Part shown: positions 1 through 64,000 of the stretch, piece after piece | Layout of the letters: the number at the start of each line of letters is the position of its first letter | Numbering within the stretch: the first letter of the stretch is position 1 | Source of the DNA: Bdellovibrionota bacterium | GTDB taxonomy: Bacteria > Bdellovibrionota > FAC87 > UBA2466 | Length of the DNA: 64,000 bases | Assembly: GCA_041749855.1 (NCBI GenBank) | Contig: JBGTAN010000026.1 | Coordinates: 24,472-88,471 of the forward strand | Direction: 5' to 3' | The notes under the pieces: generated by a model | The model's input: only the letters and a program-made list of their open reading frames with translations | What the model was told of the DNA's origin: nothing | The model's database searches: none | Position numbers and translations under genes: made by a program

Positions 1-47
1 AATCTTTTTTCCAAAAGGCAGTTTGGAATACTTCTGATGCTTTGCAA

Positions 48-866
48 CTAACTGCATACGTCTTCCTTTCGGTTTTCAAAACCCGCCCTAAGAAATAGAG
101 GGTCTCGCTCCGTTTGTGGTACCGGATATTCACTATACGCGACTCGAGCGATGGCGCGGGCCAAAGGCTCGCATTCATGGCTCCAAAATTCTGAGAGTGC
201 ATCGACTGCCTCTTGAACCTCTTCCGATTTGGCACGGGCTCCTGCATTGTCGAGAAGCTTCAAAACCAGTGTCTCGAGAAAAATATTTGAACGGCCTCGG
301 AAGTAATCAACCAGTAGGGCATTCCAACTGCTGGGCAGGCGTCGGAAACCGAATTCATAGGAGTAGGCTTTCTTGTCGAAAGTCTTACGTGGAATAGGGT
401 GGCCGGCGAATTGGAGCAAACGCACCAGCGAGAAAAAGGCTTCTGCCGTGACGGACCGCGATCGAAAAGCCCCATGAAAGAGGTAGTCCGGAAAAACTTC
501 GGGAGTGGTCGTGAAGCACAGAAACGTGTCGGTGCCTTGTTCACGTAGACCGATGAGGGGATAGCGGTAGCTAAACGCGGAGGCGACATTGAGCTTTGGC
601 TTCTGTTCCTGAATATGTCGGACTTCCGCAAGGCAGGCATCTAGTTCGGAATCGCAAATCGACCAAGTCAGCTCTGTCGCGGCTTTTACGATTTTTCGCA
701 TCTTGCCCCCGCGGGCGCGGCGGTATTCGCCTAGCCGGCGGCGGAGGCTTTTGGCTTTTCCAACGTAAAGAACTTTCTGGTCGGCATCGCGGAACGAGTA
801 AACACCCGGCGTGGCCGGGACGGAAAGAATGAACTGCTTTCCGAATTTCTTGTCGAAGAGTTTCAA
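48..866 (-). CDS. GIY-YIG nuclease, UvrC N-terminal/Cho-like
   Basis: The N-terminus PGVYSFRD...VLYVGKAKSLRRRL matches the GIY-YIG motif layout of UvrC/Cho. The only start upstream of the motif is TTG at 866, which overlaps the stop of the upstream exonuclease gene (TTGA). Confidence 0.7.
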   Translation of the reverse strand: MKLFDKKFGKQFILSVPATPGVYSFRDADQKVLYVGKAKSLRRRLGEYRRARGGKMRKIVKAATELTWSICDSELDACLAEVRHIQEQKPKLNVASAFSYRYPLIGLREQGTDTFLCFTTTPEVFPDYLFHGAFRSRSVTAEAFFSLVRLLQFAGHPIPRKTFDKKAYSYEFGFRRLPSSWNALLVDYFRGRSNIFLETLVLKLLDNAGARAKSEEVQEAVDALSEFWSHECEPLARAIARVAYSEYPVPQTERDPLFLRAGFENRKEDVCS

Positions 867-1462
867 GGAGCCTTGGGTTTAAGCAACTCCAACATCTTAA
901 GGTAGATCACGCCCATATCCAACGCATCTGAGAGGGCGGTGTGTTCAGGCTCTTCACGAACACCAAAATACTTCATGATCTTGCTCGAAGACTCAGTGCC
1001 AGGGGGCATCTTGCCCGAATCCACAAGCGCGCGAGCGACGCAGGTCACATCCAGGGTGTGATGGTGAAAATGCTGCTTCATGAAGTCGTCGCCCAAAGTG
1101 CGTGTGAGCAGAGGAATATCCAAAGCGCTCATGCTCTTGCCCAAGAAAATAGGCCGGCTGTCGCCAAAAAACTTCTTCATTTCAGGAGTCGTCATGTACG
1201 CATGTACTTCTGTGATGAGCTGTGTGACCGGAACCCCTTTCGCGTGGGCATCGCGAATAAGGCCCTCGTTGTGTTCAACGACCCAGGAGTTCAAAGAAGG
1301 CTTCAGCTCTTCGAAGCTCGCGCACTGAACAAGCCACTCTTTTCCCATTTCGGTATGGACCTTGTTCGCCGTGGTATCTACGGGAACAAACGCTAGCTGG
1401 ATCAAAACGCAATCCGGCGTTAAGCCCGTTGCTTCAGTGTCTACACTTAAATACTTCGCCAT
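863..1462 (-). CDS. DEDDh 3-prime-5-prime exonuclease (DnaQ/RNase T-like)
   Basis: Exo I motif LSVDTEATGL near the N-terminus and Exo III-like HTALSDALD near the C-terminus. The size (199 aa) is typical of stand-alone epsilon-like exonucleases. Confidence 0.75.
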   Translation of the reverse strand: MAKYLSVDTEATGLTPDCVLIQLAFVPVDTTANKVHTEMGKEWLVQCASFEELKPSLNSWVVEHNEGLIRDAHAKGVPVTQLITEVHAYMTTPEMKKFFGDSRPIFLGKSMSALDIPLLTRTLGDDFMKQHFHHHTLDVTCVARALVDSGKMPPGTESSSKIMKYFGVREEPEHTALSDALDMGVIYLKMLELLKPKAP

Positions 1463-1479
1463 CGAAACTCCCTGTTTGC

Positions 1480-1872
1480 TTACTTCACTTTAGCGGATGG
1501 GCGAGACCAGATAAAGACCAATACCGCGAGTCCCACCGCATCCAGCGCGGCTTTGGCGCCTACTGGCAGTTTAGAAAACAGCGTGAGGCCCGCGAAACTG
1601 CCGACGATCATCGCAGTCGCCATCCACTTGGCCCGCAGGCGAATGATGCCGCCATCCTCCCAATCGCGAATGGGAGGGCCCAGCAAAATATGATCTCGCA
1701 TCCACTGGTGCATGCGTTCGGACCCTTTGGAGAAACAAAATGCAGCAAGAATGACGAAGGGAGCAGTGGGAAGTACCGGCAGAAACGCTCCCAAGATTCC
1801 CAGCGCGAGCGCCAGATAGGCCACGGTCAGGTAGAGAACCCGCGCCACGGGATGAATAGGTTTTTTAACCAC
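1480..1872 (-). CDS. YbaN/DUF454 family inner-membrane protein
   Basis: The hydrophobic pattern LGILGAFLPVLPTAPFVILAAFCFSKGSERMHQWM resembles the YbaN family. The ORF is open to 2067, but that part overlaps dus. I chose GTG at 1872 (131 aa); ATG at 1926 is an alternative. Confidence 0.55.
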   Translation of the reverse strand: MVKKPIHPVARVLYLTVAYLALALGILGAFLPVLPTAPFVILAAFCFSKGSERMHQWMRDHILLGPPIRDWEDGGIIRLRAKWMATAMIVGSFAGLTLFSKLPVGAKAALDAVGLAVLVFIWSRPSAKVK

Positions 1873-2896
1873 GACTCGCCATTTGCTCGAAGATAGCCTC
1901 TGCCGTCGGTAAACGCTTGATGCCATCGAACCAAGGCACTTTTCCGTACCGCGTTGCCATACTGGTCCATTGCTTGATTCGCCGAGCCAGAAGCTGCGAA
2001 CGATCGGACCTTGCGCCGATGTGAGTGCCAAAGCGTTGAAAGAGCGGAAGCCAATCAAGCGGTTCAATCCCGAAAGGAGAGGATAGTTTGAAATCCCCGA
2101 TTCCTAGCTCGGCAGCGGCATTCATCGGAAGCAGTGGGTCGACCAACGCACCACGGCCCAACATGAAATGTTCACACTGGGTGATTTCGCGACACCGGCG
2201 AAAATCTTCCATCGTCCAGATATCGCCGTTGGCCACCACTGGCAGAGGCGCCAGGCGCTTGCGCACTTCGCCAATGGGTTCCCAGAAAATCGGTGGTTGG
2301 TAACCCGCAACACGCGTTCGTCCATGAATAGTCAGCCAGGTTGCGCCGCCTTGCGCCGCCATTTCCGCATTCTCCAAAATGGAATCAATCGAGTCCCATC
2401 CCAGTCGGAGCTTGGCTGACACCGGAATTTCGCTGGGAACAGCGGCTCGCACTTTCGAAACAATCTCACGAATGCGATGCGGGTATTTCAGAAGAGTGGC
2501 ACCGCCATCGTGGCGATTCACGGTGGGAGCGGGGCATCCAAAATTCAAATCAATCGCGCCCACTCCCAAGCGAACCGCGGTCTGGGCCGCTTCGGCCAGG
2601 GCGTCGGCTTGCCCACCCAAGAGCTGGATCTGAACGGGCACGCGGCTCGGTGTGCGGCAACCCTGCTTCAGTTCAGGAACATGCCGCAGGAAAACGTGCT
2701 CGGGAACCGACTGATGGCACACGCGCAAGAACTCAGACACACAAAAGGCAAAAGCACCCGCTTCGGTCTGCACGGCGCGCATGGGTGCATCCGTAATCCC
2801 CTCCATAGGGGCCAGAATAAGGGCGGGTTTGCCGGGTTCAAGGCGGGGGAAAGCTTGCATCCGGGCCAGATTAGAAGCCCCATCGAAAAAGGGCAA
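1865..2896 (-). CDS. dus: tRNA-dihydrouridine synthase (DusC-like)
   Basis: LILAPMEGITDAPMR at the N-terminus and the DLNFGCP motif are typical of the Dus family TIM-barrel flavoenzymes. Confidence 0.85.
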   Translation of the reverse strand: MPFFDGASNLARMQAFPRLEPGKPALILAPMEGITDAPMRAVQTEAGAFAFCVSEFLRVCHQSVPEHVFLRHVPELKQGCRTPSRVPVQIQLLGGQADALAEAAQTAVRLGVGAIDLNFGCPAPTVNRHDGGATLLKYPHRIREIVSKVRAAVPSEIPVSAKLRLGWDSIDSILENAEMAAQGGATWLTIHGRTRVAGYQPPIFWEPIGEVRKRLAPLPVVANGDIWTMEDFRRCREITQCEHFMLGRGALVDPLLPMNAAAELGIGDFKLSSPFGIEPLDWLPLFQRFGTHIGARSDRSQLLARRIKQWTSMATRYGKVPWFDGIKRLPTAEAIFEQMASRG

Positions 2897-2953
2897 GTTA
2901 CTGTAACTTCCGTCGAAATGGGTCTAAAATGGGGTCTTCTTAGGAGATTCGCT

Positions 2954-3310
2954 ATGTTGTTGGGAAATCTTTGGGTCGCAGCATTCGTAACCCTCGCCAT
3001 GAGCGCTCCTCCTCCCCATAAGAAGATGCCGGTCGTAGCCAAGGAATCCCCCTCGGCGAATGCCTCGTTAACTACTACCTGCAAGGGCGCTGGCGATGAT
3101 GTGCGTGTCATTTTGAATGAGCGCACCAAGCATGATGCAGCTGCCGAAGCGGGCAGCGAAGCGGCTGAAGGTATGAGCTGCAATGTGCTTTACACAAAAA
3201 ATGGCCAGACCCAATCCGTCGCCAGCGCGCAGTTAGAAACTGAATACTGCGATGGCGTCGCCGCCAAGATGCGCATTACCCTCGAAGGCGCTGGCTTTAA
3301 GTGTGATTAG
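2954..3310 (+). CDS. small secreted hypothetical protein (4 Cys)
   Basis: ATG at 2954 is preceded by AGGAGA at 2942-2947. It has a signal-peptide-like N-terminus MLLGNLWVAAFVTLAMSA. The longer ORF from 2477 is antisense to dus and was rejected. Confidence 0.5.
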   Translation: MLLGNLWVAAFVTLAMSAPPPHKKMPVVAKESPSANASLTTTCKGAGDDVRVILNERTKHDAAAEAGSEAAEGMSCNVLYTKNGQTQSVASAQLETEYCDGVAAKMRITLEGAGFKCD

Positions 3311-3388
3311 AGCCAGTTTTCGCCCGCGGACTTCTCGAAGCCTCGGCTGATGTGCGAAAACTAACATGGCTGACGCGAAAACGTGCGC

Positions 3389-3751
3389 TTAGCGAATTCG
3401 GAGATATGCCTTCAATGCGAGTCTAACTTTCTCGCGTTCGTTCTCGAAAAGTGATCCGAGTTTCTTGAGGGGTTTAAAGAACTCGTCTGGCAGCGTGTAG
3501 ATCTCATGACAAAGAATCTTGCAATTCTTGGTGACGAATCCACCGTATCCGTTCGGCAGTTCGACTTCAGTCATCGTTACCCGCTGTCCCCGATCTTGGA
3601 GAGGGCTACACGTGAACTTGTTTCTCATGTCGGGCGGCGCAATGAGCACATACGCCCGGTGCGTCTTTGAACTATCGGTCGGCTGAGGTGGAGCGGTTTT
3701 CTTGATCGCTTCCTGCTGAGGAACCCAGTAAATTTCCCAGATGGCTGCCAT
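3389..3751 (-). CDS. PemK/MazF-fold type II toxin (putative)
   Basis: At 120 aa, the pattern WEIYWV...HRAYVLIAPP...CSPLQ...ILCHEIYTLP...LGSLFENEREKVRLALKAYL resembles MazF/PemK-family layout. It starts 5 nt downstream of a small RHH-like ORF. The local sequence is visibly AT-richer than its flanks. Confidence 0.55.
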   Translation of the reverse strand: MAAIWEIYWVPQQEAIKKTAPPQPTDSSKTHRAYVLIAPPDMRNKFTCSPLQDRGQRVTMTEVELPNGYGGFVTKNCKILCHEIYTLPDEFFKPLKKLGSLFENEREKVRLALKAYLRIR

Positions 3752-3756
3752 CGCTA

Positions 3757-3984
3757 TTACTTGACCTGCGCTTTGGCCATCGAAGTGGGCAATGGCGCGG
3801 CTTCTTCCTTGTGGAGCTTTGAGTCTTCAACTAATTGATGCTCGAGAAGTTTCTCTAGGCCTGCCTCAACGACTTCCGATTGGGTTTTGAAATATCCCCG
3901 TGAAACGAACATTTCGATAATCTCGGCAGAGCGATTTTTGATCTCGGGTCGGAATACCTTGTTTTTGATTTCTAAGTTCCGCAT
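3757..3984 (-). CDS. ribbon-helix-helix-like antitoxin (putative)
   Basis: This is a 75-aa ORF starting at ATG 3984, with GGAGAA about 6 nt upstream. It is small and charged and sits immediately upstream of the toxin-like ORF. The RHH assignment rests on size and position only. Confidence 0.45.
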   Translation of the reverse strand: MRNLEIKNKVFRPEIKNRSAEIIEMFVSRGYFKTQSEVVEAGLEKLLEHQLVEDSKLHKEEAAPLPTSMAKAQVK

Positions 3985-4114
3985 TTCAGTTCTCCAAATG
4001 TAGTGTACACGAAACATGTACACGAATCAACACCTGGTTGAGCGGCAAACTGGCAAGCTGATGGTTATTTTATGTTAAATATTTATTATAATTGGATATT
4101 CAGCAAGAGCAGGT

Positions 4115-4126
4115 GTGCACGTGCAC
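4115..4126. repeat. perfect 12-nt palindrome GTGCACGTGCAC at the edge of the AT-rich region upstream of the toxin-antitoxin pair
   Basis: Read directly from the sequence. A possible operator; function unknown. Confidence 0.3.
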
Positions 4127-4281
4127 GGTGATCCATGCTCCGCTAACCCCTCATCCGGAGAGCTTTCATACCAAGGAACTATTTGTGAGTTTCGCCAGGT
4201 CGGATGGGAACACCAGAGATTGTTCCGCGTGATAGCTCATCGAGAGCCACTTTTACGTCTTTCAAAAGGGCTTCCCCGCCA

Positions 4282-4297
4282 CTCTCCGCGCGGAGAG
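4282..4297. repeat. 16-nt palindrome CTCTCCGCGCGGAGAG (solo copy)
   Basis: Read directly. The 19 nt CTCTCCGCGCGGAGAGTTC are identical to 51842-51860. Confidence 0.85.
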
Positions 4298-4364
4298 TTC
4301 CAAGCAGCCAACCCTGCTAGTTTTCGCACGGCGCCTCAGGTGCTAGAAGTCTGAAAGCGAAAAC

Positions 4365-4667
4365 TTATCCTCCCGCACAAGGCGGAGACTTTCGATTGGT
4401 CTGGTACTGGACCCATTCTTCGGGAGTGTAGGTCTGAAGCGCAAGCGCGTGTACGCCGTTTTTCATTTCTTCTTCTAGTAAGCCGTAAACCATCCGGTGG
4501 CGCTCGACGAGCGTTTTACCCGCAAAGCCCTTGGTGACGAGTAGCAGCTTGAAATGGGTTTCGCGGCCCGGAGGCCCTTTGTGGTTGTCGCTTTCGTTCA
4601 CCACTTCCACGTGCTGGGGGGTGAAGACCGACTTCACTTTTGCTTCTATTCGTTGCTTTACAGTCAC
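4365..4667 (-). CDS. bolA: BolA family protein
   Basis: The translation aligns by eye with E. coli BolA along its whole length (KQRIEAKV..., HFKLLLVTKGFAGKTLVERHRMVY, VHALALQTYTPEEW, SPPCAGG). A GTG start at 4667 gives 100 aa. The ATG at 4796 would add an unmatched 43-aa extension. Confidence 0.8.
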   Translation of the reverse strand: MTVKQRIEAKVKSVFTPQHVEVVNESDNHKGPPGRETHFKLLLVTKGFAGKTLVERHRMVYGLLEEEMKNGVHALALQTYTPEEWVQYQTNRKSPPCAGG

Positions 4668-4691
4668 GCGCCCTACTATAGAGAGTTCCGT

Positions 4692-5618
4692 ATGGAATGG
4701 AAGGACGTCGATTGGAAGATTTTTCACAGCCTGCGAGCAGGCTTTCTCACCCGACCCAAGGCCGATTATTGGGACTCTGACCGAGTGCTCGAGCACTACG
4801 ATCTAGCTATCGCACCTCGCATTGTCGATAAATGGCGCTCGGTTTGGGCGGATGTTCAGGCCTCCGGAAAGTGGCCCGCGCCAAGTGTGCTTTTGGATTG
4901 GGGCTGCGGCACGGGTGCGGCAACCCTTGAGTACATCCGAGTCTGGGGGAAGCCAGCAAAGGTTCTGCTCTGGGACCGTTCCCCGCGCGCGGTAGCTTTC
5001 GCAAAGAAAAAAGTGGAAGCGGTGGGGGTGCCTTGCGCCGCGTGGGACGAGAGTCGATTCGATGAACCTTTTGCTTTGATCGTGAGTCACGTCGTCAACG
5101 AAATGGACCCGGCGTCCAAGCAAAATCTCTTTTCGTTCTTACAGCAATCGCAGGCCTTTGCACGGGTGGAACCCGGAACGCCAGAAGCAGCCAAAGAGAT
5201 CATTGAAACACGGGAGAGTGTGACGACGCATACTTGGATCGCACCGTGCCCCCATCAGGCCGCGTGTCCCCTGAAAGCGAGTCAGGAAGATTGGTGCCAT
5301 TTTTTTGCAGAACCGCGACAGGAATATTTCACCAATGGCGATTGGGCGCGGTACGCCCGCGAAATGAAGATCGATTTGCGTTCGCTTCCTGTCAGCTACT
5401 TGATCGGCGTGAAGGGGCAAGACCAGGCGACGCATTCGAGAGGGCGGCTTATAGGGCGACCGAAAGTTCACAAGCGCGATGCGGAAGGTCTAATCTGTCG
5501 TGAATCCGGATGTGAGTGGGAGGCGATTGAACCCGAACAGGGCGAGCGTCTGAAGTCTCTGAAGGACAATCAGCTAGTACGAAGAGGAAAAACGCGGAGC
5601 CCGTGGGGGCCCCGCTGA
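4692..5618 (+). CDS. Rsm22-like SAM-dependent methyltransferase
   Basis: It has SAM motif I LLDWGCGTGAAT and a C-terminal Cys cluster CPHQAACPL...DWCHF of the kind seen in the Rsm22 family. The start is taken at ATG 4692 (MEWKDVDW). Confidence 0.6.
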   Translation: MEWKDVDWKIFHSLRAGFLTRPKADYWDSDRVLEHYDLAIAPRIVDKWRSVWADVQASGKWPAPSVLLDWGCGTGAATLEYIRVWGKPAKVLLWDRSPRAVAFAKKKVEAVGVPCAAWDESRFDEPFALIVSHVVNEMDPASKQNLFSFLQQSQAFARVEPGTPEAAKEIIETRESVTTHTWIAPCPHQAACPLKASQEDWCHFFAEPRQEYFTNGDWARYAREMKIDLRSLPVSYLIGVKGQDQATHSRGRLIGRPKVHKRDAEGLICRESGCEWEAIEPEQGERLKSLKDNQLVRRGKTRSPWGPR

Positions 5619-5622
5619 TTTT

Positions 5623-5865
5623 TCAAGTATTGTCGTGATCATCCACATGGTCAGCGTGCACGTGATGGTGATGACCATCGTGCTCGAAGTCCTGGTGGTC
5701 AGTATGTTTCACTGACTTGTGACCGCAATCTTTTCCATGCTTGTGGTTATGACCTGCATGTTTTTTACAAACATCGCCTTTGTGATCCTTGTCGTGATCA
5801 TGGGCGAAGGATTGGATTCCAAAAACCAGACCGAGTGCGAGAACTAATGAGCTTAACAACTGCAT
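5623..5865 (-). CDS. small secreted histidine-rich protein
   Basis: ATG at 5865 is preceded by AAGGAG. A signal peptide MQLLSSLVLALGLVFGIQSFA is followed by a mature part dominated by H, D and K (HDHDKDHKGD...HDGHHHHVHADHVDDHD). Confidence 0.6.
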   Translation of the reverse strand: MQLLSSLVLALGLVFGIQSFAHDHDKDHKGDVCKKHAGHNHKHGKDCGHKSVKHTDHQDFEHDGHHHHVHADHVDDHDNT

Positions 5866-5948
5866 GGCGTCTCCTTGATAGGTCGCTTGAACCTTCAAGC
5901 GATGTGACGAGAGTTTAAATCGATCTAGGGTTTGGGGCGCAGCGTAAA

Positions 5949-6770
5949 CTAAGGGGTTTTCGTCGGATCCCAACAGGTGCGAAACCCGTCATTCAGCGCA
6001 TCGAGCCGAGCCATTTCGGCTTCCCCTAAGTGAAAATCAAATACAGCCAGATTCTCAACGAGGCGCTCTTTTCGAGAGGTTTTGGGAATCACGGCGAGTC
6101 CGTGCTGCAGGCACCATCGGATGAGCACTTGGGCGACGGTCTTGCCACTGGATTTTGCGACGGATTGAAGCACTGCGTGATCGTGCCGGTGCCCGTGCAT
6201 CAAGGGGCTGTAAGCTTCCAGGACAATTCCGTTACTCTCACAGAAGCTAAGTAACTCTTTCTGATAGAGAAAGGGATGAAACTCGACTTGATTCACAGCG
6301 GGACGAATTCCGGTGCGGTTAATCAGTTCCTCCAGGTGCCTGACGGTGTAGTTGCTGACTCCCAACGCTCGGCACTTACCGCTCGCCATGACTTCCTGAA
6401 GGGCCTTCCAGGTCTCAACGCGTTTACCCTGAACCGGGAAATGACTCAAAAAAAGATCGATGTAGCCAATATCGAGTCTAGTTAGGCTTGCTTCAAAAGC
6501 AGGCACCGCTTTCGCAGCGCTGTGGTCATCGGTCCATAGCTTCGATGCGACGAAAAGTGTCTTGCGAGGTAAGTCGCTCTGTTTGATGGCTTCGCCGACT
6601 TCCTTTTCATTGCCATAGATGGCCGCGGTGTCGATATGGCGATAGCCCACTTTGAGAGCGGTCGTCACCGTGGCGGCGGTCTGCGCAGCAGGGAGCTTCC
6701 AGACGCCCAGTCCCATGCGCGGCATACTCACTCCGCTGCGTAACCTGATGTTGGGTTCGAGTATCTTCAT
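5949..6770 (-). CDS. aldo/keto reductase (2,5-diketo-D-gluconate reductase-like)
   Basis: The GYRHIDTAAIYGNE motif and overall AKR layout are present. The start is taken at MKILEPNIRLRSG (ATG 6770). Confidence 0.85.
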   Translation of the reverse strand: MKILEPNIRLRSGVSMPRMGLGVWKLPAAQTAATVTTALKVGYRHIDTAAIYGNEKEVGEAIKQSDLPRKTLFVASKLWTDDHSAAKAVPAFEASLTRLDIGYIDLFLSHFPVQGKRVETWKALQEVMASGKCRALGVSNYTVRHLEELINRTGIRPAVNQVEFHPFLYQKELLSFCESNGIVLEAYSPLMHGHRHDHAVLQSVAKSSGKTVAQVLIRWCLQHGLAVIPKTSRKERLVENLAVFDFHLGEAEMARLDALNDGFRTCWDPTKTP

Positions 6771-6822
6771 CGCTTCTTCAGGTAGATTGTCGTTCCAAGC
6801 CGGCTGTTGATACAATCGGAAA

Positions 6823-7278
6823 ATGCAGCTGCGTATTCGAGGGTCCGCCCTTTGCGTCCAAGACGGGAAGCTTTTGGTGGTTTGGTTGAGGGATCCCGCG
6901 ACCGGGACGCTGTACAAGCTTCCCCCGGGAGGCGCTGTGGAAAAACGCGAGTCCCCTTGGGAAGCAGCGCAGCGAGAGCTGCTCGAAGAGACGGGCTATC
7001 GCGCCAAGCTAGAAAAGAGTTCAGAAAAGGTAGTGGAGTATCCCTTTGTTTGGAATGGGCAGGTGCATGCCTGTCGTACCCATTTCTTCTTAGGCAAAAT
7101 AGTGGGGGACGCCCGTCCCGTTTCGTGTTCCGAGAAAGAAGTCGAAGGGACAGAGTGGTTGCCTCTGTCGAAACTCGAGAAAGAGTGGGGGTTTCACAAA
7201 CAGCTTTGTGCGGCACTCATGCCGATTGTTCTCGATGCTGATTCAAAAAAGCCAGCGCCTCTTCGAAAAAAAGCTTAG
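6823..7278 (+). CDS. NUDIX hydrolase
   Basis: Nudix box GGAVEKRESPWEAAQRELLEETG. Confidence 0.85.
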   Translation: MQLRIRGSALCVQDGKLLVVWLRDPATGTLYKLPPGGAVEKRESPWEAAQRELLEETGYRAKLEKSSEKVVEYPFVWNGQVHACRTHFFLGKIVGDARPVSCSEKEVEGTEWLPLSKLEKEWGFHKQLCAALMPIVLDADSKKPAPLRKKA

Positions 7279-8017
7279 CCGCTTCTGCTAGCACCAAATG
7301 CCCGACCCCTGGAATGAGCTTCAGGGTACTGCCCTTGATGGCTCGGTGGACAACATCTGCAGCTTCCTCGGGTACCACTTGGTCTTCGGTTCCATGCACG
7401 ATCAAAGTCGGTGCGCGGATGGAATGCAGTAATGCCGTGAAATCAAACACCCCAAGCGCTGCACGTTGTTGCTTGGCGCGTTCTCGCAAAACCGGATCGT
7501 GAAACGCTCTTGCTGTTTCCTTCACCAGTGAGCTAAAGAGCACCGGATTGCTCTCGGCAAACGCCTTAGAAAAATAGCGCTTCAAGTTTTCTTCCGCGGT
7601 CTTGGGGGCTTGCCCCGAAAGATTATTGTCGAGACCCAAAAAGAAAGACGAAGGGGTGGTCGATACAAGGACGAGCGCCAAGACACGAGCGGCGTGCTGG
7701 CTGCCGAGCAGCATGCTCAGGATGCCGCCATACGAAATGCCAAGCACTGCCGACCGAGCGATACCGAGAGAATCCCAAATCGCGACGACATCGCCGACCA
7801 TGTCATTCACGGTAAAGCCAGGTGGGTTTGTCGTTTGTCCGCAGCCGCGATTGTCGATGCGAATGACGCGCCAGCCACGTTCCGATAGAAACTTGCTCAT
7901 CGAACGAAAATCGCTCGACGTACGACTGTAGCCGTTCAACAGCGTCACGACAGGCTGGGAAGCTTCCCCTTCGATCTCATAAAACAGTTCTGCTTCACCG
8001 TTGCGGTGGGTAGGCAT
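7217..8017 (-). CDS. alpha/beta-fold hydrolase
   Basis: Nucleophile elbow GISYGG and an HG-like LLNGYSRTS oxyanion region. The ATG at 8017 overlaps the stop of the upstream gene (TGATG). Confidence 0.8.
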   Translation of the reverse strand: MPTHRNGEAELFYEIEGEASQPVVTLLNGYSRTSSDFRSMSKFLSERGWRVIRIDNRGCGQTTNPPGFTVNDMVGDVVAIWDSLGIARSAVLGISYGGILSMLLGSQHAARVLALVLVSTTPSSFFLGLDNNLSGQAPKTAEENLKRYFSKAFAESNPVLFSSLVKETARAFHDPVLRERAKQQRAALGVFDFTALLHSIRAPTLIVHGTEDQVVPEEAADVVHRAIKGSTLKLIPGVGHLVLAEAAKLFFEEALAFLNQHREQSA

Positions 8018-9288
8018 CAGTCCCACCCCGGATGGTTGTAAAGGTTGATGAGTGCTGCGCACAGCAGCTCTGCGTCGCGGCTTCCGGCCAGCTCACGAAT
8101 CGAATGCATTGCAAACGTGGGGAGCCCCACATCAATCGTCTTTACTCCCAACACGCTGGCAGTAATGGGTCCGATGGTGCTGCCGCATCCCATATCGTTT
8201 CGGGACACAAACTCTTGCACGGGGACATCGGCCTGCTGACAACACTCTCTAAAAAGAGCCGCTGTCTCGGCAGAGGTGGCGTAGCGTTGGTTGGTGTTCG
8301 TTTTGATGACCGGCCCCTGATTCAAAATAGGCGCATGGTTGGAGTCGTGCTTCTCCGGATAGTTCGGGTGGATGCCATGGGCATTGTCGGTCGAAACCAG
8401 AACAGATCGCGAGATAGCCCGCGTGAGGCCCTCGTTGCTGCCGGTTAGTCGTTCTAATACCGACTTTAGAAAGGGGCCTTGCGCACCCACCGCCGAAGCA
8501 CTCCCCACTTCCTCGTGATCCGAAGCGACGAATACGCTGGTCGACTTTCCAGAGGCCTTCAGCAACGCTTGCACACCCACAAAGCAGCTCAATAAGTTGT
8601 CGAGTCGGGAACTCGACAGGAATTCTCCGTGGAGTCCCACCGCCGCCGCCCCTTGCGTGTTATACAAGCACAGGTCGTGACTCAGAATGCTTTGCGCATC
8701 CTTCACGCCATCCTTGGCGAGCAAATCTAAGAGAGCCGCTTCCAACGGGTTTTCCTTTGAAGCTCCCTGACTGAAAAGCGCTGGCAACTCTTGCTGCTTC
8801 TGAATCGTGCGATTCTCATTCGCCGTGCGATTGAGGTGAATGGCAAGATTAGGAACCACAGCGACTGGCTTTACGAAGTTCACGAGCCTTCGCTGAGCGC
8901 CACTCTTGGTTCCGTAGAAAACCGTTCCCGCAATGGAGAGGTCACGATCGAACCAAGTGGATAACAGCACGCCTCCGTATACTTCCACCGCAAGGCGAGT
9001 GAAGTTTCGATCTATCAGTTCACTATTAGGTCGCAACCGCAAGCAGGGGCTGTCCGTGTGGGCGCCCACCATTCGAAAACCATTCGCTTCGACGTCTTCA
9101 CCCATGTAAAAGGCGACGAGCGAAGACCCGTTTCGAGTTGTGAAATACTTTCCGCCGGCTTTAACTTTCCAAGCCTCTGACTCAGACAGAGCTGTATAGC
9201 CCTCGGCTTCTAGCATCTTCGTCATGCTATCGACGGCATGGTACGGCGTCGGTGATGCGTTGAGAAAATCAAAAAGTGGATTGTTCAT
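8017..9288 (-). CDS. M18 family aminopeptidase (aspartyl aminopeptidase-like)
   Basis: The N-terminus FLNASPTPYHAV, the GAHTDSP motif and the C-terminal MHS.RE motif are typical of M18. Confidence 0.85.
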   Translation of the reverse strand: MNNPLFDFLNASPTPYHAVDSMTKMLEAEGYTALSESEAWKVKAGGKYFTTRNGSSLVAFYMGEDVEANGFRMVGAHTDSPCLRLRPNSELIDRNFTRLAVEVYGGVLLSTWFDRDLSIAGTVFYGTKSGAQRRLVNFVKPVAVVPNLAIHLNRTANENRTIQKQQELPALFSQGASKENPLEAALLDLLAKDGVKDAQSILSHDLCLYNTQGAAAVGLHGEFLSSSRLDNLLSCFVGVQALLKASGKSTSVFVASDHEEVGSASAVGAQGPFLKSVLERLTGSNEGLTRAISRSVLVSTDNAHGIHPNYPEKHDSNHAPILNQGPVIKTNTNQRYATSAETAALFRECCQQADVPVQEFVSRNDMGCGSTIGPITASVLGVKTIDVGLPTFAMHSIRELAGSRDAELLCAALINLYNHPGWD

Positions 9289-9313
9289 AGGACTCCTTCA
9301 AACCCATACAATA

Positions 9314-10462
9314 CTAGGACCAAATCTCGCCAGCCCACAATTCCTGTAGAAACTTGGAGTATGGGTAGATTTCAACGTTACGGATCTTGCGGTAGCGCTT
9401 ATCTCGCGAAACTACGATCTGTCGCTTCATTCGGTGATCCTGTTCCAAGGAATAAAGGCCGCGCAAATGTTTTTCTGAAACAAGTCCGCTCGCTTTGACT
9501 TCAATTGCAATTTCTCCATCGAGAATGAAGTCCACTTCCCCTCCCGAATGAGCGGCCCAAAAAGATAAGACGCCATTCGGCTTGCGATAAGAGCGGTAGG
9601 CAGAAAGCTCCTGGAAGATAAAGTGCTCAAACGCACGGCCAAATGTCTCGCCAGATTCCGGCAAGGACTTTTGACGCAAGAGCGCGTTAACGACGCCTGT
9701 GTCGAAAAAGAAGAATTTGGCCTTCGATACGGCTTTGCGCGTGCTTTCTCGACTGGGTGCAAGAGGTTCAACAAAAGTTCCCATCAAGGTATCAACCAAA
9801 ACCGAGTAGTATTCACGCACTGTGCGCGCTGGGACCTGCGCATCCGCCGCAAGGGATTCAAAGTTGAGTACTTCGGTGTTTGCACTCGCCGCTTGGAGCA
9901 AGAATCGCGAAAACCCTTCTAAGTTTCTGGACAAAGCTTCGGCCTGAATCTCCTCCTTTAGATATTCCCCTGCATAGCTAGACAGCTCGTCCCAGGGATC
10001 TTCGGAAAGCCAGACAGGGGGGAGGGACCCATAAGTAAGCCGACGTACTAGGTCGAAGTCCGGCAATTCGGCGTAGCAAAAAGGCATGAGATATCGAGTA
10101 CGGGCTCGCCCAGCCATCAGTGAAGTATGCGTACGCCTCAGCTTTCGCGCGCTGCTTCCGGTTAGCAGAAACCGCACTCCGAATTCTTCGATCAACAAGT
10201 GGACTTCATCCATAAGGGAGGGAAGTTTCTGGATTTCGTCTACAACAATGAGGCTGCCACGTCGCGGCACGGACTCGCGTATCAGTGAGGGACGGACCGC
10301 GAGCTGGGAGAACGTATCGGCTTCAAGTAGGTTGAAGACGACTGGGGGCCTCACTTCATTCCGAATCAGGCTGCTCTTGCCAGTTCTGCGCGGACCCAGA
10401 AGTATCACGCTGTGTTTTTTGAGAGTTTCCTGGATGGAAAGTGCTCGCAGGATGTAATCCAT
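9314..10462 (-). CDS. AAA-type ATPase with DUF4143-like C-terminal domain
   Basis: Walker A GPRRTGKS, Walker B-like LIVVDEIQ, and a C-terminal region typical of AAA_14/DUF4143 proteins. Confidence 0.75.
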   Translation of the reverse strand: MDYILRALSIQETLKKHSVILLGPRRTGKSSLIRNEVRPPVVFNLLEADTFSQLAVRPSLIRESVPRRGSLIVVDEIQKLPSLMDEVHLLIEEFGVRFLLTGSSARKLRRTHTSLMAGRARTRYLMPFCYAELPDFDLVRRLTYGSLPPVWLSEDPWDELSSYAGEYLKEEIQAEALSRNLEGFSRFLLQAASANTEVLNFESLAADAQVPARTVREYYSVLVDTLMGTFVEPLAPSRESTRKAVSKAKFFFFDTGVVNALLRQKSLPESGETFGRAFEHFIFQELSAYRSYRKPNGVLSFWAAHSGGEVDFILDGEIAIEVKASGLVSEKHLRGLYSLEQDHRMKRQIVVSRDKRYRKIRNVEIYPYSKFLQELWAGEIWS

Positions 10463-10524
10463 CGTATTGAATTACAGCATCTCTGCTGCGGGATTTCCAG
10501 GAAAATCCGCAGTAACTCTACTTG

Positions 10525-11796
10525 TCACAAGACCCCCCACGTTCGGTTACGAGCATCTAGGATTTCAGTGCTGTTGCTAAAGTCATAGGCGCTCAAGCGT
10601 TCTTGAATGCAAGCTTGAAAAACGGACGCGATGGCGGGGTCGGCAGCCGTAAATACGACGGTGACATCCGGTGTAGGATTGCAGCTGTGGGTAAGCGTAA
10701 CCACTGGTGCCGTCGTGGAAAGGCTTACGCCTTCCATAAAGGCACTAGTAAAAAGACCACTCGGGGCGCTACCAGATCTGATGTAAGTCGAACCGCTGTA
10801 CTCGAACGCCTGGTCGAAAGCATAGCTTTGTGCGCCTGCATCCGTCGCAGTGACTTTCACTGCTCCACTTGCGATCGATAAACTAACGATGGAATTTCCG
10901 GCAAAGCGCAGGCGCGCGGAAAGCGTGTCGCGATATCCCGGGCCCTCGGCGACTCTCACGATCGAAAAAGTATCGTCGACTATCGAAAGGGCGCTGTCGT
11001 ACCAAGCGCCAGAAGAAGAGAAGTGGCTCGTGAGCGTGCGAGCGAAAGCGGGATTAAACGCAAGGCCATCGGGCTTTCCAATCAGCAAGCCGCTGAGCGA
11101 GTGTCGGTAGTCGCCCCCGGCCCCCGTCCCTTCGGATTCGGCGGTGAACAATCCAGTGGTTCGGTTGACGGTCCAGATTTCTCGGTGGGAGGGAACGCCC
11201 GAGTCGCAAGTGGAAATTTCGACGCTGTAGTTCGCGGCTCCCAGCGCCTCAGCGCCGCGGACCGAAACAAAAACCTCTTGTTCGCCTGCTCCGAAGTTGC
11301 CTGTGACTTTGACGACTTTCTCAGTGGCGGCCTGCACGAAAATAGCTTCCTGATCCACGCCCCCAGTCGATACAGTTACTCCGGAAGTAGCCACGGGCAA
11401 ACCTCGAAGCAAGCACCCGATGTGAACCGATTCAAGGTAACGCCCTATCGGTTCCGCGGCGGATTGAAGTGCAAGCGTGACTGGTAGCCCGGCTGCCGCA
11501 TTGTTGTTGAGTCCCCAAAAGGCGGCCGAGTCATCGTACGTTGCGGGATTGCCGCCGACCAAGACAACCCCAAGTGCGCCTCCAAAAAGTCCGACATCCA
11601 CAGCGGTGGTGTCGGTATAACTCGTGCCTAAAACGGGAGGTGAGGGAGTGAGTGTCGCCCCCCCGCTAAAGGCCGAATGCAGCGGCGGCAAGTTGTCCAG
11701 GCCCTGAAGGAGAGCTCCCAAGCCGCCGCCTTCCTGACTGCCGCAGGACGTAGCAAGAATGAGTGCAAGGAGCCAGCTTGCTTTCCTAAATCCCAT
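10525..11796 (-). CDS. secreted (lipobox-like) hypothetical protein
   Basis: The N-terminus is MGFRKASWLLALILATSCGS. It is Gly/Ser/Thr/Ala-rich with no recognisable catalytic motif. Confidence 0.6.
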   Translation of the reverse strand: MGFRKASWLLALILATSCGSQEGGGLGALLQGLDNLPPLHSAFSGGATLTPSPPVLGTSYTDTTAVDVGLFGGALGVVLVGGNPATYDDSAAFWGLNNNAAAGLPVTLALQSAAEPIGRYLESVHIGCLLRGLPVATSGVTVSTGGVDQEAIFVQAATEKVVKVTGNFGAGEQEVFVSVRGAEALGAANYSVEISTCDSGVPSHREIWTVNRTTGLFTAESEGTGAGGDYRHSLSGLLIGKPDGLAFNPAFARTLTSHFSSSGAWYDSALSIVDDTFSIVRVAEGPGYRDTLSARLRFAGNSIVSLSIASGAVKVTATDAGAQSYAFDQAFEYSGSTYIRSGSAPSGLFTSAFMEGVSLSTTAPVVTLTHSCNPTPDVTVVFTAADPAIASVFQACIQERLSAYDFSNSTEILDARNRTWGVL

Positions 11797-11802
11797 CGTC
11801 TC

Positions 11803-13887
11803 CTACTTCGCGTCCGGGGTATTCTGCCCGGAGGTCACTTGATTCACCGCTGAAATCACAATATCTGGCGTGAGCAGCTGTGGCAAAATGCGCGGCTCAC
11901 CTTCCGCGGGATACAGTACGTAAAGAGGAACGCCGTTGCGCTCGAAGCTCTCGAGTTTACGTGCAATCGTTTCATCTTGGTTGGTCCAATCCGCCTCGAA
12001 GAGCGCCACATTCTTTTCTTTGAAATGCGCTTTCACGGAACCCACATTGAGCGCCACTTTCTTATTTACCTGACAAGTGATGCACCAAGCGGCGGTGAAA
12101 TCGACAAACACCGGCCGTCCCGTCTTTCGAGCTTCATCGACGGCAGCATCTGACCACACCGCCCAATCTCCGTTTGCGGCTTCAGATTTCGAAGCGGGCG
12201 CCGCACCGCTCACAGCGTTCCACGCCCAGGCGAGTGAGCCTAGGACGAAGCACAATGCGAGCACCGCCTGCACCCAGCGCTTTTTGGTTTTGAGTCCGTA
12301 GATCCAAAGACCTACTGAGAAGAAGATCAATGCCAGAAGAATGTGGAAAACAGTGCCGGTGTCTGACTGCAACGCCAGCACACTCATCAGCCACCAAGCA
12401 GTGAGCAGCAGCGGAAAAGCCATCGCTTGTTTGAAAATCACCATCCAAGCCCCGGGTCGAGGAAGGCGCTTGGTCATTCCGGGAAACAAGGAGAACACCA
12501 CATAGGGAGCTGCGAGTCCCAGACCCAAAAAGGTAAACACGCCGACGGCGATTGCCGCAGGTTGCGCAAGTGCAAACCCCATAGCAGTGCCCATGAAAGG
12601 AGCGGTGCACGGAGTGGCAACGACCGTTGCGAGCACGCCTGAAAAGAAAGCCCCAGCCCAACCTTCTTTACCAGCCCATTTCTGCCCGACGCCCATCAGG
12701 GAATCGCCCATCTCAAAAACGCCGAAAAGATTTAACGAAAGACCGACGAGCAAAAAGCTCAGGGCTGCGATGAAAAGGGGAGATTGAAGTTGGAAGCCCC
12801 ATCCCAAGGCTTGGCCGCCCGCTCGTAGTGCCAGCAAGGTTCCGACTAAAAGCCAGAACGAAACGACAATGCCCCCGGTGTATGCCAGGGCATGATGGAA
12901 AGCTTTCTTTTTAGCTGCCCCGCCCAGCTGCGCAAAGCTGAGTACTTTGAGACACAGGACGGGGAAGACACAGGGCATGAGGTTGAGAATCAGCCCTCCC
13001 AAGAACGCGAGCAGTAAAGCGTTCAAGATCTGCGGTGCGGTTGCCATCTCGCGCTGGGCTGAAAGCGTCGGTGCAATCTCGAGCGCCACTTTTTCGCTCC
13101 CGTTCAAAACAACCACTCCGGCCAGGTCTTCGAGTTTCGGTGGGCCTGGATCGGCAAACGGGCTTCTGGGGATCTCTAATTGAATCTCGCCCGGAGAAAT
13201 CACGGGTGCTTGATTCGCGCTATGCTGGATCAACGTTTCCGAGAACGGAAAAAATTCTGCGCTCTTTAGTCCCTCGGTGGGGCCCCGAAGTATCAAGCGA
13301 ATATTTTTATCATCGCTTGAAATTGAAGCCTTCCATTGGGGGGTGCTTGCGGGAATAGAAGCTCGGACCGCGTCGAGTTTGTCCCAATGCTTTGAAAGCT
13401 TCGGTTTTCCCGCTGTCCACGGAAGCGTGAGCGAAAGTGTTGTCTTGCCAGGGATACAAGTTTCCTTGCAAACCAGCCAAGCCACATTCGCGCGAAGCGT
13501 TGCGGATTTCGCGGCTTGCGGTTGAGGTCCGGCCAGGATCTCTGCCAGCAAAGTCAGCTCGCCTTCGTAGCCGAAGTTCACCAAAGGCGAAACGGGTATC
13601 CGACTGGGTGCCGGCCAAAGCAGGGCGCCGGGTAAAAAGCCCTCAGGTAGGATCCATTCGACTCGCGTCATTTCGCCGCTATCCCCTGGATTGCGCCAGT
13701 AGACGTGCCAACCCGGTTCGATCTTGAAGTGGACGCCTACCAGCAGCGTTTGCCCGGAGGCGACTTCGGCTACCGCGGAAACGAGTTCTGCTTGCAGGTG
13801 CGGAGTTTCATTCTTGCGGCCTTGTGCGGAGAAGCCGAAGACTAAAGCGACAGTGAGGCAAAGTATTTTCACCATGGTTGTTGTCAC
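11803..13887 (-). CDS. dsbD: thiol:disulfide interchange protein DsbD
   Basis: The membrane core carries the CVFPVL and CTAPF motifs. The C-terminal thioredoxin domain has FVDFTAAWCITC. Confidence 0.85.
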   Translation of the reverse strand: MTTTMVKILCLTVALVFGFSAQGRKNETPHLQAELVSAVAEVASGQTLLVGVHFKIEPGWHVYWRNPGDSGEMTRVEWILPEGFLPGALLWPAPSRIPVSPLVNFGYEGELTLLAEILAGPQPQAAKSATLRANVAWLVCKETCIPGKTTLSLTLPWTAGKPKLSKHWDKLDAVRASIPASTPQWKASISSDDKNIRLILRGPTEGLKSAEFFPFSETLIQHSANQAPVISPGEIQLEIPRSPFADPGPPKLEDLAGVVVLNGSEKVALEIAPTLSAQREMATAPQILNALLLAFLGGLILNLMPCVFPVLCLKVLSFAQLGGAAKKKAFHHALAYTGGIVVSFWLLVGTLLALRAGGQALGWGFQLQSPLFIAALSFLLVGLSLNLFGVFEMGDSLMGVGQKWAGKEGWAGAFFSGVLATVVATPCTAPFMGTAMGFALAQPAAIAVGVFTFLGLGLAAPYVVFSLFPGMTKRLPRPGAWMVIFKQAMAFPLLLTAWWLMSVLALQSDTGTVFHILLALIFFSVGLWIYGLKTKKRWVQAVLALCFVLGSLAWAWNAVSGAAPASKSEAANGDWAVWSDAAVDEARKTGRPVFVDFTAAWCITCQVNKKVALNVGSVKAHFKEKNVALFEADWTNQDETIARKLESFERNGVPLYVLYPAEGEPRILPQLLTPDIVISAVNQVTSGQNTPDAK

Positions 13888-13944
13888 TGTATCTCGTCGA
13901 TAGACCGCTGTCGCGACCTAGGTGTAACGCGATGCGCTTGGATA

Positions 13945-13981
13945 TTTGCCGATAGCTAATCGCCGGCAAAGAAAATATAAT
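13945..13981 (+). promoter_or_regulatory. 7-bp inverted repeat (TTTGCCG-N12-CGGCAAA) followed by a TATAAT hexamer
   Basis: Read directly. The arms are at 13945-13951 and 13964-13970, and TATAAT is at 13976-13981, 12 nt upstream of the TTG that opens the 13993 ORF. Confidence 0.3.
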
Positions 13982-13992
13982 CTAACCATCAC

Positions 13993-15567
13993 TTGACAAT
14001 AAGTCTCAAAACTTTGCCCCGACTCCTGGGCTTTCTCGAAGCATCAGCCCCAGAGGTTGCGGCACCCGTGTATGGTGCGCGTTTGTCACGTCACGACCAT
14101 CACAACCTTGAGATCAAGGCCTGGGTAGAGCCGGCGAGCGCAGATTATGAAGCACAAATAGATGTCCTGCTATTCGTGCCGGGTTCCTTTCAGATTAGTC
14201 GATGGTCCAAACAAGATCTGACCGATGATTTCCGATCCCGCGTGCGCTTGGCACTCGCGAACCGATCGCTTGAACTCGACGGACCGAATCGGGCGGGAGA
14301 GATCCTAGAGCGTTGTCGCGACTTGCTTTCCCTAGCCCCCGATCTCTCAGGAGAGAACTACAAACAAGTGGGTGGTCTGGTGGGCGAGCTGCTCAAACAC
14401 CGCGGCGCTACCCACCGGCGGCGCTTAGTGATGGCTCATTCGCTTTCCATTCCCGTGGAGCAGCGCGGTCTTGAACTGACTCGGCTGTTGAAAGACGTAA
14501 CTCAGTCGGTAAGCCTGCTTCATACCGTGCGCGAAACATTGCAGCGGCACGCGCAAGATCCGGTCATTCCCTTGCTGGATGAATACCTCAGCAACTTCTT
14601 TGTGAAGTACTTGGGCAAACTTCGCGCTGCCATGACAGAAGTCAATCCTCTCGCCAAGGAAAAGGCCGATAGCGATTGCTACCGCCAGGCGTGGACGGAG
14701 TTCGAGCGCAAGCTTGTCATCTTCCAGAAGGAAGAAGCAGTCTATCGAGAGAAATTTTCGGAACGCCTAGAGAGGGCAACCTGTGCCGCTTCTCAGGAAG
14801 CTTCGGTGGTTCGTCTCGGACAGCTGAAGAAGTTCTTTCAGGCGCGCATGTTCGTAGAAGTGACCCGCCACTCTCCTTCGTCTCGCTTTTTGGAGGCTTC
14901 TGCGATTCTGGGAACCGCGCTTGCCGGAACTTGCTGGGCGGTTTGCCAGTTTTGGAATCGCCCTGATCTTGTGCAGACAACAAACCAGGGGTCCTTTGTC
15001 CTCGCCTTTGCGGTGGCAACCTATGTGGTGAGGGATCGCATTAAAGATCGCGCCAAAGTTTCCCTGCATAAGAGATTTAAGAAGTGGTTGCCCGATACGC
15101 ATCAGCTGCTGCAGGCGGGCGGGCGTACCTACGGTTCCATTCGAGAATGGTTTCATGTTCACAAGAAAACTGCGCTTTCCCCTGATCTTCAGAGTTTGCG
15201 TCAGCGCGCTTGTCAGGGCGAGATGGATAGAGACTTGCCTGAAGACGTCTTGATGGTCCGAAAAGTGTTCACCGTGCACTCAGAAGCGGCGCACGAAGCG
15301 GGTTGGGCCTTGCAGGAAAACACGCGCATCAATATTGAACGGTACTTAAAGCACATGGACGATCCGTTTAAGGAACTCTCGATGCTCGACTCGAGCGGAG
15401 AGCTCACGCGCTTGCGGTCTCGCCGCGTGTACCATTTTCATCTTGCTGTGGAGCTGAAATCCCGCCCGCTCGGCACTTCCTGCGCGTTCTCCCAAAGGTC
15501 GAAGCAGCAGTTCTTCCGAGTGGTAATGGATAAATCGGGTATCGATCGCTTAGAGCGCATTGCTTAA
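13993..15567 (+). CDS. hypothetical membrane protein (no family recognised)
   Basis: A 524-aa ORF with two hydrophobic segments near residues 300-345 (ILGTALAGTCWAVCQFW; FVLAFAVATYVV). It has a TTG start and no clear RBS, so the start is uncertain. Confidence 0.55.
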   Translation: MTISLKTLPRLLGFLEASAPEVAAPVYGARLSRHDHHNLEIKAWVEPASADYEAQIDVLLFVPGSFQISRWSKQDLTDDFRSRVRLALANRSLELDGPNRAGEILERCRDLLSLAPDLSGENYKQVGGLVGELLKHRGATHRRRLVMAHSLSIPVEQRGLELTRLLKDVTQSVSLLHTVRETLQRHAQDPVIPLLDEYLSNFFVKYLGKLRAAMTEVNPLAKEKADSDCYRQAWTEFERKLVIFQKEEAVYREKFSERLERATCAASQEASVVRLGQLKKFFQARMFVEVTRHSPSSRFLEASAILGTALAGTCWAVCQFWNRPDLVQTTNQGSFVLAFAVATYVVRDRIKDRAKVSLHKRFKKWLPDTHQLLQAGGRTYGSIREWFHVHKKTALSPDLQSLRQRACQGEMDRDLPEDVLMVRKVFTVHSEAAHEAGWALQENTRINIERYLKHMDDPFKELSMLDSSGELTRLRSRRVYHFHLAVELKSRPLGTSCAFSQRSKQQFFRVVMDKSGIDRLERIA

Positions 15568-15568
15568 C

Positions 15569-18028
15569 CTAACGGCGATGTGGCTTGGGCGGAGGCGGTT
15601 TTGCGGTGAGTGGATCTTCCGGCCAAGCATGTCGCGGGTAAACCCTGGACAATTCTTTTCGTACCGTCGGGTAAGTGTTCTTCCAAAAACTCGCTAGGTC
15701 TTTCGTCACCTGAACGGCTCGATAGTTTGGTGCAAGTAGATGCAAAGTAAGTGGTAGCTTGCCATCTAGAATGTAGGGCCCTTGCTTCATTCCAAAAAAG
15801 TCCTGTAGCCGCGATTCAATCCAAGGTTCACGCCCCAGCGCGTACTGTACTTTCACTTTGCGCCCGCCCGGCAACTCTACTTGCGAGGGGAAAAGGCGTC
15901 CTCCATTGGGAAACCAAGCGCTTTCCCAATCGGCTTCTTCAATCTCTTTGAAGCTTGCCTTGCCGTACAGCACGGCTCTCAAGCTTTCCAAAACGGAGGG
16001 CAATTTGCCGGGATTCGCTTGTGCCATGAGTGCGCTGCGTGCAAACAAGCCTTCAAGTGTTTCTCTGTCTTTGACTCGCGTGAGTGCCTCTACCCACTCA
16101 GCCGGGGTGAATGCTTCTCGTCGTTCCGGAGGGATGCCCAGACCGTTGCGCAAAATCACTTCCATCGCCTGGTCCCAATCGCCGATAGATTCATCCCCTT
16201 CCGAAAGCGTCAGCGCGCCAAAACGTAGAAATGAAATCGCCTCTACTCGCTTTTTCTCTGCATTCCATTTCAGCTCCTGACCTTCGATTATTTGCGAGGG
16301 CTCGACTTCTAGGAGCCACTCCTCTTCAATAGCCACCAGCGAGGTGGCTCTCACCGTTGCTCGCATCTGACCAAACCCTTGGAACTCACGGGCCTCTAAA
16401 ACGCAGAAGGTGCGGTGTTTTCCGAAAGCTTCGATACTGTCGACGCCCACGGAGCCACCCGAGGAAAGCACGAGCTCTTTCGCCTTTTCGCGCAGCTGAC
16501 CTACGCGATCGGGGAAAGCAGCCAGTACGGCTTTGGCAAGAGATCCCGGCTCTTTTGTCGATCCATTTGGGACGTCGCGCGTTGCGCTTTGCAGTGCTCG
16601 CAAGATCCGATCGGACGGCGTGCTGTGTTTCATCGCTTCGAGTGCATCCAGGCCATCCAATGATCCATCCGACAGTAAAGCCGCTAGGCGCACGGCCGGC
16701 TCCTTCACTCCGCGTTGGCTGCCTTCCAAAATGAGTTTTGCCATGCGAGGGTGCAGAGGGAGAGACGCCATCTTCATTCCCAGCGGGGTCAATGCGGCAG
16801 TGGGACTTAAATCTTTCGAAGCGCCGAGGAGGTACAGAAGCCGCCCGGCTTCAGCGAGCGCTGAAGGAGAAGGGGGTTCGAACCAGGGCAAGGATCCATC
16901 GATACCGCGCAGACTGCGTAGCTCCAAGAGAGTTTGCGCAAGGTCTGCGCGCAACACTTCCGGCGTTTCTTCACTGGGCCGGTGGTCGTAGTCGCCTTGA
17001 GAATACAGACGCACACACAGTCCGGGGCCCGTGCGCGCAGCACGGCCGCCGCGCTGAATAGCGGAGGCTTTGCTAATGGCTTTCGTGCGAAGTGCGGGCA
17101 TTCCCGACCATGACGAGGCGCTGGCTTGTCGGTGCAATCCAGAGTCTACAACAATGCGCACGCCCGGGATGGTGAGAGACGACTCGGCGACATTCGTCGA
17201 CAAAATGACCTTTCGGGTTGGACCAGGGGTCACCGCGGCTTCTTGCTCCTCTTTGGAGAGATCTCCATGCAAGGCGTGGAGGGCGAGACGCTGTTCTCTA
17301 ATCAGAGTTTGAAGTGCGTTCTCGGCACGACGAATATCAGCCATCCCCGGTAAAAAAACGAGAAAATCTCCTTGCGTCCAATGGGGATCGGTCACGAGCG
17401 CACGCATTTCGCGAACGAGCGTGTCTTCGAGGCGCGCTTTTTCGCGAGGGGCCCGGTATCGAATATCTAGGGGGTGATGCGCCACGGGGATATCCATCTC
17501 CACGGGAGCATTCAGAAATGCCGTCAGACGTCCTGTAGACAGGGTGGCTGACATCACGATAAGTCGCAGGTCGGGGCGCTTTTGCTGAAGTGCACGCAAA
17601 ACGCCAAGGGCAATGTCGCCCTGCAAATGGCGTTCATGAAATTCGTCTAAAACCACGGCGGCAACGCGAGAAAGGGAAGGGTCGCTCATCATGTGGCGAA
17701 GCACCATGCCTTCTGTGAAAAAACGCAGTCGAGTTCTGGGCCCTCCGACTTTTTCAAATCGAAACTGGTACCCGACCGTTTCTCCAACGGACTCGCCGAG
17801 TTCTTCGGCCACACGTCGAGCCGCCATTTTTGCTGCTAATCGACGGGGCTCCAGTACCCAGATCTCTTTGTCGTTTGCGAAGTGCGCCTCTAGCAGTGCA
17901 GCGGGGACGCGTGTCGTTTTGCCTGTGCCCGGCGGAGCACGCAGCAGGAGGTCTTTGCCGGAGTTCACGGTTTGGACGATCTGTCCGATAAACGGGTCGA
18001 TAGGCAGGGGAATGCGTGCGCTGGACAT
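15569..18028 (-). CDS. hrpB: ATP-dependent RNA helicase HrpB
   Basis: Motifs GTGKTT and DEFHER, and a length (819 aa) and C-terminal domain typical of HrpB. Confidence 0.9.
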   Translation of the reverse strand: MSSARIPLPIDPFIGQIVQTVNSGKDLLLRAPPGTGKTTRVPAALLEAHFANDKEIWVLEPRRLAAKMAARRVAEELGESVGETVGYQFRFEKVGGPRTRLRFFTEGMVLRHMMSDPSLSRVAAVVLDEFHERHLQGDIALGVLRALQQKRPDLRLIVMSATLSTGRLTAFLNAPVEMDIPVAHHPLDIRYRAPREKARLEDTLVREMRALVTDPHWTQGDFLVFLPGMADIRRAENALQTLIREQRLALHALHGDLSKEEQEAAVTPGPTRKVILSTNVAESSLTIPGVRIVVDSGLHRQASASSWSGMPALRTKAISKASAIQRGGRAARTGPGLCVRLYSQGDYDHRPSEETPEVLRADLAQTLLELRSLRGIDGSLPWFEPPSPSALAEAGRLLYLLGASKDLSPTAALTPLGMKMASLPLHPRMAKLILEGSQRGVKEPAVRLAALLSDGSLDGLDALEAMKHSTPSDRILRALQSATRDVPNGSTKEPGSLAKAVLAAFPDRVGQLREKAKELVLSSGGSVGVDSIEAFGKHRTFCVLEAREFQGFGQMRATVRATSLVAIEEEWLLEVEPSQIIEGQELKWNAEKKRVEAISFLRFGALTLSEGDESIGDWDQAMEVILRNGLGIPPERREAFTPAEWVEALTRVKDRETLEGLFARSALMAQANPGKLPSVLESLRAVLYGKASFKEIEEADWESAWFPNGGRLFPSQVELPGGRKVKVQYALGREPWIESRLQDFFGMKQGPYILDGKLPLTLHLLAPNYRAVQVTKDLASFWKNTYPTVRKELSRVYPRHAWPEDPLTAKPPPPKPHRR

Positions 18029-18045
18029 GAAGCGCTTGTTTTAGC

Positions 18046-19071
18046 TTACTCGGAGGCAGGACGCCATCGAAGCCCGAGGTTCACGATGCGCCAAAGCAGA
18101 TCTGAGTAGGAAAGGCCTGCTTTCGCCGCGGATTGTGCAAAATCTTCTTCTTGCCCGATATGGGGATTCGGATTGGCCTCGATGACGTGCACTTTACCGT
18201 CGGGAGTCAAACGCAGATCCATGCGCGCATAGCCGTTGAGTCCTAGGAGCCGATAAACTTTGCGAGACGTTTCGCGAACTTTCGCGGTGAGCTCAGGTGA
18301 CAGTGCCGTGGCGAGACCAGAGTGGATCCCATGCTTTTTCCGATAAGGCCAATTCCATTTCACATTGCGTGTGGCGATGGGCCAGTTCTGCGACTCGGGA
18401 AAGAAAAGCTCCCACGCGGGAAAAGTTTCCGCACGGGTATTTCCCAAAACGCCCACATACAATTCTCGTCCTTCAATGTAGCGCTCGACGATGGCATCCG
18501 TTCCCAAGTGCTCGTGTACAAAATGGACGCGTTCTTCAAGCTTTTCGGAATCGCTCACTATGGATGCTTGAGAGATGCCCAATGAGGACTCTTCATTAAT
18601 GGATTTCACGATGTAGGGGTACTCGAGGCTTGCAGGGACTCGAACAGGTGCGCCTTTGGAGTAGACATCGAAGGGGGGTGTATCGATTCCGTGAAAGGAT
18701 AGGATCTTTTTTGCGAGCGATTTATCACGCGCGATCATGAGGCCGCGGGGGTTACAGCCGGTGTAAGGAATTTTAAGCAGCTCTAAGTAGCTGACAATGT
18801 TTTGGTCGAATGACCCGACCCCATCAAATTCCTCGGTGAGATTGAAGGCGATGTGGGGTTTGAACTCATAGATGGCGCGTCGGACGGCACCCACATCTCC
18901 GGCGATACCAACCGACAGCACTTCATGTCCCATGCTCTTGAGCGTGGAGACCACATCCCATTCCGCCCGCCATTCTGCTTTGTCGAGCTCAGCGGGCGTC
19001 GCCGTGTCCGGCGGAACGAGGGTCGAATGCGTAAGGAGCAGCACTCGCAGTCTGCGGGTTCCGATGGCCAT
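18046..19071 (-). CDS. ATP-grasp enzyme, D-alanine--D-alanine ligase family (non-canonical)
   Basis: The ATP-grasp core is present (PYIVKSINEESSLGI, ERYIEGRELYVGVLG, VIEANPNP). The N-terminus lacks the canonical Ddl GG.S.EHEVS motif. Confidence 0.75.
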   Translation of the reverse strand: MAIGTRRLRVLLLTHSTLVPPDTATPAELDKAEWRAEWDVVSTLKSMGHEVLSVGIAGDVGAVRRAIYEFKPHIAFNLTEEFDGVGSFDQNIVSYLELLKIPYTGCNPRGLMIARDKSLAKKILSFHGIDTPPFDVYSKGAPVRVPASLEYPYIVKSINEESSLGISQASIVSDSEKLEERVHFVHEHLGTDAIVERYIEGRELYVGVLGNTRAETFPAWELFFPESQNWPIATRNVKWNWPYRKKHGIHSGLATALSPELTAKVRETSRKVYRLLGLNGYARMDLRLTPDGKVHVIEANPNPHIGQEEDFAQSAAKAGLSYSDLLWRIVNLGLRWRPASE

Positions 19072-19404
19072 AAAGTGTGTGAGTCCTGACAGTGAAAGGG
19101 GTGAAACTGAGGTATGTCTCTATTTTACGCGCAAAGGCACGTTTGTTCGGCCTGCGGCGCGTCGGGACACAGTAGGCCCACGCACAGAGGTAGACCTCGG
19201 ACACTTAAGACGACGCCGCGGTGTCTCTTAGGGGACTTATAGGAAAAGGCAGAGGACAAATGCGGCGTACAAAAGCGGTTCCAGGATTCTCACCCAGGCC
19301 GATCCTTCGCCTCGTCGCCAGTTCTGAAGACGCATACTCAAACCTCAGAAGAAAGACGCTAATGGCTTCTCCAAAAGGTGTCAAACACGAGCGGTTTGAT
19401 TAGG

Positions 19405-19974
19405 ATGAAGCTCATGGACAAGGTTTTAACTTGGATTCGACGGCTGCAGCAGTTCGCAGACCGACCTTGGTACTTCCCAGTATTGGGCTTGCTTGCCGGA
19501 CTCGACCTTTTTATCTTACTTATTCCAACCGATGCTTTGCTCGTTTCCTCTGTCATGTTGAAGCCTAAGAAGTGGATAGGGGCGGGGGTTTGGGTTTCCT
19601 TAGGATCCGCTCTGGGCGCGGTTCTCTTGGCCTCTCTGATTCAGTGGAACCCCATTCTCGTGTTTGAACAGTGGTTCCCCCATGCGTTTGAAACGGCCGC
19701 GTGGCGATCCATGGATTGGTTCTTCGATGAGTACGGAGGGCGCGCGCTTTTTTTCATCGCTTTGAGTCCGCTGGTTCAGTTCCCCGCTGTAGCCATTGCT
19801 GCTCTATCGGGCATGTCGCTGACGAAGCTTTTCTTCGTGTACCTTCTCGGGCGCCTCATTAAGAGCCTACTCTTTAGCTACGGTGGGTCTCACGGCTCGA
19901 AGCTTCTTTTTCGCCTTCCCATGCTCCGCAAGGATCTTCAGGTTTTGGAGACGCCCACCGATCCGGCTGCCTAA
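19405..19974 (+). CDS. YqaA/DedA-related membrane protein
   Basis: A multi-TM protein. The segment LLAGLDLFILLIPTDALLVS resembles the SNARE-associated/DedA-like family. The start is taken at ATG 19405. Confidence 0.5.
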   Translation: MKLMDKVLTWIRRLQQFADRPWYFPVLGLLAGLDLFILLIPTDALLVSSVMLKPKKWIGAGVWVSLGSALGAVLLASLIQWNPILVFEQWFPHAFETAAWRSMDWFFDEYGGRALFFIALSPLVQFPAVAIAALSGMSLTKLFFVYLLGRLIKSLLFSYGGSHGSKLLFRLPMLRKDLQVLETPTDPAA

Positions 19975-20075
19975 CGCGCCGTGTACATCCGTTACCACTT
20001 ATCGCGGCCCCCGGGTTGCCGAGCTGGTCCGCAATTGCTAGCGTGGCCGTGGGTTCAATCTCTGGGGGTTAAAGA

Positions 20076-22124
20076 ATGCGTCATTTCATCATCATTGCGG
20101 GTCTGCTCTGTCTTACGGTCAAGGCCGACGAAGGCATGTGGGTTTACACGAACCTTCCTAAAGCGCACCTGAAGAGCGCGTATGGCTTTGAGCCTACGCC
20201 CGAGTGGACCGAGCATCTGATGAAGTCTTCGGTGCGTTTCCCTCAGGGTTCCGGATCGTTCATTTCTGCAAATGGACTGGTTCTCACCAATCACCACGTT
20301 GCCATGGATTATCTTCACAAGATTTCGACCGCTTCGCGCAATATTGCGGAAGACGGCTTTCTCGCCACCAGCCAGGCCGCTGAGATTCCAATTACCGATT
20401 TGGAGCTTAATCAGCTGGAAAGCATTGAAGACGTGACCAAGCAGGTGGAAGGCTCCGTGCGAGCTGGCATGACAACCGATGAAGCTACGGCGGCACGTCG
20501 TTCCACCATTGCACTGATTGAGAAGGAATCGAAGGATCAGACCAAATTATTGAGCCAAGTGGTGACCTTGTATCAAGGCGGCCAGTATCACTTGTATCGC
20601 TACAAAGTTTACAAAGATGTACGGCTCGTCTTTGCGCCAGAATTTCGCATCGCCTTCTTTGGCGGCGACCCCGATAACTTTGAATTCCCGCGCTACAATT
20701 TAGATATGACCGTTGTGCGGGCTTATGAAAATGGCAAGCCGGCTGCAATCAAGCACTATCTGAAATGGTCGACCGAAGGCGCGAAGGCCGATGAATTGGT
20801 GTTTGTCTCTGGTCATCCTGGAAAAACGAACCGACTCTATACGGTCGATGCCCTTCGCTTCATGCGCGATGTACGCATTAAGTACGTTTTAGATCTGCTG
20901 CGTCGTCGAGAAATTGCGTTGTTGCTCTACGGTTCGACGGGTGCAGAAGCAAAACGCCACTCACAGGATGAACTTTTTGCCATTCAGAACTCCCGTAAAG
21001 TTTATCTGGGGCAGCTAAAAGGCTTGCAGAGCAATGAGATCTTTGCGCAGAAGCAATCAGAAGAATTGGAGCTACGTGCCCAAGTGGCGGCCGATGAGAA
21101 TTTGCGGCACTTAGGGGACGCGTGGAGCGAAGTCTCTAAAGCCCAAAAGGCACATAATAAAATTCTGGTGAAGCGTGGCCTTTTGGAGCAAATGCATGCC
21201 TTCAATTCACAGTACTTCATGATGGCTCGCACCCTCGTTCGTCTTGCGGACGAGAAGCAAAAGCCTAATGGCGACCGACTCTTTGAGTATCAAGACGGTG
21301 GACGAGAGGTGTTGGAGTCGACGCTTTTTTCGCCGGCACCGATTTACGAGGATTTGGAAGTCGCAAAACTGAGCGAATCGTTGTCGTTGTTAGCTGAAAC
21401 CTATGGTTACAACCATCCGCTCGTTCAGAAAGTCCTGAATGGAAAAGATCCGCAAACCGTCGCTGAGCAAGCCGTTGCCGGGACGAAGCTCGGCAGTGTC
21501 GCTATTCGCAAACTGCTGGCGGGATCGAGCCCAGCGGAGCTGCGTCAGAGCCACGACCCCTTTATTCAAATGGCGCTCGCTGTGGAGAAGCAGGCTCGCT
21601 CCGTGCGTGCGCAGTATGACGCCATTGTGGAAACGGAACTTCAGGCCTACTCGCGGATTTCCCAAGCGCTCTTTGCTGTGAAGGGCACCAGTGTCTATCC
21701 CGATGCGACTTTCACTTTGCGACTGGCCTATGGCTCAGTGAAGGGCTATCGGACGGGCGGCGCCGATGTTGCGCCAATGACGACACTCGGAGGGGCCTTC
21801 GACCATGAGAAAGCACATGGCGCAGTCGATCCGTGGTTATTACCGGAGAGCTGGCACAAAGCGAAAGCGAACTTGGATCTCACGGTTCCGTTCAACTTCG
21901 TTTCGACGGCGGACATCATTGGCGGCAACTCAGGCAGTCCCGTTGTGAATCGAGACGGCGAGCTAGTGGGCCTCATTTTCGACGGCAATATCCAGTCACT
22001 TACATCGAGCTACGTGTACGACGACGACGTCTCGCGATCCGTGTCGGTACATAGCGCTGGGATCATGGAAGTGCTGAAGAATGTTTATCACGCCGCTGAC
22101 CTCGTGAAAGAGCTGGGTCAGTAA
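20076..22124 (+). CDS. S46 family dipeptidyl-peptidase
   Basis: Signal peptide followed by ADEGMW, the catalytic His region LTNHHVA, and the catalytic Ser GGNSGSPVVN. Confidence 0.85.
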   Translation: MRHFIIIAGLLCLTVKADEGMWVYTNLPKAHLKSAYGFEPTPEWTEHLMKSSVRFPQGSGSFISANGLVLTNHHVAMDYLHKISTASRNIAEDGFLATSQAAEIPITDLELNQLESIEDVTKQVEGSVRAGMTTDEATAARRSTIALIEKESKDQTKLLSQVVTLYQGGQYHLYRYKVYKDVRLVFAPEFRIAFFGGDPDNFEFPRYNLDMTVVRAYENGKPAAIKHYLKWSTEGAKADELVFVSGHPGKTNRLYTVDALRFMRDVRIKYVLDLLRRREIALLLYGSTGAEAKRHSQDELFAIQNSRKVYLGQLKGLQSNEIFAQKQSEELELRAQVAADENLRHLGDAWSEVSKAQKAHNKILVKRGLLEQMHAFNSQYFMMARTLVRLADEKQKPNGDRLFEYQDGGREVLESTLFSPAPIYEDLEVAKLSESLSLLAETYGYNHPLVQKVLNGKDPQTVAEQAVAGTKLGSVAIRKLLAGSSPAELRQSHDPFIQMALAVEKQARSVRAQYDAIVETELQAYSRISQALFAVKGTSVYPDATFTLRLAYGSVKGYRTGGADVAPMTTLGGAFDHEKAHGAVDPWLLPESWHKAKANLDLTVPFNFVSTADIIGGNSGSPVVNRDGELVGLIFDGNIQSLTSSYVYDDDVSRSVSVHSAGIMEVLKNVYHAADLVKELGQ

Positions 22125-22154
22125 CGAACTTTTTGCAAGGAGTCTCCGCTTTGC

Positions 22155-22766
22155 TTACTGAGCGGGGACTCCGAGCAGCGATAGTTGCACTTGCTCTAAG
22201 GGCTGTGAGAAGTAATCTTCCAAGGGTTCCACAATCAACGGCTTGGCTTCATTCGCGAGCTGCTTCCCCCGTCTTTCTGCTGCTGATAGAGCCTTCCACC
22301 CGAATGGCTTCAGCAAGCGATAGCCGAATCTGCCGAGATGGTAGGCGCGATTCAAGTTCTGGTTGTACTTCTGCTCATAGATGAAGGCGTAAACGCCGAG
22401 TTCACCTGCCAACGAGGTATCAAAACCCAGCACCGTGTGGACCATGTCGTGGATACGGATGTAGCGAGTCATTACAGGATTGCGATCCAGCAGGTCTTGA
22501 TAATTTCCGGAGAAATTGAAAGGTGTGAGCCGGTTGCGGGTCAGAAATTCCCCGTACTCTCTCCCGAAGGTGCCAGCGGGGAGGGACATTAGTACTGCGG
22601 TCGATAGGGGTTTGAGGTTGTAAGCATTCAGGCGTCTGGTGGATTCAACGTAGGCGGGGTTCTCAGGGCTTTGAACCATGGCCGATTTCAGTGCGGCCGC
22701 ATCCCCGATAAACTCCCCTTTGCGCAAAGTACGAATTGCTTCCCGGAGCATTTGGAATTTGGTCAT
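22155..22766 (-). CDS. Coq4 family protein
   Basis: HDMVHTVLGFDTSLAGE matches the HDxxH-x11-E metal-ligand motif characteristic of Coq4 (motif codons 22401-22451). Confidence 0.65.
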   Translation of the reverse strand: MTKFQMLREAIRTLRKGEFIGDAAALKSAMVQSPENPAYVESTRRLNAYNLKPLSTAVLMSLPAGTFGREYGEFLTRNRLTPFNFSGNYQDLLDRNPVMTRYIRIHDMVHTVLGFDTSLAGELGVYAFIYEQKYNQNLNRAYHLGRFGYRLLKPFGWKALSAAERRGKQLANEAKPLIVEPLEDYFSQPLEQVQLSLLGVPAQ

Positions 22767-22807
22767 GTCTCAATTCTATCGTAGAATTTTATGAATTTGG
22801 GGGTCTC

Positions 22808-23203
22808 ATGTTTCTAGATTTAGGTTTGCTTCTTTTAAGAGTCGGTGCGGGCGGTATCATGTTGCTCGCACACGGAATGGGTAAACTCACCAACTACTCG
22901 GTGATGAGCGCTCAGTTTCCAGATCCCTTGGGGCTCGGCCCGACGTTTACTTTGCTGGTGGCCATCTTTGCCGAAGTGTTCTGCGCTTTTCTCGTCATCA
23001 TTGGGCTTTCGACTCGGTGGGCAGCGCTTCCTATCGTGGGAACGATGCTGGCTGCAGGCTTTTTGCAGCATGCGCGAGATGCCTGGCAAGTAAAGGAGCT
23101 TGCGTTCGTCTATCTCATCGTTTTTGGCGCGATTGCTTTGACGGGGCCCGGAGCGTTCTCACTGGACGGCATGATTCGTATGCGTCGTTCGAGCCGACCT
23201 TAG
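22808..23203 (+). CDS. DoxX family membrane protein
   Basis: The N-terminus FLDLGLLLLRVGAGGIMLLAHGMGKL and four hydrophobic segments are typical of DoxX. Confidence 0.75.
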   Translation: MFLDLGLLLLRVGAGGIMLLAHGMGKLTNYSVMSAQFPDPLGLGPTFTLLVAIFAEVFCAFLVIIGLSTRWAALPIVGTMLAAGFLQHARDAWQVKELAFVYLIVFGAIALTGPGAFSLDGMIRMRRSSRP

Positions 23204-24225
23204 TTCAGCGAATCGGCAAGGGTGATGGATTCGAGCATCAAGCGTTTGAGCGTGATGCCGACTTCGAAGAACCCCTCGGGATTCAAGGGAACGTGGCCGC
23301 CTGTCATCGCATGGGTCAGTCGATAGCCATCGGATTCAAACGTGAATGCTCCGCGAGAGCCGAGCCGTGCGGCCATACGTTCCATCAGGTAATAGGCACG
23401 GCTCTCCAAAAAGGCGAGGTAGAGTTCCATAGACACGAGATGGGGCATCCAATCACCGCTAAGGTGCGCCGCTCGCAACTCCTCCAATTCCTCAGTCGAA
23501 AACTCCTCGGCAAAACGGGGTTGGGATAGTTCTTCGAGGGAGACTGTCCGGGAGTAACGGGCGAACAAAGTGTTTGGTGCCTGGGTCCCCCGTCGCTTGA
23601 GTTTCAACTCTGCCGTTACCCAACGCGAAAAGAATACCGAATCGACATGGTGGAGTCCTTCATGCGCAGCCGTAAATAGACTCAGCGGAAGGGTACTATC
23701 TTGCTGGGCGCCTGTTCGAACGAAAATGATACTTGGCCCGAAGTCCCCTGCCTCCCCCAGCTTTTTAGCAAGTAAAGAGGCTGGCATTTTCTGCGGGCCA
23801 TGGCGCAAATCCTCAAGCACATACTCTGGGTGGCTATTCACGCCACGGTAGATCCCCCGGGTGGATGAGTGAAGGTCTTGCTTCCAGCTTGCGACCGGAT
23901 CCAGGACGCAAAGGAACAGGTCCTTTCTTTTATCGGCAAGCCGCATCCCTTCAAAAGCTTCTTTCAAGATAGGCTCCCTTGAGTCTTCGGCCCAGTTACT
24001 TGAAAGGAGTCGAGCAGCAGCTGTCTGGCCCGCGCGATCCAAAGCGTGATGGAGGGTCGAGGGTGAGGTGATGTAGACGGTTCCGCCCTCTACTACGTCG
24101 TTAATATGGTGGGTGAGCAGTTCGGAGCAGCGCCGATCCAACGCCGTTATGTCGGAAACGGTCGCTTCTTTCCCTATCGCCTCAAAGGCGAAGAACAGCG
24201 CGAGAAATTGGAAAAGCCAGCCCAT
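23200..24225 (-). CDS. secreted hypothetical protein with HExxH motif
   Basis: Signal-like N-terminus MGWLFQFLALFFAFEAIG. HEGLHH lies at codons 23647-23664. No family was recognised. Confidence 0.55.
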   Translation of the reverse strand: MGWLFQFLALFFAFEAIGKEATVSDITALDRRCSELLTHHINDVVEGGTVYITSPSTLHHALDRAGQTAAARLLSSNWAEDSREPILKEAFEGMRLADKRKDLFLCVLDPVASWKQDLHSSTRGIYRGVNSHPEYVLEDLRHGPQKMPASLLAKKLGEAGDFGPSIIFVRTGAQQDSTLPLSLFTAAHEGLHHVDSVFFSRWVTAELKLKRRGTQAPNTLFARYSRTVSLEELSQPRFAEEFSTEELEELRAAHLSGDWMPHLVSMELYLAFLESRAYYLMERMAARLGSRGAFTFESDGYRLTHAMTGGHVPLNPEGFFEVGITLKRLMLESITLADSLN

Positions 24226-24277
24226 CCTTTAGCTATATTTAAATGGCTGGCAGATAGCCAGGTGAAACTATTGAGTT

Positions 24278-24303
24278 ACGCACTGATCCTGGGATCAGTG
24301 CGT
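24278..24303 (-). terminator. 11-bp stem hairpin between two co-oriented genes
   Basis: ACGCACTGATC-CTGG-GATCAGTGCGT, read directly. There is no clear T-tract, so it may be a processing or REP-like element rather than an intrinsic terminator. Confidence 0.35.
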
Positions 24304-24315
24304 GCCAGAAATCGA

Positions 24316-25809
24316 TTACCAGACAAAATGGGTCGTGGTGCAGCTTCCGGTGTGGCCGTAAGCATCTTTAAGATTGAACTTCACTTCGTAGGTTCCCGAG
24401 AACGGGATCTTGAGTCCAGCGGTATCTGCATCTACCCAGTAACCATCGTACGTGGTGAAGAGGCTGCCGTTGCGTTTCAATTCAAGCGTTTCAACCCATT
24501 TCGCGCCTTGGCCACCCGAAATAGCTGCCGAAGCGAAGAACCATTCGTACTGGTACGACGGATTTAACGAAGTGGAACCGCTGCAAGTCAGCGGGGCAAC
24601 GGGATTTGCCGCGATTTCAACCGTGTCGGAGAGCGCTGCGCCGTTATTGCACAAGGCCGATCCGCCGGCCGCCTTAGCGGTCATAAACACCGTCTTGATA
24701 CCAGGGACGCTGTATTTCACCGTGCGAGAGCTGTTGGTTTGAGACTGAACCACTCCGTCACTATGAGTCGAGAAGAAAGTGATTTCGAGCGGCGTACCGT
24801 TGGTTGCTGTGACCGTGAAGGGCACGGCATCCGCGACATACAAAACGCCAGCTGGGTGCGTGATGTTACAAGCAAGGCTTGCAGGAGCAACAAAGCTCAG
24901 GCTCAACGTGTGCTGAGCTACTTGGCTTCCCGCAGTTGCGGTAACCACGACATCAAATGCGGATTGAGTGGTAGCTGATGTCACTTGAGCGACGTTTCCG
25001 CTCCAAGTGATGCTGACACCTCCGCGAGCGGTAGTGAAAGTATAAGTAGGCGCCGTCGAGAAACCATTGGGCGTTGCGGTCAGCGTGATCGTAGACCCTG
25101 CAATCACCGAAGTGGCGGGGCTAGCCACCATGACGACAGAAGCAGCAGCTGCCACGTTTACCTGCGTGGAGCAAACAATCTGGTGGGCAGCGTTGTCGTT
25201 TAAGACCATCGAAGCAGTCCGCAATCCGCTGCTGACATACTTTGCTGTGGCATTGGCCTGGCTACCCGCGAAAACGAGTGGCGATACGACGATGCCACCC
25301 GTTCCAGGCGTGTACTGGCTAAAAGTGTAGGGAGCCGTTCCACCGGAAGCGGTTGCCGTCATCGTGACGTTTTGGTCAACCAAGGCGTTGGAAGGCGATG
25401 CAACCATGTTACAAGCGAGGTTCGAAGGAGGAACCACGCCCGCTGGGTTCACAGAGACTAAGAAGTTGCACTGACTGACCAGTCCGATCGCATCCTTCAC
25501 GGTGACCGTATCGACCACGAGGATGGGAGCGTTGGTGTCATTCGTATAAGTGCGAGCTAAAACCGTGGAAGCATCGAAAGTCAGCGCGGTATCTACGATT
25601 TGGTAAGGCGCTGTACCGTCTTTTGCGATGACGTTCACCGGAGTGGACTCACCCGAAATGGCGAAACCGCCCGTTTCCGGCGCGAGCGCGGCGGAGCAAG
25701 ACATCAGTTTAATTTCGGGGAGCTTTACATCCGGGACCTCAACCTTTACCGCGCATGCTGAGAGAGCCAAAGCCATCGATGCTAGTACCAACTGATTCAT
25801 GCGCAACAT
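24316..25809 (-). CDS. lipoprotein with repeated Ig-like (PKD-like) modules
   Basis: Lipobox LALSAC. Recurring GTAPY modules (KDGTAPYQIV, SGGTAPYTFS) and a Thr/Val/Ala-rich beta-strand composition. Confidence 0.65.
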   Translation of the reverse strand: MLRMNQLVLASMALALSACAVKVEVPDVKLPEIKLMSCSAALAPETGGFAISGESTPVNVIAKDGTAPYQIVDTALTFDASTVLARTYTNDTNAPILVVDTVTVKDAIGLVSQCNFLVSVNPAGVVPPSNLACNMVASPSNALVDQNVTMTATASGGTAPYTFSQYTPGTGGIVVSPLVFAGSQANATAKYVSSGLRTASMVLNDNAAHQIVCSTQVNVAAAASVVMVASPATSVIAGSTITLTATPNGFSTAPTYTFTTARGGVSITWSGNVAQVTSATTQSAFDVVVTATAGSQVAQHTLSLSFVAPASLACNITHPAGVLYVADAVPFTVTATNGTPLEITFFSTHSDGVVQSQTNSSRTVKYSVPGIKTVFMTAKAAGGSALCNNGAALSDTVEIAANPVAPLTCSGSTSLNPSYQYEWFFASAAISGGQGAKWVETLELKRNGSLFTTYDGYWVDADTAGLKIPFSGTYEVKFNLKDAYGHTGSCTTTHFVW

Positions 25810-26106
25810 TCGAAACTCCTCCGAGAACCATCTAAAAAAAACCGCCGCTAATGGAGCGGACTGGTGTTGTGCGGAGAGAAATGCAAGCGTTGCGCCGCAG
25901 GCTTGAATACAGGCCGTATACTCAAAACCCTCAATTTCTTACTCATGGCCTAACAGAATACAGCCGGGCGATATCGACTAGGCAACTCGTCCACTCGCCG
26001 TGGACACTGTCTATCTTCAGATCTCCTTGAAAGGGGTCAGTCGCCTTTCAAGGAAACTTTCAAGGAAGGGGGTGTCATTTTGACGCCAAAAGTAGACGGG
26101 CACCTT

Positions 26107-27339
26107 TTAGGCGGCGATGGAGCGGTTGCGGCCGCGTTCTTTGGCTTTGTAGAGGGCTTTGTCGGCAGCGATGATGACATGCTCGGGGCGTTGGTTGGTG
26201 TCAGTGGGATCTGCCACACCGATACTCACCGTGACCTGCACTTTGGTGGCGCGTGCATCGCCGGTTTTACGGTCGTGCTTCGTGGTGCGTGTGCGTGCTT
26301 TATTCGAAGAGCGGATATAGAAGTCCTTGAGAGCGAGCTGCTCTCGCAACCCCTCGACGATTTGAAGCGCTTGAACGGCGTTGATGTCCTGAAAGATAAT
26401 ACAAAGCTCTTCACCGCCGTAGCGATAGACTTCTCCTTGGGGAACACGCGAGAAGTGTTTAGCAACAAAGCGCAAAACACTGTCGCCTTGTTCGTGCCCA
26501 AAGGCGTCGTTGAACTTTTTGAAGTGGTCGATATCAATCATCGCAACGGTGTAGTGGTGACGTAAAACACTCATGCGTTCGTTCAGCGCACGGCGATTAG
26601 GAATACCCGTCAATTCGTCGAGGTACACCTTCTGCCAGTAGAGGTAGAAATTTGCATAAACGAGCACGGCTGCCGACGAGATAAAGCTCAAAGACACTTC
26701 CAATTGATACGATTGCAGTGTGCGAAACCGCATCCCGGTGCGTTCAAACATGTAGTAGAGCGGCACCAGACTCACGGCCAGATAAAAGCGGAACACGCGC
26801 AAGTAGCGATCTTCGGTTTGATGTCCCAACGCACCGAAGAGCATCCCCAAAAAGATACCGAAGTTCGGCAAGTGCGCAAAGAAAACGCCTTCGGTCAGTC
26901 GCCCTTGAAAGAGCCATGACAATAGCGCGCTTTCGCCGAACAAGTGCGAAGCAAGCAGCGGGGAGAGTGCAAGCGCTAACCAACCCATCGCTTCGGATCC
27001 CCGCAAGCGCGCTTCACTCAGCGAGAATGAAATGAACAACATCGCAGGGAGAGCGATGCTTAAAATCTGGCCTTTCGCGGATCGAAGGTGGGGGCCCAAG
27101 AATTCTGGGAGTTCGAAACAGAGGTAAGCGCAGGCGACACCGATGACGATCGATGCGAACAGAATCCGACGTTGATTGAGCTTCTCACCCAAAAACCCTA
27201 CGAGGATCAAAATCAAGTACGGCAACGTGAACGCGAGATCGTAAAGCGCGACGCGCTTGTTCTCTACAGACAACAAGACAAACGGCATCGTCGCTAAAAA
27301 CAAGGTAATGAGCACACTAGGAAGCAGGCGACGTGACAT
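26107..27339 (-). CDS. membrane-anchored diguanylate cyclase (GGDEF domain)
   Basis: N-terminal multi-TM region. The C-terminal domain has the RYGGEEL active-site variant and DIDHFKKFND. Confidence 0.85.
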   Translation of the reverse strand: MSRRLLPSVLITLFLATMPFVLLSVENKRVALYDLAFTLPYLILILVGFLGEKLNQRRILFASIVIGVACAYLCFELPEFLGPHLRSAKGQILSIALPAMLFISFSLSEARLRGSEAMGWLALALSPLLASHLFGESALLSWLFQGRLTEGVFFAHLPNFGIFLGMLFGALGHQTEDRYLRVFRFYLAVSLVPLYYMFERTGMRFRTLQSYQLEVSLSFISSAAVLVYANFYLYWQKVYLDELTGIPNRRALNERMSVLRHHYTVAMIDIDHFKKFNDAFGHEQGDSVLRFVAKHFSRVPQGEVYRYGGEELCIIFQDINAVQALQIVEGLREQLALKDFYIRSSNKARTRTTKHDRKTGDARATKVQVTVSIGVADPTDTNQRPEHVIIAADKALYKAKERGRNRSIAA

Positions 27340-27577
27340 ATCCCTTTGTATTTCGGCACCTATTCACGTTTTGCCGAGGGGTTTATGCGGGTGACACGCT
27401 AGTGACAGTAAAAGCACAGTAACTACCGATAGTTAGGACGCAATGAGGCAGGGGTGTCAGGGTGTAAACAGAGCAAGAATACACCCGCCTAAACACAAAA
27501 TTTCCGTGAATGGATACGCGCACTTAAACAGTCTTCACAATTGCTTATTGGCTCAGGCCCTGCAGTCTAAAGCCTTG

Positions 27578-28834
27578 ATGAACTTTGTCCGCGCCATAAC
27601 TCTATGCCTACTGGTCATGACCTCGGGTCATGCTGCGTTCGGCGAGTGCGGTCCAAACGGTTGCCGTACCGGGGGCGGGGCTTCTAGTTGGACGAATTTC
27701 ACGCCGAGGTTGTCTTCGCCGACCCCGGCCGGCGGAGGCGGTATGCAGGGGCAGCCGGCTGTCGATTCAGCCGCGTTGGAAAAGACCGCAGCCGACACTG
27801 CTTTAGAGGCCAAAACAAAGGAGCGCAAGGAAGCTGAGGAGGAAAAGCCTCCCAACAAGGAAAAAATAGACCGACTGAAGAAGGAAGAAGAGATTGCAAA
27901 TCAAAGGGTCCAAAATGCCAATGCCGCACTTAAACAAGCGCAGGATCGTCAGAGGGCTTTGACCGGCGACGATAGTGCTCCAAGCGACAATGCCTCCCAT
28001 GGCGGCGATGAACCTAAAAAAGGCGGCGGCGATTCTCCACCGCCACCACCACCTCCTCCTCCTCCTCCTCCTCCTCCTCCTCCTCCTCCGGCAGAAAAGA
28101 AGGGCGACGAACAGCCGCCACCACAAACGCCGCCAGCTAAGAATGAACCTCAGGCAAAGACCGAGATTCCTGAGCCAAAAGCTGATCCGCGGCTTGAAGC
28201 CATTGAGAAAGAACTTGTTGATTTGAAAACAGCGACCCTGGCCGAATCGCAACAGTCGCCTGCTACCGACGCAGCCGCTGATCAGCTTGCCGCCATCGCG
28301 AAAAATAACGAAGCCCAAGTTGCGCAAGTGTTGAAAGACGTTCAAGCCGTGAGTGCCGTGCAGAGTGATCTCAATCGCTCAAGCGGGAATCAGGTCGCTT
28401 CGACTGGATCTTCAAGTGGCACTACCCGCGGAGGGATTGCAGCCGGGATGGGCGCTTCAGGTGGGACTACAACTGCTTCGAGCCAAGCAGGGCAAGTGGC
28501 CGGAACTTCAGTGCGAGACACGCTCGGTGTCCCCGGGTCCAGCGCACGCGCTTTCAAAGCGCCGGCTCAAACGCAAGGCGCTGGTGGAAGTAGCGCTATC
28601 GAATTGTCGGATTTATCGTCTTCGGAAAACGCTCTGGCCCCTAGGGCAGCGAGTGTGGGCGGAGTTCCCACTTATGGGCGAGGGATTGCCAGCGTAAGTA
28701 CACGGTCGGTCAGTCGAGTTTCGGATCCGAATGCACCGGTTTTGCCTGGACCGCTTTCAGTGGTCATGAAGGGAAACAAAGTCGTTCTCGGTTCCACCCG
28801 CACTGAGGCCCAAGCCCGGGCACTAAAGAACTAG
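27578..28834 (+). CDS. secreted coiled-coil / poly-proline / Ser-Gly-rich protein
   Basis: The start is taken at MNFVRAITLCLLVMTSGHAAFG (ATG 27578). A charged helical segment is followed by a long proline run and then a low-complexity S/G/A/T-rich tail. Confidence 0.6.
   Translation: MNFVRAITLCLLVMTSGHAAFGECGPNGCRTGGGASSWTNFTPRLSSPTPAGGGGMQGQPAVDSAALEKTAADTALEAKTKERKEAEEEKPPNKEKIDRLKKEEEIANQRVQNANAALKQAQDRQRALTGDDSAPSDNASHGGDEPKKGGGDSPPPPPPPPPPPPPPPPPPAEKKGDEQPPPQTPPAKNEPQAKTEIPEPKADPRLEAIEKELVDLKTATLAESQQSPATDAAADQLAAIAKNNEAQVAQVLKDVQAVSAVQSDLNRSSGNQVASTGSSSGTTRGGIAAGMGASGGTTTASSQAGQVAGTSVRDTLGVPGSSARAFKAPAQTQGAGGSSAIELSDLSSSENALAPRAASVGGVPTYGRGIASVSTRSVSRVSDPNAPVLPGPLSVVMKGNKVVLGSTRTEAQARALKN
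28052..28087 (+). repeat. (CCT)12 trinucleotide microsatellite inside a CDS
   Basis: Counted directly: twelve consecutive CCT codons within an 18-codon proline run (28037-28090). Confidence 0.95.
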
Positions 28835-29535
28835 CAACTCAAGTTCAAGCCGCAGATTTCTACTTTCTGCTCAAGGATAATGCGATTCAAGAATCTCAGA
28901 GCATCTTCGTCATCGGTTCGGCAGTTGAAGTTGGTGTCTTTGATGTTCCCTTTCGAGTTAACCCCCAAAAGAAGAAGCTCACCGTTTACCTCAGAGAATG
29001 AAGGCCCTCCGGAATCGCCAAAGCAGAGTGCCGCGCCTGAGGGCTTGGTAGAGACAATGTCATAGCCGCTAAAGCCCGTGATGGTAGCAGCACCTGTTCG
29101 GAGAATGCCGTCATTGCCGCCCGTGCCCGGAGATTGGGTGCAGCCATAGCCAAAGAAAATCATGTCTTCGCCCACCACCGCTTTACCGCCGATAGAAAAA
29201 GGCTCTGCATCGACCAGTTCTTCCGTGGTTACCCCCACCGAGATGTCGTGGTCTTTGCCTTCGTAAAATCGGCTTTGCTCAAGAAGGGCTTCGTAGTCCT
29301 TTCCTTTGAATTTGAATTTTGCGGTGGTTCCCGTTTTCCCGCAATGGGCAGCCGTCAGGATGGTCCGAGGTCCGACGATGGTGGCGGTGCAACCACCCCC
29401 GTCTGTCTTGATCGAAACGATTTCCTCGAAAGTACCAGGTGCGACCGGAATGCCGTTGATGAGGGAGGGCTTTAGAACGCTGGCATTGGCTGCGAACGTA
29501 CCTAGAGCAAGACACACTACGAGTAGCGTTTTCAT
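28831..29535 (-). CDS. secreted trypsin-like serine protease (S1)
   Basis: Signal peptide, TAAHC (His), DHDISVG (Asp) and GDSGGP (Ser). Confidence 0.85.
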   Translation of the reverse strand: MKTLLVVCLALGTFAANASVLKPSLINGIPVAPGTFEEIVSIKTDGGGCTATIVGPRTILTAAHCGKTGTTAKFKFKGKDYEALLEQSRFYEGKDHDISVGVTTEELVDAEPFSIGGKAVVGEDMIFFGYGCTQSPGTGGNDGILRTGAATITGFSGYDIVSTKPSGAALCFGDSGGPSFSEVNGELLLLGVNSKGNIKDTNFNCRTDDEDALRFLNRIILEQKVEICGLNLSC

Positions 29536-29565
29536 AGGGCTCCTGTGTTTTGTAAAAATCGGGAG

Positions 29566-30279
29566 TTAGTTACAAGCTTTGGTGACGCCGCAGACGTCTA
29601 TCTTGTTGTCGGAAGCGAACTTCTTGATGAATTTGAGACTGACGGCAGCATCCAAGCGGGTGCTGTAGGTCGTGTCTGAAATATTTGCTTTGGAGTTCAC
29701 ACCGATGATCGTGCGACCCTGCGCGCTCTCCATGAAAACAGGCCCACCCGAATCGCCGAAGCAGCCTGCGACTCCATCTTCCATCTTGAGGACCATTTCG
29801 TAATGGTCAAAATGTCGGATGAGTGAAGGCCCCGTGCGCAAAGTTCCGTCGTTGCCGCCCTCGCCAGTGACGGCTTGCGTGCATCCAAAACCTGCCATCA
29901 CGACATTCTTGCCGATTTTAGCTTTTCCAGCGACAGACGTGGGCTCGGCGTCAGGGATAACTTTGCTGACTAACCCCATGGCAACATCGTGGTCATCGTC
30001 TTCATACAAATCGCTTTGGGTGATCTTGGCAGTGTAGGTTTTACCTTTGTGATCAAACGTGACGGTATCTCCGTTGGTGGCACAGTGAGAGGCCGTGATG
30101 ATAGCCTGTGGGCCTACAATCGTTGCGGTGCACAAGCCTGTGGAAGATTCTATCCAAACGACGGAAGGAAAAGATGCTGCGTCAGTTTCTCGAGCGTTGA
30201 TGAGCCACGGGCTACTCGCACTTAACGTTGAGGAGACGGACAACAATCCAATGGCAACTACGAGTGCTTGAAACCGCAT
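29566..30279 (-). CDS. secreted trypsin-like serine protease (S1)
   Basis: Motifs TASHC, DHDVAMG and GDSGGP. The start is taken at MRFQALVVAIG (ATG 30279), preceded by AAGGAG. Confidence 0.85.
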   Translation of the reverse strand: MRFQALVVAIGLLSVSSTLSASSPWLINARETDAASFPSVVWIESSTGLCTATIVGPQAIITASHCATNGDTVTFDHKGKTYTAKITQSDLYEDDDHDVAMGLVSKVIPDAEPTSVAGKAKIGKNVVMAGFGCTQAVTGEGGNDGTLRTGPSLIRHFDHYEMVLKMEDGVAGCFGDSGGPVFMESAQGRTIIGVNSKANISDTTYSTRLDAAVSLKFIKKFASDNKIDVCGVTKACN

Positions 30280-30381
30280 TGCTTCTCCTTGGCGAACGTA
30301 CTGCTTGTTGAAAACAGTATATGCCGTTGCCACGCAAAGAAGGGATCGGACTCTTGCCTTTGCGCAACTAGCGTTAACAGA

Positions 30382-32055
30382 TCAGTGCAGGGCGGGCTTC
30401 TCCAGATTAGAAAGTCGAGAAACGATACTGAACGCGTCGAGTTTATCGACCAAGAACAAGCTGTTCTTTGAAGTGTAGCCTTCGATAGCAAGTGGCACAT
30501 CGCCTGATAGACGCTTGGTGTAGGTTGCTTTGCGCGAGGCGGCGACCGGGTAGCTAAGTCCCTTGGACAACCCGTTTGTAAACACGGTCCACTCTTCTTT
30601 TGCCTGCCCTGTGCTGGCGCCTCCGAGCGCTTTTTTCCCCAGCGGCATCAAAACTTCCTGACTACCGTCGATAAAATTGATCAGAATCACCATCGGCGCT
30701 TTCATATCGGTGAAGCTGCTGTCTTTAGAAACGAGGGCCAGGCAAGCCGACTTCACACCGGTTTCCGGGAAGTAGTTGTCGCCACAGTGCGTGGGAGTAA
30801 TTGTAAATTCACCCGCTGGAGGGGGAGCGGTTCCCTGTTCCACTTTGTAATCCGTGAAACAATTACCGGATGCTCCTGTCGCATTGCGTACAAAACCGGC
30901 GCCTGAGTAGTCGGCGGCTTGCAAGCGCGTCACCTGAATCGAGCCATTCGGAATCGACACGGAGTTGCCATCGATACTGGCATAGTTCGCATTGGTAGAT
31001 TGCAGGCTGAGTGTAACGGGTTGTCCGACTTGTACCGTTTTTGGAATCGCGGTGAGTACGCAGCTCGGCGTGCTGGGAGGGGGAGGGTTGTTCATGACAG
31101 TGTAGTCTGCCCGGCACGTCGCCGATAGCCCTTGCGCATTCTTCACGGTCGCCACCGAACTTCCGGACGAAGTGGGTGTGATGCGTTTTTCCCCGTTAGG
31201 AACGTTTACGGGCGTGCCGTCGATGTCGGCACTCGTGGCATTGATGGCTGCGAGCATCAGGGACAAACCCTCGCCTTGTTTCACAGAGGAGGGGTTTGCA
31301 GTGAGTTGGCAGCTCGGGTCCGCCGGTGGAGGAGGGGTGCTTCCGCTGCAATCCGAATTGATTCCACAAATGGTAGTGCTGTTGGCTTGCGCGAAGTCTT
31401 TCATAAAGGAAATGGACTGAGGCAAATCCAGCCGCATGTACCAGCTGGTGTCGCTGATATTCCCCTTGGAGTTGATTCCCAGTAGCTTCACGCCCGCTTT
31501 GGTGAAAGCAGGCCCCCCTGAGTCGCCGTAGCAAAGAGCCGCTCCACCCGATAAACGGGAAACCATATCTGTTCCAGAGAAGTTCACTACCTTCGTATCG
31601 CCGATGCGCAAGATCCCGTCATTACCACCTGTGCCGCCCGGGTTGATGCAACCATAGCCGAGAACCGTGATGTCCAGCCCCGTCGAAGCGGTATCGCCTA
31701 CGGTCATGGGCTTCACGTCTGGAATTTCTTTGTTCACGTAGCCCAAGCAGACATCGTGTTGCACGGTTGAGTTGTTGAAGAGCGGGCTGCGCGTCATCTT
31801 CGCGGTGTAGTTCTCGCCTTTGTATTTGAAGGAAACCGTATCGCCCGTCGTTGCGCAGTGGGCAGCCGTTGCGATCACTCGGGGACCAACGAGGGTTGCC
31901 GTGCAGGCTCCTCCGCTCGAGGTGATTCGAACCACTTCGGCCCAAGTCCCCGCGGGGACGGGCGTCCCATTGATAAGGGTGGGGACGGGACCTGATTCGC
32001 CATGGGACGGCGTGTAAAGGCATAGCGCTGCCAGCAGCGTAAGAAGGGATTTCAT
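30382..32055 (-). CDS. secreted trypsin-like serine protease (S1) with C-terminal repeat domains
   Basis: Motifs TAAHC, QHDVCLG and GDSGGP. These are followed by two roughly 90-aa repeats, each introduced by a PPPP linker (C.LTA.P..V..G....L), and then a further C-terminal domain. Confidence 0.85.
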   Translation of the reverse strand: MKSLLTLLAALCLYTPSHGESGPVPTLINGTPVPAGTWAEVVRITSSGGACTATLVGPRVIATAAHCATTGDTVSFKYKGENYTAKMTRSPLFNNSTVQHDVCLGYVNKEIPDVKPMTVGDTASTGLDITVLGYGCINPGGTGGNDGILRIGDTKVVNFSGTDMVSRLSGGAALCYGDSGGPAFTKAGVKLLGINSKGNISDTSWYMRLDLPQSISFMKDFAQANSTTICGINSDCSGSTPPPPADPSCQLTANPSSVKQGEGLSLMLAAINATSADIDGTPVNVPNGEKRITPTSSGSSVATVKNAQGLSATCRADYTVMNNPPPPSTPSCVLTAIPKTVQVGQPVTLSLQSTNANYASIDGNSVSIPNGSIQVTRLQAADYSGAGFVRNATGASGNCFTDYKVEQGTAPPPAGEFTITPTHCGDNYFPETGVKSACLALVSKDSSFTDMKAPMVILINFIDGSQEVLMPLGKKALGGASTGQAKEEWTVFTNGLSKGLSYPVAASRKATYTKRLSGDVPLAIEGYTSKNSLFLVDKLDAFSIVSRLSNLEKPALH

Positions 32056-32267
32056 CCCAGTCTCCTTCCCCGTAAGCGTCGGGGGTGGGTGAGTTTTGGT
32101 GGTGATGGTGAAACTTGGAAAGGCCTACTTCTATAGTACCATCCCTTGAGACCGAAGACAGGCTTGGTTATGAAAGCACTTAGCAAGTGATACGAGCGAC
32201 GCGAAAGCCATTTCTCTTTTTGCTATGTTCCGTAAAGAATTCGAGCGGTTCGACCGATTACCTTAGG

Positions 32268-33185
32268 ATGCCGAAGTCTGCCCCCAAAGGAAGGGTCGCT
32301 ACCTACCAAGAAAAGGCGAAAGCCTCAGCCCAGGCCTATTGGCAGCGCGTTCGGCAACCCGTCTTGCGAGTGGTGCTGACGCCGTGGTTTTGGTTCAAGA
32401 AAGTGTGCTTCACCATTGGCGCCTTTGTCGTCGTGGCGCTCTTCTTCACAGGGCTCTATGTCACGTGGTTCCTGCGCTCACTTCCAGACATTCAGAACAT
32501 GAGTTTTCAAACGCTTCAAGAGATTGGCAAGAAGCGCGTCCACCAGAGGCTGGAAAACAAAAAGGCGCGTTATCGGTGGACTGAGATCAAAGACATCAAC
32601 CGTGAGTTTCTCTATAGCGTCGTACTGAGCGAGGATTCCACTTTCTTCGAACACGAAGGCTTCAACTTCGAAATGATGGTTTCTTCATTCGCTGAGAATT
32701 TGAAAGAAGGACGCCGTGTTTACGGTGCCAGCACAATCAGTCAGCAGGTCGCCAAGAACCTCTTTCTCTCAAATGAAAAAACGTATGCTCGCAAAGTGCG
32801 AGAGTTCATTATTACGCAGCGCTTGGAGCGCAAGTTCACCAAAAACGAACTTTTAGAAATCTACTTGAACATTGCTGAATTTGGTCCGGACATTTATGGC
32901 GTGGAGCCCGCAGCGAAGCATTACTTCAATCGCGCTCCCTCAAGCATCAATGCAGCCGAAGGTGCGTTCATCGCTCTGATGCTGCCGTCGCCTAAGCGAA
33001 ACTACTTTTCCATCTTCCAGAATCGCAACTTGCCTCGCACCAAAGTGCGCCGCGTGGAACGCGTTCTAAGAGACATGCTCTACGAGGAGTACTTGTCTGA
33101 AGCGCAGTACAGAAAATACGCGCGCTATCGCTATTTCTCGGACGCGATTCCGCGAGAAACCAGTTCCAAGATGCGCGATCGGTAA
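32268..33185 (+). CDS. mtgA: monofunctional peptidoglycan glycosyltransferase
   Basis: GT51 motifs EDSTFFEHEGF and GASTISQQVAKN. There is a single N-terminal TM helix. The start could also be GTG 32187. Confidence 0.85.
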   Translation: MPKSAPKGRVATYQEKAKASAQAYWQRVRQPVLRVVLTPWFWFKKVCFTIGAFVVVALFFTGLYVTWFLRSLPDIQNMSFQTLQEIGKKRVHQRLENKKARYRWTEIKDINREFLYSVVLSEDSTFFEHEGFNFEMMVSSFAENLKEGRRVYGASTISQQVAKNLFLSNEKTYARKVREFIITQRLERKFTKNELLEIYLNIAEFGPDIYGVEPAAKHYFNRAPSSINAAEGAFIALMLPSPKRNYFSIFQNRNLPRTKVRRVERVLRDMLYEEYLSEAQYRKYARYRYFSDAIPRETSSKMRDR

Positions 33186-34330
33186 GCTTCTCCGCCCACA
33201 CCAGCTTCAACCACCGGTGCGGCAGCTGGCCAGGCATTGTCGTTTTCCGCGAGCCTTGCAGCTGCTGGAGTAAATCCGCCCGGCAAAGGTCCGAGGCAGA
33301 CGCCGACCATCTTTTTCAAAGTCTTATTTGAGCAACTCGAAGCGAGAAAGCCAGGTCCGTAGACCATTAACCCCTGAGGCTCTGGATTCGAAACGTTAGC
33401 TGTGCCCTTTAAGAGCGAAGCCATTGCGCCTCGTTGGGCTTTCACCGGACTCTCATCTGGGTCGATGATGATTTCCCCGGAACCGCCCGACGCACTTTCT
33501 CCTCCGCCCCCTGAACCTTCGCCTACCGCAAGCGAAGTGGTTGTGATGCCCGATGCCGTGTCCGAATAGGGTTCATTGCCGACCGAAGCCATAACGTCAT
33601 CGCCGCCTGCGCCTCCGCCGCCCGCTCCTCCCATACCGCCGGCCATTCCTGGCATACCACCGCCCCCGCCCCCGGCAGGCATGCCGCCCCCTTGATTCAG
33701 GAAGGCGTTGGGATCTTGCGATATAGGACCGCCCGTTGTTGAAGCGCCCGTTAAAGTCGGTAAACCATTCTGTGCGATAGAGCGCGGATCAAAAGCCGGT
33801 GCGGCCCCCTGAGGCAATGAAAGCTGCGGAAGCTGAAAATTATTCTTGGGCATATCACCCAACATCATCCCGCGCCCTTCGTAAGGCTCTGAACCGGGAA
33901 GCGCCATCACAGGCGTTTCGCCCATGGGTTCTGGCAATTCAAACTGGGGTGCTTCGGAAAGCTTCGGCGGCTCCATGGGTTTCATACCCCCTGAGTCACC
34001 ACCGCCACCTCCTCCACCACCACCGCTGCCGGATCCAGAGCCTGCGCCGGACTGGGGTTGCTGGGGCACTTGCGGGACGTTGTTGGCGATGTTGTCCCGA
34101 GCCTGTTCCAAATCTGCTTTCGCCGCTTCGAGATCACGAATCTCCTCGTCAGCACTCTTGACCGCAGCATCCATTTCCAGAACTTTGCGTGCTTCTGTTT
34201 CTATGATTTCGTGCAATTGCTGGGTTTCACCCAAGACGCTAAGAAATTGAGCGGCCGTATCAGAAGCCGCTTTATCTGCATGTGCGGAAAGTGCGCCGAT
34301 CGTAATTGCAATGAGAAAAAGGCGACCCAT
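33131..34330 (-). CDS. secreted coiled-coil / Gly-rich low-complexity protein
   Basis: Signal peptide MGRLFLIAITIGALSAHA, an acidic helical segment, then poly-Gly tracts (GSGSGSGGGGGGGGGD; GGGGGGMPGMAGGMGGAGGGGAGG). Its ATG overlaps the upstream stop (TAATG at 34328-34332). Confidence 0.6.
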   Translation of the reverse strand: MGRLFLIAITIGALSAHADKAASDTAAQFLSVLGETQQLHEIIETEARKVLEMDAAVKSADEEIRDLEAAKADLEQARDNIANNVPQVPQQPQSGAGSGSGSGGGGGGGGGDSGGMKPMEPPKLSEAPQFELPEPMGETPVMALPGSEPYEGRGMMLGDMPKNNFQLPQLSLPQGAAPAFDPRSIAQNGLPTLTGASTTGGPISQDPNAFLNQGGGMPAGGGGGGMPGMAGGMGGAGGGGAGGDDVMASVGNEPYSDTASGITTTSLAVGEGSGGGGESASGGSGEIIIDPDESPVKAQRGAMASLLKGTANVSNPEPQGLMVYGPGFLASSCSNKTLKKMVGVCLGPLPGGFTPAAARLAENDNAWPAAAPVVEAGVGGEAYRSRILELVSRGIASEK

Positions 34331-35097
34331 TACGCATCTCCTCCGTGAACGGAAGCAACGCCCGATAATTGATCTACGGAAGGTGTCTGCGGAGCCGGTG
34401 CACTCTCTCTAGCAGGAACGAAACCACGAATAGTCTGAGCGAATCCGTTTATGCGTTCTTCCGCCTGTGCTCCGCGTTGCTTATATTTGCGGGCAGTATC
34501 GTTCTTTCCGAGGTTGAGAGTCAGGGCCTCCGGGATATTATCGGTACTAATTTTCGTACTCTTTTCGAGGCCTACCATTAGTTTCTGAGTTTCATCTTCG
34601 GTAGCCGTAACCAGTTTAGATGCCTCCCTTAAACCCGCGATACCTCTTTCAATGTCGGCGGCAGAGGTCCCAGGGAAGATAGCTCCGCTCGTGCCCTGAG
34701 ATGCTAAGGCAAGGGAAGCTCGAAAGACGGCGATGAATCGTTCGACTTTCTCTGTGTTCTGCCTGTCTTGCGAAGACACCATTTTGTTGGCGGTGGCAGT
34801 GACAAGTTTTGTTGGAAGTTCAGGCAATTCCGACGCGGCCTGCTGATAAGCTTTTTGAAGTTCAGCGAGCTTTTTGCGACCAGCGCGAATGGCTCCAGCA
34901 ACTTCTCGAATGCGCTCATTCATTTCCGCTACTTGTGCTGCGTGGGCGTTTTCCAACTCTGCGTTATGTGCCGCATTCTGATTGAACTGATTCTGGGCGG
35001 CTCCAGGATTGACGGGAGCTACGGGCGCAACGCCAGTCTCGCCGTTCGCAAGACCTGCGGTCAAAATGAGTGCTAAAAAGCTGTATTTACGTATCAT
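34330..35097 (-). CDS. secreted helical hypothetical protein
   Basis: The start is taken at MIRKYSFLALILTAGLANG (ATG 35097). It is Ala/Gln/Glu-rich and predicted helical, and is translationally coupled to the downstream Gly-rich protein. Confidence 0.6.
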   Translation of the reverse strand: MIRKYSFLALILTAGLANGETGVAPVAPVNPGAAQNQFNQNAAHNAELENAHAAQVAEMNERIREVAGAIRAGRKKLAELQKAYQQAASELPELPTKLVTATANKMVSSQDRQNTEKVERFIAVFRASLALASQGTSGAIFPGTSAADIERGIAGLREASKLVTATEDETQKLMVGLEKSTKISTDNIPEALTLNLGKNDTARKYKQRGAQAEERINGFAQTIRGFVPARESAPAPQTPSVDQLSGVASVHGGDA

Positions 35098-35282
35098 CCT
35101 AATCCCCCCGGATAGGTCGGCCTTTGGTGCGCGAAACAAGAGCGCAGGTGAAGACCGTTTGTCTTTATTAAATGCAATCACAGGGCCCAAATTCCACGCA
35201 CTCGGTGGCGGCAGAATACGCATAAAGCTTCAGGGGGGTGTCAAAGCGTTAGACAGGGGTCGTCTTTGCCCAGGGAAATCGT

Positions 35283-35296
35283 CTCTCGCGCGAGAG
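35283..35296. repeat. 14-nt palindrome CTCTCGCGCGAGAG (left flank of HNH gene 1)
   Basis: Read directly. The 17 nt CTCTCGCGCGAGAGGTT recur at 36224-36240. Confidence 0.85.
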
Positions 35297-35402
35297 GTTG
35301 GTCCCGGCTTTTAGCTTTTTATCGTCGATAAAATCGTATTTTCAGCTTGCCAAACCGCACGGTACGAAATACATACATGTGTATTCATTTGAGACGTGCA
35401 AA

Positions 35403-36284
35403 ATGCTAAAGGAAATGAGTGATAATGGGCTGATGGCAGGGATTGTAGAAGAGGTCGGAGTGGAGAAACGCTCTACCGCGCAGGTGCTGGAGTATTTGGT
35501 TGAGATAGATAGCCGTCGGCTTTGGCTCGTTGAGGGCTACTCCAGTCTGTATGACTTCTGCGTTCGCTTTTTGAACTACTCTGAAGGAGAAGCAGGTAGG
35601 CGCATCCAAGCCGCTCGTTGCTCAGCGCAGTTTAAGGAAGTGGCCCCACTCCTGGAGCGGAACGAACTATCGCTTTCAGGTGTGAGCCTGATTGCCCCCT
35701 ACCTCACTCACCAAAACAGCTCGACGCTATTGCCTGAAGTTTGCAAGAAGTCGACGCGTGAGATTGAAACGATCTTGTGTCAGCACTTTCCTGAGGCGAG
35801 GCAAAAGGAAGAATTCTTCAAAGCTTCGCTGGATGAAGAGCTCAAAAGGCTCTTGGAGCAAGCGCACCGGGAAGTGTCCGAGAAGGACGAAACCGTCTTC
35901 TTGAAACGAGTTCTGAAGCAGTTTCTAGCGGCAAAACGCCCTCGCAATGTAAAACCTATTAAACACACGCGCTATGTTCCGAAGGCGCTCAGGCAGCAGG
36001 TTAAAGCGGCTTCACGTCACCGCTGCTCCTTCCGCTCCGCCTCGGGGGTTCAGTGTAACCAAACCGCTCATTTAGAGATAGATCACATTCGGCCGTGGGC
36101 AAAAGGTGGCAGCAGCCAAGACATTGAGAATCTCAGGGTGTTGTGCCGGGCCCACAATCAGCTTGCTGCCAAACAGGCTTTTCCCGATCGGCAGGGCCTA
36201 CCGGAAAGGAAAAAGAATCAACCTCTCGCGCGAGAGGTTCGGGCAAACGGAGGAATCCATATCCCAAAGCAAAGACTCGGGTAG
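35403..36284 (+). CDS. HNH endonuclease with DUF222-like N-terminal region
   Basis: C-terminal motif HLEIDHIRPWAKGGSSQDIENLRVLCRAHNQ. The N-terminal helical region (VLEYLVEIDSRRLWLVEGYSSLYDFCVRFLNYSEGEAGRRIQAARC) is like DUF222-HNH proteins. ATG 35403 was chosen over the TTG at 35298. Confidence 0.75.
   Translation: MLKEMSDNGLMAGIVEEVGVEKRSTAQVLEYLVEIDSRRLWLVEGYSSLYDFCVRFLNYSEGEAGRRIQAARCSAQFKEVAPLLERNELSLSGVSLIAPYLTHQNSSTLLPEVCKKSTREIETILCQHFPEARQKEEFFKASLDEELKRLLEQAHREVSEKDETVFLKRVLKQFLAAKRPRNVKPIKHTRYVPKALRQQVKAASRHRCSFRSASGVQCNQTAHLEIDHIRPWAKGGSSQDIENLRVLCRAHNQLAAKQAFPDRQGLPERKKNQPLAREVRANGGIHIPKQRLG
36222..36237. repeat. 16-nt palindrome CCTCTCGCGCGAGAGG (right flank, inside the 3-prime end of HNH gene 1)
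   Basis: Read directly. Confidence 0.85.
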
Positions 36285-36298
36285 AATAAAAAACACCT

Positions 36299-36976
36299 AT
36301 GCAACTTGCGCGTCGCTTCAAGGTTCCTCTTCTGTTCATTCTCCTGGCGAGTGCTCCTGCGCTTGCTGAAGATAAGGGGGGTGGTGCAGGCACCAAAGCA
36401 GATATTAAAAAGGCACACCGGTGGAGTTTGAGCGATTGGTTGGAGACGCGTGACCGGATGCGTCTGATGGATCTCTGGTTGGCGATGCATTCGCCGAGCC
36501 CCTACGAGTTCTTTGTCACGGGTGCGTATAAGTCGGGAACAGGGGGAGCGGGAGCCAACTACCAGGGTTGGGACTTTGCAGCAGCGGCGAACGCCTATTT
36601 GTTCGGAGTCGAGCTACAGCGGCAAATGTCGAATGCGGAAAGCGCCTGGTTGGGGATGGTGAATCTGCGCCTTTTTGGAATTTACAACCAAGCGACGAAT
36701 TTAACGATTCAAGGGGGCGTGCGCGCCCAGGACTCCGCCGCTGGCCCTTTGTGGAATCCGTTTGTGGGAGCGCATGCGACGCTCTATTTCGCGAAGGCGT
36801 TTGGAACCACGCTGCTCTATCGCTACACGGTAGCAAATGGGATGGGGGTTCCTACGGGTTCTAGCCACTTTGAATGGGGCGCCTTTATCGACTTTCAGTT
36901 TGTTCGAGTATTCGGGGACTATTTCGCCCATTCGGGAGCCTCGGGATTTCATCTCGGAGCACGCGTTTATTTTTAA
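36299..36976 (+). CDS. putative outer-membrane beta-barrel protein
   Basis: Signal peptide ...LLASAPALA, alternating hydrophobic pattern, and a C-terminal aromatic residue (...GARVYF). Confidence 0.5.
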   Translation: MQLARRFKVPLLFILLASAPALAEDKGGGAGTKADIKKAHRWSLSDWLETRDRMRLMDLWLAMHSPSPYEFFVTGAYKSGTGGAGANYQGWDFAAAANAYLFGVELQRQMSNAESAWLGMVNLRLFGIYNQATNLTIQGGVRAQDSAAGPLWNPFVGAHATLYFAKAFGTTLLYRYTVANGMGVPTGSSHFEWGAFIDFQFVRVFGDYFAHSGASGFHLGARVYF

Positions 36977-36997
36977 GCAATGGAAAGGACTTTACCC

Positions 36998-37555
36998 ATG
37001 AAGCACCTGGCACTTGTTTTGGCACTCACTCTGACCACCCCTTCGCTGTTTGCGGCATCGATGCTCAAATATGAAGTGGAGCCCATCATTGGTTATGAAC
37101 GCGTTCAGAAATTGGTTCCTACACCCCACACGCGCGACCGCCTCGTGTACGGTGTTCGAGTGACTGCGGGTGTATTGATGGTGTCCGGTGAAGCCGAGTA
37201 CACGCGAGCAACCGATACTGAATCATTCCCCCTGACTTCCACATCGATTCAAGACACTGACGATAAAGCTCGTATCGGTTTGCGTTCCACTATCGGGATG
37301 GGAAGACTCTTAAACTTTGTCGTTCGAGCCGGAGCCCAAGCGAGACAAACCAAAAGCGAGACGACGGTTGCTGGATTCACTACCACTACCATCGCTCCTA
37401 TCCGGTACAACCCCTACGCAGGGGCGGGCCTCAGGGCGAGACTTGCGGGCAACGTTTCTTTCACCGCAGATCTCACCGTCGTATTCACGGACTTTCCGAA
37501 CATGAATCGGAACGAGTACATGACAACCGCAGGCTTTGCGGTTTCATTTCCGTAA
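36998..37555 (+). CDS. putative small outer-membrane beta-barrel protein
   Basis: The start is MKHLALVLALTLTTPSLFA (ATG 36998, with AAAGGA upstream). It has an alternating beta-strand pattern and its stop overlaps the start of the next gene (TAATG). Confidence 0.5.
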   Translation: MKHLALVLALTLTTPSLFAASMLKYEVEPIIGYERVQKLVPTPHTRDRLVYGVRVTAGVLMVSGEAEYTRATDTESFPLTSTSIQDTDDKARIGLRSTIGMGRLLNFVVRAGAQARQTKSETTVAGFTTTTIAPIRYNPYAGAGLRARLAGNVSFTADLTVVFTDFPNMNRNEYMTTAGFAVSFP

Positions 37556-38367
37556 TGTCCGAAAAAATCCGACCTACTGTTTTGATTACCGGGGCCTCCG
37601 CTGGTATCGGTGCTGCACTTGCGCGTGAGTATGCACGCTACGGCTACCACCTCATCCTCGTTGCGCGCCGTTTAGAGCGATTGGAGCTGCTTGCGACCGA
37701 ACTGCGCGCTCCGGATCGCAAGGTTCTCGTTTACAGCGCTGACGTGACCCGCCTTGAAGACATGAAGAACGTAGTCGAGTTGGCGCTCGCCCAACTGCCC
37801 AGTCTGGACATCGCCATCGCCAACGCCGGTTTCGGGGTCGCGGGAGAATTCGAAAAGCTTTCGAACGAGGACTACGCGCGACAGTTCGAAACCAATATTT
37901 ACGGCGTGCTCAATACGCTTCGAGTCGCACTGCCCGCTTTGAAGAAAAGCCGAGGCCGGGTGGGCATCGTGGGGAGCGTGATGGGTTATCTCTCAGTCCC
38001 CGGAAATTCGCCTTACGCGATGAGCAAGTTCGCCATCCGGGCCTTCGCCGATTCAGTTCGCCACGAATTGAGATCCCAAGGTGTGTCAGTTACCCACATT
38101 AGTCCTGGCATTATTCGAACCGAAATCCGCAGGGTCAACAATGAGGGGCGCTTCCTGGAAGAGGCCCAAGATCCTGCTCCGGCCTGGATTTCAGCCAGCC
38201 CCGAGTATGCCGCCAGAGTCATCAGGCGAGCGCTACAATGGCGAGTTAGAGAGCGGTGCATCACTTTTCATGGCTGGCTCATCATTAGGCTGCTTCGGCA
38301 TTTCCCCGGTGTTTCTCACTGGTTAATCAGCCACTTGGGCGTTCGGGCCCGGGCCGAACCGGGCTGA
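37555..38367 (+). CDS. short-chain dehydrogenase/reductase (SDR)
   Basis: TGASAGIG cofactor motif, NAG, and the YAMSK catalytic YxxxK. Confidence 0.85.
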   Translation: MSEKIRPTVLITGASAGIGAALAREYARYGYHLILVARRLERLELLATELRAPDRKVLVYSADVTRLEDMKNVVELALAQLPSLDIAIANAGFGVAGEFEKLSNEDYARQFETNIYGVLNTLRVALPALKKSRGRVGIVGSVMGYLSVPGNSPYAMSKFAIRAFADSVRHELRSQGVSVTHISPGIIRTEIRRVNNEGRFLEEAQDPAPAWISASPEYAARVIRRALQWRVRERCITFHGWLIIRLLRHFPGVSHWLISHLGVRARAEPG

Positions 38368-38461
38368 TCCTTATGTCTATTCGCAACAGTCCGCTTCGGG
38401 GGTGTTGCAGAGCTCAGCAGAATCAGTTAATAGACTCCCCCGTTTGTGCCTGGCTTGTTGC

Positions 38462-38477
38462 TGGCACCCCGGTTGCA
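38462..38477 (+). promoter_or_regulatory. sigma-54 (-24/-12) promoter
   Basis: CTGGCACCCCGGTTGCAA matches YTGGCAC-N5-TTGCW exactly, with a GG-N10-GC spacing. It lies about 40 nt upstream of ATG 38519. Confidence 0.55.
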
Positions 38478-38518
38478 ACCTGGACGGGCGCTAACCCGAA
38501 CGAAAAGGAGTGAAGGAT

Positions 38519-38854
38519 ATGTTCCCTTCTGAAAACGAGATCAATCAAACAGTTCCAACGGCTATTCAACCGATGACCCCCGTGAAAAAGAGCACGAGAG
38601 GTTTTGCTTCGATGAACCCTGAGCGTCAGCGTGAGATCGCCCGCAAAGGCGGACGTGCCGCTCATCAAAAAGGCACGGCTCATGAATTTACACCTGAAGA
38701 AGCTCGCGTGGCCGGCCGTAAGGGCGGACAAGCAGTAAGCCGCGATCGCGCACACATGGCCTTGATTGGTCGTGAAGGTGGGCAGGCTCGTGGTGCAAAA
38801 GCCGCGCGTCAAGCGCAGCTCGCTTCTCAACAGAGCGTTCAACAAGCTTCCTAA
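38519..38854 (+). CDS. KGG-repeat general stress protein (YciG-like)
   Basis: Repeated KGG/EGG motifs (IARKGGRAAH, AGRKGGQAVS, IGREGGQARG). AAGGAG lies 8 nt upstream of ATG 38519. Confidence 0.75.
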   Translation: MFPSENEINQTVPTAIQPMTPVKKSTRGFASMNPERQREIARKGGRAAHQKGTAHEFTPEEARVAGRKGGQAVSRDRAHMALIGREGGQARGAKAARQAQLASQQSVQQAS

Positions 38855-38951
38855 CTTTAGATTCGTTAGGTAGACTACGTCTTTCGAATTCATACATCCC
38901 GGGCAACGGTGCTCGGGATGTATGTTTTTTTCTTCCTCTGGAGATCAAGTA

Positions 38952-39203
38952 ATGAAAGTCATCCTAAGTTCAGTCATCGCTCTTGCTTTCGCCTGGAACC
39001 TAAACGTGTTTGCAAACGAAGCAGAAGTAGAAGCCATTGCTCCTGTAACTGAAGAACATGCTGCTGATCACGCTGCAGAAACTTCGGAAGCTACGACGAC
39101 GACCACTGAAACCAAGGTCGCTAAAAAAGCAAAAAAAGCAGCCAAAAAGCCTGCTACCAAGACTTCCAAAAAAACCACGACAACCAAAGAAGAGCATCAC
39201 TAA
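38952..39203 (+). CDS. small secreted Lys/Thr-rich protein
   Basis: Signal peptide MKVILSSVIALAFAWNLNVFA, then an acidic segment, then KKAKKAAKKPATKTSKKTTTTKEEHH. It is followed by a strong terminator. Confidence 0.5.
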   Translation: MKVILSSVIALAFAWNLNVFANEAEVEAIAPVTEEHAADHAAETSEATTTTTETKVAKKAKKAAKKPATKTSKKTTTTKEEHH

Positions 39204-39241
39204 GCTCTCCTTGGCTCGTTGTTATTTAAGTAGTTTGAAAA

Positions 39242-39269
39242 GGACTGGGGAAACCCGGTCCTTTTTTTT
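39242..39269. terminator. bidirectional rho-independent terminator
   Basis: GGACTGGG-GAAA-CCCGGTCC (8 bp including one G-U pair) followed by T8, with an A4 run upstream. It sits between convergent genes (stops at 39203 and 39277). Confidence 0.7.
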
Positions 39270-39276
39270 GGTGAGC

Positions 39277-40491
39277 CTAAACTTCGAATGCAGTGAGCGA
39301 TTCGAGTGTTTCTCGGCGGCGAATAACTTTCGGGCGTCCCGCCTCAATAAGCACTTCCGGTGCGCGCGGTCGACTATTGTACTGAGAGGCCATGGCGGCC
39401 GAATAAGCACCCGTGACGCCGACCAAGACGAGGTCTCCCTCCTTGAGCGGCGGAAGTTTTCGGTTCAGAGCGAGAAAGTCACCCGTTTCACAGATGGGTC
39501 CCACGATATCGACGGTTTGAGCAGGGCCTTTGCGCGGCTCTACCGGCACGATGGGGTGATACGCTTCGTAGAGACTAGGACGAATCAAGTCGTTCATTGC
39601 CGCATCCACGATTACGAAGCGTTTCTTTGGAGTTTTCTTGGTTGCTATCACTCGGGTGAGAAGGGCTCCGCTCTCCGCAATGAGCCACCGCCCGGGTTCC
39701 AAGACCAGCTTCAAGCCATTCTTCTGCAAGGGCGATAAAACGGCTTTGGCGTAAGCGTCTACGGAAGGCGGTTTTTCATTGGAGTAGCGCACAGCGAGTC
39801 CTCCGCCCAAATCAAGGTACTGAAAGTCCGGATGGGTTTTGAGTGACTCGGTTAGACGCGAGAGTCGGCGTGCGGCCTGCTTGAAAACTTTTGCATCTTT
39901 GATCTGGCTGCCCAAGTGACAACCCAGTCCACGGAGTTTCAGCCCGGGGAGTGACAGCCCTAGGTGCACGGCTTCGTCCAACAAAGACTCAGCGATACCA
40001 AATTTGGTGGAGTAAAGTCCTGTGGCAATATACGGGTTGGTCTTCGCGTCGATGTTCGGGTTCACTCGAAGGAAAACACCGGCGGATTTTTTCTTACCCG
40101 TTGCAATCGCAGAGATGCGTTCTAGCTCGCTTAAACTTTCCGCGTTGAAAGCGAGAATGCCCCGATCGATCCCCAACTCGATTTCCCAGTCTTGTTTTCC
40201 CACCCCGGAAAATACGATTTGGTCGGCACGTGCACCTGCATTGAGCGCACGCTGCAGCTCTCCGCCAGACACCACATCCGCACCAATGCCTTTACGGAAG
40301 ATTTTTTCCAGAAGGGCACGCGTGGTGTTTGCCTTTACGGCATAGCAAAACGTGGTGGGGTGACTGCTAAAGGCTTTCAACAGGGCTGTGCACTGGGCGT
40401 CGATTTTTTCGCCTGCATAAACGTAGCAGGGAGTGCCATGGGTGCGGGCAATTTGCGAAAGCAAGTCAGGGTGAAAATTACCAAACAACAT
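39277..40491 (-). CDS. lysA: diaminopimelate decarboxylase
   Basis: PLP-binding FCYAVKANT, GPICETGD, and overall LysA length and layout. Confidence 0.9.
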   Translation of the reverse strand: MLFGNFHPDLLSQIARTHGTPCYVYAGEKIDAQCTALLKAFSSHPTTFCYAVKANTTRALLEKIFRKGIGADVVSGGELQRALNAGARADQIVFSGVGKQDWEIELGIDRGILAFNAESLSELERISAIATGKKKSAGVFLRVNPNIDAKTNPYIATGLYSTKFGIAESLLDEAVHLGLSLPGLKLRGLGCHLGSQIKDAKVFKQAARRLSRLTESLKTHPDFQYLDLGGGLAVRYSNEKPPSVDAYAKAVLSPLQKNGLKLVLEPGRWLIAESGALLTRVIATKKTPKKRFVIVDAAMNDLIRPSLYEAYHPIVPVEPRKGPAQTVDIVGPICETGDFLALNRKLPPLKEGDLVLVGVTGAYSAAMASQYNSRPRAPEVLIEAGRPKVIRRRETLESLTAFEV

Positions 40492-40502
40492 CTAAATCAA
40501 TC

Positions 40503-41285
40503 CTAGAAAACGATGGTCATACCACCTTGGAAGCGACTAGGCGTGCTGTATTGTGCGATGAGCTGAAGTTCCTTTGTGACGAAGACGCCGAGTCCCAGCG
40601 TGTGAGAAATAAACTCAGTGCCGGTTTCGTAGCTGGTCCGAAAATGCACGCCTGCAGAGTTGCCGAGTTCCAATTGCGCAGAGAGGGTGAAGAGGTAGTT
40701 CGACGTCAAAGCAGAGAAAGGGGGCAACAGCACATTGGCTTCCACATTGTATTGGCTGCTGCGGTTACCCACCCCGACGCCTAACCGGGTCACTCCACTG
40801 AGGTCGTAAAAGACGATCCCCAAGTCGATCACTTTCAACTCGACCACCATCCCCACATCCACGTTGGGAGAGAAATTGGAGGCCACATCGTACTCCCGAA
40901 GGCTCAACCCGACGTTGAAATTTGAAAAGTTTGCACCGAGGCCGGCAAATACGCCGTGAGCATCGCTTCCGCCGCCGGAGTTCATTTGATAGCCGGCATT
41001 AAAGCCCATGTTTCCCCCAGAATGTGCGACGGAGGCAAAGGCCTGATTGGTGCCTGATCCTCCGCCAGGAGAATAAGTGGCTTGAAGTGCCGTGCCCCGT
41101 CCTGCAGAGGGAAGCGCTGCGGCGTTGACGCCTCCCGCCACGTTAAAGCCAGGATAAACCAATGCAACGGGGTCCGGGTAAAAGCGCCCTGCTGGGAAGG
41201 CATTATTCACCTCAGCGTAGGCTGCCGTGGAAAGGACAAAGGCAGTGAGAAAAGCCGGAAACAAAGTTGAAGCAGTGCGACGCAT
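40503..41285 (-). CDS. putative outer-membrane beta-barrel protein
   Basis: The start is taken at MRRTASTLFPAFLTAFVLSTAAYA (ATG 41285, with GGAGGG upstream). It is Gly/Asn/Ser-rich with alternating strands and a C-terminal ...GGMTIVF. Confidence 0.6.
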   Translation of the reverse strand: MRRTASTLFPAFLTAFVLSTAAYAEVNNAFPAGRFYPDPVALVYPGFNVAGGVNAAALPSAGRGTALQATYSPGGGSGTNQAFASVAHSGGNMGFNAGYQMNSGGGSDAHGVFAGLGANFSNFNVGLSLREYDVASNFSPNVDVGMVVELKVIDLGIVFYDLSGVTRLGVGVGNRSSQYNVEANVLLPPFSALTSNYLFTLSAQLELGNSAGVHFRTSYETGTEFISHTLGLGVFVTKELQLIAQYSTPSRFQGGMTIVF

Positions 41286-41400
41286 GGATCCCCCTCCCGC
41301 AGATTCTATCGTAGGTGCAAAGGAAAGACAGCGTGCACGATTAGCGATATAATTCGATCCAGGCGCTTGCCGGTCGAAACCGTTTCTGGAGATCCCACCG

Positions 41401-42774
41401 TTGCGTTTTATTCTCACTACCATTTCTGCTCTAGCTTGCGCTTGGGCCACACTGCTGCAGGGCGCTAGTCCCGCGCGTGTTCTTCTGAATGAAAATCGGC
41501 TCGATGAAGCTACCGCAGTGTGCCGCCAGATTGAGCTGCTCTCGACGATTGATCCCGACAACTTTGCTGCCTGCGCCTGGGTAGGCTTTCGCACGGACAG
41601 AGACGATATCGGCGAGAAGTTTCTGGAGAAAGCTCGAAAAACGGGGGGCCCTGAGCTCCAGATGTTGCAGGCCTACTCCCAGATGAAGAAGAAGAATTAT
41701 GAAGGGGCCAAGACCATCCTAACCGCACTTTCAGAGGGGAACCGTTCGGGCTCCATCGGCATGGCGATTCAGGAGCTCAACGCTGAAATGTACGAGATGA
41801 TGGGGCAGCTCGACACCGCCGCCTTTATCTATAAACAGGTGGCGAGTGAAGATCCCTCGCGCGCGCGCGCCCATTGGAGCTTGGCTCGGTACTACTTGAG
41901 CAAATCGGAAATTCCCCGCGCAATCACCCATCTCGAACAAACCGCACGCCTTTGGCCGAAGCATTTAGGTAGCCGGTACAATTTAGGCGTTCTCAAAATC
42001 CAAGAAGGCGCTTTGCCGGAAGCTACCAAATGGCTGGCTGAGTCCTACAAACTCAATCGCTCCGATCCCGGCGTGCTCGAGCAACTCGGCCTTCTGTTTG
42101 AGAAAAAGGGCTCCCTTTCCGACGCTGTCCGCTATTGGCAAAAAGCGAGCTCGCTCGGCAAAGATGCCGTGATCGCTCGCGAGAAACTCTCGCACTATTT
42201 GATTCAGGCTGTAGATTCGCTCATTCAAAGCAACCAATTTGATAAGGCATTGGTCCAGCTTAACGCACACTCTCGCACCCTTAAAGACCCCAAGCTTATC
42301 TTCCGAAGAGCGGTGGTTTATAGAAACCTGGGCAGCTTCGATGCGGCTATCAAGGACTTGCGCGAATATAGGAATTTGGCCCCCGAAGACGGCGGAGCTG
42401 CACGAGAGCTTGGACTGTGCTACGTAAACTTGAAACTTATTGACCAGGCGGGCCAAAGCTTCATGAAAGCCATCGAGCTGGAGCCCGAAAACGGCCTGAA
42501 TTACGCCTGGCTAGCCTACGTTTTTGAGAACAAGGGCAAGATGGCGGAGGCTCGGGAGGCTTGGAAGCGTTCGCTTCAATACCTGACTGAGCCCGATGAA
42601 TTGGAACGGGCCCGACGACGGCTAGCCGCTGTCGAAAGACGAATGCCCGAGAAGAAGGAAACGAGTGTTGAGGAAAGCCCAGCAAAAGAAGAAGGCAGCT
42701 CCCAAGAAGGTGAAGCCAAAAAGCCAGCCTACGAAGACACTTCGAACGCGCGCGCGCAAGTCCCCCGTAACTAA
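41401..42774 (+). CDS. TPR-repeat protein with signal peptide
   Basis: Multiple TPR-like A/Y/L repeats (ARYYLSKSEIPRAITHLEQ; LGLLFEKKGSLSDAVRYWQKA; LAYVFENKGKMAEAREAWKRS). It has a TTG start. Confidence 0.7.
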   Translation: MRFILTTISALACAWATLLQGASPARVLLNENRLDEATAVCRQIELLSTIDPDNFAACAWVGFRTDRDDIGEKFLEKARKTGGPELQMLQAYSQMKKKNYEGAKTILTALSEGNRSGSIGMAIQELNAEMYEMMGQLDTAAFIYKQVASEDPSRARAHWSLARYYLSKSEIPRAITHLEQTARLWPKHLGSRYNLGVLKIQEGALPEATKWLAESYKLNRSDPGVLEQLGLLFEKKGSLSDAVRYWQKASSLGKDAVIAREKLSHYLIQAVDSLIQSNQFDKALVQLNAHSRTLKDPKLIFRRAVVYRNLGSFDAAIKDLREYRNLAPEDGGAARELGLCYVNLKLIDQAGQSFMKAIELEPENGLNYAWLAYVFENKGKMAEAREAWKRSLQYLTEPDELERARRRLAAVERRMPEKKETSVEESPAKEEGSSQEGEAKKPAYEDTSNARAQVPRN

Positions 42775-42781
42775 GCGGGCC

Positions 42782-43702
42782 GTGCGCCCGAAGGCCGAAG
42801 CGCCTTCCTCGGGCTGGCACGAACTCCAGATTCGCGTCGCCCCACCCATGAAAGATGCCATTGTGCACCAGCTGTTCGAATGGGGTGCCAAGGGGGTCAT
42901 CGAAGATGACGCCGAGGACGAATGCCTCATTCGAGCGTTTTTCGAAGAAGTCCGCCGTGAAGAAGTAGCAGAAGCGCTTCAACCTTTTCTCAATTCCATC
43001 GTCGGACACTTCCCGGGAACGGGCGCAACGACCGTGAGTTGGAGTGAAGTTGAAGATGAAGACTGGTCTCAGTTTCACAAGCAGTTTTATCCCGCTCAGA
43101 GTTTGACCCACTTGTTTTTCCTAAAGCCGGCTTGGGATGAGCAGACCGAAGTTCCCGACGGAATGGTCCCGTTGATTTTGGAACCGGGGCAGGCTTTTGG
43201 GACGGGCCTCCATGCCAGTACACGGCTTTGCATGCGCATGCTCGAATACTGTGTGGAGATGCATCCACGCCCCCATGAGATTCGCGCGCTGGATGTAGGG
43301 ACCGGAACAGGCATCCTTGCCATGGCGCTTTCCAAGCTGGGAATTCACGAGGCGATCGCAACCGACCATGATCCGATTGCACTGGAAGTAGCGGCAGAAA
43401 ATTTTGGAGCCAATGCGTGCAACAATATTGAGCTAACGGATTCCTCGCTCGATGAATTGGAGGGGGAGTTTGAGATTATCGTCTCGAATATTCTTCTGGA
43501 GACGCATCGCGAGCTCGCGACGCAGTATCGCCGTCTGATCGCTCCCCGCGGCCAGATTATTCTTTCAGGCTTACTAGTGAATCAGCGTTCCGAGATTGAA
43601 GAACTCATGGCCCAGGCCGGGTTCCAGGTAGAGGGTAGTGAAACTTCCCAGGAATGGTTGGCTTTGGCGTTTACCCCGATGGCAGATTTGCATTCCAGCT
43701 AG
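42782..43702 (+). CDS. prmA: ribosomal protein L11 methyltransferase
   Basis: It aligns by eye to E. coli PrmA (LEPGQAFGTGLHASTRLC, LDVGTGTGILAMA, VSNIL). GTG 42782 was chosen. An upstream GTG at 42665 with a good AAGGAA Shine-Dalgarno would add a Lys-rich extension overlapping the TPR gene. Confidence 0.8.
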   Translation: MRPKAEAPSSGWHELQIRVAPPMKDAIVHQLFEWGAKGVIEDDAEDECLIRAFFEEVRREEVAEALQPFLNSIVGHFPGTGATTVSWSEVEDEDWSQFHKQFYPAQSLTHLFFLKPAWDEQTEVPDGMVPLILEPGQAFGTGLHASTRLCMRMLEYCVEMHPRPHEIRALDVGTGTGILAMALSKLGIHEAIATDHDPIALEVAAENFGANACNNIELTDSSLDELEGEFEIIVSNILLETHRELATQYRRLIAPRGQIILSGLLVNQRSEIEELMAQAGFQVEGSETSQEWLALAFTPMADLHSS

Positions 43703-43723
43703 CCCTGGGCCAATGTGTCGCCC

Positions 43724-44713
43724 ATGAAAGTTTGGTTCCTCTTTTCCCTGTTGGCGACGTCCCTTTCGGCGCAAGGTCCCCTCCACATTTATGCTTATGA
43801 CTCCTTTGCGGGGACCGGTTCGCTGGGTGAGTGGATGAAGCGGTTTCCGGCAGCGAAAGTCGAATTCACGGTCTTTCCCACGGCGGGCGAAGCACTGAAC
43901 CAAGTGGCTTTGGAGGGCAAGGCATCCAAAGCGGATATCGTGCTCGGAGTGGATCAAACTCTGCTTAAACGTGCGGACGAGATTGGTGGATTTGCTCCTT
44001 TCGATCCAGCGCTAGAGAAGGAATTGGAACCAGGGTTGGTTTTCGATAAGGCCAAACGCTGGCTCCCTTTCGATTATGGTTATCTAGCCGTGGTTTACGA
44101 CGATAGAAGAAAAAAGGGCCCGCCCCCTGGCCTGACTTTTCAGCAGTTCGCGAAAGATCCGACTTTCCGCAAGCGCTTGGTCTTGGAAGATCCTCGCACA
44201 TCGAGTTTGGGGCGCAGTCTTCTCACTTGGACTAAAATTCTTTATGGTGGCGAGGGCTTCCTACCCTTTTGGAAAGCACTTCTCGATCAGACGCTGACCA
44301 TTGTTCCGGGTTGGTCGGCCGCCTATGGGCTCTTTCTGAAGGGTGAAGCAGACTTCGTCGTCTCCTATACCACTAGCCCCGCGTATCACATTGAGAATGA
44401 AAAAAATGACCATATAAAGGCGATTGCTTTTCCAGAAGGAAACTACCGCCAAGTGGAGGCCGTGGCGATTCGTGGAGCATCGCCTCGGGCAGCACTCGCA
44501 AAGACCTGGGTCAAATGGCTCCTTTCCAGTGAGGTGCAGACAGCCTTACCACTTCGCCAATGGATGTACCCTGCGCGAAAGCACACCGCTCTACCCGCAA
44601 GTTTCAAGCAGCTCGTGAAGATCGAGAAAGTCATCGATGATCCCGAAGTCGCAGCCACGGTGGATCGTGCCGAGTTAGCCGTTTGGACGCGACTCGCGTC
44701 TGAAAAGAAGTAG
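43724..44713 (+). CDS. thiB: thiamine ABC transporter substrate-binding protein
   Basis: There is extensive by-eye similarity to E. coli ThiB (YAYDSFA, SKADIVLG, PFDYGY, DPRTSS.G, GWSAAYGLFLKGEADFVVSYTTSPAYH, WMYPA). Confidence 0.8.
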   Translation: MKVWFLFSLLATSLSAQGPLHIYAYDSFAGTGSLGEWMKRFPAAKVEFTVFPTAGEALNQVALEGKASKADIVLGVDQTLLKRADEIGGFAPFDPALEKELEPGLVFDKAKRWLPFDYGYLAVVYDDRRKKGPPPGLTFQQFAKDPTFRKRLVLEDPRTSSLGRSLLTWTKILYGGEGFLPFWKALLDQTLTIVPGWSAAYGLFLKGEADFVVSYTTSPAYHIENEKNDHIKAIAFPEGNYRQVEAVAIRGASPRAALAKTWVKWLLSSEVQTALPLRQWMYPARKHTALPASFKQLVKIEKVIDDPEVAATVDRAELAVWTRLASEKK

Positions 44714-44717
44714 GGGC

Positions 44718-46292
44718 ATGGCCAAGTTTTCTACCGCTCGATCGACTATCGCTTTCGCAGTAGGCGCAGGTGCATTGGCTCTCATGGGAGTGCTCTTTTT
44801 TTATCCGCTGGGAACCGTTTTACTCCGAGGCCTATCGGAAATCACGACGAGTGGTCTGTGGTCCGATCCCTACTATTTCCATGTCATTCGTTTCACTTAC
44901 TATCAGGCCTTTTGGAGCACGGTATTAGCTAGCCTGGTGGGGACGATCGGGGCTTTGATTTTCTCGGAAAGTGTCTCTCGCTGGAGTCGAGTGTGGACTG
45001 CTCTAAGCCTTATTCCCTTCTCCCTACCGACCATTCTTGTGGTTCTGGCTCTGCTGCGTTTTTGGGGGAGACAAGGTTGGGCTGGGGCGTTGTGGGACGA
45101 TTGGGCTGGCATTTACGGATGGCCCGGCATTCTGATAGCCCATGCGTTTTTCAACTTCCCCCTTTTCGTCCAGGGAGTCGGTTTGGCGTTGCGAGAAACC
45201 GATCGGACGCAAGAGCGAGTGGCACTTTCACTAGGCGCGTCCCGATTGACCTGCTGGCGCGAAATTACCTGGCCGTGCGTTCGCACTGCTTTTTGGAGTA
45301 GCTGTTTGCTTTGCTTCTTGTTCTGCGCTTCCAGCTTTCTTGTCGTGTTGTTATTGGGTGGGGGACCGCGATTCACCACACTCGAAGTGGCGATCTACCA
45401 AAGCTTGAAGTCAGATTTCGATTTGGCCCTAGCGGTTCGACTGGCACTGATTCAGGTCGGTGTAACCTGTGTTCTCTCTCTGTTTTTAGTGGGGCATCGG
45501 CCGACTGCAACTAGTCGGCAAGGACGGGCCCTAAGACTCTATACGCCGCGCAGTCCTCGGTTGAGATCGGCCTTGTCAGGTTTGTATTTTCTGCTGCTAC
45601 TGGTGTGGGTGGCTCTGCCACTTCTGCTGCTTCTTTTAGAGGGCATTGCGCAATGGCACCGCCTTTCGGTGAGTGGGTGGTACGCAATAAGAAGGAGTCT
45701 CCAGCTGGCTTTTGCGGTGGGCTTCTTGTCGACGTTCCTCGCACTGCTTATCGAATATTCCGCTCGCCACATAGAAGGGCGTTGGGTGCGGCGATTGGCC
45801 TCAGTCGCGGTGACACTTCCACTGGGGGTATCAACACTCCTTCTACTTTTGGGTTGGCGCTTAGCCCAACCGGGATGGACACAAACTTCCGTGGGGGCTT
45901 GGTGTGGGGTGGTCTTCGTTCAAACGGTGCTTTCACTTCCTATCGTGTACCGATGTGTTCAAGCGGGTTTTTCGCGAATTGCTGAACCTTGGTATGCGCA
46001 GGCCCGGAGTCTGGGTGCGAGCCCGTTTCGCATTTTTCGGTGGGTCGAACTACCACTCTTGCAGAGTTCCCTATCGCTGGGGTTTTTGCTCGGTGCTTCC
46101 ATCTCATTGGGAGAAGCCGGAGCGGTATTGCTGTTTCTGGATGAATCGACGATGAATCTCACGTTCCAGATTTACCAGAGCATGTCCCGCTATCGCTTTG
46201 ATGAAGCCGCTGGCTTGTCTGCTGTTCTGATTGTGCTCACGGGCCTTATCGCGTTGGCGATGCTTCGTTTGGAACGCAAGGTGGCACGGTGA
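44718..46292 (+). CDS. thiP: thiamine ABC transporter permease (duplicated permease domains)
   Basis: A 524-aa, 12-TM-like protein with two ABC permease halves, immediately downstream of thiB. Confidence 0.75.
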   Translation: MAKFSTARSTIAFAVGAGALALMGVLFFYPLGTVLLRGLSEITTSGLWSDPYYFHVIRFTYYQAFWSTVLASLVGTIGALIFSESVSRWSRVWTALSLIPFSLPTILVVLALLRFWGRQGWAGALWDDWAGIYGWPGILIAHAFFNFPLFVQGVGLALRETDRTQERVALSLGASRLTCWREITWPCVRTAFWSSCLLCFLFCASSFLVVLLLGGGPRFTTLEVAIYQSLKSDFDLALAVRLALIQVGVTCVLSLFLVGHRPTATSRQGRALRLYTPRSPRLRSALSGLYFLLLLVWVALPLLLLLLEGIAQWHRLSVSGWYAIRRSLQLAFAVGFLSTFLALLIEYSARHIEGRWVRRLASVAVTLPLGVSTLLLLLGWRLAQPGWTQTSVGAWCGVVFVQTVLSLPIVYRCVQAGFSRIAEPWYAQARSLGASPFRIFRWVELPLLQSSLSLGFLLGASISLGEAGAVLLFLDESTMNLTFQIYQSMSRYRFDEAAGLSAVLIVLTGLIALAMLRLERKVAR

Positions 46293-46978
46293 AGGGTCTG
46301 AGCGTTGAAAATCTGGTGGTGAGACGGGGCAGTTTTGTGGTCACGGTAGATAGGCTGGAAGTCCCCTCCGGGCAAGTCGTTGCGCTCGTCGGCAAAAGTG
46401 GTTCGGGAAAGTCTACGGTGCTGGAGTGTTTGGGCGGCTTTTTGCCCATGGAGCGCGGAAGTATCATCGTAGACGGTCGTACGCTCGAGAGCCAGCCTCC
46501 GGAGAAACGACGGATTGCTTTAGTGTTTCAGCGCAATGCGCTTTTTCCTCATCTGTCGGTAGGTGGAAACGTGGAGTTTGGTTTGCGGGTTCAGGGGATG
46601 GAAAAGAAAGCACGTCAAACGCTTGCGCGCGAGTGGCTGGGAAAAGTGGGGTTGCAGGGAATGGAAGATCGGCCGATTTCCGCAATCTCTGAAGGACAAG
46701 CGCAACGGGTGGCACTGGCTCGTGCTCTCGCCGTGGGTTTTCCCCTATTGTTGCTGGACGAACCTTTTTCAGCACTCGACGCCGATTCACGAAAGTCTGC
46801 CGGTGAGTTGCTCCGCAATCTGGTAGACGAGACTAAAGTAGCCGCCCTTTTTGTGTCCCACCATCGTGAAGATGTCTTGCAGGTGGCAGACCGCGTGGTT
46901 ATGCAGGACTCAGGGAAGCTCGTCTGGAGCGGATCGGTGAAACAGTGGGGCGAGACGTCGGGCTCCCCGCAGGCGTGA
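46289..46978 (+). CDS. thiQ: thiamine ABC transporter ATP-binding protein
   Basis: Walker A GKSGSGKST, signature SEGQAQRV, and Walker B LLLLDEP. Its start overlaps the thiP stop. Confidence 0.8.
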   Translation: MKGLSVENLVVRRGSFVVTVDRLEVPSGQVVALVGKSGSGKSTVLECLGGFLPMERGSIIVDGRTLESQPPEKRRIALVFQRNALFPHLSVGGNVEFGLRVQGMEKKARQTLAREWLGKVGLQGMEDRPISAISEGQAQRVALARALAVGFPLLLLDEPFSALDADSRKSAGELLRNLVDETKVAALFVSHHREDVLQVADRVVMQDSGKLVWSGSVKQWGETSGSPQA

Positions 46979-47885
46979 GCGGTACGGCTCTATCAATTTC
47001 CCAATGCGTGGGAAAATCTCGCAGTGCTTTTAGCAGCGCCAAATGCATGGAGTGGCCACCCCGGAAACTGACCATTTCACCTTCAATCCAGCACCCAATC
47101 AGCGCCAAGTCCCCGATAGCATCCAGCAGCTTGTGTCGGACACATTCATCGGGGAAGCGAGCCCCTTCTGCGTTCACGATGCCCTCGTCGGAAAAGGCGA
47201 GGACATTTTCTACCGACGCGCCGAGCGCGAGGTTGTTGGCTCGAAGGCGTTCCACGTCTTTGAGAAAGCCGAAGGTGCGCGCACTGCAGACTTCCTCAAT
47301 GAAAGCGCCCGGCGTGACTTCCAAAGCAAAAGTTTGAAGTCCGATGGAAGGATGCGGAAAATCCACGGAGGTGGTCAGGCGAAGGCGTTCTCGCGGAAGC
47401 AGTTCGCAAATGACCCCATCCTTAAAAACTTTGACTGGCTTGAGAATCCGCAAGATGGGATTTGAAAAGGGCTGAAAATCGATGCCGACGCTCAAGATGC
47501 CTTCAATAAAGGGATTCGCGCTTCCATCGAGAATGGGAATTTCCGGCCCGTGCACGACCGCTCGAACATTGGTGATGCCCAGCGCATAGAGTGCAGACAT
47601 CAAGTGCTCTACGGTGCTCACGCGCGCTTCGGGCTGGTCCTTCATTCCCAAAGTGGTCGCCATAGAGGTGGCAACCACCGCGTCGCAATCCGCAAAAATC
47701 CGGACCGACTCATGAAGGTCAGGGCGTTCAAAAACGATCCCGTAATTTGGCTCGGCGGGGAGGAGCTCCAACCGTACTTTGAGGCCCGTGTGCAGACCAA
47801 TGCCTTCCCATTCCACGCGACTCTTAATCGACTTCTGGATGCGGTAGGCTTGCGTTGACGAGAAATAGTCTTCCATGGACCTCAT
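46899..47885 (-). CDS. lpxC: UDP-3-O-acyl-N-acetylglucosamine deacetylase
   Basis: GIGLHTG near the N-terminus, the HKLLDAIGDL motif, and overall LpxC layout. The C-terminal Pro/Ser-rich tail overlaps the thiQ 3-prime end. Confidence 0.9.
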   Translation of the reverse strand: MRSMEDYFSSTQAYRIQKSIKSRVEWEGIGLHTGLKVRLELLPAEPNYGIVFERPDLHESVRIFADCDAVVATSMATTLGMKDQPEARVSTVEHLMSALYALGITNVRAVVHGPEIPILDGSANPFIEGILSVGIDFQPFSNPILRILKPVKVFKDGVICELLPRERLRLTTSVDFPHPSIGLQTFALEVTPGAFIEEVCSARTFGFLKDVERLRANNLALGASVENVLAFSDEGIVNAEGARFPDECVRHKLLDAIGDLALIGCWIEGEMVSFRGGHSMHLALLKALRDFPTHWEIDRAVPLTPAGSPTSRPTVSPIRSRRASLSPA

Positions 47886-48078
47886 TGCTTAAGCAATTGG
47901 TGTACCAGAGGCTGGTGATTCCGAAAAGCCCGTCCATCGGGCATCTCCGAGTGACTCGGAGCATTGGAGAGGGTGGTAAAAACAACACTGGGTCGTCGGG
48001 ACTGTGGGGATTGAAACACAGCTAAGGTCGGTGCTCGTGCCTTTTCAAGAGGCCCTGGGTTGGTTAGGATGACCCCTC

Positions 48079-48966
48079 ATGCAAAAGGTAAGAAAAGTCG
48101 TTATTCCCGCAGCCGGACTTGGAACCCGCGGGTTGCCCTTCACTAAAGAAGTACCCAAGGAACTGATTCCCATCATCGATACGCCGGCGCTTCATTATAT
48201 CGTAGAAGAGGCCGTGAATGCCGGTATCGAACAAGTGATCTTTGTAACGAGCAAGGGCAAATCGGCCATGGAGGATTACTTTGATCCCTCGCCAGCGCTG
48301 GAGGCTTGGCTTGAGAAAAAAGGGAAACTCGAGCTGCTTGAGAAAGTTCGCAAGATTGGAAAAATGGTCGACGTCTTGAGCGTGCGTCAGAAGGAGCCGC
48401 TTGGGCTTGGCCATGCAGTGCTTTGCGCCCGATCGTTTATCGGCAACGAACCCTTTGCAGTTTGTCTGGGTGATGAAATTTTCGCTCCCTGGGGCGGCCC
48501 GAAGAAAGCGGGCTTGGTCCGACTCGCAGAAGCGGCGGTCCAGCTGGAGTCCTCAGTGATTGGAGTGATGCATGTGCCCAGAGAAGAGACGAAGTCCTAC
48601 GGTATAGTGGATCTTGAGAACGCTAAACCGGGCACCCAAGCGGTGAAGGTAAAGGGTACCGTCGAAAAGCCCCTGCCTGCCGATGCCCCGAGTGAGTACG
48701 CCATTATCGGCAGGTATGTGTTTCAACCCGAGATAATGGATGCTTTGGCGGATGTGAAGCCAGGCGTGAGTGGCGAGATTCAACTGACCGATGCGATGGA
48801 TAGGCTTGCAGCCAAAGGCGGCCTTCACGCGATGGTGATGGACGATAACCGGTATGATGTGGGTAATCCCTTGTACTATGTCCTGGCCCAGGTGGATGCC
48901 GCGCTGGAGAGACCGGAGCTTGCAGAGCGGTTGTTACCTTTACTCAAGAAAAGGTTGGGAATGTAA
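48079..48966 (+). CDS. galU: UTP--glucose-1-phosphate uridylyltransferase
   Basis: VIPAAGLGTRGLPFTKEVPKELIPI and the remaining GalU layout. Confidence 0.9.
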   Translation: MQKVRKVVIPAAGLGTRGLPFTKEVPKELIPIIDTPALHYIVEEAVNAGIEQVIFVTSKGKSAMEDYFDPSPALEAWLEKKGKLELLEKVRKIGKMVDVLSVRQKEPLGLGHAVLCARSFIGNEPFAVCLGDEIFAPWGGPKKAGLVRLAEAAVQLESSVIGVMHVPREETKSYGIVDLENAKPGTQAVKVKGTVEKPLPADAPSEYAIIGRYVFQPEIMDALADVKPGVSGEIQLTDAMDRLAAKGGLHAMVMDDNRYDVGNPLYYVLAQVDAALERPELAERLLPLLKKRLGM

Positions 48967-49821
48967 ATGAAGAAACTACTTCTCACCATGGGCCTCATGG
49001 GTGGCCTGCTTGCCCTACCTGCGAATGCTTTTGTTCCGCCTGTTTCTGAGTTGCTGCAAGATGTTTTTGCGGGGCGCAAAGCGGGAGAGGGGTTGGAGCT
49101 CGTTTTCCGACACTTGGTGCAAGTCAGAGAAGGGACTTTCGTAGAAGTGGTTGAGACCTTTACCGGTAATCGGCAAGGCGGGGTTATTCAGTGGCAGATT
49201 CCCGGGCAAGCCCCCGTCTATTCTGAGTGGAATACCCGCGAGTATAATTTCAAAGGCGGTAAATCCATTCCCTCTCGGACCAGCGCCTTCATCGATTACT
49301 TTTTGGATCAGGGTAGCAACGAGTATTTAGATAGGTTGCTACGAGAGCGTTTCATTCGGCGTGATCAGCTCATTCAGTTTAAACCCGGTTACAAACCAGA
49401 GGGGGATCCCAAAACTTGGGAGACCAAAGACAGCTATCTTCATCACGACGATATCTATCTATCGAAAGTGGGCAATGAGTTTACGGTTGCGGTGGTCGGC
49501 ATGAAAGAGGGCGAGCAAAAACGGGCTTTCTATGTCAATCGTCAGGGGCGTGGCATTGCACGTATCGAATGGGGCGTGGGAACTGAAAAAGCGCTTTGGG
49601 ATTTTTCGGCGTTCCAATCGGCAGGGTCCGCAGGACGCTTGCCACGGGTTTTCTCCCTCACGATTAATGGACTCGAGCGCGTTAAGTCCACGGTGGCAAG
49701 CGCGCAAGTGTTGAAGCGCGATCAGCTGGCAACGGCGCGCGCAGCAGCCAAACAGCCTTCTTCCACTGCGCCGAGTGACGCCCTAGAAGAAGCCGTTCGC
49801 CTGATTGTTCGTTACCGATGA
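48967..49821 (+). CDS. secreted hypothetical protein
   Basis: Signal peptide MKKLLLTMGLMGGLLALPANA. It is tightly packed between galU and priA. No family was recognised. Confidence 0.6.
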   Translation: MKKLLLTMGLMGGLLALPANAFVPPVSELLQDVFAGRKAGEGLELVFRHLVQVREGTFVEVVETFTGNRQGGVIQWQIPGQAPVYSEWNTREYNFKGGKSIPSRTSAFIDYFLDQGSNEYLDRLLRERFIRRDQLIQFKPGYKPEGDPKTWETKDSYLHHDDIYLSKVGNEFTVAVVGMKEGEQKRAFYVNRQGRGIARIEWGVGTEKALWDFSAFQSAGSAGRLPRVFSLTINGLERVKSTVASAQVLKRDQLATARAAAKQPSSTAPSDALEEAVRLIVRYR

Positions 49822-51839
49822 ACGAGATGCCGACGCCTTCAGGGCTGGTCGAACTGGCCATTCCTCTTCGAGTTGAGGGAAGTTTTCACTACCTTTTTGA
49901 TCCGACGGCGGACCTACAAGTGGGCAGTGTCGTTGAAGTCAGTTTCAACCGTCGACCCACCCACGCTTTCGTTCTGGGTTTTCCCGAGTCGAGCGACATA
50001 GCGGAACATAAGCTCAAGCCCATTCAAACTGTGCTGGCCAAAGATCCCCTCTTTGATCCGGCGATGCTGAAGTTTCTCCGCTGGGTTGCCGAGTACTACT
50101 GCCATCCGTTGGGTGAAGTGCTCTCAGCTGCGATTCCGAAACAGCTTTGCATCGCGCCGTTGGAGAAAAAAGAAAAAGCGATTAACGCTAAGCCGTTGAA
50201 GTTCGTTGTCTCCGCTACGACCGATATTCCCGATCTCACGGCGGAACAATCGGCCGTGCTTGCTGAAATTGAAGCGGAGAACGAGAAGCCGGTCCTACTC
50301 CATGGGGTGACGGGGAGTGGAAAGACCGAAGTATACATCCGCGTTTTGGAGAGATTCGCTGCGCAAGGCAAAAGCGGGCTGATACTCGTTCCGGAGATCG
50401 CACTCACCCCTCAATTGCTTGGACGATTTGATTCCCGCTTTCCTGGAAAGGTGGCTGTGCTTCACAGCGATCTCACTCCCAAGGAGCGGATGGGACAATG
50501 GGAGCGTATCCGTCGAGGGCTGGCGACGGTCGTGATTGGTGCGCGTTCTGCGGTTTTTGCGCCCCTACAGAATTTGGGATTGATCGTTGTCGATGAAGAA
50601 CATGAAACTTCGTTCAAACAAGAAGACTCGCTTCGTTACCACGCGCGCGATGTGGCTGTGGTCCGAGGGCGTTTTAGTGGGGCAAAAGTCCTTCTAGGAT
50701 CTGCGACGCCTTCCCTGGAAAGCATTTCAAATGTCCGAAGTGGGCGCTACCGTCTTTGCCGCTTAAGCAAGCGAGTGATGGAACGCCCCATGCCGAAGGT
50801 CACGCTCGTGGACTTGCGTGACAAGCAAGAGTGGCATGCGCCAGAAACACCCTGGTTGAGCCGTCGCTTGGTGGGGCGAATTCGAGAAACCTTGGATAAG
50901 AAGCAGCAAGCGATGCTGTACTTGAATCGACTGGGATATGCACATTTCCTGTTCTGTCAGGACTGCGGTCACACCTGGAAATGCCGGCAGTGCGATGTCA
51001 GTCTTACCTACTACCGGCATCCGCCATCGCTTCAGTGCCACTATTGCGGCTCGGATCATAGTGTTCCCTCCAGTTGCGAGGCCTGCGCCGGCGCGAATTT
51101 GACGACGATGGGAGTGGGCACTGAGCAGGTGGAGAAAACGCTTCAGGGGATATTGCCCACTGCTCGTATTGCTCGGATGGACCGCAGCGTGATTAAGACA
51201 CGTAAGGATTTGGAAAGCATTCTTACGACAGTTGCCAATCGCGAAGTCGACGTCATCATCGGCACGCAGATGTTGGCCAAGGGACACGACTTTCCCGGTA
51301 TTTCGCTCGTCGGCATTCTGATGGCAGATGCTACTTTGAATATGCCTGACTTCCGTGCGGCGGAGCGGACTTTTCAAATTATTACCCAGGTTTCTGGTCG
51401 GGCAGGGCGCGGCGAAATTGCGGGTGAAGTCATTCTACAAAGTCTCAACCCCGACGCGCCGATTCTCCATCAGGCCATGGCGGGAGAGTATGAAAATTTT
51501 TACACAGAGGAATTGAAAGCGCGTGCCGCACTGGGGTTTCCTCCTTCAAAGCGCATGGCGATGTTGCGCTTTCAGCACAAGAATCAAGCGCGCGTGCAGG
51601 AAGTGGCAGATCGCGTCGTGCAGTTTCTGGTGTCTCGTGCGCTTCCGGGAGTGCAGATTTTAGGCCCCGCTGAAGCACCGCTTGCTAGAATCAAGAACTT
51701 CTATCGCTGGCATTGTTTGGCCAAATGCGATTCCGTTCGGCAAATGCAGACTCTAATTCATATGGCGATCGAGTATTCCGATCACCTAAAATCCGGCGTT
51801 CAAATGGCGGTCGACGTCGATCCCGTCAGCACGCTTTAG
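49818..51839 (+). CDS. priA: primosomal protein N-prime (replication restart helicase)
   Basis: Walker A GVTGSGKTE, DEEHE, and the Cys-rich zinc-binding insert CQDCGH..CRQCD...CHYCG...CEAC. Confidence 0.9.
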   Translation: MNEMPTPSGLVELAIPLRVEGSFHYLFDPTADLQVGSVVEVSFNRRPTHAFVLGFPESSDIAEHKLKPIQTVLAKDPLFDPAMLKFLRWVAEYYCHPLGEVLSAAIPKQLCIAPLEKKEKAINAKPLKFVVSATTDIPDLTAEQSAVLAEIEAENEKPVLLHGVTGSGKTEVYIRVLERFAAQGKSGLILVPEIALTPQLLGRFDSRFPGKVAVLHSDLTPKERMGQWERIRRGLATVVIGARSAVFAPLQNLGLIVVDEEHETSFKQEDSLRYHARDVAVVRGRFSGAKVLLGSATPSLESISNVRSGRYRLCRLSKRVMERPMPKVTLVDLRDKQEWHAPETPWLSRRLVGRIRETLDKKQQAMLYLNRLGYAHFLFCQDCGHTWKCRQCDVSLTYYRHPPSLQCHYCGSDHSVPSSCEACAGANLTTMGVGTEQVEKTLQGILPTARIARMDRSVIKTRKDLESILTTVANREVDVIIGTQMLAKGHDFPGISLVGILMADATLNMPDFRAAERTFQIITQVSGRAGRGEIAGEVILQSLNPDAPILHQAMAGEYENFYTEELKARAALGFPPSKRMAMLRFQHKNQARVQEVADRVVQFLVSRALPGVQILGPAEAPLARIKNFYRWHCLAKCDSVRQMQTLIHMAIEYSDHLKSGVQMAVDVDPVSTL

Positions 51840-51841
51840 GG

Positions 51842-51857
51842 CTCTCCGCGCGGAGAG
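51842..51857. repeat. 16-nt palindrome CTCTCCGCGCGGAGAG (left flank of HNH gene 2)
   Basis: Read directly. It starts 3 nt after the priA stop codon and is identical to 4282-4297. Confidence 0.85.
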
Positions 51858-51928
51858 TTCATCTCGAAAATGCAGAACCGACTCAATTCTTGTTGCCAAA
51901 CCTAACAAGGATACATAGGTATGTATCT

Positions 51929-52795
51929 ATGAAAACCGAAGCACTTCATCAGAGGGCACTGACCGTCGTCAAAAGCTATCGCGCTGCTGAAGGGGCGCTT
52001 GTAAGCATCCTTCAAGAAATAGATCGCGATCATAGGTATCGAGAGTTGGGCTACCCAAGTCTATTTGTTTATGCGACGGGCGGACTGGGAATGATCGACG
52101 CAGAAGCATACCGTTTTATTACCGTTGCTAGAAAGTCAGTGGAGATTCCACTTCTGAAGGATGCTATCGACCAAGGGAGTCTGAATGTCTCGAAGGCATC
52201 GCGAATTGCTTCCGTAATTGTCCCTGCAAATCAGGAGCAATGGCTTGAGGCCGCGACGACCCTTCCGTATCGAGAGTTGGAAAAGGCTGTTGCCGCTGCT
52301 CATCCAGATGTGGAAGTGCGTGAACGCGTGCGCCCTATTTCTGGGGATCGTTCGGAGCTGCGGTGTGGTCTAAGTAGCACACTGGAAGCAAAGATTCAGC
52401 GGGCTCGAGATGTGCTCTCTCAAAAACGTCGCGGCAACTGTTCCTTGGAAGATGTTATCGATGTAGCCATTTCCCTTTTTCTCGAAAAGCAGGATCCAGT
52501 TCGGAAGGCCACCCGAGCTACTGAGTCGAAGTTTCCAAGTCGCCCCATTAACTTAGCAAGTCGCAACTCGGACGGGAGCAGGCGGGCGTTACCTGCAGCT
52601 GTAGCACATCAGGTGGTTTTGAGAGATCGGGGCCGTTGTACTTATGTAGGTTTGACCGGGGTGAGATGTTGCTCTGAAAGATGGATCGAGAAACACCACA
52701 TTCAGCAGGTGGCTAAGGGAGGCAATCATTCCGACCGCAACCTCGCCACCCTATGCTTCGCTCATCATCAGCTTATTCATGAAAAGACTGGATGA
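51929..52795 (+). CDS. HNH endonuclease with DUF222-like N-terminal region
   Basis: C-terminal motif IEKHHIQQVAKGGNHSDRNLATLCFAHHQ. The N-terminal region SILQEIDRDHRYRELGYPSLFVYATGGLGMIDAEAYRFITVARK is arranged as in the 35403 paralog. The start is ATG 51929. Confidence 0.75.
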   Translation: MKTEALHQRALTVVKSYRAAEGALVSILQEIDRDHRYRELGYPSLFVYATGGLGMIDAEAYRFITVARKSVEIPLLKDAIDQGSLNVSKASRIASVIVPANQEQWLEAATTLPYRELEKAVAAAHPDVEVRERVRPISGDRSELRCGLSSTLEAKIQRARDVLSQKRRGNCSLEDVIDVAISLFLEKQDPVRKATRATESKFPSRPINLASRNSDGSRRALPAAVAHQVVLRDRGRCTYVGLTGVRCCSERWIEKHHIQQVAKGGNHSDRNLATLCFAHHQLIHEKTG

Positions 52796-52811
52796 CTCTC
52801 CCCGCGGAGCG
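52796..52811. repeat. degenerate palindrome copy CTCTCCCCGCGGAGCG (right flank of HNH gene 2)
   Basis: Read directly. It begins at the nucleotide after the HNH stop codon and matches 13 of 16 positions of the left copy. Confidence 0.5.
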
Positions 52812-52817
52812 TCGACG

Positions 52818-53468
52818 TTAGGTCACGAAACCGATGAGGGCGCGGAAGAGATAGCCGACCGGTGCGCCGATCATTTGCAGTCCGCCCGTGAAAAGCAAGA
52901 GAAGCAGAATGAATCCAGCATAAGGCGTGATCTTGTACGCTTGATTCGCCCACTTCAGGGGCAAGACGGCTTGAATCACCATGAAGCCATCGAGTGGCGG
53001 CAGGGGCAAAAGGTTGAAAAGCGCTAGGAACAGGTTCACTTGGATTGTAATGACCGTCAGAATCTGCGCGGCTTCATTCACCGTGTAGCCCTCAAACTCT
53101 GGCAACGGCATTCGGACGATAGCACCCAGGACAAGCGCTGCGACGCCGGCGATGAGTAAGTTAGCAGCCGGTCCTGCTGCCGCAACCGCAGCCATCCCCC
53201 AGCGCTCATTCTTAAAATAGCGAGCATCGATAGGGACGGGCTTGGCCCATCCGAAGAAGGGTAAGCCGTAGAAAATACAGACACTCGGGATAATGAGAGT
53301 GCCCATCGTGTCCGCGTGAGCGAGCGGGTGCAAACTTAAGCGGCCTAGTGACCCAGGGGTGGGATCTCCCAAACGCGTGGCTACCCAAGCGTGCGCGTAT
53401 TCATGGAGGCAGAGTGAGAATAGAAAAACGGGCACCAGAACTAGGACACCCATGAGGCCATGCGTCAT
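52818..53468 (-). CDS. site-2 protease family (M50) membrane metalloprotease
   Basis: HEYAHAW (HExxH) within the first TM region. It is a polytopic membrane protein of 216 aa. Confidence 0.8.
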   Translation of the reverse strand: MTHGLMGVLVLVPVFLFSLCLHEYAHAWVATRLGDPTPGSLGRLSLHPLAHADTMGTLIIPSVCIFYGLPFFGWAKPVPIDARYFKNERWGMAAVAAAGPAANLLIAGVAALVLGAIVRMPLPEFEGYTVNEAAQILTVITIQVNLFLALFNLLPLPPLDGFMVIQAVLPLKWANQAYKITPYAGFILLLLLFTGGLQMIGAPVGYLFRALIGFVT

Positions 53469-53573
53469 GCGAGAAGCCTAGCAAACCGCGCGGGGGCTGT
53501 CGTGGTTGAAGAAACCGGGAGCCCATGTGAAAATGAATAGGTAGATTTCCCACCCCACTTCCAAGGACCGGTC

Positions 53574-54308
53574 ATGCGACAACGCGTTGCGCTACTCGCG
53601 CTGTTACTTCTGCAAACATTCTGCGTGTCGGCTTGGTCGGATGACGACGGGCCCGAGATTGGTGGCTCTCAGAATAAGTACGAAAAGGAAATTCAAGCAG
53701 TCGTTCGCAATAAGCGCTTTTACAAATCTGGCAAAGTGGAACTGGCGATTTCCGCAGGCTTGCTCCCTTACGATTCTCTCTTTGACCACTATTTGCTCGG
53801 CGGTCGACTCGCGTGGCACATCAGCGATCACTACGGCTGGGAGATAGTAGATTTTCAGAAACCGTTCGGTTCCGTCACCAGCTTCACCACGAGCTTGGCG
53901 AGCAATCCCACAAAGAACATTGCGGTGTTGCAGGCCCTCCAACTGAACAACATGGTGGGAACCTCGTTCTTAGCTTCGCCGTTCTACGGAAAGATTCGCT
54001 TCTTTGGTGCGCAGGTTGTCTATCTCGATGTCTACCTGGCTCTGGGCTTGGGGATGGTGAACACGACGACCCACGAGTACAACCACACAGCATCGTCTAC
54101 GACGTTTTCTCAAACGGTCGCCGCAACGGGCTGGGATCTGTCCCTGAACTATGGCGTGGGTTTCAAGTTCTTCCTGGGTAATGCGTTCTCGCTTTACTTC
54201 GATATGCGCAACTACATGAGCAACTCGGTGATGTACGGCAATCGCGCTCTGCGAAGCAACTTCACCGTGACAGGCGGCTTCTCCTTCTTCCTGCCAAACT
54301 TCGGTTGA
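53574..54308 (+). CDS. outer-membrane beta-barrel domain protein
   Basis: Signal peptide, alternating strands, and a C-terminal ...GGFSFFLPNFG. It resembles the small barrel family shared by myxobacteria and Bdellovibrio; this family assignment is from memory only. Confidence 0.55.
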   Translation: MRQRVALLALLLLQTFCVSAWSDDDGPEIGGSQNKYEKEIQAVVRNKRFYKSGKVELAISAGLLPYDSLFDHYLLGGRLAWHISDHYGWEIVDFQKPFGSVTSFTTSLASNPTKNIAVLQALQLNNMVGTSFLASPFYGKIRFFGAQVVYLDVYLALGLGMVNTTTHEYNHTASSTTFSQTVAATGWDLSLNYGVGFKFFLGNAFSLYFDMRNYMSNSVMYGNRALRSNFTVTGGFSFFLPNFG

Positions 54309-55139
54309 TCAGTGCTTCTTCCGCTTCTTCCCGGTCGGCACAGGGGCGAGCTTTGCTTGCCGCAATAGGTACCAGCCTGTTACCAGAGTTCCGACCAGCA
54401 TCACGATAGAAAGCCACTGGCCCATCGTGAGTCCGAGAAGCAGGTAGCCCAGGTGCGCGTCCGGCTGCCGAAAAAACTCCACAATGAACCGTGCAAGCGT
54501 GTATCCCACTGCGAAAATCACCGAGAGAATTCCATCGGTCTTGATCCGGTCCTTCAGCACCCAGAGCACAATTCCGAGAATCACGCTTTCCAACATCAGC
54601 TCATAAAGCTGTGATGGGTGGCGAGGGAGAGGGCCCCCTCCGCGAAAGACCATGCCCCACGGTACATCCGTTACGCGGCCGTAGAGCTCTCCGTTGATAA
54701 AGTTTCCAATTCTTCCCATCCCCAAACCGGGAGTGGCGCACAAGCACATGGCGTCCGCCAGGTTCCACCACGGGATTCCTCGCTTCTTAGCGAAGATGTA
54801 GCCGGCGACCATCACTCCCAGGATGCCCCCGTGAAAAGAAAGGCCTCCTTGATAGACTTTGAAAAGGTAGAAAGGGTCTTGAATGAGGCTGATAGGATCG
54901 TAAACGAAGCAGTAGATGACGCGCGCGCCTATGACGGCTCCCAGGAGGCCCCAGACAATGAGTTGTTCAACATCCTCTTCGGTGAATTTGTAGCGCTCCT
55001 GACGCGCTAGGTGCCGCAGAATCATGCGTCCCACAAGAAATCCGCCGACATAAAGCAGCGAGTACCATCGGATAGCGATGGGTCCCCAGATGTGCAGGAG
55101 TACGGGATCGAAGTTCGGGTGCTGAAGGTACTGATTCAT
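54309..55139 (-). CDS. lgt: prolipoprotein diacylglyceryl transferase
   Basis: IRWYSLLY, GRIGNFINGELYG and RHPSQLYE motifs. Confidence 0.9.
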   Translation of the reverse strand: MNQYLQHPNFDPVLLHIWGPIAIRWYSLLYVGGFLVGRMILRHLARQERYKFTEEDVEQLIVWGLLGAVIGARVIYCFVYDPISLIQDPFYLFKVYQGGLSFHGGILGVMVAGYIFAKKRGIPWWNLADAMCLCATPGLGMGRIGNFINGELYGRVTDVPWGMVFRGGGPLPRHPSQLYELMLESVILGIVLWVLKDRIKTDGILSVIFAVGYTLARFIVEFFRQPDAHLGYLLLGLTMGQWLSIVMLVGTLVTGWYLLRQAKLAPVPTGKKRKKH

Positions 55140-55307
55140 ACGGTGATGCTATCTGTACAGTGGGATCGCGACAAATCAAAAAACCGAGTGGCGGATTCGA
55201 GCCGTTCGTCAAGTGGATTCACTCGGAGAAGCTTGTGCAACTTGCACTTGCAGGCAGCGAACCTTTACGGCAACTTCCTCATTTACGTTCGCAGTGCCGG
55301 AGGAAAA

Positions 55308-55580
55308 ATGAACAAGAACGAATTAGTCGCACGTGTCGCTGAGGAAACGAAGCTGACGAAGGCCGACTGCCAGCGAGTCATCGAGGCGACACTGGAAGCT
55401 GCCCGAAAAACGGTTAAAAAAGGCGATGAACTTCGCCTGATCGGGTTTGGAACCTTTGTGCGTTCGAAACGAAGCGCACGCAAAGGACGCAATCCTCAAA
55501 CCGGCGCGGAAATTTCTATTCCCGCCCAGTGGGTTGCTCGATTTCGTCCCGGAAAAGAATTTAAAGACTTTCTGAATTGA
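55308..55580 (+). CDS. hup: HU family DNA-binding protein
   Basis: MNKNELV....GFGTF......AR.GRNPQTG..I.I motifs, 90 aa, with GGAGGA 5 nt upstream. Confidence 0.9.
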   Translation: MNKNELVARVAEETKLTKADCQRVIEATLEAARKTVKKGDELRLIGFGTFVRSKRSARKGRNPQTGAEISIPAQWVARFRPGKEFKDFLN

Positions 55581-55670
55581 AACGCGTCGAACTCTTCCTC
55601 GCGAGGGGTGCGATCTGACACTTTTGCGCGTGGACACTCGGTCTACGCCCGTTTCTCCCGCATAGCGCGC

Positions 55671-55686
55671 TGGCACGACTGCTGCT
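55671..55686 (+). promoter_or_regulatory. sigma-54-like promoter (one mismatch in the -12 element)
   Basis: CTGGCACGACTGCTGCT has GG-N10-GC spacing, TGGCACG at -24, and CTGC instead of TTGC at -12. It lies about 30 nt upstream of GTG 55715. Confidence 0.35.
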
Positions 55687-55714
55687 TCGATGAGTAGGCA
55701 GAGGCTAGGCACAA

Positions 55715-56329
55715 GTGTTTCATCTTTCTCTCATTCTAAGTCTGTTCGTCGTTACACTGGTTTTGGCCGAGGAGCGCAGTCGTCCTCCCCTCATGCCAGA
55801 GCGGATGGTGGACTCCCATGCCGAAGTCCAGTCTTCCGTGAGTGCGCGCAAACCCATTCCGACGCGTTTAGGAATTCAAGGCGGTGGGATGGCTTTCGCC
55901 CAAGGCGCGGGTTCGCCTGTTTCCGCGGGGGAGCTCTTTGCGGGCGCGCGGCTTTTCTCGCGGCTTGCGATGGGTGAGCGTTGGTACTTCACTCCTTCGA
56001 TTGGCTACTATCGTCTGATATCCGCTCCCACCCTTACGACGGTGAATCCGAATCTTTTGGAGTTGGGTGCAGGTTTTCACTATGCCTTTTTTAAACTGGG
56101 GCCCCTGGGCTTTTTAGGCGGAGTCTCTCAGCGGCTGGGTTGGCGTTTTACCGGCGAAACAGGGCAGCTCAAGGGACGCTGGTATTACCGTGTCGGTCCG
56201 GCGGCCACCGTAAATTTACGCGTGACAGGATCCCTCAGCGCGCTGGTTGGCGCCGAAGTGAATTTTCCGCTAGTAAATCCAATCACGCCCGAGTGGGTCG
56301 GGCATGCCGGTTTCTTGTTTGCTCTTTAG
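55715..56329 (+). CDS. putative secreted/outer-membrane hypothetical protein
   Basis: GTG start, signal-like MFHLSLILSLFVVTLVLA, and an alternating strand pattern. Confidence 0.5.
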   Translation: MFHLSLILSLFVVTLVLAEERSRPPLMPERMVDSHAEVQSSVSARKPIPTRLGIQGGGMAFAQGAGSPVSAGELFAGARLFSRLAMGERWYFTPSIGYYRLISAPTLTTVNPNLLELGAGFHYAFFKLGPLGFLGGVSQRLGWRFTGETGQLKGRWYYRVGPAATVNLRVTGSLSALVGAEVNFPLVNPITPEWVGHAGFLFAL

Positions 56330-56347
56330 AAGGATTGAACGGCCCTA

Positions 56348-56746
56348 TTAGTGGGCGATCGGGCTGCCGCTTTGTGTGGACTGAGCGAAACTTTCCTCGC
56401 GGCGCTCTTCTGCTTCCATCTCCGATTTGCAGTTGATGCAAAGGTCGGTTACGGGACGCGCCTGGAGGCGCTTCACGCCGATGGGTTCACTGCAAGAGAC
56501 GCAGATCCCGTAAGAACCTTCCGCGATCTTTTTGAGCGCTTCATGCACCTTACCGATGAGCTTGCGTTCGCGGTCCTTGATACGGAGTTCAAAGCTGCGC
56601 TCGGTTTCAAAACTGGCCTGGTCATTGATATCGGCCAGAACGGGGGTCGGAGCGGACTGAGCTAGATTGCGAGCCATGTCGCTCTGCAAATCCTTCAGCT
56701 GTTTTTCCAACGCTTCCTTGAGCTTAGAGAGTTCCGCTTTTTTCAT
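56348..56746 (-). CDS. DksA/TraR family C4 zinc-finger regulator
   Basis: N-terminal coiled coil followed by CVSCSEPIGVKRLQARPVTDLCINC. The start is taken at MKKAELSKLKEALE (ATG 56746). Confidence 0.8.
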   Translation of the reverse strand: MKKAELSKLKEALEKQLKDLQSDMARNLAQSAPTPVLADINDQASFETERSFELRIKDRERKLIGKVHEALKKIAEGSYGICVSCSEPIGVKRLQARPVTDLCINCKSEMEAEERREESFAQSTQSGSPIAH

Positions 56747-56880
56747 GTATTTCCCCACCTTGTTGCGACTGACAAACCTGAAAGGTAAAACCTTCATCAA
56801 TCGGGTCGTTAAAGTCAACTTCCGACCACTAAGGCAGGGTTCTATAGCAAATTGGGTGGGGGCGCGCTAGGGAGTTTCGG

Positions 56881-56969
56881 AAAAATTAACGGGAGCAACC
56901 CCTCAGACAAGATATGTGCATTGGGGCCACATAAGGGGGAGGAGGCGAGTCCTTGAGGTTGCTCCCGTT
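56881..56969 (-). terminator. long compound hairpin plus T-tract downstream of the Gly/Tyr-rich protein gene
   Basis: A 13-bp perfect stem AACGGGAGCAACC (56888-56900) / GGTTGCTCCCGTT (56957-56969) encloses an inner TATGTG/CACATA hairpin. On the minus strand it is followed by AATTTTT. Confidence 0.5.
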
Positions 56970-57017
56970 TCCAAAGGCCGAACTTTCGCTTCTTGAGCGT
57001 TGTTCTCCTTTAAACTT

Positions 57018-57764
57018 TTAGTGCACCGACCGGGGGATGTCGTAACGCGTAGGCGTTCCGAGTACCGTCTGGTCGCTGTAATTGAAGATCGGTGCCTGTG
57101 TGGGGGTCGTAGGCCCCGTTGGGCACTGAACCACTCCACCGCAACCGCCCCAAGGAGGCGCTGTTGGGGGATAGCTCGGGTAATTCACCACAGGTCCCTG
57201 GTCCCAAGGATTGGGAAGCAAAGGATTGTAATTTGTCAGCGTGGTTGGGTACGTCGGATACGTTGGGAACTGAGGATTCTGCGAGCAGCTTGGCTGATAG
57301 CAGGTCGGGTACTGGAAGCAGTTCGACTGTCCGTAGTTCTGGTATCCGTAAAAAATCGGAAGCTCGATATTGATGTTGATGTCGTAGTCGTAGCCGCTCA
57401 AATAGCTGCCCGAATCCCAACCGCCATAGCAGCTGCCGCTCGAAGAGAAGCTGCCGCAAGATCCGCCCCAGTTATTTCCATAGAGGCTGCTGGAGTCGTA
57501 AAAACTACCGAGGTTGTACAAGTCGGTACCGAAGCCATAGAGGTTCGAACCCCCTGCGCCGTACATTCCGCCCCAAGCAGCATCATAGCCGTAGCTGCCG
57601 TAGCCACCGTAGCTGCTCGCTCCGTAACCGCCGTAGCTGCTACCGCCGTAACCACCGTAGCTGGAGTAGCCAAATTCGAATTCGGCATTCGCTTTAGAAG
57701 CGCCAAAGTGAGCAGAGATCAGGGCAAACATCCCGACCACTAGAAAGAGTTTTAAACGCGTCAT
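57018..57764 (-). CDS. secreted Gly/Tyr/Ser-rich low-complexity protein with Cys- and Pro-rich C-terminal half
   Basis: ATG 57764 has GGAGA upstream. Signal peptide MTRLKLFLVVGMFALISAHFGASKANA is followed by SSYGGYG-type repeats and then a Q/P/Y/C-rich region. Confidence 0.65.
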   Translation of the reverse strand: MTRLKLFLVVGMFALISAHFGASKANAEFEFGYSSYGGYGGSSYGGYGASSYGGYGSYGYDAAWGGMYGAGGSNLYGFGTDLYNLGSFYDSSSLYGNNWGGSCGSFSSSGSCYGGWDSGSYLSGYDYDININIELPIFYGYQNYGQSNCFQYPTCYQPSCSQNPQFPTYPTYPTTLTNYNPLLPNPWDQGPVVNYPSYPPTAPPWGGCGGVVQCPTGPTTPTQAPIFNYSDQTVLGTPTRYDIPRSVH

Positions 57765-58056
57765 CTTTATCTCCGCTGCTTTTCGCAACTACTATTCAAC
57801 GCCCACACACGAAGGCGCAGCTTAAGGATGAGCAAGCCCTATGCCACGAGCGCCCGTCACAGGCCCGCGCTCGGAGGAGTCTGTATTCGAAAGGAATGGG
57901 CCGTAGACAGGCGGTTGTGGTTTTGTCCAAGAGATGCGACAAGAGTCGCGATAGGGCACTCCGCCTTTATTTTTAAGGATGTACGCTGTAAAGTTAGAGG
58001 ACATTCGTTGACCGAAAAACGCCGCAAAAGCGGCTCTTCAGCCAAGGGCACCAATC

Positions 58057-58875
58057 ATGAAAATCGGAAATGCTTTGCTAGGGTTTAGTTCCGCTCTTGT
58101 GTTCTGTTTGAATGCGGCAGCAAATACGACCGAATTTACCCCGGTGCAGCAACGCGCTCAAGGGCAGTCTCTTGCTGGCGCCAACCTACTTAACGACAGT
58201 TTATACTCCAATCCTGCTTCCAGCTCTTTCACACAGGCCTACTCAGTGGACGCGAGCTTTCAGTCAGTGAAGTCGTTTGCTGCATCGATTCTCGATACCA
58301 AGACCTCTGCCATCGGCGGAATCGCAGGCTATTACCGCATGCCTTTCAACATGGGGGACCAAAAAGTCGAAGGGGTGAAAGTAGGGGCGCTGGGCCGAAT
58401 GAGCGAAAACTTTGGTGTGGGCATTTTAGGCAAGATGATTTGGGGGACTGACCTTGCCGGTGCCCCTGCGAGGTACACGGATGTGGATCTCGGCGCGATT
58501 TTGCACTTTGACTCTATTCAGTTTGGTCTAAGCACGCGCAATCTGCTCGGTGGAAGCGCGGCCATGGGCGACCGTCGCGAGTACTCGATTGGAACGCAGG
58601 CGAACTGGGAACAGACGGTGTTTTTGAATGCTGCGATGACGGGTGACGGCCAGAATCTACGCCCGCTTCAGTATGGCTTCGGTGCGGAGTATGTTTCGCC
58701 CTACCACTTCGCCCTTAAGGGCGGATACCGCATTCGCACCGCGTCGAATGAGTCCTTCTGGAGTGCGGGGGCCAGTATCCTCTCCCCGAAAGTCTCCGTG
58801 CACTACTCAGTTGAATTCCCCAATCAAACCGGCGGCTCAATGGAGCACATGGTCGGAACGACCGTGCTGTTCTAA
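58057..58875 (+). CDS. outer-membrane beta-barrel protein (FadL/PorV-like N-terminal motif)
   Basis: Signal peptide, GQSLAGANLLNDSLYSNPAS (the G.s.aGA...nD......NPA pattern of OM transport barrels), and a C-terminal ...VGTTVLF. Confidence 0.55.
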   Translation: MKIGNALLGFSSALVFCLNAAANTTEFTPVQQRAQGQSLAGANLLNDSLYSNPASSSFTQAYSVDASFQSVKSFAASILDTKTSAIGGIAGYYRMPFNMGDQKVEGVKVGALGRMSENFGVGILGKMIWGTDLAGAPARYTDVDLGAILHFDSIQFGLSTRNLLGGSAAMGDRREYSIGTQANWEQTVFLNAAMTGDGQNLRPLQYGFGAEYVSPYHFALKGGYRIRTASNESFWSAGASILSPKVSVHYSVEFPNQTGGSMEHMVGTTVLF

Positions 58876-58928
58876 GCAACGCGCGCCGCGGTTGAGTTTT
58901 TCCGTGCGAGTTCCGATGGGTTTGTCGG

Positions 58929-59789
58929 ATGCACTTCTTCGGCAAAATCCTTGTCATCTTGTGCGTTGCATTATCGTTTATGGCGTTGGGGATAGACGCC
59001 CCGGCTCCTGAAACGGCTATTCTTCCGCCGCTCGCCGCCGAGGAGGACATCGAACCCTCCTCTACCTTTACGCTGATTCCCAAAGGCCGACTCTTTCCGC
59101 TGACTTTTGCTGACCCACGGGAGGTTCGCACGGCGGTGACTTTCTCTGGAAGTGCTCCCATTCAAGCGATGATCGGCAGCTATCTCTCCCTATTGGGTGT
59201 AACGGGTGCCGACAATGGCTGGAATTTTCACTTTGGATTAGAGGGCAGGGGCTACTTCACGATGCGTCAGGAAGGGGGGCGTTTTCCTCTGGAGACGGTC
59301 GATGGAACGTTGGGGATCTATTTTGAGTATGCAAGTGGTCCTTGGCACAGTCAGCTGCGCTACACGCACGTTTCCGCACATCTCGCCGATGGATTGACGG
59401 GTAGTAGCCCGATTCCCTATAGCCGAGAGACTTTGAGTTTGCGAGGCGGCTACTCCCCAAACAAACACTCTCAGATTTACCTAGGCATTCATCGACTGGT
59501 GAACACCGTTCCGAAAGTGCATCCGCTAGCGTTGCAATTGGGGGGCTCCTACTTCTTTCCGACAGGGCTGCAAACAACCCCGTATTTTGCGGCAGACTTG
59601 CGGTGGCAGGAAGAGACGAAGGTGAACCCTTCGTTTGCATTGCAGTTGGGATTTGCTCTACACCAGATTCCCGATCACCTGCGGTCGTTCAAACTCTACT
59701 ACCAGTACTACACAGGTGCGGATGTGCGCGGTCAGTTCTATCTTGGCACGACCACTAGTCACTCTTTTGGTCTCGAATTGCCTCTCTAG
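58929..59789 (+). CDS. DUF1207-like outer-membrane protein
   Basis: LFPLTFADPREVRTAVTF resembles the conserved N-terminal motif of DUF1207 proteins. It has a beta-rich composition. The assignment is from memory. Confidence 0.45.
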   Translation: MHFFGKILVILCVALSFMALGIDAPAPETAILPPLAAEEDIEPSSTFTLIPKGRLFPLTFADPREVRTAVTFSGSAPIQAMIGSYLSLLGVTGADNGWNFHFGLEGRGYFTMRQEGGRFPLETVDGTLGIYFEYASGPWHSQLRYTHVSAHLADGLTGSSPIPYSRETLSLRGGYSPNKHSQIYLGIHRLVNTVPKVHPLALQLGGSYFFPTGLQTTPYFAADLRWQEETKVNPSFALQLGFALHQIPDHLRSFKLYYQYYTGADVRGQFYLGTTTSHSFGLELPL

Positions 59790-59795
59790 TATTTC

Positions 59796-60335
59796 TCAGG
59801 GTCCCACCGGAACAGGCAGGCAAGCTTCGATGGCCTTGGTAATTTGACTCACGGTGGCGCCCTCCTTTTTAAAGACCACTTCACCCATCGTATCGACGAC
59901 TACCGCGTTAGGGATGCCGGTTCCTGCGCCAAAAAAATCTCCTCCGCAGTGCCTGGGAGAACCCGCGACGACAAACTGAGCTTGTGCTTGGGCGAGACGG
60001 TGCTTAGTCGACCATTCGGTGAGAAAGGTCTGGTTCGGGGCCGCACCGTAATTCCAGCCTTCGCAGGAGAGACTGAAAAAGACGACATTCTTCTCTTTGA
60101 ATTTCGCCATGTCGCTACCGATGGTGGCGAACTCGGAGTTACAAGGGCCGCACCAACCCGCGTTGAATAGCAAGACGCGCACCGCGAAGTCATGGGTTTT
60201 GTCCTCCAAGCAGACTTGCTGCCCGGCTACGTCCGTCCAGCAATAGTTCTTTGGTTTATCCCCTACCTCGGTGAGGGCAATGAGAGAGTGATTCGAGAAG
60301 AGGAAGATGAGCATTACGATGAGTCGAAGCGTCAT
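59796..60335 (-). CDS. secreted thioredoxin-fold protein (TlpA/ResA-like), paralog B
   Basis: WCGPC active site and a signal peptide. More than half of its positions are identical by eye to the upstream paralog. Confidence 0.75.
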   Translation of the reverse strand: MTLRLIVMLIFLFSNHSLIALTEVGDKPKNYCWTDVAGQQVCLEDKTHDFAVRVLLFNAGWCGPCNSEFATIGSDMAKFKEKNVVFFSLSCEGWNYGAAPNQTFLTEWSTKHRLAQAQAQFVVAGSPRHCGGDFFGAGTGIPNAVVVDTMGEVVFKKEGATVSQITKAIEACLPVPVGP

Positions 60336-60350
60336 AGGCAGTCCCCAACG

Positions 60351-60381
60351 AAAAAAGAAGCAACCTCACTGAGGTTGCTTC
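60351..60381 (-). terminator. rho-independent terminator between the two thioredoxin-like paralogs
   Basis: A perfect 11-bp stem GAAGCAACCTC-ACT-GAGGTTGCTTC, followed on the minus strand by T6. It ends 16 nt before the start codon of paralog B. Confidence 0.65.
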
Positions 60382-60420
60382 TCTTATTGTACTTCACCGT
60401 TGCTGGCGTTGGCTTAAGAC

Positions 60421-60957
60421 TTAAGGCATTGAGGGCACGGGCGTCGGAAGCACCCGTTCTACTTCTCGGACAATGGCGTTCACACCCGGGTTGATCTCTT
60501 TGTAAGAAACCACTCCCGATGAATCGATCACGACGACATTGGGAATATAGACGCTCGAGAAGAAGTCGTTTCCGGCATTGCGAGGGGAGCTCGCGACCAC
60601 GAAACTGGCTTGTGCGCTGTTCAATCGATGGCGCGTCGACCATTCTTTGAGAAAGCCGGTAGAAGCCCCGGCGCCTCGGCTCCAACCGTCGCTCGAAAGA
60701 CTGATGAAGACGACGGGCTTGCCTTTGAACTTGTTGGTTGCTGATGCAATCGTCGAGAACTCAGTATTGCAGGGGCCACACCAACCTGCGTTGTAGAGAA
60801 GGACACGCACCGAATCTCTGTGTGCAGCATCTTCGAGACATACTTGCGCTTCGTTGGTGTCTTTCCAACAGTAGTTCTTGGGTTTGTCCCCCACCTCGGT
60901 GAGGCCAAAAGCAGAGGAAGCAAAGACGAAGGCGAAAGTGAGGATCGATTTTCTCAT
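60421..60957 (-). CDS. secreted thioredoxin-fold protein (TlpA/ResA-like), paralog A
   Basis: WCGPC active site and a signal peptide. The N-terminal motif LTEVGDKPKNYCW.D....QVCLED is shared with paralog B. Confidence 0.75.
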   Translation of the reverse strand: MRKSILTFAFVFASSAFGLTEVGDKPKNYCWKDTNEAQVCLEDAAHRDSVRVLLYNAGWCGPCNTEFSTIASATNKFKGKPVVFISLSSDGWSRGAGASTGFLKEWSTRHRLNSAQASFVVASSPRNAGNDFFSSVYIPNVVVIDSSGVVSYKEINPGVNAIVREVERVLPTPVPSMP

Positions 60958-61046
60958 GGGGTTCTCCTAGTCCCTTATTATGGAAGGCTTTGCGAGATAG
61001 GCGAATTGCCGTTTTTCATCGATCCCAAGTCTTGTTAATAAAAGGT

Positions 61047-62189
61047 ATGAGCGCTGTGTTATTTAACGACCTGTCCCTATTCCGACAGAAGAGCGGGGTT
61101 GGGCACTATGCGGCGCAGCTTCTTAAACACCTGCCTGGCGAAGCGTCTGATATTGAAATAGTGAGACTGAGTGCGTTAGGGGGTGTTCGATGGGTGGCCG
61201 GCGCTATGTCGCAGGTGACTCGCTCGGGTTCCCTTACAGAACGCGGGGGAAGCTCCTCTCCTGTACTGTCACTGAAGGTCTACCTACAAAGTGCTCTGGA
61301 TAGGTATCTAGGATCAGCGACTCGACGGAGTGGGTGTGCCCTTTTCCATGAGCCGGATGCGATTGCGCTTCCATCACGACTTCCGACAATCGTTACCGTT
61401 CACGATCTTTCGGTGCTCCTTCACCCCCAGTGGCACCCCGCCATCCGGGTGAAGAAGTACGAAAGGTATTTTATGCGAAGTTTGAAGCAGGCCAAATGCT
61501 TCGTAGCGGTTTCACAAGCAACTGCCAACGACTTGATGGAACACCTGAAGGTAAAACCCGATCGGATTGTCGTGATTCCCGAGGCGCCGCGCTTCACGGA
61601 GACTTCCGAGCAAGCACTCCAATCCGTAAAATTGGCGCTGGGGCTTCCTGAGAATTATTTTCTATTTGTCGGAAACTTGGAGCCGCGCAAGAACGTTGCG
61701 GGACTCATGCGCGCTTACTCCAGGCTCCCCGCCTCGCTTCGGGCGCAGTACCCTCTTGTTCTGGTGGGAGGTTGGGGTTGGCGATCGAGTGTCGTGAAGG
61801 AAATGCTGGGTCGGCCGCCCTGGGATCAGAGTGTGAGGCATTTGGGGTATTTGCCGGATGAGTCCTTGAGTGCGGTCATGCAAGGCGCAACGGCTCTCGT
61901 CTATCCCAGCTTTTATGAGGGGTTTGGATTGCCCCCCTTGGAGGCGATGGGATTGGGCACGCCTGTCATCGCCACACATGCGGGTTCGCTTGCGGAGGTC
62001 CTCGGCGACGCTGCACTTGTGGTCGAGCCTGAGGATGAAACGGGGATGACTTCGAAGATGCGCGAAATTGCAGAGAGCACAGCGCTGCAGGAGAAACTTC
62101 GTCTCGCAGGCCTTGCCCAAGCCGCCAAGTTTAGCTGGCAGCGCACCGCCCGCGAAACCGCCGCCGTCTACCGCCGCCTCTTGTGCTAA
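61047..62189 (+). CDS. glycosyltransferase family 4 (GT-B)
   Basis: The EGFGLPPLEAMGLGTPVI (E-x7-E) motif. The start is taken at ATG 61047; TTG 60990 is possible. Confidence 0.8.
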   Translation: MSAVLFNDLSLFRQKSGVGHYAAQLLKHLPGEASDIEIVRLSALGGVRWVAGAMSQVTRSGSLTERGGSSSPVLSLKVYLQSALDRYLGSATRRSGCALFHEPDAIALPSRLPTIVTVHDLSVLLHPQWHPAIRVKKYERYFMRSLKQAKCFVAVSQATANDLMEHLKVKPDRIVVIPEAPRFTETSEQALQSVKLALGLPENYFLFVGNLEPRKNVAGLMRAYSRLPASLRAQYPLVLVGGWGWRSSVVKEMLGRPPWDQSVRHLGYLPDESLSAVMQGATALVYPSFYEGFGLPPLEAMGLGTPVIATHAGSLAEVLGDAALVVEPEDETGMTSKMREIAESTALQEKLRLAGLAQAAKFSWQRTARETAAVYRRLLC

Positions 62190-63340
62190 ACGTACATATC
62201 CGGAGAGCGCGGTGAAGACGCGTGATCGGCGTCGGCTTGCTGGTTTAAGAGCTTTCCTAAAAGTCCCAATAGCTCATTCTGAAACCGTGCTTTGCTGAAG
62301 AACTCTGCGCGCTCTCTGCAAGCCGTGGGAGAAAACTTCGGCAGCGACTCGAATCTTTCAATCGCCTTTGCCATGCCATCCACTGAAGCGTCGTGGAAGA
62401 AAACGCCCGTTACCCCGTCTACTACCGTCTCTGAGGCGCCCCCTTTACCGTAAGCGATGACGGGTGTTCCACTGGCCATGGCTTCCAACGGAACGATTCC
62501 GAAATCTTCGATTCCAGGGAAGAGCACCGCTTTTGCTCCGGCAAAAAGATCCGGCAGTTCTGCATCGGGCAAATTGCCCAAGAATCGGGTAGTGCTGCCG
62601 CCCAAGGACTTAAGGCGTGGGGCATCCTGCCCGTCGCCTACCACAATCAGCTGACGTCCCAGGCGTTCGCACGCCTGAACCGCCAGTTCAATACGCTTGT
62701 AAGGGGCAAAGGCAGATACAACGAGGTAGTAGTCGCCGCGTTCCCCTGCAACAGGAGCGAACCGCTGCAAGTCGACAAACGGGTAAATCACTTCGCTCTT
62801 GCGACGGTAGTACTTCTCAATGCGTTTCGAGATGAACTGGGAAATCGCTACAAAATGATCCACTCGGGCGCTGGAAGTAACATCCCACATTCTCAAGTAA
62901 TGCAAAAAAGGCGCGACCAGTGTGCGTTTCCAGCCACTGCCAAAATATTGCTCCGATTGATCCCATGCGTACCGCATGGTCGTGTAGCAGTAGCTCACAT
63001 GCAGCGCGCCTGGAGGCGGGATGACTCCCTTGGATACGCAATGGCTGGACGACAAGACGAGATCAAAATCCTTGAGTGACATCTGTTCGATAGCCAGAGG
63101 AAATAGGGGAAGCAGGTGCCGGTAAAATCGTTTCGCGAGCGGAAGGCGATTCAGAAAAGAAGTGTGAATCACGCGGTTTTCAATCTGCGGCGAATTCGTT
63201 CCCGGTTCGTGAAAGAGCGTGAAGATCTCTGCTTGCGGAAAAAGTTCACACAGCGCATTTAAAACACGCTCGCCCCCTCGGGCACTCACGAGCCAGTCAT
63301 GAACAATCGCGACTTTCAATCGACTTAGATCAGTAGGCAT
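62186..63340 (-). CDS. glycosyltransferase family 4 (GT-B)
   Basis: KVAIVHDWLVSARGGERV at the N-terminus and the EDFGIVPLEAMASGTPVI motif. Confidence 0.8.
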   Translation of the reverse strand: MPTDLSRLKVAIVHDWLVSARGGERVLNALCELFPQAEIFTLFHEPGTNSPQIENRVIHTSFLNRLPLAKRFYRHLLPLFPLAIEQMSLKDFDLVLSSSHCVSKGVIPPPGALHVSYCYTTMRYAWDQSEQYFGSGWKRTLVAPFLHYLRMWDVTSSARVDHFVAISQFISKRIEKYYRRKSEVIYPFVDLQRFAPVAGERGDYYLVVSAFAPYKRIELAVQACERLGRQLIVVGDGQDAPRLKSLGGSTTRFLGNLPDAELPDLFAGAKAVLFPGIEDFGIVPLEAMASGTPVIAYGKGGASETVVDGVTGVFFHDASVDGMAKAIERFESLPKFSPTACRERAEFFSKARFQNELLGLLGKLLNQQADADHASSPRSPDMYV

Positions 63341-64000
63341 GGCGATGCACGAATCCTTTTACCAATGTCAGGCACAGTATTTTGACGTCGAATAGGTGCG
63401 ACCAGTGCCCGATGTAGTAAAGGTCGTGTTTGATCCGTTCATTCAGCGAAGTGCTCCCTCGCCACCCGTTGATTTGGGCCCATCCCGTAATCCCCGATTT
63501 CATCTTGTGCCGGAGCATGTATTTGGGAATCTCTTTTCGAAACTGCTCGACGAACTCGGGTCTCTCGGGGCGCGGCCCTACGAGACTCATATCCCCTTTT
63601 AAGACATTCCAGAATTGCGGCGTTTCATCGAGGCTAGTCCGTCTCAGCCAACTTCCCAGCTGAGTGGTACGAGGATCGTTCTTCACCGCCCAAACGGGGC
63701 CCGTTTCCTTCTCCGCATCGATGTGCATCGTACGAAACTTATAGATAGTGAAACGCGTACCATCTGCACCGACGCGCTCCTGGGCAAAAAATACCGGGCC
63801 TTTGGAAGTGAGTTTCACGGCAATCGCAAGGGCAGCAAACATTGGAGACCCCAAAAGCAGGATGGTAGCCGAACCGACAAAATCCAAAACACGTTTCAGG
63901 GCTCGGTCCGAATTTCCAACGGGGGTTTGATTAAACGAAAGCAGCGGAATCCCCCATTCGTCTTTGGCGGTGTAGGTGAACGTGCTGTACCGACCGAACT
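63330..64000 (-). CDS. polyprenyl-phosphate glycosyl-1-phosphate transferase (bacterial sugar transferase), 5-prime end outside the window
   Basis: KRVLDFVGS...SPMFAALAIAVKLTSKGPVFFAQERVG, YKFRTM and GPRPE motifs. My manual translation shows the frame stays open upstream of the listed TTG (63887) to the window edge. Confidence 0.8.
   Translation of the reverse strand, partial: FGRYSTFTYTAKDEWGIPLLSFNQTPVGNSDRALKRVLDFVGSATILLLGSPMFAALAIAVKLTSKGPVFFAQERVGADGTRFTIYKFRTMHIDAEKETGPVWAVKNDPRTTQLGSWLRRTSLDETPQFWNVLKGDMSLVGPRPERPEFVEQFRKEIPKYMLRHKMKSGITGWAQINGWRGSTSLNERIKHDLYYIGHWSHLFDVKILCLTLVKGFVHRHAY

Follow-up and report, generated by a model that had tools for sequence, protein, structure and literature searches.

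Related systems

Among the described systems that the cassette reported here resembles are the REP13E12 DUF222-HNH repeats of M. tuberculosis (PF02720 + PF01844). REP13E12 loci are recombination and gene-conversion hotspots whose function is still undefined (PMC13061034, PMC10589994), and a 2026 preprint still states that DUF222/REP13E12-type repeats have no defined biological function (PMC13061034). We analysed a 64-kb stretch of DNA (the window), in which positions ~35275-36237 hold a cassette of ~0.95 kb, hereafter cassette A (winA), that shares with REP13E12 a helical N-terminal domain joined to a C-terminal HNH domain. Like those repeats of ~1-1.4 kb, its family is dispersed in multiple copies per genome. 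It differs from REP13E12 in that its DUF222 matches stay below threshold, with none in the cassette A protein, and in that its hosts are Bdellovibrionota, Myxococcota and Elusimicrobiota, whereas those of REP13E12 are Actinobacteria.

Insertion sequences resemble the cassette in size (about 1 kb), in the single ORF with a promoter of its own, in the perfect terminal inverted repeats (TIRs) at the limits of the repeated unit, in the many dispersed copies together with deletion derivatives and tandem copies, and in an ORF that enters the right inverted repeat. However, the only protein of the family is an HNH (His-Me finger) protein rather than a DDE, DEDD, HUH, serine or tyrosine transposase, there is no target-site duplication, and the termini are self-complementary. 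To our knowledge, the HNH nuclease class is used by no catalogued IS family. Free-standing homing endonuclease genes (HNH, phage mob/F-Tev-type) are also small selfish cassettes that encode only a site-specific-looking HNH protein and for which spread through break repair is plausible; those genes, however, lack TIRs and normally disrupt or adjoin a single target in a conserved gene, whereas the genes of our family are flanked by intact identical sites in unrelated intergenic contexts. In REP/RAYT (REPIN) systems, as here, a gene is flanked by family-specific short inverted palindromes whose type differs from gene to gene. A RAYT is a Y1-HUH transposase present in single copy alongside hundreds of dispersed REPs, whereas our cassette is multi-copy, encodes an HNH enzyme without an HUH domain, and has few solo palindromes. 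IS200/IS605-associated IscB (ISC) elements are small and mobile, and their protein likewise contains an HNH domain, but the NCBIfam IscB match of the cassette A protein is weak (26.6 bits, where the cut-off is 175) and confined to the HNH motif, and the cassette has no RuvC, no Rfam match to omega-RNA/HEARO and no TnpA. With moderate confidence, we favor reading cassette A as a copy of an autonomous, IS-like selfish element, on whose palindromic termini its own DUF222-like/HNH protein acts.

Termini and limits of cassette A

An earlier note on this DNA had placed two copies of a 17-nt repeat around a 293-aa HNH ORF (35403-36284). The repeat, CTCTCGCGCGAGAGGTT, is exact at 35283-35299 as described, its right copy lies at 36223-36239 rather than 36224-36240, and the HNH ORF that the two bracket is intact (Pfam HNH, 30.7 bits). 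With the right copy also read on the minus strand, the window holds three matches to CTCTCGCGCGAGAGGTT against 0.03 expected from shuffles, which rules out a chance origin.

A perfect 20-nt palindrome, AACCTCTCGCGCGAGAGGTT (36220-36239), contains the right copy. If four inner bases are included, the two ends form an 18/18 inverted repeat, with the left TIR CTCTCGCGCGAGAGGTTG at 35283-35300 and the right TIR CAACCTCTCGCGCGAGAG at 36219-36236. The outer 14 nt of the left TIR (35283-35296) are a perfect palindrome with a GC core. The right TIR is read in frame as Q-P-L-A-R-E, and the addition of 36237-36239 completes the 20-nt palindrome. The left margin is uncertain within 35260-35282: host-type intergenic sequence continues to ~35259, the point (GGTGTCAAAGCGTTAGACAGGGG) to which homology between the window and the syntenic intergenic region of L166 extends, and the repeated unit begins at 35275-35281 (GAAATCGT).

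Both limits are visible in the metagenomes that hold the window (X1-X4), which derive from hot-spring and biofilm samples. In X1-X3, paralogous contigs match cassette A from 35275 or 35281 onward, and the sequence upstream is different in each. At the other end, paralogous contigs in X1-X4 leave cassette A immediately after 36236/36237 and continue into three different downstream sequences, where depth falls to single copy. At each of these limits (35275/35281 on the left, 36236/36237 on the right), the contigs part into three or more different sequences. Contig depth between the palindromes is 3-10x that of the flanks (X1 and X2). The extra copies resembling cassette A could be those of other community members rather than of this genome.

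GC content is 50-53% within cassette A and 51-56% outside, and by this comparison we found no compositional anomaly. No direct repeat that might represent a target-site duplication abuts the inverted repeats in cassette A, L006, L009, L159, L163, L052, L060, L085 or L002; such duplications are absent from some IS families too. A search of X1-X4 for an empty-site allele, an excision joint or a skip joint at the locus found none.

Leader and encoded protein

The cassette carries its own leader, with two palindromes on the plus strand. The first, TTTTATCGTCGATAAAA (35317-35333), is conserved and is a candidate operator or UP-type site; the same motif lies upstream of the -35 in L001, L002, L006, L009, L011, L015, L017, L021, L159 and L163, whatever the type of terminal palindrome. 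The second, ATACATACATGTGTAT (35369-35384), is imperfect, overlaps the -10 and is a candidate autoregulatory operator conserved in relatives: ATACATA..TATGTAT is kept in cassette B (winB, described below), L001, L002, L006, L009, L015, L021, L159, L162 and L163. Between them begins a promoter-like site read from the sequence as TTGCCA - 17 nt - TACATA (35347-35375, plus strand), apparently the element's own. A strict sigma-70 scan did not call this site; TTGCxx and the ATACATA block keep their positions in the leaders of relatives and in that of cassette B. A look for transcript ends in RNA runs found none that contained this stretch. Rfam gave no match at E <= 1 in or beside cassette A, or in the duplicated 154-nt segment of L011.

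The ORF (35403-36284, plus strand) starts at 35403 or at 35415, because the alternative ATG at 35415 has the better AAGGA spacer. The 293-aa protein is predicted to begin with an all-helical, DUF222-like domain (~residues 1-175), which a linker joins to the C-terminal HNH domain; a disordered tail follows. The mean pLDDT of the AF2 model is 84.9. The HNH (beta-beta-alpha-Me) nuclease domain spans residues ~194-260 (35982-36182, plus strand), and Pfam PF01844 matches residues 218-250 (E = 3.5e-7, 30.7 bits against a cut-off of 21.4). The catalytic-motif residues H228, N243 and H251 and the Zn-ligand residues C208, C218, C248 and H251 are intact, and all six positions are invariant in an alignment of 27 relatives. 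The AlphaFold model places two strands and a helix at residues 224-259. Fold comparison gave weak matches of the HNH region to ZRANB3, the Gme HNH nickase and colicin DNases, and of the N-terminal domain to ParB/Noc/Spo0J-type HTH.

DUF222 itself (PF02720) does not match the cassette A protein at E <= 1. Among relatives, weak DUF222 matches were found in 10 of 27 close and 2 of 30 distant proteins (best 20.2 bits against a cut-off of 24.4), and these were placed as expected, with residues 28-198 on profile positions 14-136. Exact-sequence look-up found no record of the cassette A protein or of its 73% identical homologue P0002.

A C-terminal tail encoded by flanking DNA

The terminal palindrome accounts for P274-E278 (PLARE), and only the last 15 codons, V279-G293, come from flanking DNA; the tail VRANGGIHIPKQRLG and its TAG (36237-36284, plus strand) lie outside the repeated unit. 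We regard codons 279-293 as copy-specific flank because paralogous copies leave cassette A at 36236/36237. In the source metagenomes, these copies reach a stop 3-5 codons past the divergence. Across the family, conservation ends at '..AHNxxxAxxxFP' (residue 261); beyond it, the tails measure 0-58 aa and are unrelated to one another. In the cassette A model, residues 276-293 have pLDDT below 50.

The suspicion in the earlier note that the 3' end of this ORF is read-through into the flank is thus supported by the end of conservation, the split of the paralogous copies and the low pLDDT. More exactly, of the last ~20 codons that the note thought might be flank, 15 do belong there, and the PLARE codons belong to the palindrome. 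Since the right terminus lies inside the reading frame, each copy gains a different short C-terminal tail from the DNA of its landing site. For annotation, this means that the C-terminal 15-100 residues of such ORFs are insertion-site artefacts.

Termini and copies across the family

Exact repeats that join the upstream and 3' regions are concentrated at family loci. Repeats of at least 14 nt were found at 26 of 112 loci and 3 of 96 controls, and those of at least 16 nt at 20 of the 112 loci and 1 of the 96 controls; clear flanking repeats occur at only about one quarter of family loci within the search windows used. The inverted repeats range from 16-20 nt to ~130 nt (L002 group), and reach at least 55 nt in L052, at least 72 nt in L099 and 286 nt in L015. 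Their outer tip is often a palindrome with a GC core. For example, cassette A, L006, L009, L159 and L163 come from different genomes and their ORFs are 53-65% identical in nucleotides, and nine of their ten ends carry a perfect CTCTCGCGCGAGAG; next to it, on the inner side, another 1-4 bases match. Translation of this palindrome gives (P/S)LARE in four of the elements and VSRARG in L159 (two frames), and the constraint is therefore on DNA, not peptide.

Each element has its own palindrome at both ends, family-wide, which agrees with an earlier proposal that enzyme and palindrome diverged together. That proposal holds loosely where the protein tree is concerned: L162, the closest relative whose DNA was compared (68% amino acid identity), has a different palindrome from cassette A, and relatives at 54-62% identity have the same one. 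In the L033/L042/L062 and Polyangiaceae subfamilies, a second copy of the palindrome lies in the linker of the ORF and not at its 3' end, an arrangement that is outside what the simple model explains.

The recurrent palindromes occur almost solely beside an HNH ORF and are not dispersed in the +-4 kb flanks; no REP-like dispersed palindromes were seen. This bears on whether the palindromes might be sites of a host or unlinked recombinase (an Xer-type 'dif module', integron-like or REP-type), with the HNH gene as a passenger. Gene modules between short symmetric sites are familiar from pdif modules and integron cassettes, and cassette A has no transposase-type domain; Pfam, NCBIfam and PHROGs searches returned HNH only, with no DDE, DEDD, HUH, serine or tyrosine transposase domain. 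Nonetheless, we consider a passenger gene very unlikely, because the palindrome type varies by element, and from Bdellovibrionota and Myxococcota to Elusimicrobiota and Eisenbacteria the one partner that stays the same is the HNH protein. The sites span 14-20 bp, of which 4-6 bp form a GC core, compared with 28 bp for dif and 57-141 nt for attC, neither an array nor an integrase lies nearby, and the palindromes are not scattered as REPs are.

Copies are numerous in some single MAGs. JACPWY01 has at least 14, at 80-90% nucleotide identity; one of these carries an internal deletion, and two are arranged head to tail. DATIDO01 has seven, JANPJT01 six and CAYNEF01 five, with unrelated flanks. These counts weigh on a reading in which a resident, non-mobile HNH gene is copied by ordinary duplication and the palindromes are regulatory, as an upstream operator and a downstream mRNA 3' hairpin or terminator. 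The operator-like palindromes conserved in the leader would suit such a gene, as would the single copy of cassette B directly after priA, and the right palindrome followed by GATTCTTTTT resembles a terminator on the minus strand. We find this reading highly improbable. The left palindrome lies upstream of the promoter, the repeated unit terminates exactly at the palindromes, and gene duplication would not be expected to scatter at least 14 copies through one MAG in unrelated flanks, with deletion derivatives and long TIRs among them. The minus-strand site is the only terminator-like match at cassette A, below the shuffle mean of 1.5, and an intrinsic terminator was rejected on this count. A stable hairpin was rejected as well, with single-strand DNA values of only -4 to -6 kcal/mol and z-scores no stronger than -1.9.

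Cassette B and neighboring genes

The earlier note took cassette A to be the second of two paralogous palindrome-bracketed HNH cassettes, and our comparison agrees. Cassette B (51842-52811, plus strand) begins with a left palindrome, CTCTCCGCGCGGAGAG (51842-51857), that starts two bases past the priA stop. Its ORF (51929-52795, 288 aa) stops directly before its right repeat, as had been described: the TGA abuts CTCTCCCCGCGGAGCG (52796-52811), which is a degenerate copy. The similarity of the two HNH proteins is significant (26% identity over 260 aa, E = 2e-17), and both leaders have TTGCCAAACC and ATACATA..TATGTAT. Cassette B is single copy and invariant in X1-X4, without paralogous contigs.

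The neighbors of cassette A had been described as a secreted-protein operon and an OM barrel gene. Signal-peptide-like N-termini are present on both flanking products, in partial agreement; neither has a Pfam match, and the OMP_b-brl match on 36980-37555 is below threshold. No methylase domain was found among the neighbors of cassette A, where a type II restriction-modification system would have its cognate methyltransferase, and there was no PADLOC match to a defence system.

How the cassettes might spread

The anatomy of cassette A comprises perfect 18-bp TIRs, the outer 14 bp of which are the self-complementary CTCTCGCGCGAGAG, a promoter-like site of its own, two conserved operator-like palindromes and a single gene. 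The product of this gene fuses a helical DUF222-like, putatively DNA-binding domain to an HNH nuclease domain. We infer that the symmetric termini serve the protein, probably a dimer, as double-stranded sites for recognition and cutting; the link between protein and palindrome is one of association. New copies might then arise either by movement of the excised segment or by repair of a cut palindrome from a filled copy, and both routes would leave no target-site duplication. HNH nucleases are hydrolytic, and we know of no strand-transfer activity among them.

A rival reading is homing, in which the palindrome would be a chromosomal target: the HNH protein would cut solo copies, and a filled copy would repair the break through palindrome homology alone, restoring a palindrome on both sides. 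Several observations fit. The unit limits are the outer palindrome edges, with no target-site duplication besides the palindrome itself, dimeric His-Me nucleases suit palindromic sites, and the terminal segments of cassette A and its close relative L162 are unlike. The only solo palindrome seen is of the B type: ACTCTCCGCGCGGAGAGT lies at 4281-4298 without an HNH gene alongside, and in X1 and X3 it is present once and does not vary. In M. tuberculosis, the distantly related REP13E12/DUF222-HNH loci are gene conversion hotspots (PMC13061034). However, no solo A-type palindrome was found in the 64-kb window or in ~30 kb of loci bearing the A type, 7-20 bp is a very short stretch of homology on which to base recombinational repair, and insertion would leave the target undisrupted, so that the enzyme would go on cutting its own flanks. 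Moreover, both ends of some relatives are formed by inverted repeats that are not palindromic and extend over 55 to ~130 nt; these must be element-borne. Because these long repeats occupy the same positions, we prefer element-borne, transposon-like ends and regard homing as unlikely.

A broader proposal, which we offer tentatively as a possibility and not as our expectation, is that the cassettes form an unrecognized superfamily of prokaryotic transposable elements with a DUF222-like + HNH protein as sole product, palindromic or inverted-repeat termini and no target duplications. The full-text literature that we searched contained no description of palindrome- or TIR-bounded DUF222-like/HNH elements. 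If the HNH protein does mobilize its own palindrome-ended cassette, it would be a nuclease class new to IS families, and would provide a working model for a very large uncharacterized protein family, including DUF222/REP13E12-type repeats; the same logic could account for the long-unexplained REP13E12 repeats of M. tuberculosis. The natural series of enzymes and palindromes, of which CTCTCGCGCGAGAG, ATATCGCGCGATAT, GAGATCTCCCGGGAGATCTC, TTTTCGGCGCCGAAAA and ACTCCGCCGGCGGAGT are examples, could also be a panel of site-specific nucleases or nickases for symmetric sites of 14-20 bp.

Distribution of the family

A tblastn search of phage (50,697) and plasmid (72,556) records found no match. The protein family comprises 4,479 clusters at 50% identity for E <= 1e-30 and 28,059 for E <= 1e-3, and we found relatives encoded on 330 genomic and 354 metagenomic stretches. 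Hosts are Bdellovibrionota, Myxococcota, Elusimicrobiota and Eisenbacteria. Of the HNH homologues available, the best (P0002) is 73% identical, compared with 53% for the best homologue of the neighboring host gene.

At the syntenic locus of a Pseudobdellovibrionaceae MAG, the flanking order is kept (Transgly, 411 aa, 251 aa ... 229 aa, 184 aa, adh_short, KGG) and the cassette is missing; this is a distant relative (flanking proteins ~52% identical) and the only syntenic one found, with two other genes in that place. The same MAG has its own HNH homologue on a different contig. Many relatives lie on contigs of 1-1.7 kb, as expected where repeats break assemblies, and the repeats formed by these cassettes do break MAG assemblies.

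Structure and limits of the cassette

The HNH cassette near 35283-36284 had been described in the earlier note as bracketed by a palindromic repeat whose right copy lies inside the gene; the finding is real and its interpretation essentially right. The left copy of the 17-mer CTCTCGCGCGAGAGGTT lies at 35283-35299 as first placed, while the right copy lies at 36223-36239, one base lower than the position first given. Shuffles of the window yielded 0.03 matches to this 17-mer with two mismatches permitted. A perfect 20-nt palindrome, AACCTCTCGCGCGAGAGGTT (36220-36239), is centred on the right copy, and the two ends, read inward from the outside, pair as an 18/18 inverted repeat (CTCTCGCGCGAGAGGTTG, 35283-35300; CAACCTCTCGCGCGAGAG, 36219-36236). 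Between the ends is the HNH ORF (35403-36284, plus strand, 293 aa), which has a Pfam HNH match above threshold. Its start is ambiguous by four codons, the second ATG at 35415 having a better AAGGA spacer.

Four hot-spring and biofilm metagenomes contain the window at approximately 3-5x depth, and we mapped their contigs onto the region, with depth measured as the assembler k-mer depth of Logan contigs, summed over contigs. Between the palindromes the summed depth was 3-10x that outside, and it fell back to single copy past 36237. On the left, paralogous contigs (80-95% identity) begin to match at 35275 or 35281 and carry at least three different upstream sequences; on the right, their match ends at 36236 or 36237 and is followed by three different downstream sequences. 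Because the paralogous contigs diverge at these limits, the repeated unit is approximately 35275-36237. Homology to the syntenic intergenic region of a relative extends to about 35259, which together with the start of the paralogue match places the left limit within 35260-35281. Other community members, rather than this genome, may be the source of the extra copies.

These limits, and the divergence of the paralogues, bear out the proposal that the C-terminus is read through into neighbouring DNA. Specifically, P274-E278 come from the right terminus and V279-G293 from flanking DNA. In two metagenome paralogues the stop codon falls 3-5 codons past the palindrome (..RE-AMR-stop and ..RE-MGQH-stop).

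The leader contains TTTTATCGTCGATAAAA (35317-35333), a promoter-like pair (TTGCCA, 17 nt, TACATA; 35347-35375) and, over the -10, ATACATACATGTGTAT (35369-84), all conserved in relatives whatever their terminal palindrome. We infer the candidate promoter at 35347-35375 from this conservation, since a strict sigma-70 scan did not call it. The left terminus lies upstream of the pair and would therefore be absent from the mRNA.

Two further features of the ends were observed. On the minus strand, the right palindrome (36220-36239) is followed by GATTCTTTTT and scores as intrinsic-terminator-like, no more so than in shuffles; such a site could stop antisense transcription entering the HNH gene. Outside the termini, GTCTTTGCCC on the left (35262-35271) has two complements on the right, GGGCAAA (36242-36248) and GCAAAGAC (36269-36276), so that with the cassette taken out the flanks would fold into an extended but imperfect hairpin enclosing one palindrome. 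The complementarity is perhaps fortuitous, or it may point to a target that was palindromic in its own right.

Genomic context

The cassette lies between divergently transcribed genes, so its palindromes are not terminators of the neighbours, and its GC content shows no anomaly. At the syntenic locus, a Pseudobdellovibrionaceae MAG (L166) has its genes in the same order as the window (transglycosylase, 411-aa and 251-aa minus-strand genes, 229-aa, 184-aa, adh_short, KGG) with two unrelated genes and no cassette between the blocks, at a distance too great for a clean empty site. That MAG carries its HNH homologue (L001) on a different contig. Among HNH homologues the highest identity to the window protein is 73%, versus 53% at best for the adjacent host gene. 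Together with the L166 locus, this fits a cassette that was probably inserted rather than vertically resident.

Nearby, 33131-34330 (minus strand) encodes a 399-aa product to which Pfam gave no match; its N-terminus is signal-peptide-like, and it contains long low-complexity stretches rich in Gly (GSGSGSGGGGGGGG and the like). Within its Gly-run coding region, at 33997-34031, metagenome contigs break off and vary.

The HNH protein and its family

In the close family (50-73% identity over approximately 260 residues), conservation runs from the N-terminus to '...CRAHNxxxAxxxFP' (window residue 261), and the tails beyond it, of 0-58 residues, are unrelated. C208, C218, H228, N243, C248 and H251 are invariant, and the window nuclease thus looks intact. 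An AlphaFold model built from 27 sequences was confident (mean pLDDT 84.9): approximately the first 175 residues form an all-helical domain, which a low-confidence linker joins to a beta-beta-alpha HNH unit (194-260), and residues 276-293 of the tail have pLDDT < 50. Fold matches in the PDB were weak, none with a significant E-value for the N-terminal part, which resembles ParB/Noc/Spo0J-type HTH domains; the C-terminal part resembles the HNH domains of ZRANB3, the Gme nicking enzyme and colicin DNases. DUF222 (PF02720) had no match in the window protein and matched some relatives below threshold (best 20.2 bits versus a cut-off of 24.4), in the correct N-terminal position. 'DUF222-like' therefore seems a fair description of this part, with family membership not established.

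Among 1.84 billion cluster representatives, a profile search matched 28,059 clusters at E <= 1e-3, with 4,479 of them at E <= 1e-30, indicating a very large, uncharacterised family. Each of the top 150 matches scored more than 200 bits, and about two-thirds of them align in two or three stretches, consistent with separate alignment of the N-terminal and HNH parts.

Copy number and terminal repeats across the family

Our scan of species-representative genomes found 330 stretches encoding relatives, in Pseudobdellovibrionaceae, other Bdellovibrionota, Oligoflexia, Polyangiaceae and Labilithrix (both Myxococcota), Elusimicrobiota and Eisenbacteria, and a metagenome scan found a further 354. Single genomes contain several copies: at least 14 in the MAG JACPWY01 (80-90% nucleotide identity, on separate contigs with unrelated flanks), 7, 6 and 5 in the MAGs DATIDO01 (Polyangiaceae), JANPJT01 and CAYNEF01, and 4 in Labilithrix luteola. 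Many homologues are on contigs about as long as the cassette itself (1.0-1.7 kb), the outcome expected where repeats break short-read assemblies. Within JACPWY01, one locus (L054, 3847-4005/4005-4577) has lost internal sequence, so that its left end adjoins the 3' half of the ORF, and another (L048, ~4590-4620) is a head-to-tail pair, in which 8 nt separate one element's right end from another's left end.

Exact repeats of at least 14 nt common to the regions upstream of the ORF and around its 3' end occurred at 26 of 112 testable loci versus 3 of 96 controls, and repeats of at least 16 nt at 20 loci versus 1 control; within these fixed search windows, only about a quarter of family loci have clear flanking repeats. 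At 13/116 loci, and in 1/98 controls, both sides had a perfect palindrome with an identical 12-nt core. The repeat varies between elements, while left and right ends match within each: examples are CCTCTCGCGCGAGAGG (L006), AAATATCGCGCGATATTT (L011), GAGATCTCCCGGGAGATCTC (L015), TTTTCGGCGCCGAAAA (L060) and TTTGGCCGGCCAAA (L085). The L002 group has ATCGCGCGCGAT at the outer tip of ~130-nt inverted repeats and L080 has GGCCGGCC at the tip of a ~45-nt inverted repeat; L052 (at least 55 nt), L099 (at least 72 nt) and the JACPWY01 copies have long inverted repeats without a simple palindrome. The refuting condition of the earlier note, a repeat frequent irrespective of HNH genes, was not borne out, and the palindrome is not a general genomic motif: recurrent copies lie almost only beside the HNH ORF, and were not scattered through the +-4 kb flanks of family loci.

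Five elements from five different sources (the window, L006, L009, L159 and L163) have only 53-65% DNA identity in their ORFs, yet each has CTCTCGCGCGAGAG at its left and right ends, and 9 of the 10 copies are perfect. The two ends of each element also agree in 1-4 inner bases, with outer flanks that show no relationship. Translation of the right palindrome gives A-V-S-R-A-R-G-S-stop in L159 and, in another frame, (P/S)-L-A-R-E in the other four. Judged by these different frames, the constraint acts on DNA rather than on peptide.

In a rough neighbour-joining tree, palindromes tend to be related where the proteins are, as in L010, L011 and L017 with ATCTCGCGCGAGAT and (A)TATCGCGCGATA(T). However, L162, the closest relative with known DNA (68%), has switched to CATCTyCCrGGAGATG-type ends. 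The suggested co-divergence of enzyme and repeat thus holds as matched pairs and is not strictly tree-like.

Relation to known systems

The closest named family is DUF222-HNH/REP13E12, which has the same domain plan and, like the cassette family, is a dispersed repeat, of unknown function. A RAYT/REP system was ruled out, as the cassette has no HUH domain and its palindromes are not dispersed, and so was IscB/OMEGA (26.6 bits versus 175, no RuvC domain, no omega RNA). An integron cassette and a restriction-modification or PADLOC defence gene were likewise ruled out. Relatives were absent from the phage and plasmid records searched, and the literature searched gave no account of palindrome- or TIR-bounded elements with this protein family. 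Selfish elements that encode an HNH protein between matched ends, palindromic or inverted-repeat, make up a large and apparently undescribed class, to which the cassette belongs.

Possible routes of spread

The inverted-repeat architecture, the multiple copies, the conservation of the termini as DNA, the limits of the unit and the flank-encoded tail are shown; how the cassette spreads is inferred. The DUF222-like/HNH protein is the only constant partner of very different termini across several phyla, and symmetric termini are the expectation for a dimeric DNA-binding nuclease. For both reasons we propose that the protein would bind and cut its own termini. As single strands these fold weakly (-4 to -6 kcal/mol, no better than shuffles), which favours their probable recognition as duplex DNA. 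Either the excised segment would reinsert, or a cut palindrome would be repaired from a filled copy. Because relatives have long, non-palindromic inverted repeats at the same positions, we lean towards ends that would be element-borne and transposon-like. The cassette behaves like an insertion sequence, but lacks the transposase domain and target-site duplication by which one is recognised: the ends examined have no such duplication, and the protein has no known transposase fold. We also know of no strand-transfer chemistry in HNH enzymes; these points count against a simple transposon.

Homing into solo palindromes is a live alternative, resting in part on a solo palindrome of the type found in cassette B, the priA-linked paralogue. 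As described, CTCTCCGCGCGGAGAG (51842-51857) lies two bases past the priA stop and the ORF (51929-52795) ends before its right repeat, the TGA abutting a degenerate copy (14/16, 52796-52811). The two HNH proteins are homologous, aligning over 260 aa at 26% identity (E = 2e-17), and both leaders have TTGCCAAACC and an ATACATA..TATGTAT block. A solo third copy of the B-type palindrome at 4281-4298 speaks for homing, as do the gene-conversion hotspots at distantly related REP13E12 loci (PMC13061034). In the four metagenomes, cassette B and the solo palindrome are single-copy and variant-free, which, with the decayed right end, suggests a copy that is old and immobile. About 260 nt from the solo palindrome, ACTCTCCGCGCGGAGAGT, are a PemK/MazF-like toxin ORF (3389-3751, minus strand; Pfam E = 3e-4, just under threshold) and, upstream of it, a small partner ORF (3757-4023, minus strand); the palindrome could delimit an inserted toxin-antitoxin island, or else be a scar or an empty target.

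Neither transposon-like ends nor homing explains a palindrome found within the ORF, in the variable inter-domain linker, of two distant subfamilies. It is the second copy in L033 (~4625), L042 (~4598) and L062 (~4677), and lies at about +636 to +662 from the ORF start in seven Polyangiaceae loci (L028, L034, L036, L038, L040, L041 and L043). These copies, ACTCCGCCGGCGGAGT translated as TPPAES and CGCGCCGGCGCG as SAPAR, are far better conserved than the codons around them. In the Polyangiaceae the sequence beside the internal palindrome resembles that beside the upstream one, and the right boundary is at or inside a third, often truncated, palindrome.

In L011, a 154-nt segment with the element's palindrome after it is directly repeated (3716-3911 and 5027-5220, 90% identity), one copy upstream of the HNH gene and the other ~170 nt downstream, giving three palindromes in total; the segment has no Rfam match and may be the left end of a second, ORF-less copy. 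In L015, a 286-nt inverted repeat (1330-1640 and 2618-2902, 81% identity) flanks the HNH gene and is itself bounded by GAGATCTCCCGGGAGATCTC, so that four copies of the palindrome core lie within 4.4 kb.

Follow-up and report, generated by a model that had tools for sequence, protein, structure and literature searches.

Two HNH nuclease genes bounded by matching palindromes in a Bdellovibrionota genome: candidate mobile cassettes with a predicted ParB-like N-terminal domain

Why should an HNH nuclease gene, together with its leader, lie between copies of one short palindrome in a tight junction of housekeeping genes? We addressed this question in a 64,000-nt stretch of DNA from a Bdellovibrionota bacterium, hereafter the window, that contains two HNH genes bounded in this way. 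Coordinates in the window were checked by direct reading of the sequence. W1 and W2 denote the proteins of cassettes 1 and 2, L-numbers denote loci and P-numbers proteins. Cassette 1 lies between priA and a convergent peptidase gene:

49818-51839, + strand: priA (Pfam PriA), left flank of cassette 1; stop codon TAG at 51837-51839, then GG
51842-51857, no strand: left palindrome of cassette 1, CTCTCCGCGCGGAGAG; perfect, 16 nt, 2 nt past the priA stop
51858-51928, + strand: leader of cassette 1, 71 nt; holds TTGCCAAACC and the palindrome ATACATAGGTATGTAT
51929-52795, + strand: HNH gene of cassette 1; ATG start, 288 aa
52796-52811, no strand: right palindrome of cassette 1, CTCTCCCCGCGGAGCG; degenerate (2 mismatches), its first base being the first after the stop codon
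52818-53468, - strand: M50 peptidase gene (Pfam Peptidase_M50), right flank, convergent; stop codon at 52818-52820

The right palindrome is separated from the M50 stop by 6 nt. A previous sequence-only reading had placed the palindrome, the 71-nt leader, the 288-aa ORF, the degenerate right copy and the M50 spacing at these same coordinates, all of which we confirmed. Cassette 1 is possibly inactive because its right palindrome is degenerate. The same reading had pointed to a second paralog of like architecture, which we describe as cassette 2:

35283-35299, no strand: left palindrome of cassette 2, CTCTCGCGCGAGAG plus GTT (CTCTCGCGCGAGAG itself at 35283-35296); 17 nt repeated directly at the right end
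35300-35402, + strand: leader of cassette 2, with TTATCGTCGATAA at 35319-35331, TTGCCAAACC at 35347-35356 and ATACATACATGTGTAT at 35369-35384
35403-36284, + strand: HNH gene of cassette 2; 293 aa, two-domain architecture as in W1
36220-36239, no strand: right palindrome of cassette 2, AACCTCTCGCGCGAGAGGTT; perfect, 20 nt, within the ORF tail

The shared architecture was borne out, with two amendments: the ORF starts with the ATG at 35403, not at 35404, and the right palindrome, which does bracket the gene, lies inside its 3' tail, 48 nt before the stop, rather than after the ORF. The two proteins are only 26% identical. Both ends of cassette 2 have in common a 17-nt direct repeat, CTCTCGCGCGAGAGGTT, and the two copies of CTCTCGCGCGAGAG (35283-35296 and 36223-36236) are the sole ones in the window, where 0.47 would be expected by chance. 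The conserved part of W2 stops near residue 262, and the tail runs through the right palindrome (..QPLAREV..) into the flanking DNA. Both cassettes are mildly GC-poor (8th-9th percentile of 970-nt windows), which is uninformative.

We then considered whether these blocks are insertions. In L042 and L043, the two closest priA relatives, yet distant ones (PriA 56-68% identical), the gap between priA and the M50 gene lacks the HNH gene and measures 11 and 2 nt, respectively, with no palindrome in either. None of 80 priA loci has an HNH homolog. Cutting out 51842-52811 from the window leaves an 8-nt spacer. Since priA and the M50 gene abut without a palindrome in L042 and L043, the whole 970-nt block is an insertion, in support of the previous proposal that gene and leader form a discrete block, set by the palindromes, within a tight housekeeping junction. 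That proposal had expected exactly one palindrome at empty sites, and two palindromes in gene-less relatives would have spoken against it. Both empty sites carry none, which in such distant relatives is not decisive. The site is continuous in gene-less relatives, distant as they are, in the manner of sites that receive homing genes. At the same time, these palindrome-free empty sites do not bear out a palindromic target.

The 3' ends of the closest W2 relatives, whose flanks were compared on proteins (P0049, P0146 and P0148), give a second view of the boundary. P0146-P0148 (90-93% identical to W2) and P0049 (74%) all retain ..PLA(R/K)E, the peptide that the right palindrome encodes. Past this point the tail of W2 is unrelated to theirs, and the tail of P0147 is also unlike the others. 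Homology among near-identical W2 copies therefore breaks off at the outer edge of the right palindrome. These patterns bear on the possibility that each cassette is a stationary, domesticated gene, the palindromes being operators (for autoregulation, looping or insulation) of its own ParB-like domain or of a host factor, and the copies resulting from ordinary duplication. We consider this quite unlikely, as it explains neither how a gene came to be inserted into a housekeeping junction of 2-11 nt nor why copies that are at least 90% identical lose homology abruptly at the palindrome.

The palindromes themselves are few. The cassette 1 palindrome has a third copy in the window, missed by the sequence-only reading:

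4281-4298, no strand: solo copy of the cassette 1 palindrome, ACTCTCCGCGCGGAGAGT, in the 340-nt spacer from bolA to a PemK/MazF-like toxin-antitoxin pair

Positions 4282-4300 form a 19-nt identity with 51842-51860, i.e. the palindrome and the following TTC. At this site tblastn revealed no HNH remnant, the spacer has no likeness to the cassette leaders except the palindrome, and no palindrome was seen beyond the toxin-antitoxin pair. The solo copy could mark a target or be the scar of an excision. Its presence would also fit a long target-site duplication, in which the palindromes are pre-existing host sequence (terminator- or REP-like) duplicated by 14-20-nt staggered breaks or by repair synthesis, and the HNH enzyme does no more than break the DNA, homing-style. 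The 17-nt repeat of locus 2, with its non-palindromic GTT, points the same way. We nevertheless judge such a duplication unlikely: the two empty priA-M50 sites have no solo palindrome, and palindromes this rare in genomes would offer very few targets.

Could the palindromes be common GC-rich intergenic words, or ordinary REP elements, that lie beside HNH genes by chance? The 16-mer family of locus 1 has 3 matches in 64 kb, a number reached in 24/100 shuffles, and its count alone is unremarkable. The significance of the palindromes stems instead from their position and from their recurrence in homologous loci. HNH genes are flanked by four of the five window copies of the two palindromes (3 + 2 copies). 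Perfect palindromes whose arms reach 7 nt or more number just 9 in the window; 4 are of this family, and 3 of those flank HNH genes. In genome CAYNEF01, the palindrome of L014 has 3 copies, at the HNH locus and nowhere else. Together with the position-specific recurrence of different palindromes in independent genomes (see below), this effectively refutes coincidence, to which we give hardly any credence. Dispersal over hundreds of intergenic sites without enrichment beside HNH genes, as for a plain REP, had been named beforehand as an outcome that would refute the cassette proposal. REPs number in the tens to hundreds per genome, and such dispersal is ruled out by the 3 and 2 copies in the window and by the confinement of the L014 type to one locus. 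The 19-mer CTCTCCGCGCGGAGAGTTC has 18 matches in metagenomes, 0 of them adjoining an HNH gene; all are in unrelated higher-GC organisms and hence uninformative on the organism of the window. The palindromes were also rejected as intrinsic terminators, given no + strand call at any of them. The sole terminator-like call, at the right-hand palindrome of cassette 2, is on the - strand, which has no gene end there. A stationary gene with regulatory palindromes would accommodate this minus-strand hairpin, and is less easily reconciled with the lack of a T-run on the coding strand.

The leaders share further motifs. In the window, TTGCCAAACC occurs only at 51893-51902 and 35347-35356, and ATACATAnnTATGTAT only at 51911-51926 and 35369-35384, a count matched by 0/100 shuffles. 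The copy in cassette 1, ATACATAGGTATGTAT (51911-51926), adjoins the start codon. The motifs recur in the leaders of homologous cassettes from other genomes. The previous claim that these words belong to the cassettes was thus upheld against the concern that they might be common words, as they are cassette-only in the window and are kept in the cassettes of other genomes. TTGCCAAACC is a possible -35 region. The leaders contain no strict sigma-70 promoter match; inspection by eye suggests a promoter of the form TTGCCA, 17 nt, TACATA. The leader palindromes TTATCGTCGATAA, and ATACATAnnTATGTAT over the likely -10 region, look operator-like, as a stationary, self-regulated gene would have them.

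What does the protein look like? W1 starts with a helical N-domain that is predicted to be ParB/Noc-like (~residues 1-130). A variable linker joins it to the HNH domain at the C-terminus, with C237, C247, H256-H257, N271, C276 and H279/H280. Model PF01844 (cut-off 21.4 bits) scores 30.7 bits on W2 and 19.4 bits, just below the cut-off, on W1. The HNH profile is matched by 57/57 members of the W2 family, the C/H/N ligands are invariant in the alignments, and the core of the fold resembles the HNH domains of colicins, pyocins and McrA. The label DUF222, previously attached to these genes, was not sustained: PF02720 (gathering score 24.4 bits) matches neither window protein at E <= 0.01, and its matches to 21/57 members of the W2 family are all sub-threshold (best E = 6e-4). 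Among more distant representatives, 1/10 matches, at 20.1 bits, and the distant matches P0045 and P0047 carry PF02720. Because PF02720 is never above threshold on W1, W2 or the 57 family members, the analogy with mycobacterial REP13E12 drawn in the same reading survives as a distant-homology lead.

The N-domain was modelled with a pLDDT of 95.7. The best 12 Foldseek matches of this model in the PDB are all ParB/Spo0J/Noc proteins (probability 0.35-0.94, at least 0.72 for 11 of the 12; TM up to 0.56; E 0.5-2), and hhalign places the HTH in register with that of Spo0J (E = 9e-4, probability 23%). HMMER retrieved no ParB match in the PDB, and no Pfam ParB model was found among family members. The statistics are weak, and the fold suggests that the N-domain is a ParB/Noc-type palindrome-binding HTH. 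ParB and Noc recognise 14-16-bp palindromes (parS; the Noc site ATTTCCCGGGAAAT).

Other affiliations were examined and rejected. The RNA-guided IscB model NF040563 (NCBIfam cut-off 175 bits) scores 18.7 and 26.6 bits, on the HNH motif alone, and a search of the window and of three loci against Rfam matched no family. Scans with Pfam, NCBIfam and PHROGs revealed no transposase (DDE, serine, tyrosine or HUH). The genes are not RAYTs, as the Y1 HUH transposase is absent and only HNH domains are present. No homologs indicating phage or plasmid origin were found, and PADLOC returned no match to a defence system.

We searched for the same arrangement in homologous loci. A matched pair of zero-loop palindromes, its left centre 102-385 nt before the start and its right centre at -55 to +8 nt of the stop, was present in 9/31 complete loci, against 18/840 cross-genome controls. 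Similarly, the longest word common to the upstream and downstream sides reached at least 13 nt in 6/33 loci, against 9/992 mismatched pairs (p = 3e-6). The palindromes vary between elements, and their upstream and downstream copies co-vary within each: for example, AAATATCGCGCGATATTT is found in L014, GAGATCTCCCGGGAGATCTC in L019, and CTCTCGCGCGAGAG in W2, L009 and L012. They have in common a core of the form TC(C)GCGC(G)GA or TCCCGGGA. Co-variation would also be expected of a stationary gene if one protein reads both copies. Some palindromes are alike between related elements. Those of L018 and L021, from one genome and 78% identical in nucleotides, are closely alike, and W1 and its 44%-identical relative L001 have in common a left end made of the palindrome and TTCATC. 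Such likenesses are expected of palindromes that pass down with the element or are its specific targets, and they weigh against duplicated target sites.

Homologous genes reach 13 per genome in Pseudobdellovibrionaceae-like MAGs (13 loci in JACPWY01, 6 in CAYNEF01), and ~14/38 loci lie within ~650 nt of a contig end. The copies in JACPWY01 are 80-90% identical in nucleotides across ~1.2-1.4 kb. A stationary gene would not account for so many copies, spread over unrelated loci and contig ends. A clean palindrome pair was found in only about one-third of the loci, which counts against mobile cassettes. The 13-copy subfamily of JACPWY01 has no palindrome pair and shows different conserved flanks instead. 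Within the W1 family, L003, L165 and L167 have no palindrome and L001 has the left copy alone. A single-protein search of GTDB genomes retrieved no close relatives of W1.

Small noncoding modules share the bounding palindromes, in both orientations. In L019 the order is P-X-P-gene-P-X'(inverted)-P, with similar layouts in L005 and L014. A stationary gene does not account for these modules. The core of the X module occurs only in L019 within its genome, and we discarded it as a dispersed MITE. A direct duplication of ~160 nt flanks L014, and a non-palindromic one of 18 nt flanks L007, both in keeping with target-site duplication. For the 8 nt adjoining the palindromes, direct-repeat extension to the right has the highest of the four symmetry scores (31/72), as such a duplication might give, in counts that do not separate target duplication, element ends and a central cut. 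Two copies of a palindrome are formally inverted and direct repeats at once.

Taking these lines of evidence together, we put slightly better than even confidence in each block being a ~1-kb selfish cassette, mobile or formerly mobile, that encodes a ParB-like HTH fused to an HNH nuclease and is bounded by the palindromes that its own protein recognises. The HNH enzyme probably recognises the palindrome that bounds its gene. Such a cassette would consist of a palindrome, a leader with promoter- and operator-like motifs, the two-domain gene, and a second copy of that palindrome where the gene ends or slightly before its 3' end. A dimer of the protein would bind the palindrome through the N-domain, and the HNH domain would nick or cut there. 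Once cut at both bounding sites, the cassette could leave its locus and, through host ligation or repair, be inserted at a further palindrome copy that has also been cut. Excision and rejoining would be possible because palindrome copies give mutually compatible ends; rejoining would restore a full palindrome at both junctions, in either orientation. Break-induced copying may be an alternative route to the same end product. The leader palindromes could act as operators that keep the nuclease repressed. We know of no strand-transfer activity of an HNH nuclease by itself, and movement would therefore lean on host functions. A bolder version, which we hold as doubtful, is that these cassettes form a new class of transposase-free mobile elements, whose nuclease acts like a rare-cutting restriction enzyme and moves genes and noncoding modules between palindromes, in either orientation, by host ligation or repair.

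This family is very common. A profile search for the architecture of helical N-domain, variable linker and HNH retrieved 3,559 representative clusters at E <= 1e-30, a number that rises to 13,244 at E <= 1e-10; the family takes in distant relatives of the mycobacterial 13E12/DUF222 genes. If true, the bolder version above would supply the first function for this superfamily, whose more than 13,000 protein clusters include relatives of DUF222-HNH and REP13E12. A DNA site that travels with the gene leads directly to the hypothesis that the site is the binding and cleavage substrate and the cassette the mobile unit. Were the mechanism to hold, DNA could move without a transposase, and the family would offer nucleases that cut rarely, at palindromes of 14-20 bp. 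Were it to fail, the pattern would still point to a recurring source of assembly breaks and of read-through ORF tails in Bdellovibrionota-like MAGs. The literature on HNH nucleases with palindromes, terminal repeats, DUF222 or REP13E12 yielded no description of this architecture.

How do the cassettes compare with known systems? Mycobacterial REP13E12 is alike in being a multi-copy unit of ~1-1.4 kb whose sole product has a helical N-domain and a C-terminal HNH domain. The family as a whole does recur as a repeat of ~1.2-1.4 kb in several copies (up to 13 per MAG), not as REP13E12 itself, and the window has two divergent copies. REP13E12 belongs to another phylum, nothing seen here corresponds to its use for phage attachment, and the searchable literature on it mentions neither palindromic termini nor leader motifs. 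Free-standing HNH homing genes, for example those of phages, also consist of a lone nuclease gene placed between conserved neighbours that lie side by side in relatives; their nuclease presumably makes the break that spreads its own gene. Unlike these, the cassettes lack an intron, intein or phage context and occupy many unrelated loci per genome. Moreover, classical homing splits one asymmetric target, whereas the cassettes have a full palindrome on each side.

RAYT/REP systems (REPINs) resemble the cassettes in that a nuclease gene is flanked by palindromes on which it presumably acts, with noncoding modules likewise bounded. They differ in using a Y1 HUH rather than an HNH enzyme; the palindromes of the cassettes have zero loop and 2-4 copies instead of hundreds, and it is the cassette gene that is multi-copy. 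The predicted fold of the N-domain and the 14-20-bp palindromic sites recall ParB, Noc and VirB, and some palindrome cores resemble the Noc site (TCCCGGGA). The similarity to these proteins is statistically weak, and the cassette protein has neither the N-terminal CTPase domain of ParB nor a C-terminal dimerisation domain and is fused to a nuclease. Finally, Type II restriction systems differ in that no methyltransferase adjoins either gene and in that the sites of the cassettes, at 14-20 bp, are very rare. Type II endonucleases of the HNH (beta-beta-alpha-Me) kind are alike, since the cassette enzyme would also recognise a short palindrome and leave compatible ends. Eddy and Gold reportedly built an artificial mobile element from the EcoRI gene, in which a nuclease gene placed between its own sites can act as a mobile unit.

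Reading the sequence bore out, almost to the base, the proposed palindrome-HNH-palindrome block between priA and the M50 gene (cassette 1):

49818-51839: priA (Pfam PriA), ending in TAG
51842-51857: left palindrome, perfect, CTCTCCGCGCGGAGAG, two bases past the priA stop and followed by a 71-nt leader up to the HNH ORF
51929-52795: HNH ORF (protein W1), 288 aa
52796-52811: right palindrome, degenerate copy, CTCTCCCCGCGGAGCG, starting at the base after the W1 stop
52818-53468: M50 peptidase gene (Pfam Peptidase_M50), convergent, its stop six bases beyond the right palindrome

Of the 80 priA loci retrieved, just two keep the priA-M50 neighbourhood (L042 and L043, which most resemble the window), and none of the 80 has an HNH homolog. 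Neither a palindrome nor an HNH gene was found at the priA-M50 junction of L042 or L043. The two stop codons of L043 lie 2 nt from each other, and the genes of L042 are separated by 11 nt; removing 51842-52811 from the window would leave a spacer of 8 nt. These comparisons show the cassette 1 block to be an insertion. Empty sites with exactly one palindrome had been looked for, and these two have none; both are distant relatives (PriA identity 56-68%), too far removed to reveal the target as it was immediately before insertion. The M50 gene is co-directional with priA in L042 (7013-7660), the closest relative, and convergent in the window and L043. Therefore, the gene was inverted at this junction sometime in the lineage.

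The second HNH gene also has palindromes on both sides, as had been claimed, but its start had been placed one base off:

35403-36284: HNH ORF of cassette 2 (protein W2), 293 aa, 26% identical to W1 over the whole length
35283-35296 and 36223-36236: CTCTCGCGCGAGAG, with no further copy in the window

The direct repeat around the gene measures 17 nt. The right palindrome copy, perfect over 20 nt, lies within the 3' tail of the ORF. The two cassettes share the leader words TTGCCAAACC and ATACATAnnTATGTAT, which are absent from the rest of the 64 kb, in agreement with the sequence-only reading. We compared W2 with its closest relatives at the protein level. Three proteins 90-93% identical to W2 and one 74% identical keep ..PLA(R/K)E, the translated right palindrome, and from the next codon on the W2 tail is unrelated to all four of theirs. 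The tails of P0146, P0148 and P0049 are alike for a few residues, and that of P0147 is different again. This is the pattern expected if homology stops where the palindrome ends on its outer side and the ORF continues into adjoining DNA. A frameshift in the window copy was rejected as the cause, because the other two frames, translated by hand, do not give the relatives' tails.

W1 and W2 have many metagenomic homologs, annotated at the fullest as 'HNH endonuclease' of Oligoflexia or Bdellovibrionaceae. Searching species-representative genomes for loci of the paralog-2 family gave 38, including 13 in one metagenome-assembled genome (JACPWY01) and six in another (CAYNEF01, Pseudobdellovibrionaceae). 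Around 14 of the 38 sit within a few hundred bases of a contig end, as is typical of repeated DNA in assemblies, and the JACPWY01 copies share 80-90% DNA identity across ~1.2-1.4 kb. In many loci a zero-loop palindrome again brackets the gene. Its sequence varies between elements (AAATATCGCGCGATATTT in L014, GAGATCTCCCGGGAGATCTC in L019, CTCTCGCGCGAGAG in L009 and L012, ATCTCGCGCGAGAT in L013, AACATCGCGCGCGATGTT-like in L018 and L021), and the upstream and downstream palindromes of one element match. A core, TC(C)GCGC(G)GA or TCCCGGGA, is common to them all. Matched pairs were found in 9 of 31 complete loci, with the right copy -55 to +8 nt from the stop, against 18 of 840 cross-genome control pairs; a simpler longest-shared-word test gave p = 3e-6. 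The order of leader motifs also recurs: TTATCGTCGATAA, a TTGCC/TTGAC word, and ATACAT..ATGTAT just ahead of the ribosome-binding site. Only about a third of the loci have a clean pair. It is absent from JACPWY01, the largest subfamily, and several W1-family loci have the left copy alone or no palindrome.

Individual loci showed further features. The 13-copy JACPWY01 subfamily (L015-L032), which lacks short palindromes, carries, ~340-420 nt before the HNH gene begins, a conserved ~150-nt G-rich block (..GGTGGAGGTGGGGTGGGTG..TCTTGCTGTCGCG..CCACTCCAT..AGTCCGATCCGGT..), which could be a structured RNA, and then the word TTGACGGAATCC downstream. One cassette subfamily is preceded by ~31-nt tandem units (GAGAGATAYGCGAACCTGCCTGAAYATCTTTY; L007 100-190 and L030 3470-3560) holding imperfect ATCTYTCGAGAGAT-type palindromes that are also present 3' of the gene. 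An Elusimicrobia homolog (L036) has a 42-nt perfect palindrome 84 nt upstream (3876-3917), composed of two inverted DnaA-box-like words, GGTTATCCACAAACATACGGTACCGTATGTTTGTGGATAACC. In four metagenome contigs (L129, L133, L134, L139) TTATCCACAAA immediately precedes CTCTCCGCGCGGAGAGTTC, with different flanks in each. L164, whose protein is 43% identical to W1, has two palindromes (1404-1419 and 2087-2112): TTTGTCGCGCGACAAA upstream, and the 26-nt perfect CGGCTTTGGTCGCGCGACCAAAGCCG, of the same core, in frame within the hypervariable interdomain linker of the ORF. Upstream of a W1-family gene, L003 4440-4720 holds a minus-strand tRNA-like sequence and, ~200 nt off, an incomplete repeat of the 3' portion of that sequence, as if an element had integrated at a tRNA gene and these were its ends.

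A dispersed REP element would have copies without a link to HNH genes. We searched the L014 palindrome across all GTDB representative genomes: its own genome has three copies, all at the HNH locus, and elsewhere there are only singletons in unrelated taxa. In the window, four of the five palindrome copies flank the two HNH genes. These distributions rule out a REP element, the alternative that the sequence-only reading had itself raised. The fifth, an exact copy of the cassette 1 palindrome, stands alone, without a trace of an HNH gene nearby, in the 340 nt that separate bolA from a PemK/MazF-like toxin-antitoxin pair:

4281-4298: solo palindrome
4365-4796, minus strand: bolA
3757-4023: 88-aa ORF of the two-gene module
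3389-3751: PemK/MazF-like toxin (21.4 bits, slightly under the cut-off)

Hence, a second selfish module adjoins the sole copy away from HNH genes. Elsewhere, the window contains a run of CCT/CCA triplets (28031-28092; a coding repeat rich in proline or in glycine, according to the strand), a tandem repeat of 24 nt, TAGCCGTAGCTGCCGTAGCCACCG (57586-57663), and two segments 628 nt apart with 84-90%-identical stretches (60007-60908), likely tandem paralogous genes.

Some loci have additional modules. In L019, inverted copies of a ~290-nt module, each bounded by palindromes (P), flank the gene in the order P-X-P-gene-P-X'-P, and L005 and L025 have an inverted module of this kind. In L021, X comes after the left palindrome and before the leader. 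The arrangement in L014 is A-P-gene-P-Y-A-P: a noncoding direct duplication of ~160 nt (3716-3880 and 5027-5190; no Rfam match) surrounds the whole cassette and an AT-rich segment, and the palindrome occurs a third time at 5203-5220. The palindrome thus sits where modules meet, and these may lie in either orientation. The X core does not recur elsewhere in its genome, so these loci are local mosaics; this also rules out X as a MITE family.

HNH is the sole domain above curated thresholds in the cassette proteins. Their architecture is very widespread, with 13,244 representative clusters at E <= 1e-10. The DUF222-like label given earlier failed in the profile search: DUF222 matched neither W1 nor W2, and 21 of 57 relatives only below threshold. 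Neither defence-system models nor named NCBIfam models matched the cassette protein, and PHROGs matches were to HNH-domain families only. The full-length structure was modelled with a pLDDT of 90, and the N-terminal 132 residues alone with 95.7. Each of the 12 best PDB matches of this N-domain model is a DNA-binding domain of ParB, Spo0J or Noc, at E-values of just 0.5-2, probabilities of 0.35-0.94 (at least 0.72 in 11 of the 12) and TM of at most 0.56. A profile-sequence alignment to Spo0J puts the helix-turn-helix and following helices in register (E = 9e-4, probability 23%). Together, model and alignment suggest a domain that is likely to be ParB/Noc-like. Dimers of ParB and Noc recognise palindromes of 14-16 bp, and the Noc site is built around CCCGGG, a core like that of some palindromes of these cassettes.

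The reading with the best support, which we hold with modest confidence, is a selfish cassette that moves or once moved, encoding a nuclease that recognises the palindromes bounding the cassette. Cutting and rejoining at palindromic sites would move cassettes and modules. If true, this would explain the full palindrome at every junction, the modules in both orientations, and the solo copies as targets or scars. A long target-site duplication fits the same data as a cut-and-rejoin cassette, and we consider it rather unlikely. The palindromes might instead have a purely regulatory role, which is unlikely and accounts for less than a mobile cassette does. In full-text literature on HNH with palindromes, terminal repeats, DUF222 or REP13E12, we did not find this architecture described. 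There is a minority chance that the cassettes form a new class of transposase-free mobile element. The known kind here is that of selfish HNH endonuclease genes, and we rate the palindrome-bounded cassettes as a variant of these.

Follow-up and report, generated by a model that had tools for sequence, protein, structure and literature searches.

We found that the locus described here, on the reverse strand of the window (the whole 64-kb stretch of DNA that was analysed), is most readily understood as one sigma-54-controlled transcript with two products. One would be an exported, disulfide-stapled and disordered protein of the envelope or cell surface, and the other a separately functional RNA at the 3' end. 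We assign this reading a probability of roughly 0.55. The strongest result is the RNA, together with the promoter and the natural variants that lack the open reading frame, rather than the Gly/Tyr repeats of the protein.

The window gene and its predicted product

The features of the gene itself, with positions in the window, are as follows.

57018..57764, minus strand: coding sequence of the predicted exported low-complexity protein, 248 aa (sequence and family; the sole frame open across all relatives)
57771..57774, minus strand: Shine-Dalgarno sequence GGAG, 7 nt before the ATG at 57764 (sequence; a GCGGA(G/A) block is kept in relatives)
57684..57764, minus strand: predicted signal peptide, residues 1-27, with cleavage after ANA (sequence; A-x-A then E recurs in the family)
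57582..57671, minus strand: Gly/Tyr/Ser repeat region, residues 32-61, with three SSYGGYG units, variable in the family (Tandem Repeats Finder; family alignment)

ORF calling and translation gave a 248-aa protein with its stop codon at 57018-57020. The N-terminus reads MTRLKLFLVVGMFALISAHFGASKANA followed by EFEFGY, that is, MTRLK, a hydrophobic core and ANA before EFEF, and judged by eye it looks like a typical signal peptide of the Sec pathway, with A-x-A at the cleavage site. A sequence-only reading of this DNA had described a secreted protein with SSYGGYG repeats visible also as a tandem repeat in the DNA, seven cysteines, a later Q/P/Y/T-rich region, few charged residues and an upstream region of about 290 nt, and these descriptions were borne out. 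Three exact SSYGGYG units were located at residues 34, 42 and 50, and Tandem Repeats Finder reported a 24-nt unit in 2.8 copies with 83% matches at 57597-57663. The cysteines stand at residues 103, 112, 149, 155, 160, 208 and 214, the C-terminal half is rich in Q, P, Y and T, and the intergenic region upstream measures 292 nt. The mature protein is composed of 17% G, 14% Y, 12% S and 10% P, and only 14 of its 221 residues (6%) are D, E, K or R, with two Arg, no Lys and a net charge of -10; trypsin would therefore release hardly any peptides from it.

It was noted that the G+C content by codon position (47, 53 and 66%) follows a high-third-position pattern, as in the neighbouring genes. The frame was intact in all 16 full-length relatives, in keeping with a genuine gene. 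Among the outcomes that the sequence-only reading said would count against it were a disrupted frame in relatives and an antisense ORF (57000-57743) as the true product, and neither of these was observed. The antisense frame, of 240 codons, is peculiar to the window; it is broken in all relatives, and it was rejected as the product. An AlphaFold model built from a 7-sequence alignment had a mean pLDDT of 38.8 and showed no confident fold. Such a low value fits disorder and does not prove it, and so shallow an alignment leaves room for a small fold built from the motifs described below.

A small protein family with conserved motifs and variable linkers

The homologue search suggested in the sequence-only reading was run, and a family of about 25 relatives was recovered, all of them metagenomic, in which the frame, the signal peptide and five short motifs are kept. 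The window sequence itself came from a hot-spring or biofilm community. One relative (P0002) emerged when 5.8 billion proteins were searched by word index. It has AWGGMYG, PPWGGCGxxVQCPTGPTTP and GTPxRYxIPR in common with the window protein, carries an SSYGGYG run of its own at another position, and lies in the same gene order as in the window (DUF1207, a 268-aa protein, the family gene, dksA, lgt); the gene contexts of two further members were identical. When 1.84 billion representatives were searched exhaustively by HMM, only 7 proteins were returned, or 11 after a profile search, and a scan of genome collections returned just the one relative already known. Many more copies, too divergent for sequence search, were recovered from metagenome loci by anchoring on the RNA motif and on the neighbouring outer-membrane gene, which itself formed 89 clusters, all metagenomic.

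No Pfam or NCBIfam match was found for the window protein, no Pfam match was found for any of 23 members at E <= 0.1, and the family profiles (A3, A7; 7- and 23-member) had no sequence match in the PDB. Judged by these searches, the family is without an entry in Pfam, NCBIfam or the PDB, is small, and is confined to uncultured diderm (Gram-negative) bacteria. A literature search on Gly/Tyr-rich secreted bacterial proteins and on DUF1207 found nothing relevant. The family alignment comprised 23 sequences. Five motifs were placed on the window gene.

57516..57587, minus strand: Motif 1, YDAAWGGMYGAGGSNLYGFGTDLY; family consensus DPxWxGxYxTGGYNLYxFG (alignments A3 and A7)
57414..57470, minus strand: Motif 2, WGGSCGSFSSSGSCYGGWD, with the first Cys pair, C103/C112; family WGGxCGxFxxSCxxxYD (alignments)
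57360..57380, minus strand: Motif 3, ININIEL, an alternating hydrophobic/polar, strand-like segment (alignments)
57111..57158, minus strand: Motif 4, PPWGGCGGVVQCPTGP, with the invariant Cys pair C208/C214; family PPWGGC(G/D)xxxxCPxGP (23-sequence alignment)
57021..57053, minus strand: Motif 5, C-terminal PTRYDIPRSVH; family P-x-R-Y-x-I/V-P-R-G/T-x-x-H (23-sequence alignment)

Members of the family begin with a signal peptide (usually A-x-A then Glu), a variable N-terminal stretch and Motif 1. A variable middle, rich in Cys, Gly/Tyr or Pro, separates Motifs 3 and 4, and a Pro/Thr-rich linker separates Motifs 4 and 5; in one subclade the position of Motif 3 is taken by QLxxQLI. The residues invariant in the 23-sequence alignment are C208, C214, P244 and R245. 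Only C208 and C214 among the seven cysteines of the window protein are thus invariant, and C103 and C112 are found in most members. Overall, the ORF is the least conserved part of the locus, with 28-50% identity and large indels.

We then compared composition across the family. The share of D, E, K and R is 3-8% throughout, Gly accounts for 9-24%, Tyr for 6-19% and Pro for 7-21%, and several members are Pro/Thr/Asn-rich. The SSYGGYG region is absent or different in relatives, and the window protein itself holds only 8 [GS]Y[GS] sites in its 221 mature residues. From these ranges, the low-charge and low-complexity character is conserved, and the Gly/Tyr repeats are a lineage-specific elaboration that does not belong to the conserved core.

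A conserved sigma-54 promoter motif

57831..57846, minus strand: putative sigma-54 (-24/-12) promoter, TGGCATAGGGCTTGCT, TGGCAT-N5-TTGCT (invariant columns; strict match in 18 loci)

The motif (57846-57831) stands 66 nt before the ATG. When the 200-350-nt upstream regions of seven loci were aligned, the invariant columns spelled TGGCA-A----TTGCT. The strict pattern TGGCAY-N5-TTGCT was encountered exactly once upstream of the gene in 18 of the 18 loci with enough upstream DNA, and it has 2 matches in the 64-kb window against about 0.2 expected, an estimate made from the degeneracy of the pattern. Relative to the consensus TGGCAC-N5-TTGCW, the GG at -24 and the GC at -12 are both present and the element lies at the correct place upstream of the gene. 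From these sequence features, the gene is probably read from a conserved sigma-54 promoter, and its expression in vivo would depend on RpoN. No GAFTGA-type sigma-54 activator is encoded within the 64-kb window, and nothing relevant was found in the literature on sigma-54 sRNAs in Bdellovibrio.

A structured RNA at the 3' end of the transcript

56881..56969, minus strand: conserved structured RNA with a long variable stem, an invariant apical part and, in the window, a U-tract (fold; 27 loci; covariance model)

The sequence-only reading had assigned this interval to a large terminator belonging to the gene. The hairpin and its U-tract are real, but the comparative evidence very strongly supports a highly conserved structured RNA without an Rfam counterpart, and the U-tract is absent in many relatives. 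In the window the hairpin spans 56888-56969, with an invariant core at 56913-56946, and has a basal stem of 15 bp with AAUUUUU after it; its z against shuffles is -3.1. Its apical part, GCCUCCUCCCCC-UAUGUG-GCCCC..-CACAUA, is C-rich and invariant and sits atop the long stem. Alignment from the stop codon to dksA showed this sequence to be invariant and enclosed by stem arms that are wholly different from locus to locus. At the DNA level the core reads GCCTCCTCCCCC, 1-4 nt, TATGTGGCCCC, 3-5 nt and CACATA. A metagenome scan with 22 fixed core bases (spacer 1-4 nt) yielded 24 loci, and the window holds one copy of the core; the pattern match at L018 was rejected as false by the covariance model.

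All 27 distinct sequences (27/27) were found to fold alike, with an outer stem of 19-25 bp, a C-rich 5' internal loop (U-C/U-GCCUCCUCCCCC-U), a 3-4-nt 3' linker and an invariant 6-bp apical hairpin with the loop GCCCCGAAA. The 5' arms are mutually only 38% identical. Pairing with the own arm reached -35.5 +/- 4.0 kcal/mol compared to -15.9 +/- 5.3 kcal/mol with foreign arms, and the cognate arm ranked first in 24 of 27 cases. The covariance model was seeded by hand from seven sequences, since MAFFT plus RNAalifold misaligned the outer stem and saw the invariant inner hairpin only, and it gave exactly one strong match per locus; a second match at L026 was weak (24 bits). Compensatory changes on both sides were observed in 16 of the 16 modelled outer stem pairs. 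Paired cells made up 92.7%, against 69.4% when shuffled and 30-54% with slid partners, and the covariation score was 0.675 compared to 0.208 in shuffles, a value reached by 0 of 500 shuffles. Because the stem covaries, pairing within the single strand is under selection.

The U-tract follows the RNA in the window and its closest relatives, where the element also resembles a plain intrinsic terminator, and it is missing from most relatives. A separate canonical terminator lies just downstream of the RNA in a subclade comprising L023, L031 and L034, and probably also in L024 and L032. Rfam 15 gave no match at E <= 1 in 55000-60000, nor any at the gathering score elsewhere in the window, and on this result SRP, 6S and other known RNAs were set aside. 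A literature search for the RNA sequence found nothing relevant. The internal C-rich loop, CCUCCUCCCCC, is invariant and anti-Shine-Dalgarno-like. Its perfect targets in the window were limited to a (GGA)n coding repeat, with none at ribosome-binding sites.

Loci without the ORF and signs of expression

Two loci, L010 and L022, lack the ORF yet possess both the promoter and the RNA. The distance from the sigma-54 promoter to the RNA core is 164 nt in L010 and 129 nt in L022. When L010 was compared with its close relative L015, in which the ORF is present, the difference looked like a clean deletion that fused the 5' leader to the 3' RNA. Because the promoter and the RNA are retained together where the ORF has been deleted, we infer that the RNA is maintained independently of the protein and has a function of its own. 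Since these two lineages lack the protein, it is dispensable at least in them. The ORF with its frame, signal peptide, ribosome-binding site and five motifs was found in 16 of the 18 lineages with enough upstream sequence.

None of the RNA sequencing runs contains the window sequence. The sole signal from RNA libraries is a metatranscriptome contig of 4.8 kb, at a depth of 25, that spans the core of the RNA in a relative resembling L013; these data are unstranded and could contain DNA.

Gene order around the locus

56348..56746, minus strand: dksA, 132 aa from the ATG at 56746, always downstream of the RNA (Pfam DksA_N and zf-dskA_traR; synteny)
58057..58875, plus strand: divergent neighbour, a predicted 14-stranded outer-membrane beta-barrel with a PorV/FadL fold (AlphaFold; fold search; synteny)
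58929..59789, plus strand: DUF1207 protein of a predicted outer-membrane barrel family, second of the divergent pair (Pfam PF06727, E 3.7e-10; synteny)

Every locus with enough flank carried the same module, in which the barrel and DUF1207 genes run in one direction and the promoter, ORF, RNA and dksA follow one another in the other. Between the RNA and dksA we noted a promoter-like TGCTATAGA at 56849-56841 and TTGACT at 56818-56813. A TTGAC element is present downstream of the RNA in most loci, and TGCTATAGA is additionally present in the window subclade; by sequence, these elements look like a separate promoter for dksA.

The barrel was modelled with a pLDDT of 90.2 and 14 strands. Its best PDB fold matches were PorV (6h3i_F and 8gl6_F; TMq 0.63-0.73), followed closely by FadL, TodX and CymD, and FapF appeared as a generic fold match of the barrel only (rank 22, TM 0.43). 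Against the NCBIfam PorV/PorQ model the barrel scored 26.9 bits, with a cut-off of 90, and its sequence matches to PorV/PorQ, PorP/SprF and TraF_2 were all below threshold. The barrel pair remains in L010 without the ORF. Two thioredoxin-fold genes follow DUF1207, as in relatives. The window also encodes DsbD, Lgt, PriA, HU, many peptidases and an OMP_myx_plus domain.

Comparison with known systems

FUS-like or prion-like domains and the glycine-rich, eggshell and cuticle proteins of plants and other eukaryotes are one point of comparison for a Gly/Tyr-rich sequence. The window protein resembles them in being Gly/Ser/Tyr-rich and almost uncharged, in the spacing of its aromatics by small residues and in having no predicted fold. 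Unlike FUS-like proteins, however, it is bacterial and apparently exported through a signal peptide, and it has conserved Cys pairs and Pro/Thr-rich linkers. The high and conserved [G/S]Y[G/S] density of FUS-like domains was not found, with few such sites, a Gly/Tyr richness that varies in the family and no sequence homology; only the low charge is shared, at 6% in the window protein and 3-8% in the family. A FUS-like self-assembling material is possible in the window's own lineage, but the family as a whole gives no support for it.

Among bacterial secretion systems, curli (CsgA/CsgG) and Fap (FapC/FapF) have in common with this locus a secreted low-complexity protein whose gene adjoins outer-membrane barrel genes in a divergent order. 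In contrast to those systems, imperfect amyloid repeats are missing and no CsgG or FapF homologue was found at the window locus. Membership was rejected because the family has a single strand-like segment (ININIEL), which differs in one subclade, and no CsgG/FapF channel. The resemblance to type IX secretion, with PorV and its cargo, lies in the top fold match of the neighbouring barrel and in a putative cargo with a conserved C-terminus. It differs in that the barrel falls below the PorV/PorQ cut-off, the FadL family fits nearly equally and no other type IX components were seen. The protein was rejected as type IX cargo since no sorting domain (Por secretion tail) was detected by Pfam or NCBIfam and its C-terminus is an 11-residue motif.

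For the RNA, sigma-54-dependent small RNAs such as Qrr, GlmY, CrcZ and Pxr offer one parallel, as a -24/-12 promoter precedes a small structured RNA that stands alone in L010 and L022. Unlike them, it has no Rfam similarity and in most lineages forms the 3' end of a protein-coding mRNA. Small RNAs derived from 3' UTRs (CpxQ, SroC, MicL) and C-rich small RNAs that pair with Shine-Dalgarno sequences (RsaE/RoxS) offer another. The terminal hairpin at the mRNA 3' end and the unpaired C-rich stretches (CCUCCUCCCCC and the GCCCC loop) are alike, whereas those RNAs come from other phyla and lack homology, and the window yielded no ribosome-binding site that matches.

Alternative explanations

The same observations can be arranged with the RNA as the main selected product, so that the locus would be a sigma-54-driven small RNA gene beside dksA and the ORF a fast-evolving passenger of minor or conditional importance. 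The RNA core does not vary across 27 loci in which the flanking proteins share only 40-60% identity, the ORF is the part that diverges most, and in L010 and L022 it is gone while the promoter and RNA stay. Retention of the frame, signal peptide, ribosome-binding site and all five motifs in 16 of 18 lineages nevertheless amounts to purifying selection on a protein rather than drift, and we regard this arrangement as rather unlikely. The opposite simplification, in which the hairpin only serves the ORF as an elaborate intrinsic terminator and mRNA stabiliser and owes its conservation to a constraint on the DNA, for instance a site upstream of dksA where a protein binds, draws on the U-tract in the window and its closest relatives and on the position of the hairpin between two same-strand genes. 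We consider it very unlikely. Most relatives lack the U-tract and in some a second, canonical terminator follows, the hairpin persists after deletion of the ORF, a terminator has no need of a near-invariant unpaired or apical sequence of 34-36 nt, and the stem covariation indicates selection on pairing within one strand. A plain terminator was rejected on the same grounds.

By analogy with curli, Fap or a PorV-type cargo shuttle, the protein might instead leave the cell through the neighbouring barrel or barrels as the subunit of a fibre or of an amyloid-like matrix, with the C-terminal P-R-Y-x-I-P-R-G-x-x-H as the recognition signal. Its constant divergent neighbour is a 14-strand barrel for which PorV of type IX secretion gave the best fold matches, and the conserved C-terminus, the alternating ININIEL segment and the aromatic-rich low-complexity composition would all suit such a subunit. 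Repeated amyloid core units were not seen, though, and Pfam and NCBIfam gave no match to a type IX C-terminal domain. The barrel's 26.9 bits against the 90 of PorV/PorQ, and a fit to FadL-type hydrophobic-substrate channels that is nearly as good, also argue against this, as do the retention of the barrel pair in L010 without the ORF and an adjacency that takes the form of a divergent operon, not a shared one. We consider this explanation distinctly improbable.

Proposed mechanism

In the preferred reading, the locus would be a single sigma-54-dependent transcription unit whose mRNA encodes an intrinsically disordered protein that carries almost no charge, is exported by Sec and has about 220 residues once mature. 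Its aromatics (Tyr, Trp, Phe) would be spaced by Gly, Ser, Pro, Thr and Asn, with the five short conserved motifs between. Two of these motifs probably make disulfide loops, C-x8-C and C-x5-C, that would close once the protein has been exported. The conserved motifs may bind a partner or one another, with the low-complexity linkers serving as variable spacers and the SSYGGYG repeats as a recent slippage-type expansion of one linker. These features suggest a regulated structural component of the envelope or cell surface, and an adhesive role is also conceivable. The divergent outer-membrane barrel pair and the thioredoxin-fold genes beside it provide an envelope setting in keeping with this.

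The 3' end of the transcript would form a hairpin RNA of about 80-100 nt, in which the C-rich internal loop and the apical hairpin are both invariant. It is most likely a regulatory RNA derived from the 3' end or a protein-binding RNA, and would act through its unpaired C-rich sequences. A more elaborate version can be imagined, in which a sticker-and-spacer protein builds a condensate-like or crosslinked envelope or surface layer and a C-rich riboregulator (or ribosome- or protein-binding RNA) from the same dual-function transcript coordinates envelope remodelling with DksA; we treat this as a long shot.

Significance

The protein family and the RNA are absent from the curated libraries searched, and exported low-complexity proteins, sigma-54-driven RNAs and 3'-end RNAs are kinds that are already known. 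It is the Gly/Tyr repeats that vary in the family, and the locus is therefore not the bacterial FUS-like material that had been hoped for. If confirmed, the protein would be a rare case among bacteria, being exported, disordered, almost uncharged and rich in aromatics, with short motifs and Cys pairs as its conserved parts. It would then offer a tractable model for the behaviour of such sequences outside the cytoplasm. The RNA, if confirmed, would be a new structured RNA that has an invariant anti-Shine-Dalgarno-like loop, is preceded by a conserved sigma-54 promoter and always lies beside dksA, and the natural ORF-less variants show it standing on its own. The module as a whole would then mark an uncultured lineage, for which the 23-nt core would serve as a precise probe.

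Sigma-54 promoter matches in the window

Besides the promoter at 57846-57831, which precedes the gene for the exported low-complexity protein (57018-57764, minus strand), only one other strict sigma-54 match was found across the whole window.

38462-38477, plus strand: strict sigma-54 promoter match TGGCACCCCGGTTGCA, by pattern match
38510-38854, plus strand: ORF of 114 aa containing stress-protein repeats of the KGG type (Pfam PF10685, E 1.8e-17)

The match lies 33 nt upstream of the KGG-repeat ORF. At each of the two places where the window fits the strict sigma-54 pattern, the gene that follows thus encodes a small low-complexity protein.

Elements flanking the low-complexity gene

Two further elements were noted around the gene and the conserved structured RNA that follows it.

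56970-57014, minus strand: second hairpin (by folding), smaller than the conserved RNA, immediately following the stop codon and preceding that RNA
57950-57990: conserved block T-TACAGCGTA ... AAAAATAAAG (by alignment), between the sigma-54 promoter and the divergent barrel gene

A GC-rich hairpin occupies the equivalent interval in several relatives, and the hairpin may form part of the conserved RNA or mark a processing boundary. The block was kept in all seven aligned loci (7/7) and could serve as promoter for the divergent barrel gene, bind IHF, or be where the activator binds. It was also noted that in one related locus, L009, a second CCTCCTCCCCC string occurs directly 3' of the RNA stem hairpin (approximately 4720-4735, minus strand). 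Downstream of the RNA, the DksA proteins of one subclade (loci L013, L025, L027 and L033) carry a long Lys/Ala-rich N-terminal extension (MMKKKAKKLVKKSPAKKIKKK...) that looks histone-H1-like.

Possible diverged copies in the hot-spring community

Contigs from runs X2-X4, obtained from the same hot-spring samples, aligned with the gene over short stretches (90-95% identity), beyond which they diverged.

57507-57545 and 57627: partial contig matches to the gene (runs X2-X4)

This pattern suggests that related strains or species of the same community possess a diverged copy.

Other genes in the window and in a related locus

51713-52795, plus strand: ORF of 360 aa between priA and an M50 peptidase gene
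28052-28089: run of a repeated trinucleotide, (CCT)n / (GGA)n, about 38 nt long, inside the ORF 27443-28834 (plus strand)
L010 5865-8813: DIT1/PvcA-like, TauD-like and cytochrome P450 gene cluster, adjoining a module that lacks the low-complexity ORF
59796-60335 and 60421-60957, both minus strand: two AhpC/TSA-Redoxin thioredoxin-fold genes adjoining the DUF1207 gene
11803-13887, minus strand: DsbD homologue, elsewhere in the window

In NCBIfam the 360-aa ORF weakly matched the HNH portion of IscB (18 bits, E 9.7e-4), whereas a Pfam search gave nothing, and no counterpart was found at the priA/M50 peptidase position in the relatives' loci compared; it may be an inserted gene. The 463-aa product of the ORF containing the trinucleotide run had no match in Pfam. 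DIT1/PvcA-like, TauD-like and cytochrome P450 genes are of the types employed in tyrosine-derived isonitrile or dityrosine chemistry, and the closeness of the L010 cluster to the module is probably a coincidence. One of the two AhpC/TSA-Redoxin genes is syntenic in most relatives, and the thioredoxin-fold genes, together with DsbD, might bear on the disulfide handling of exported Cys-containing proteins.
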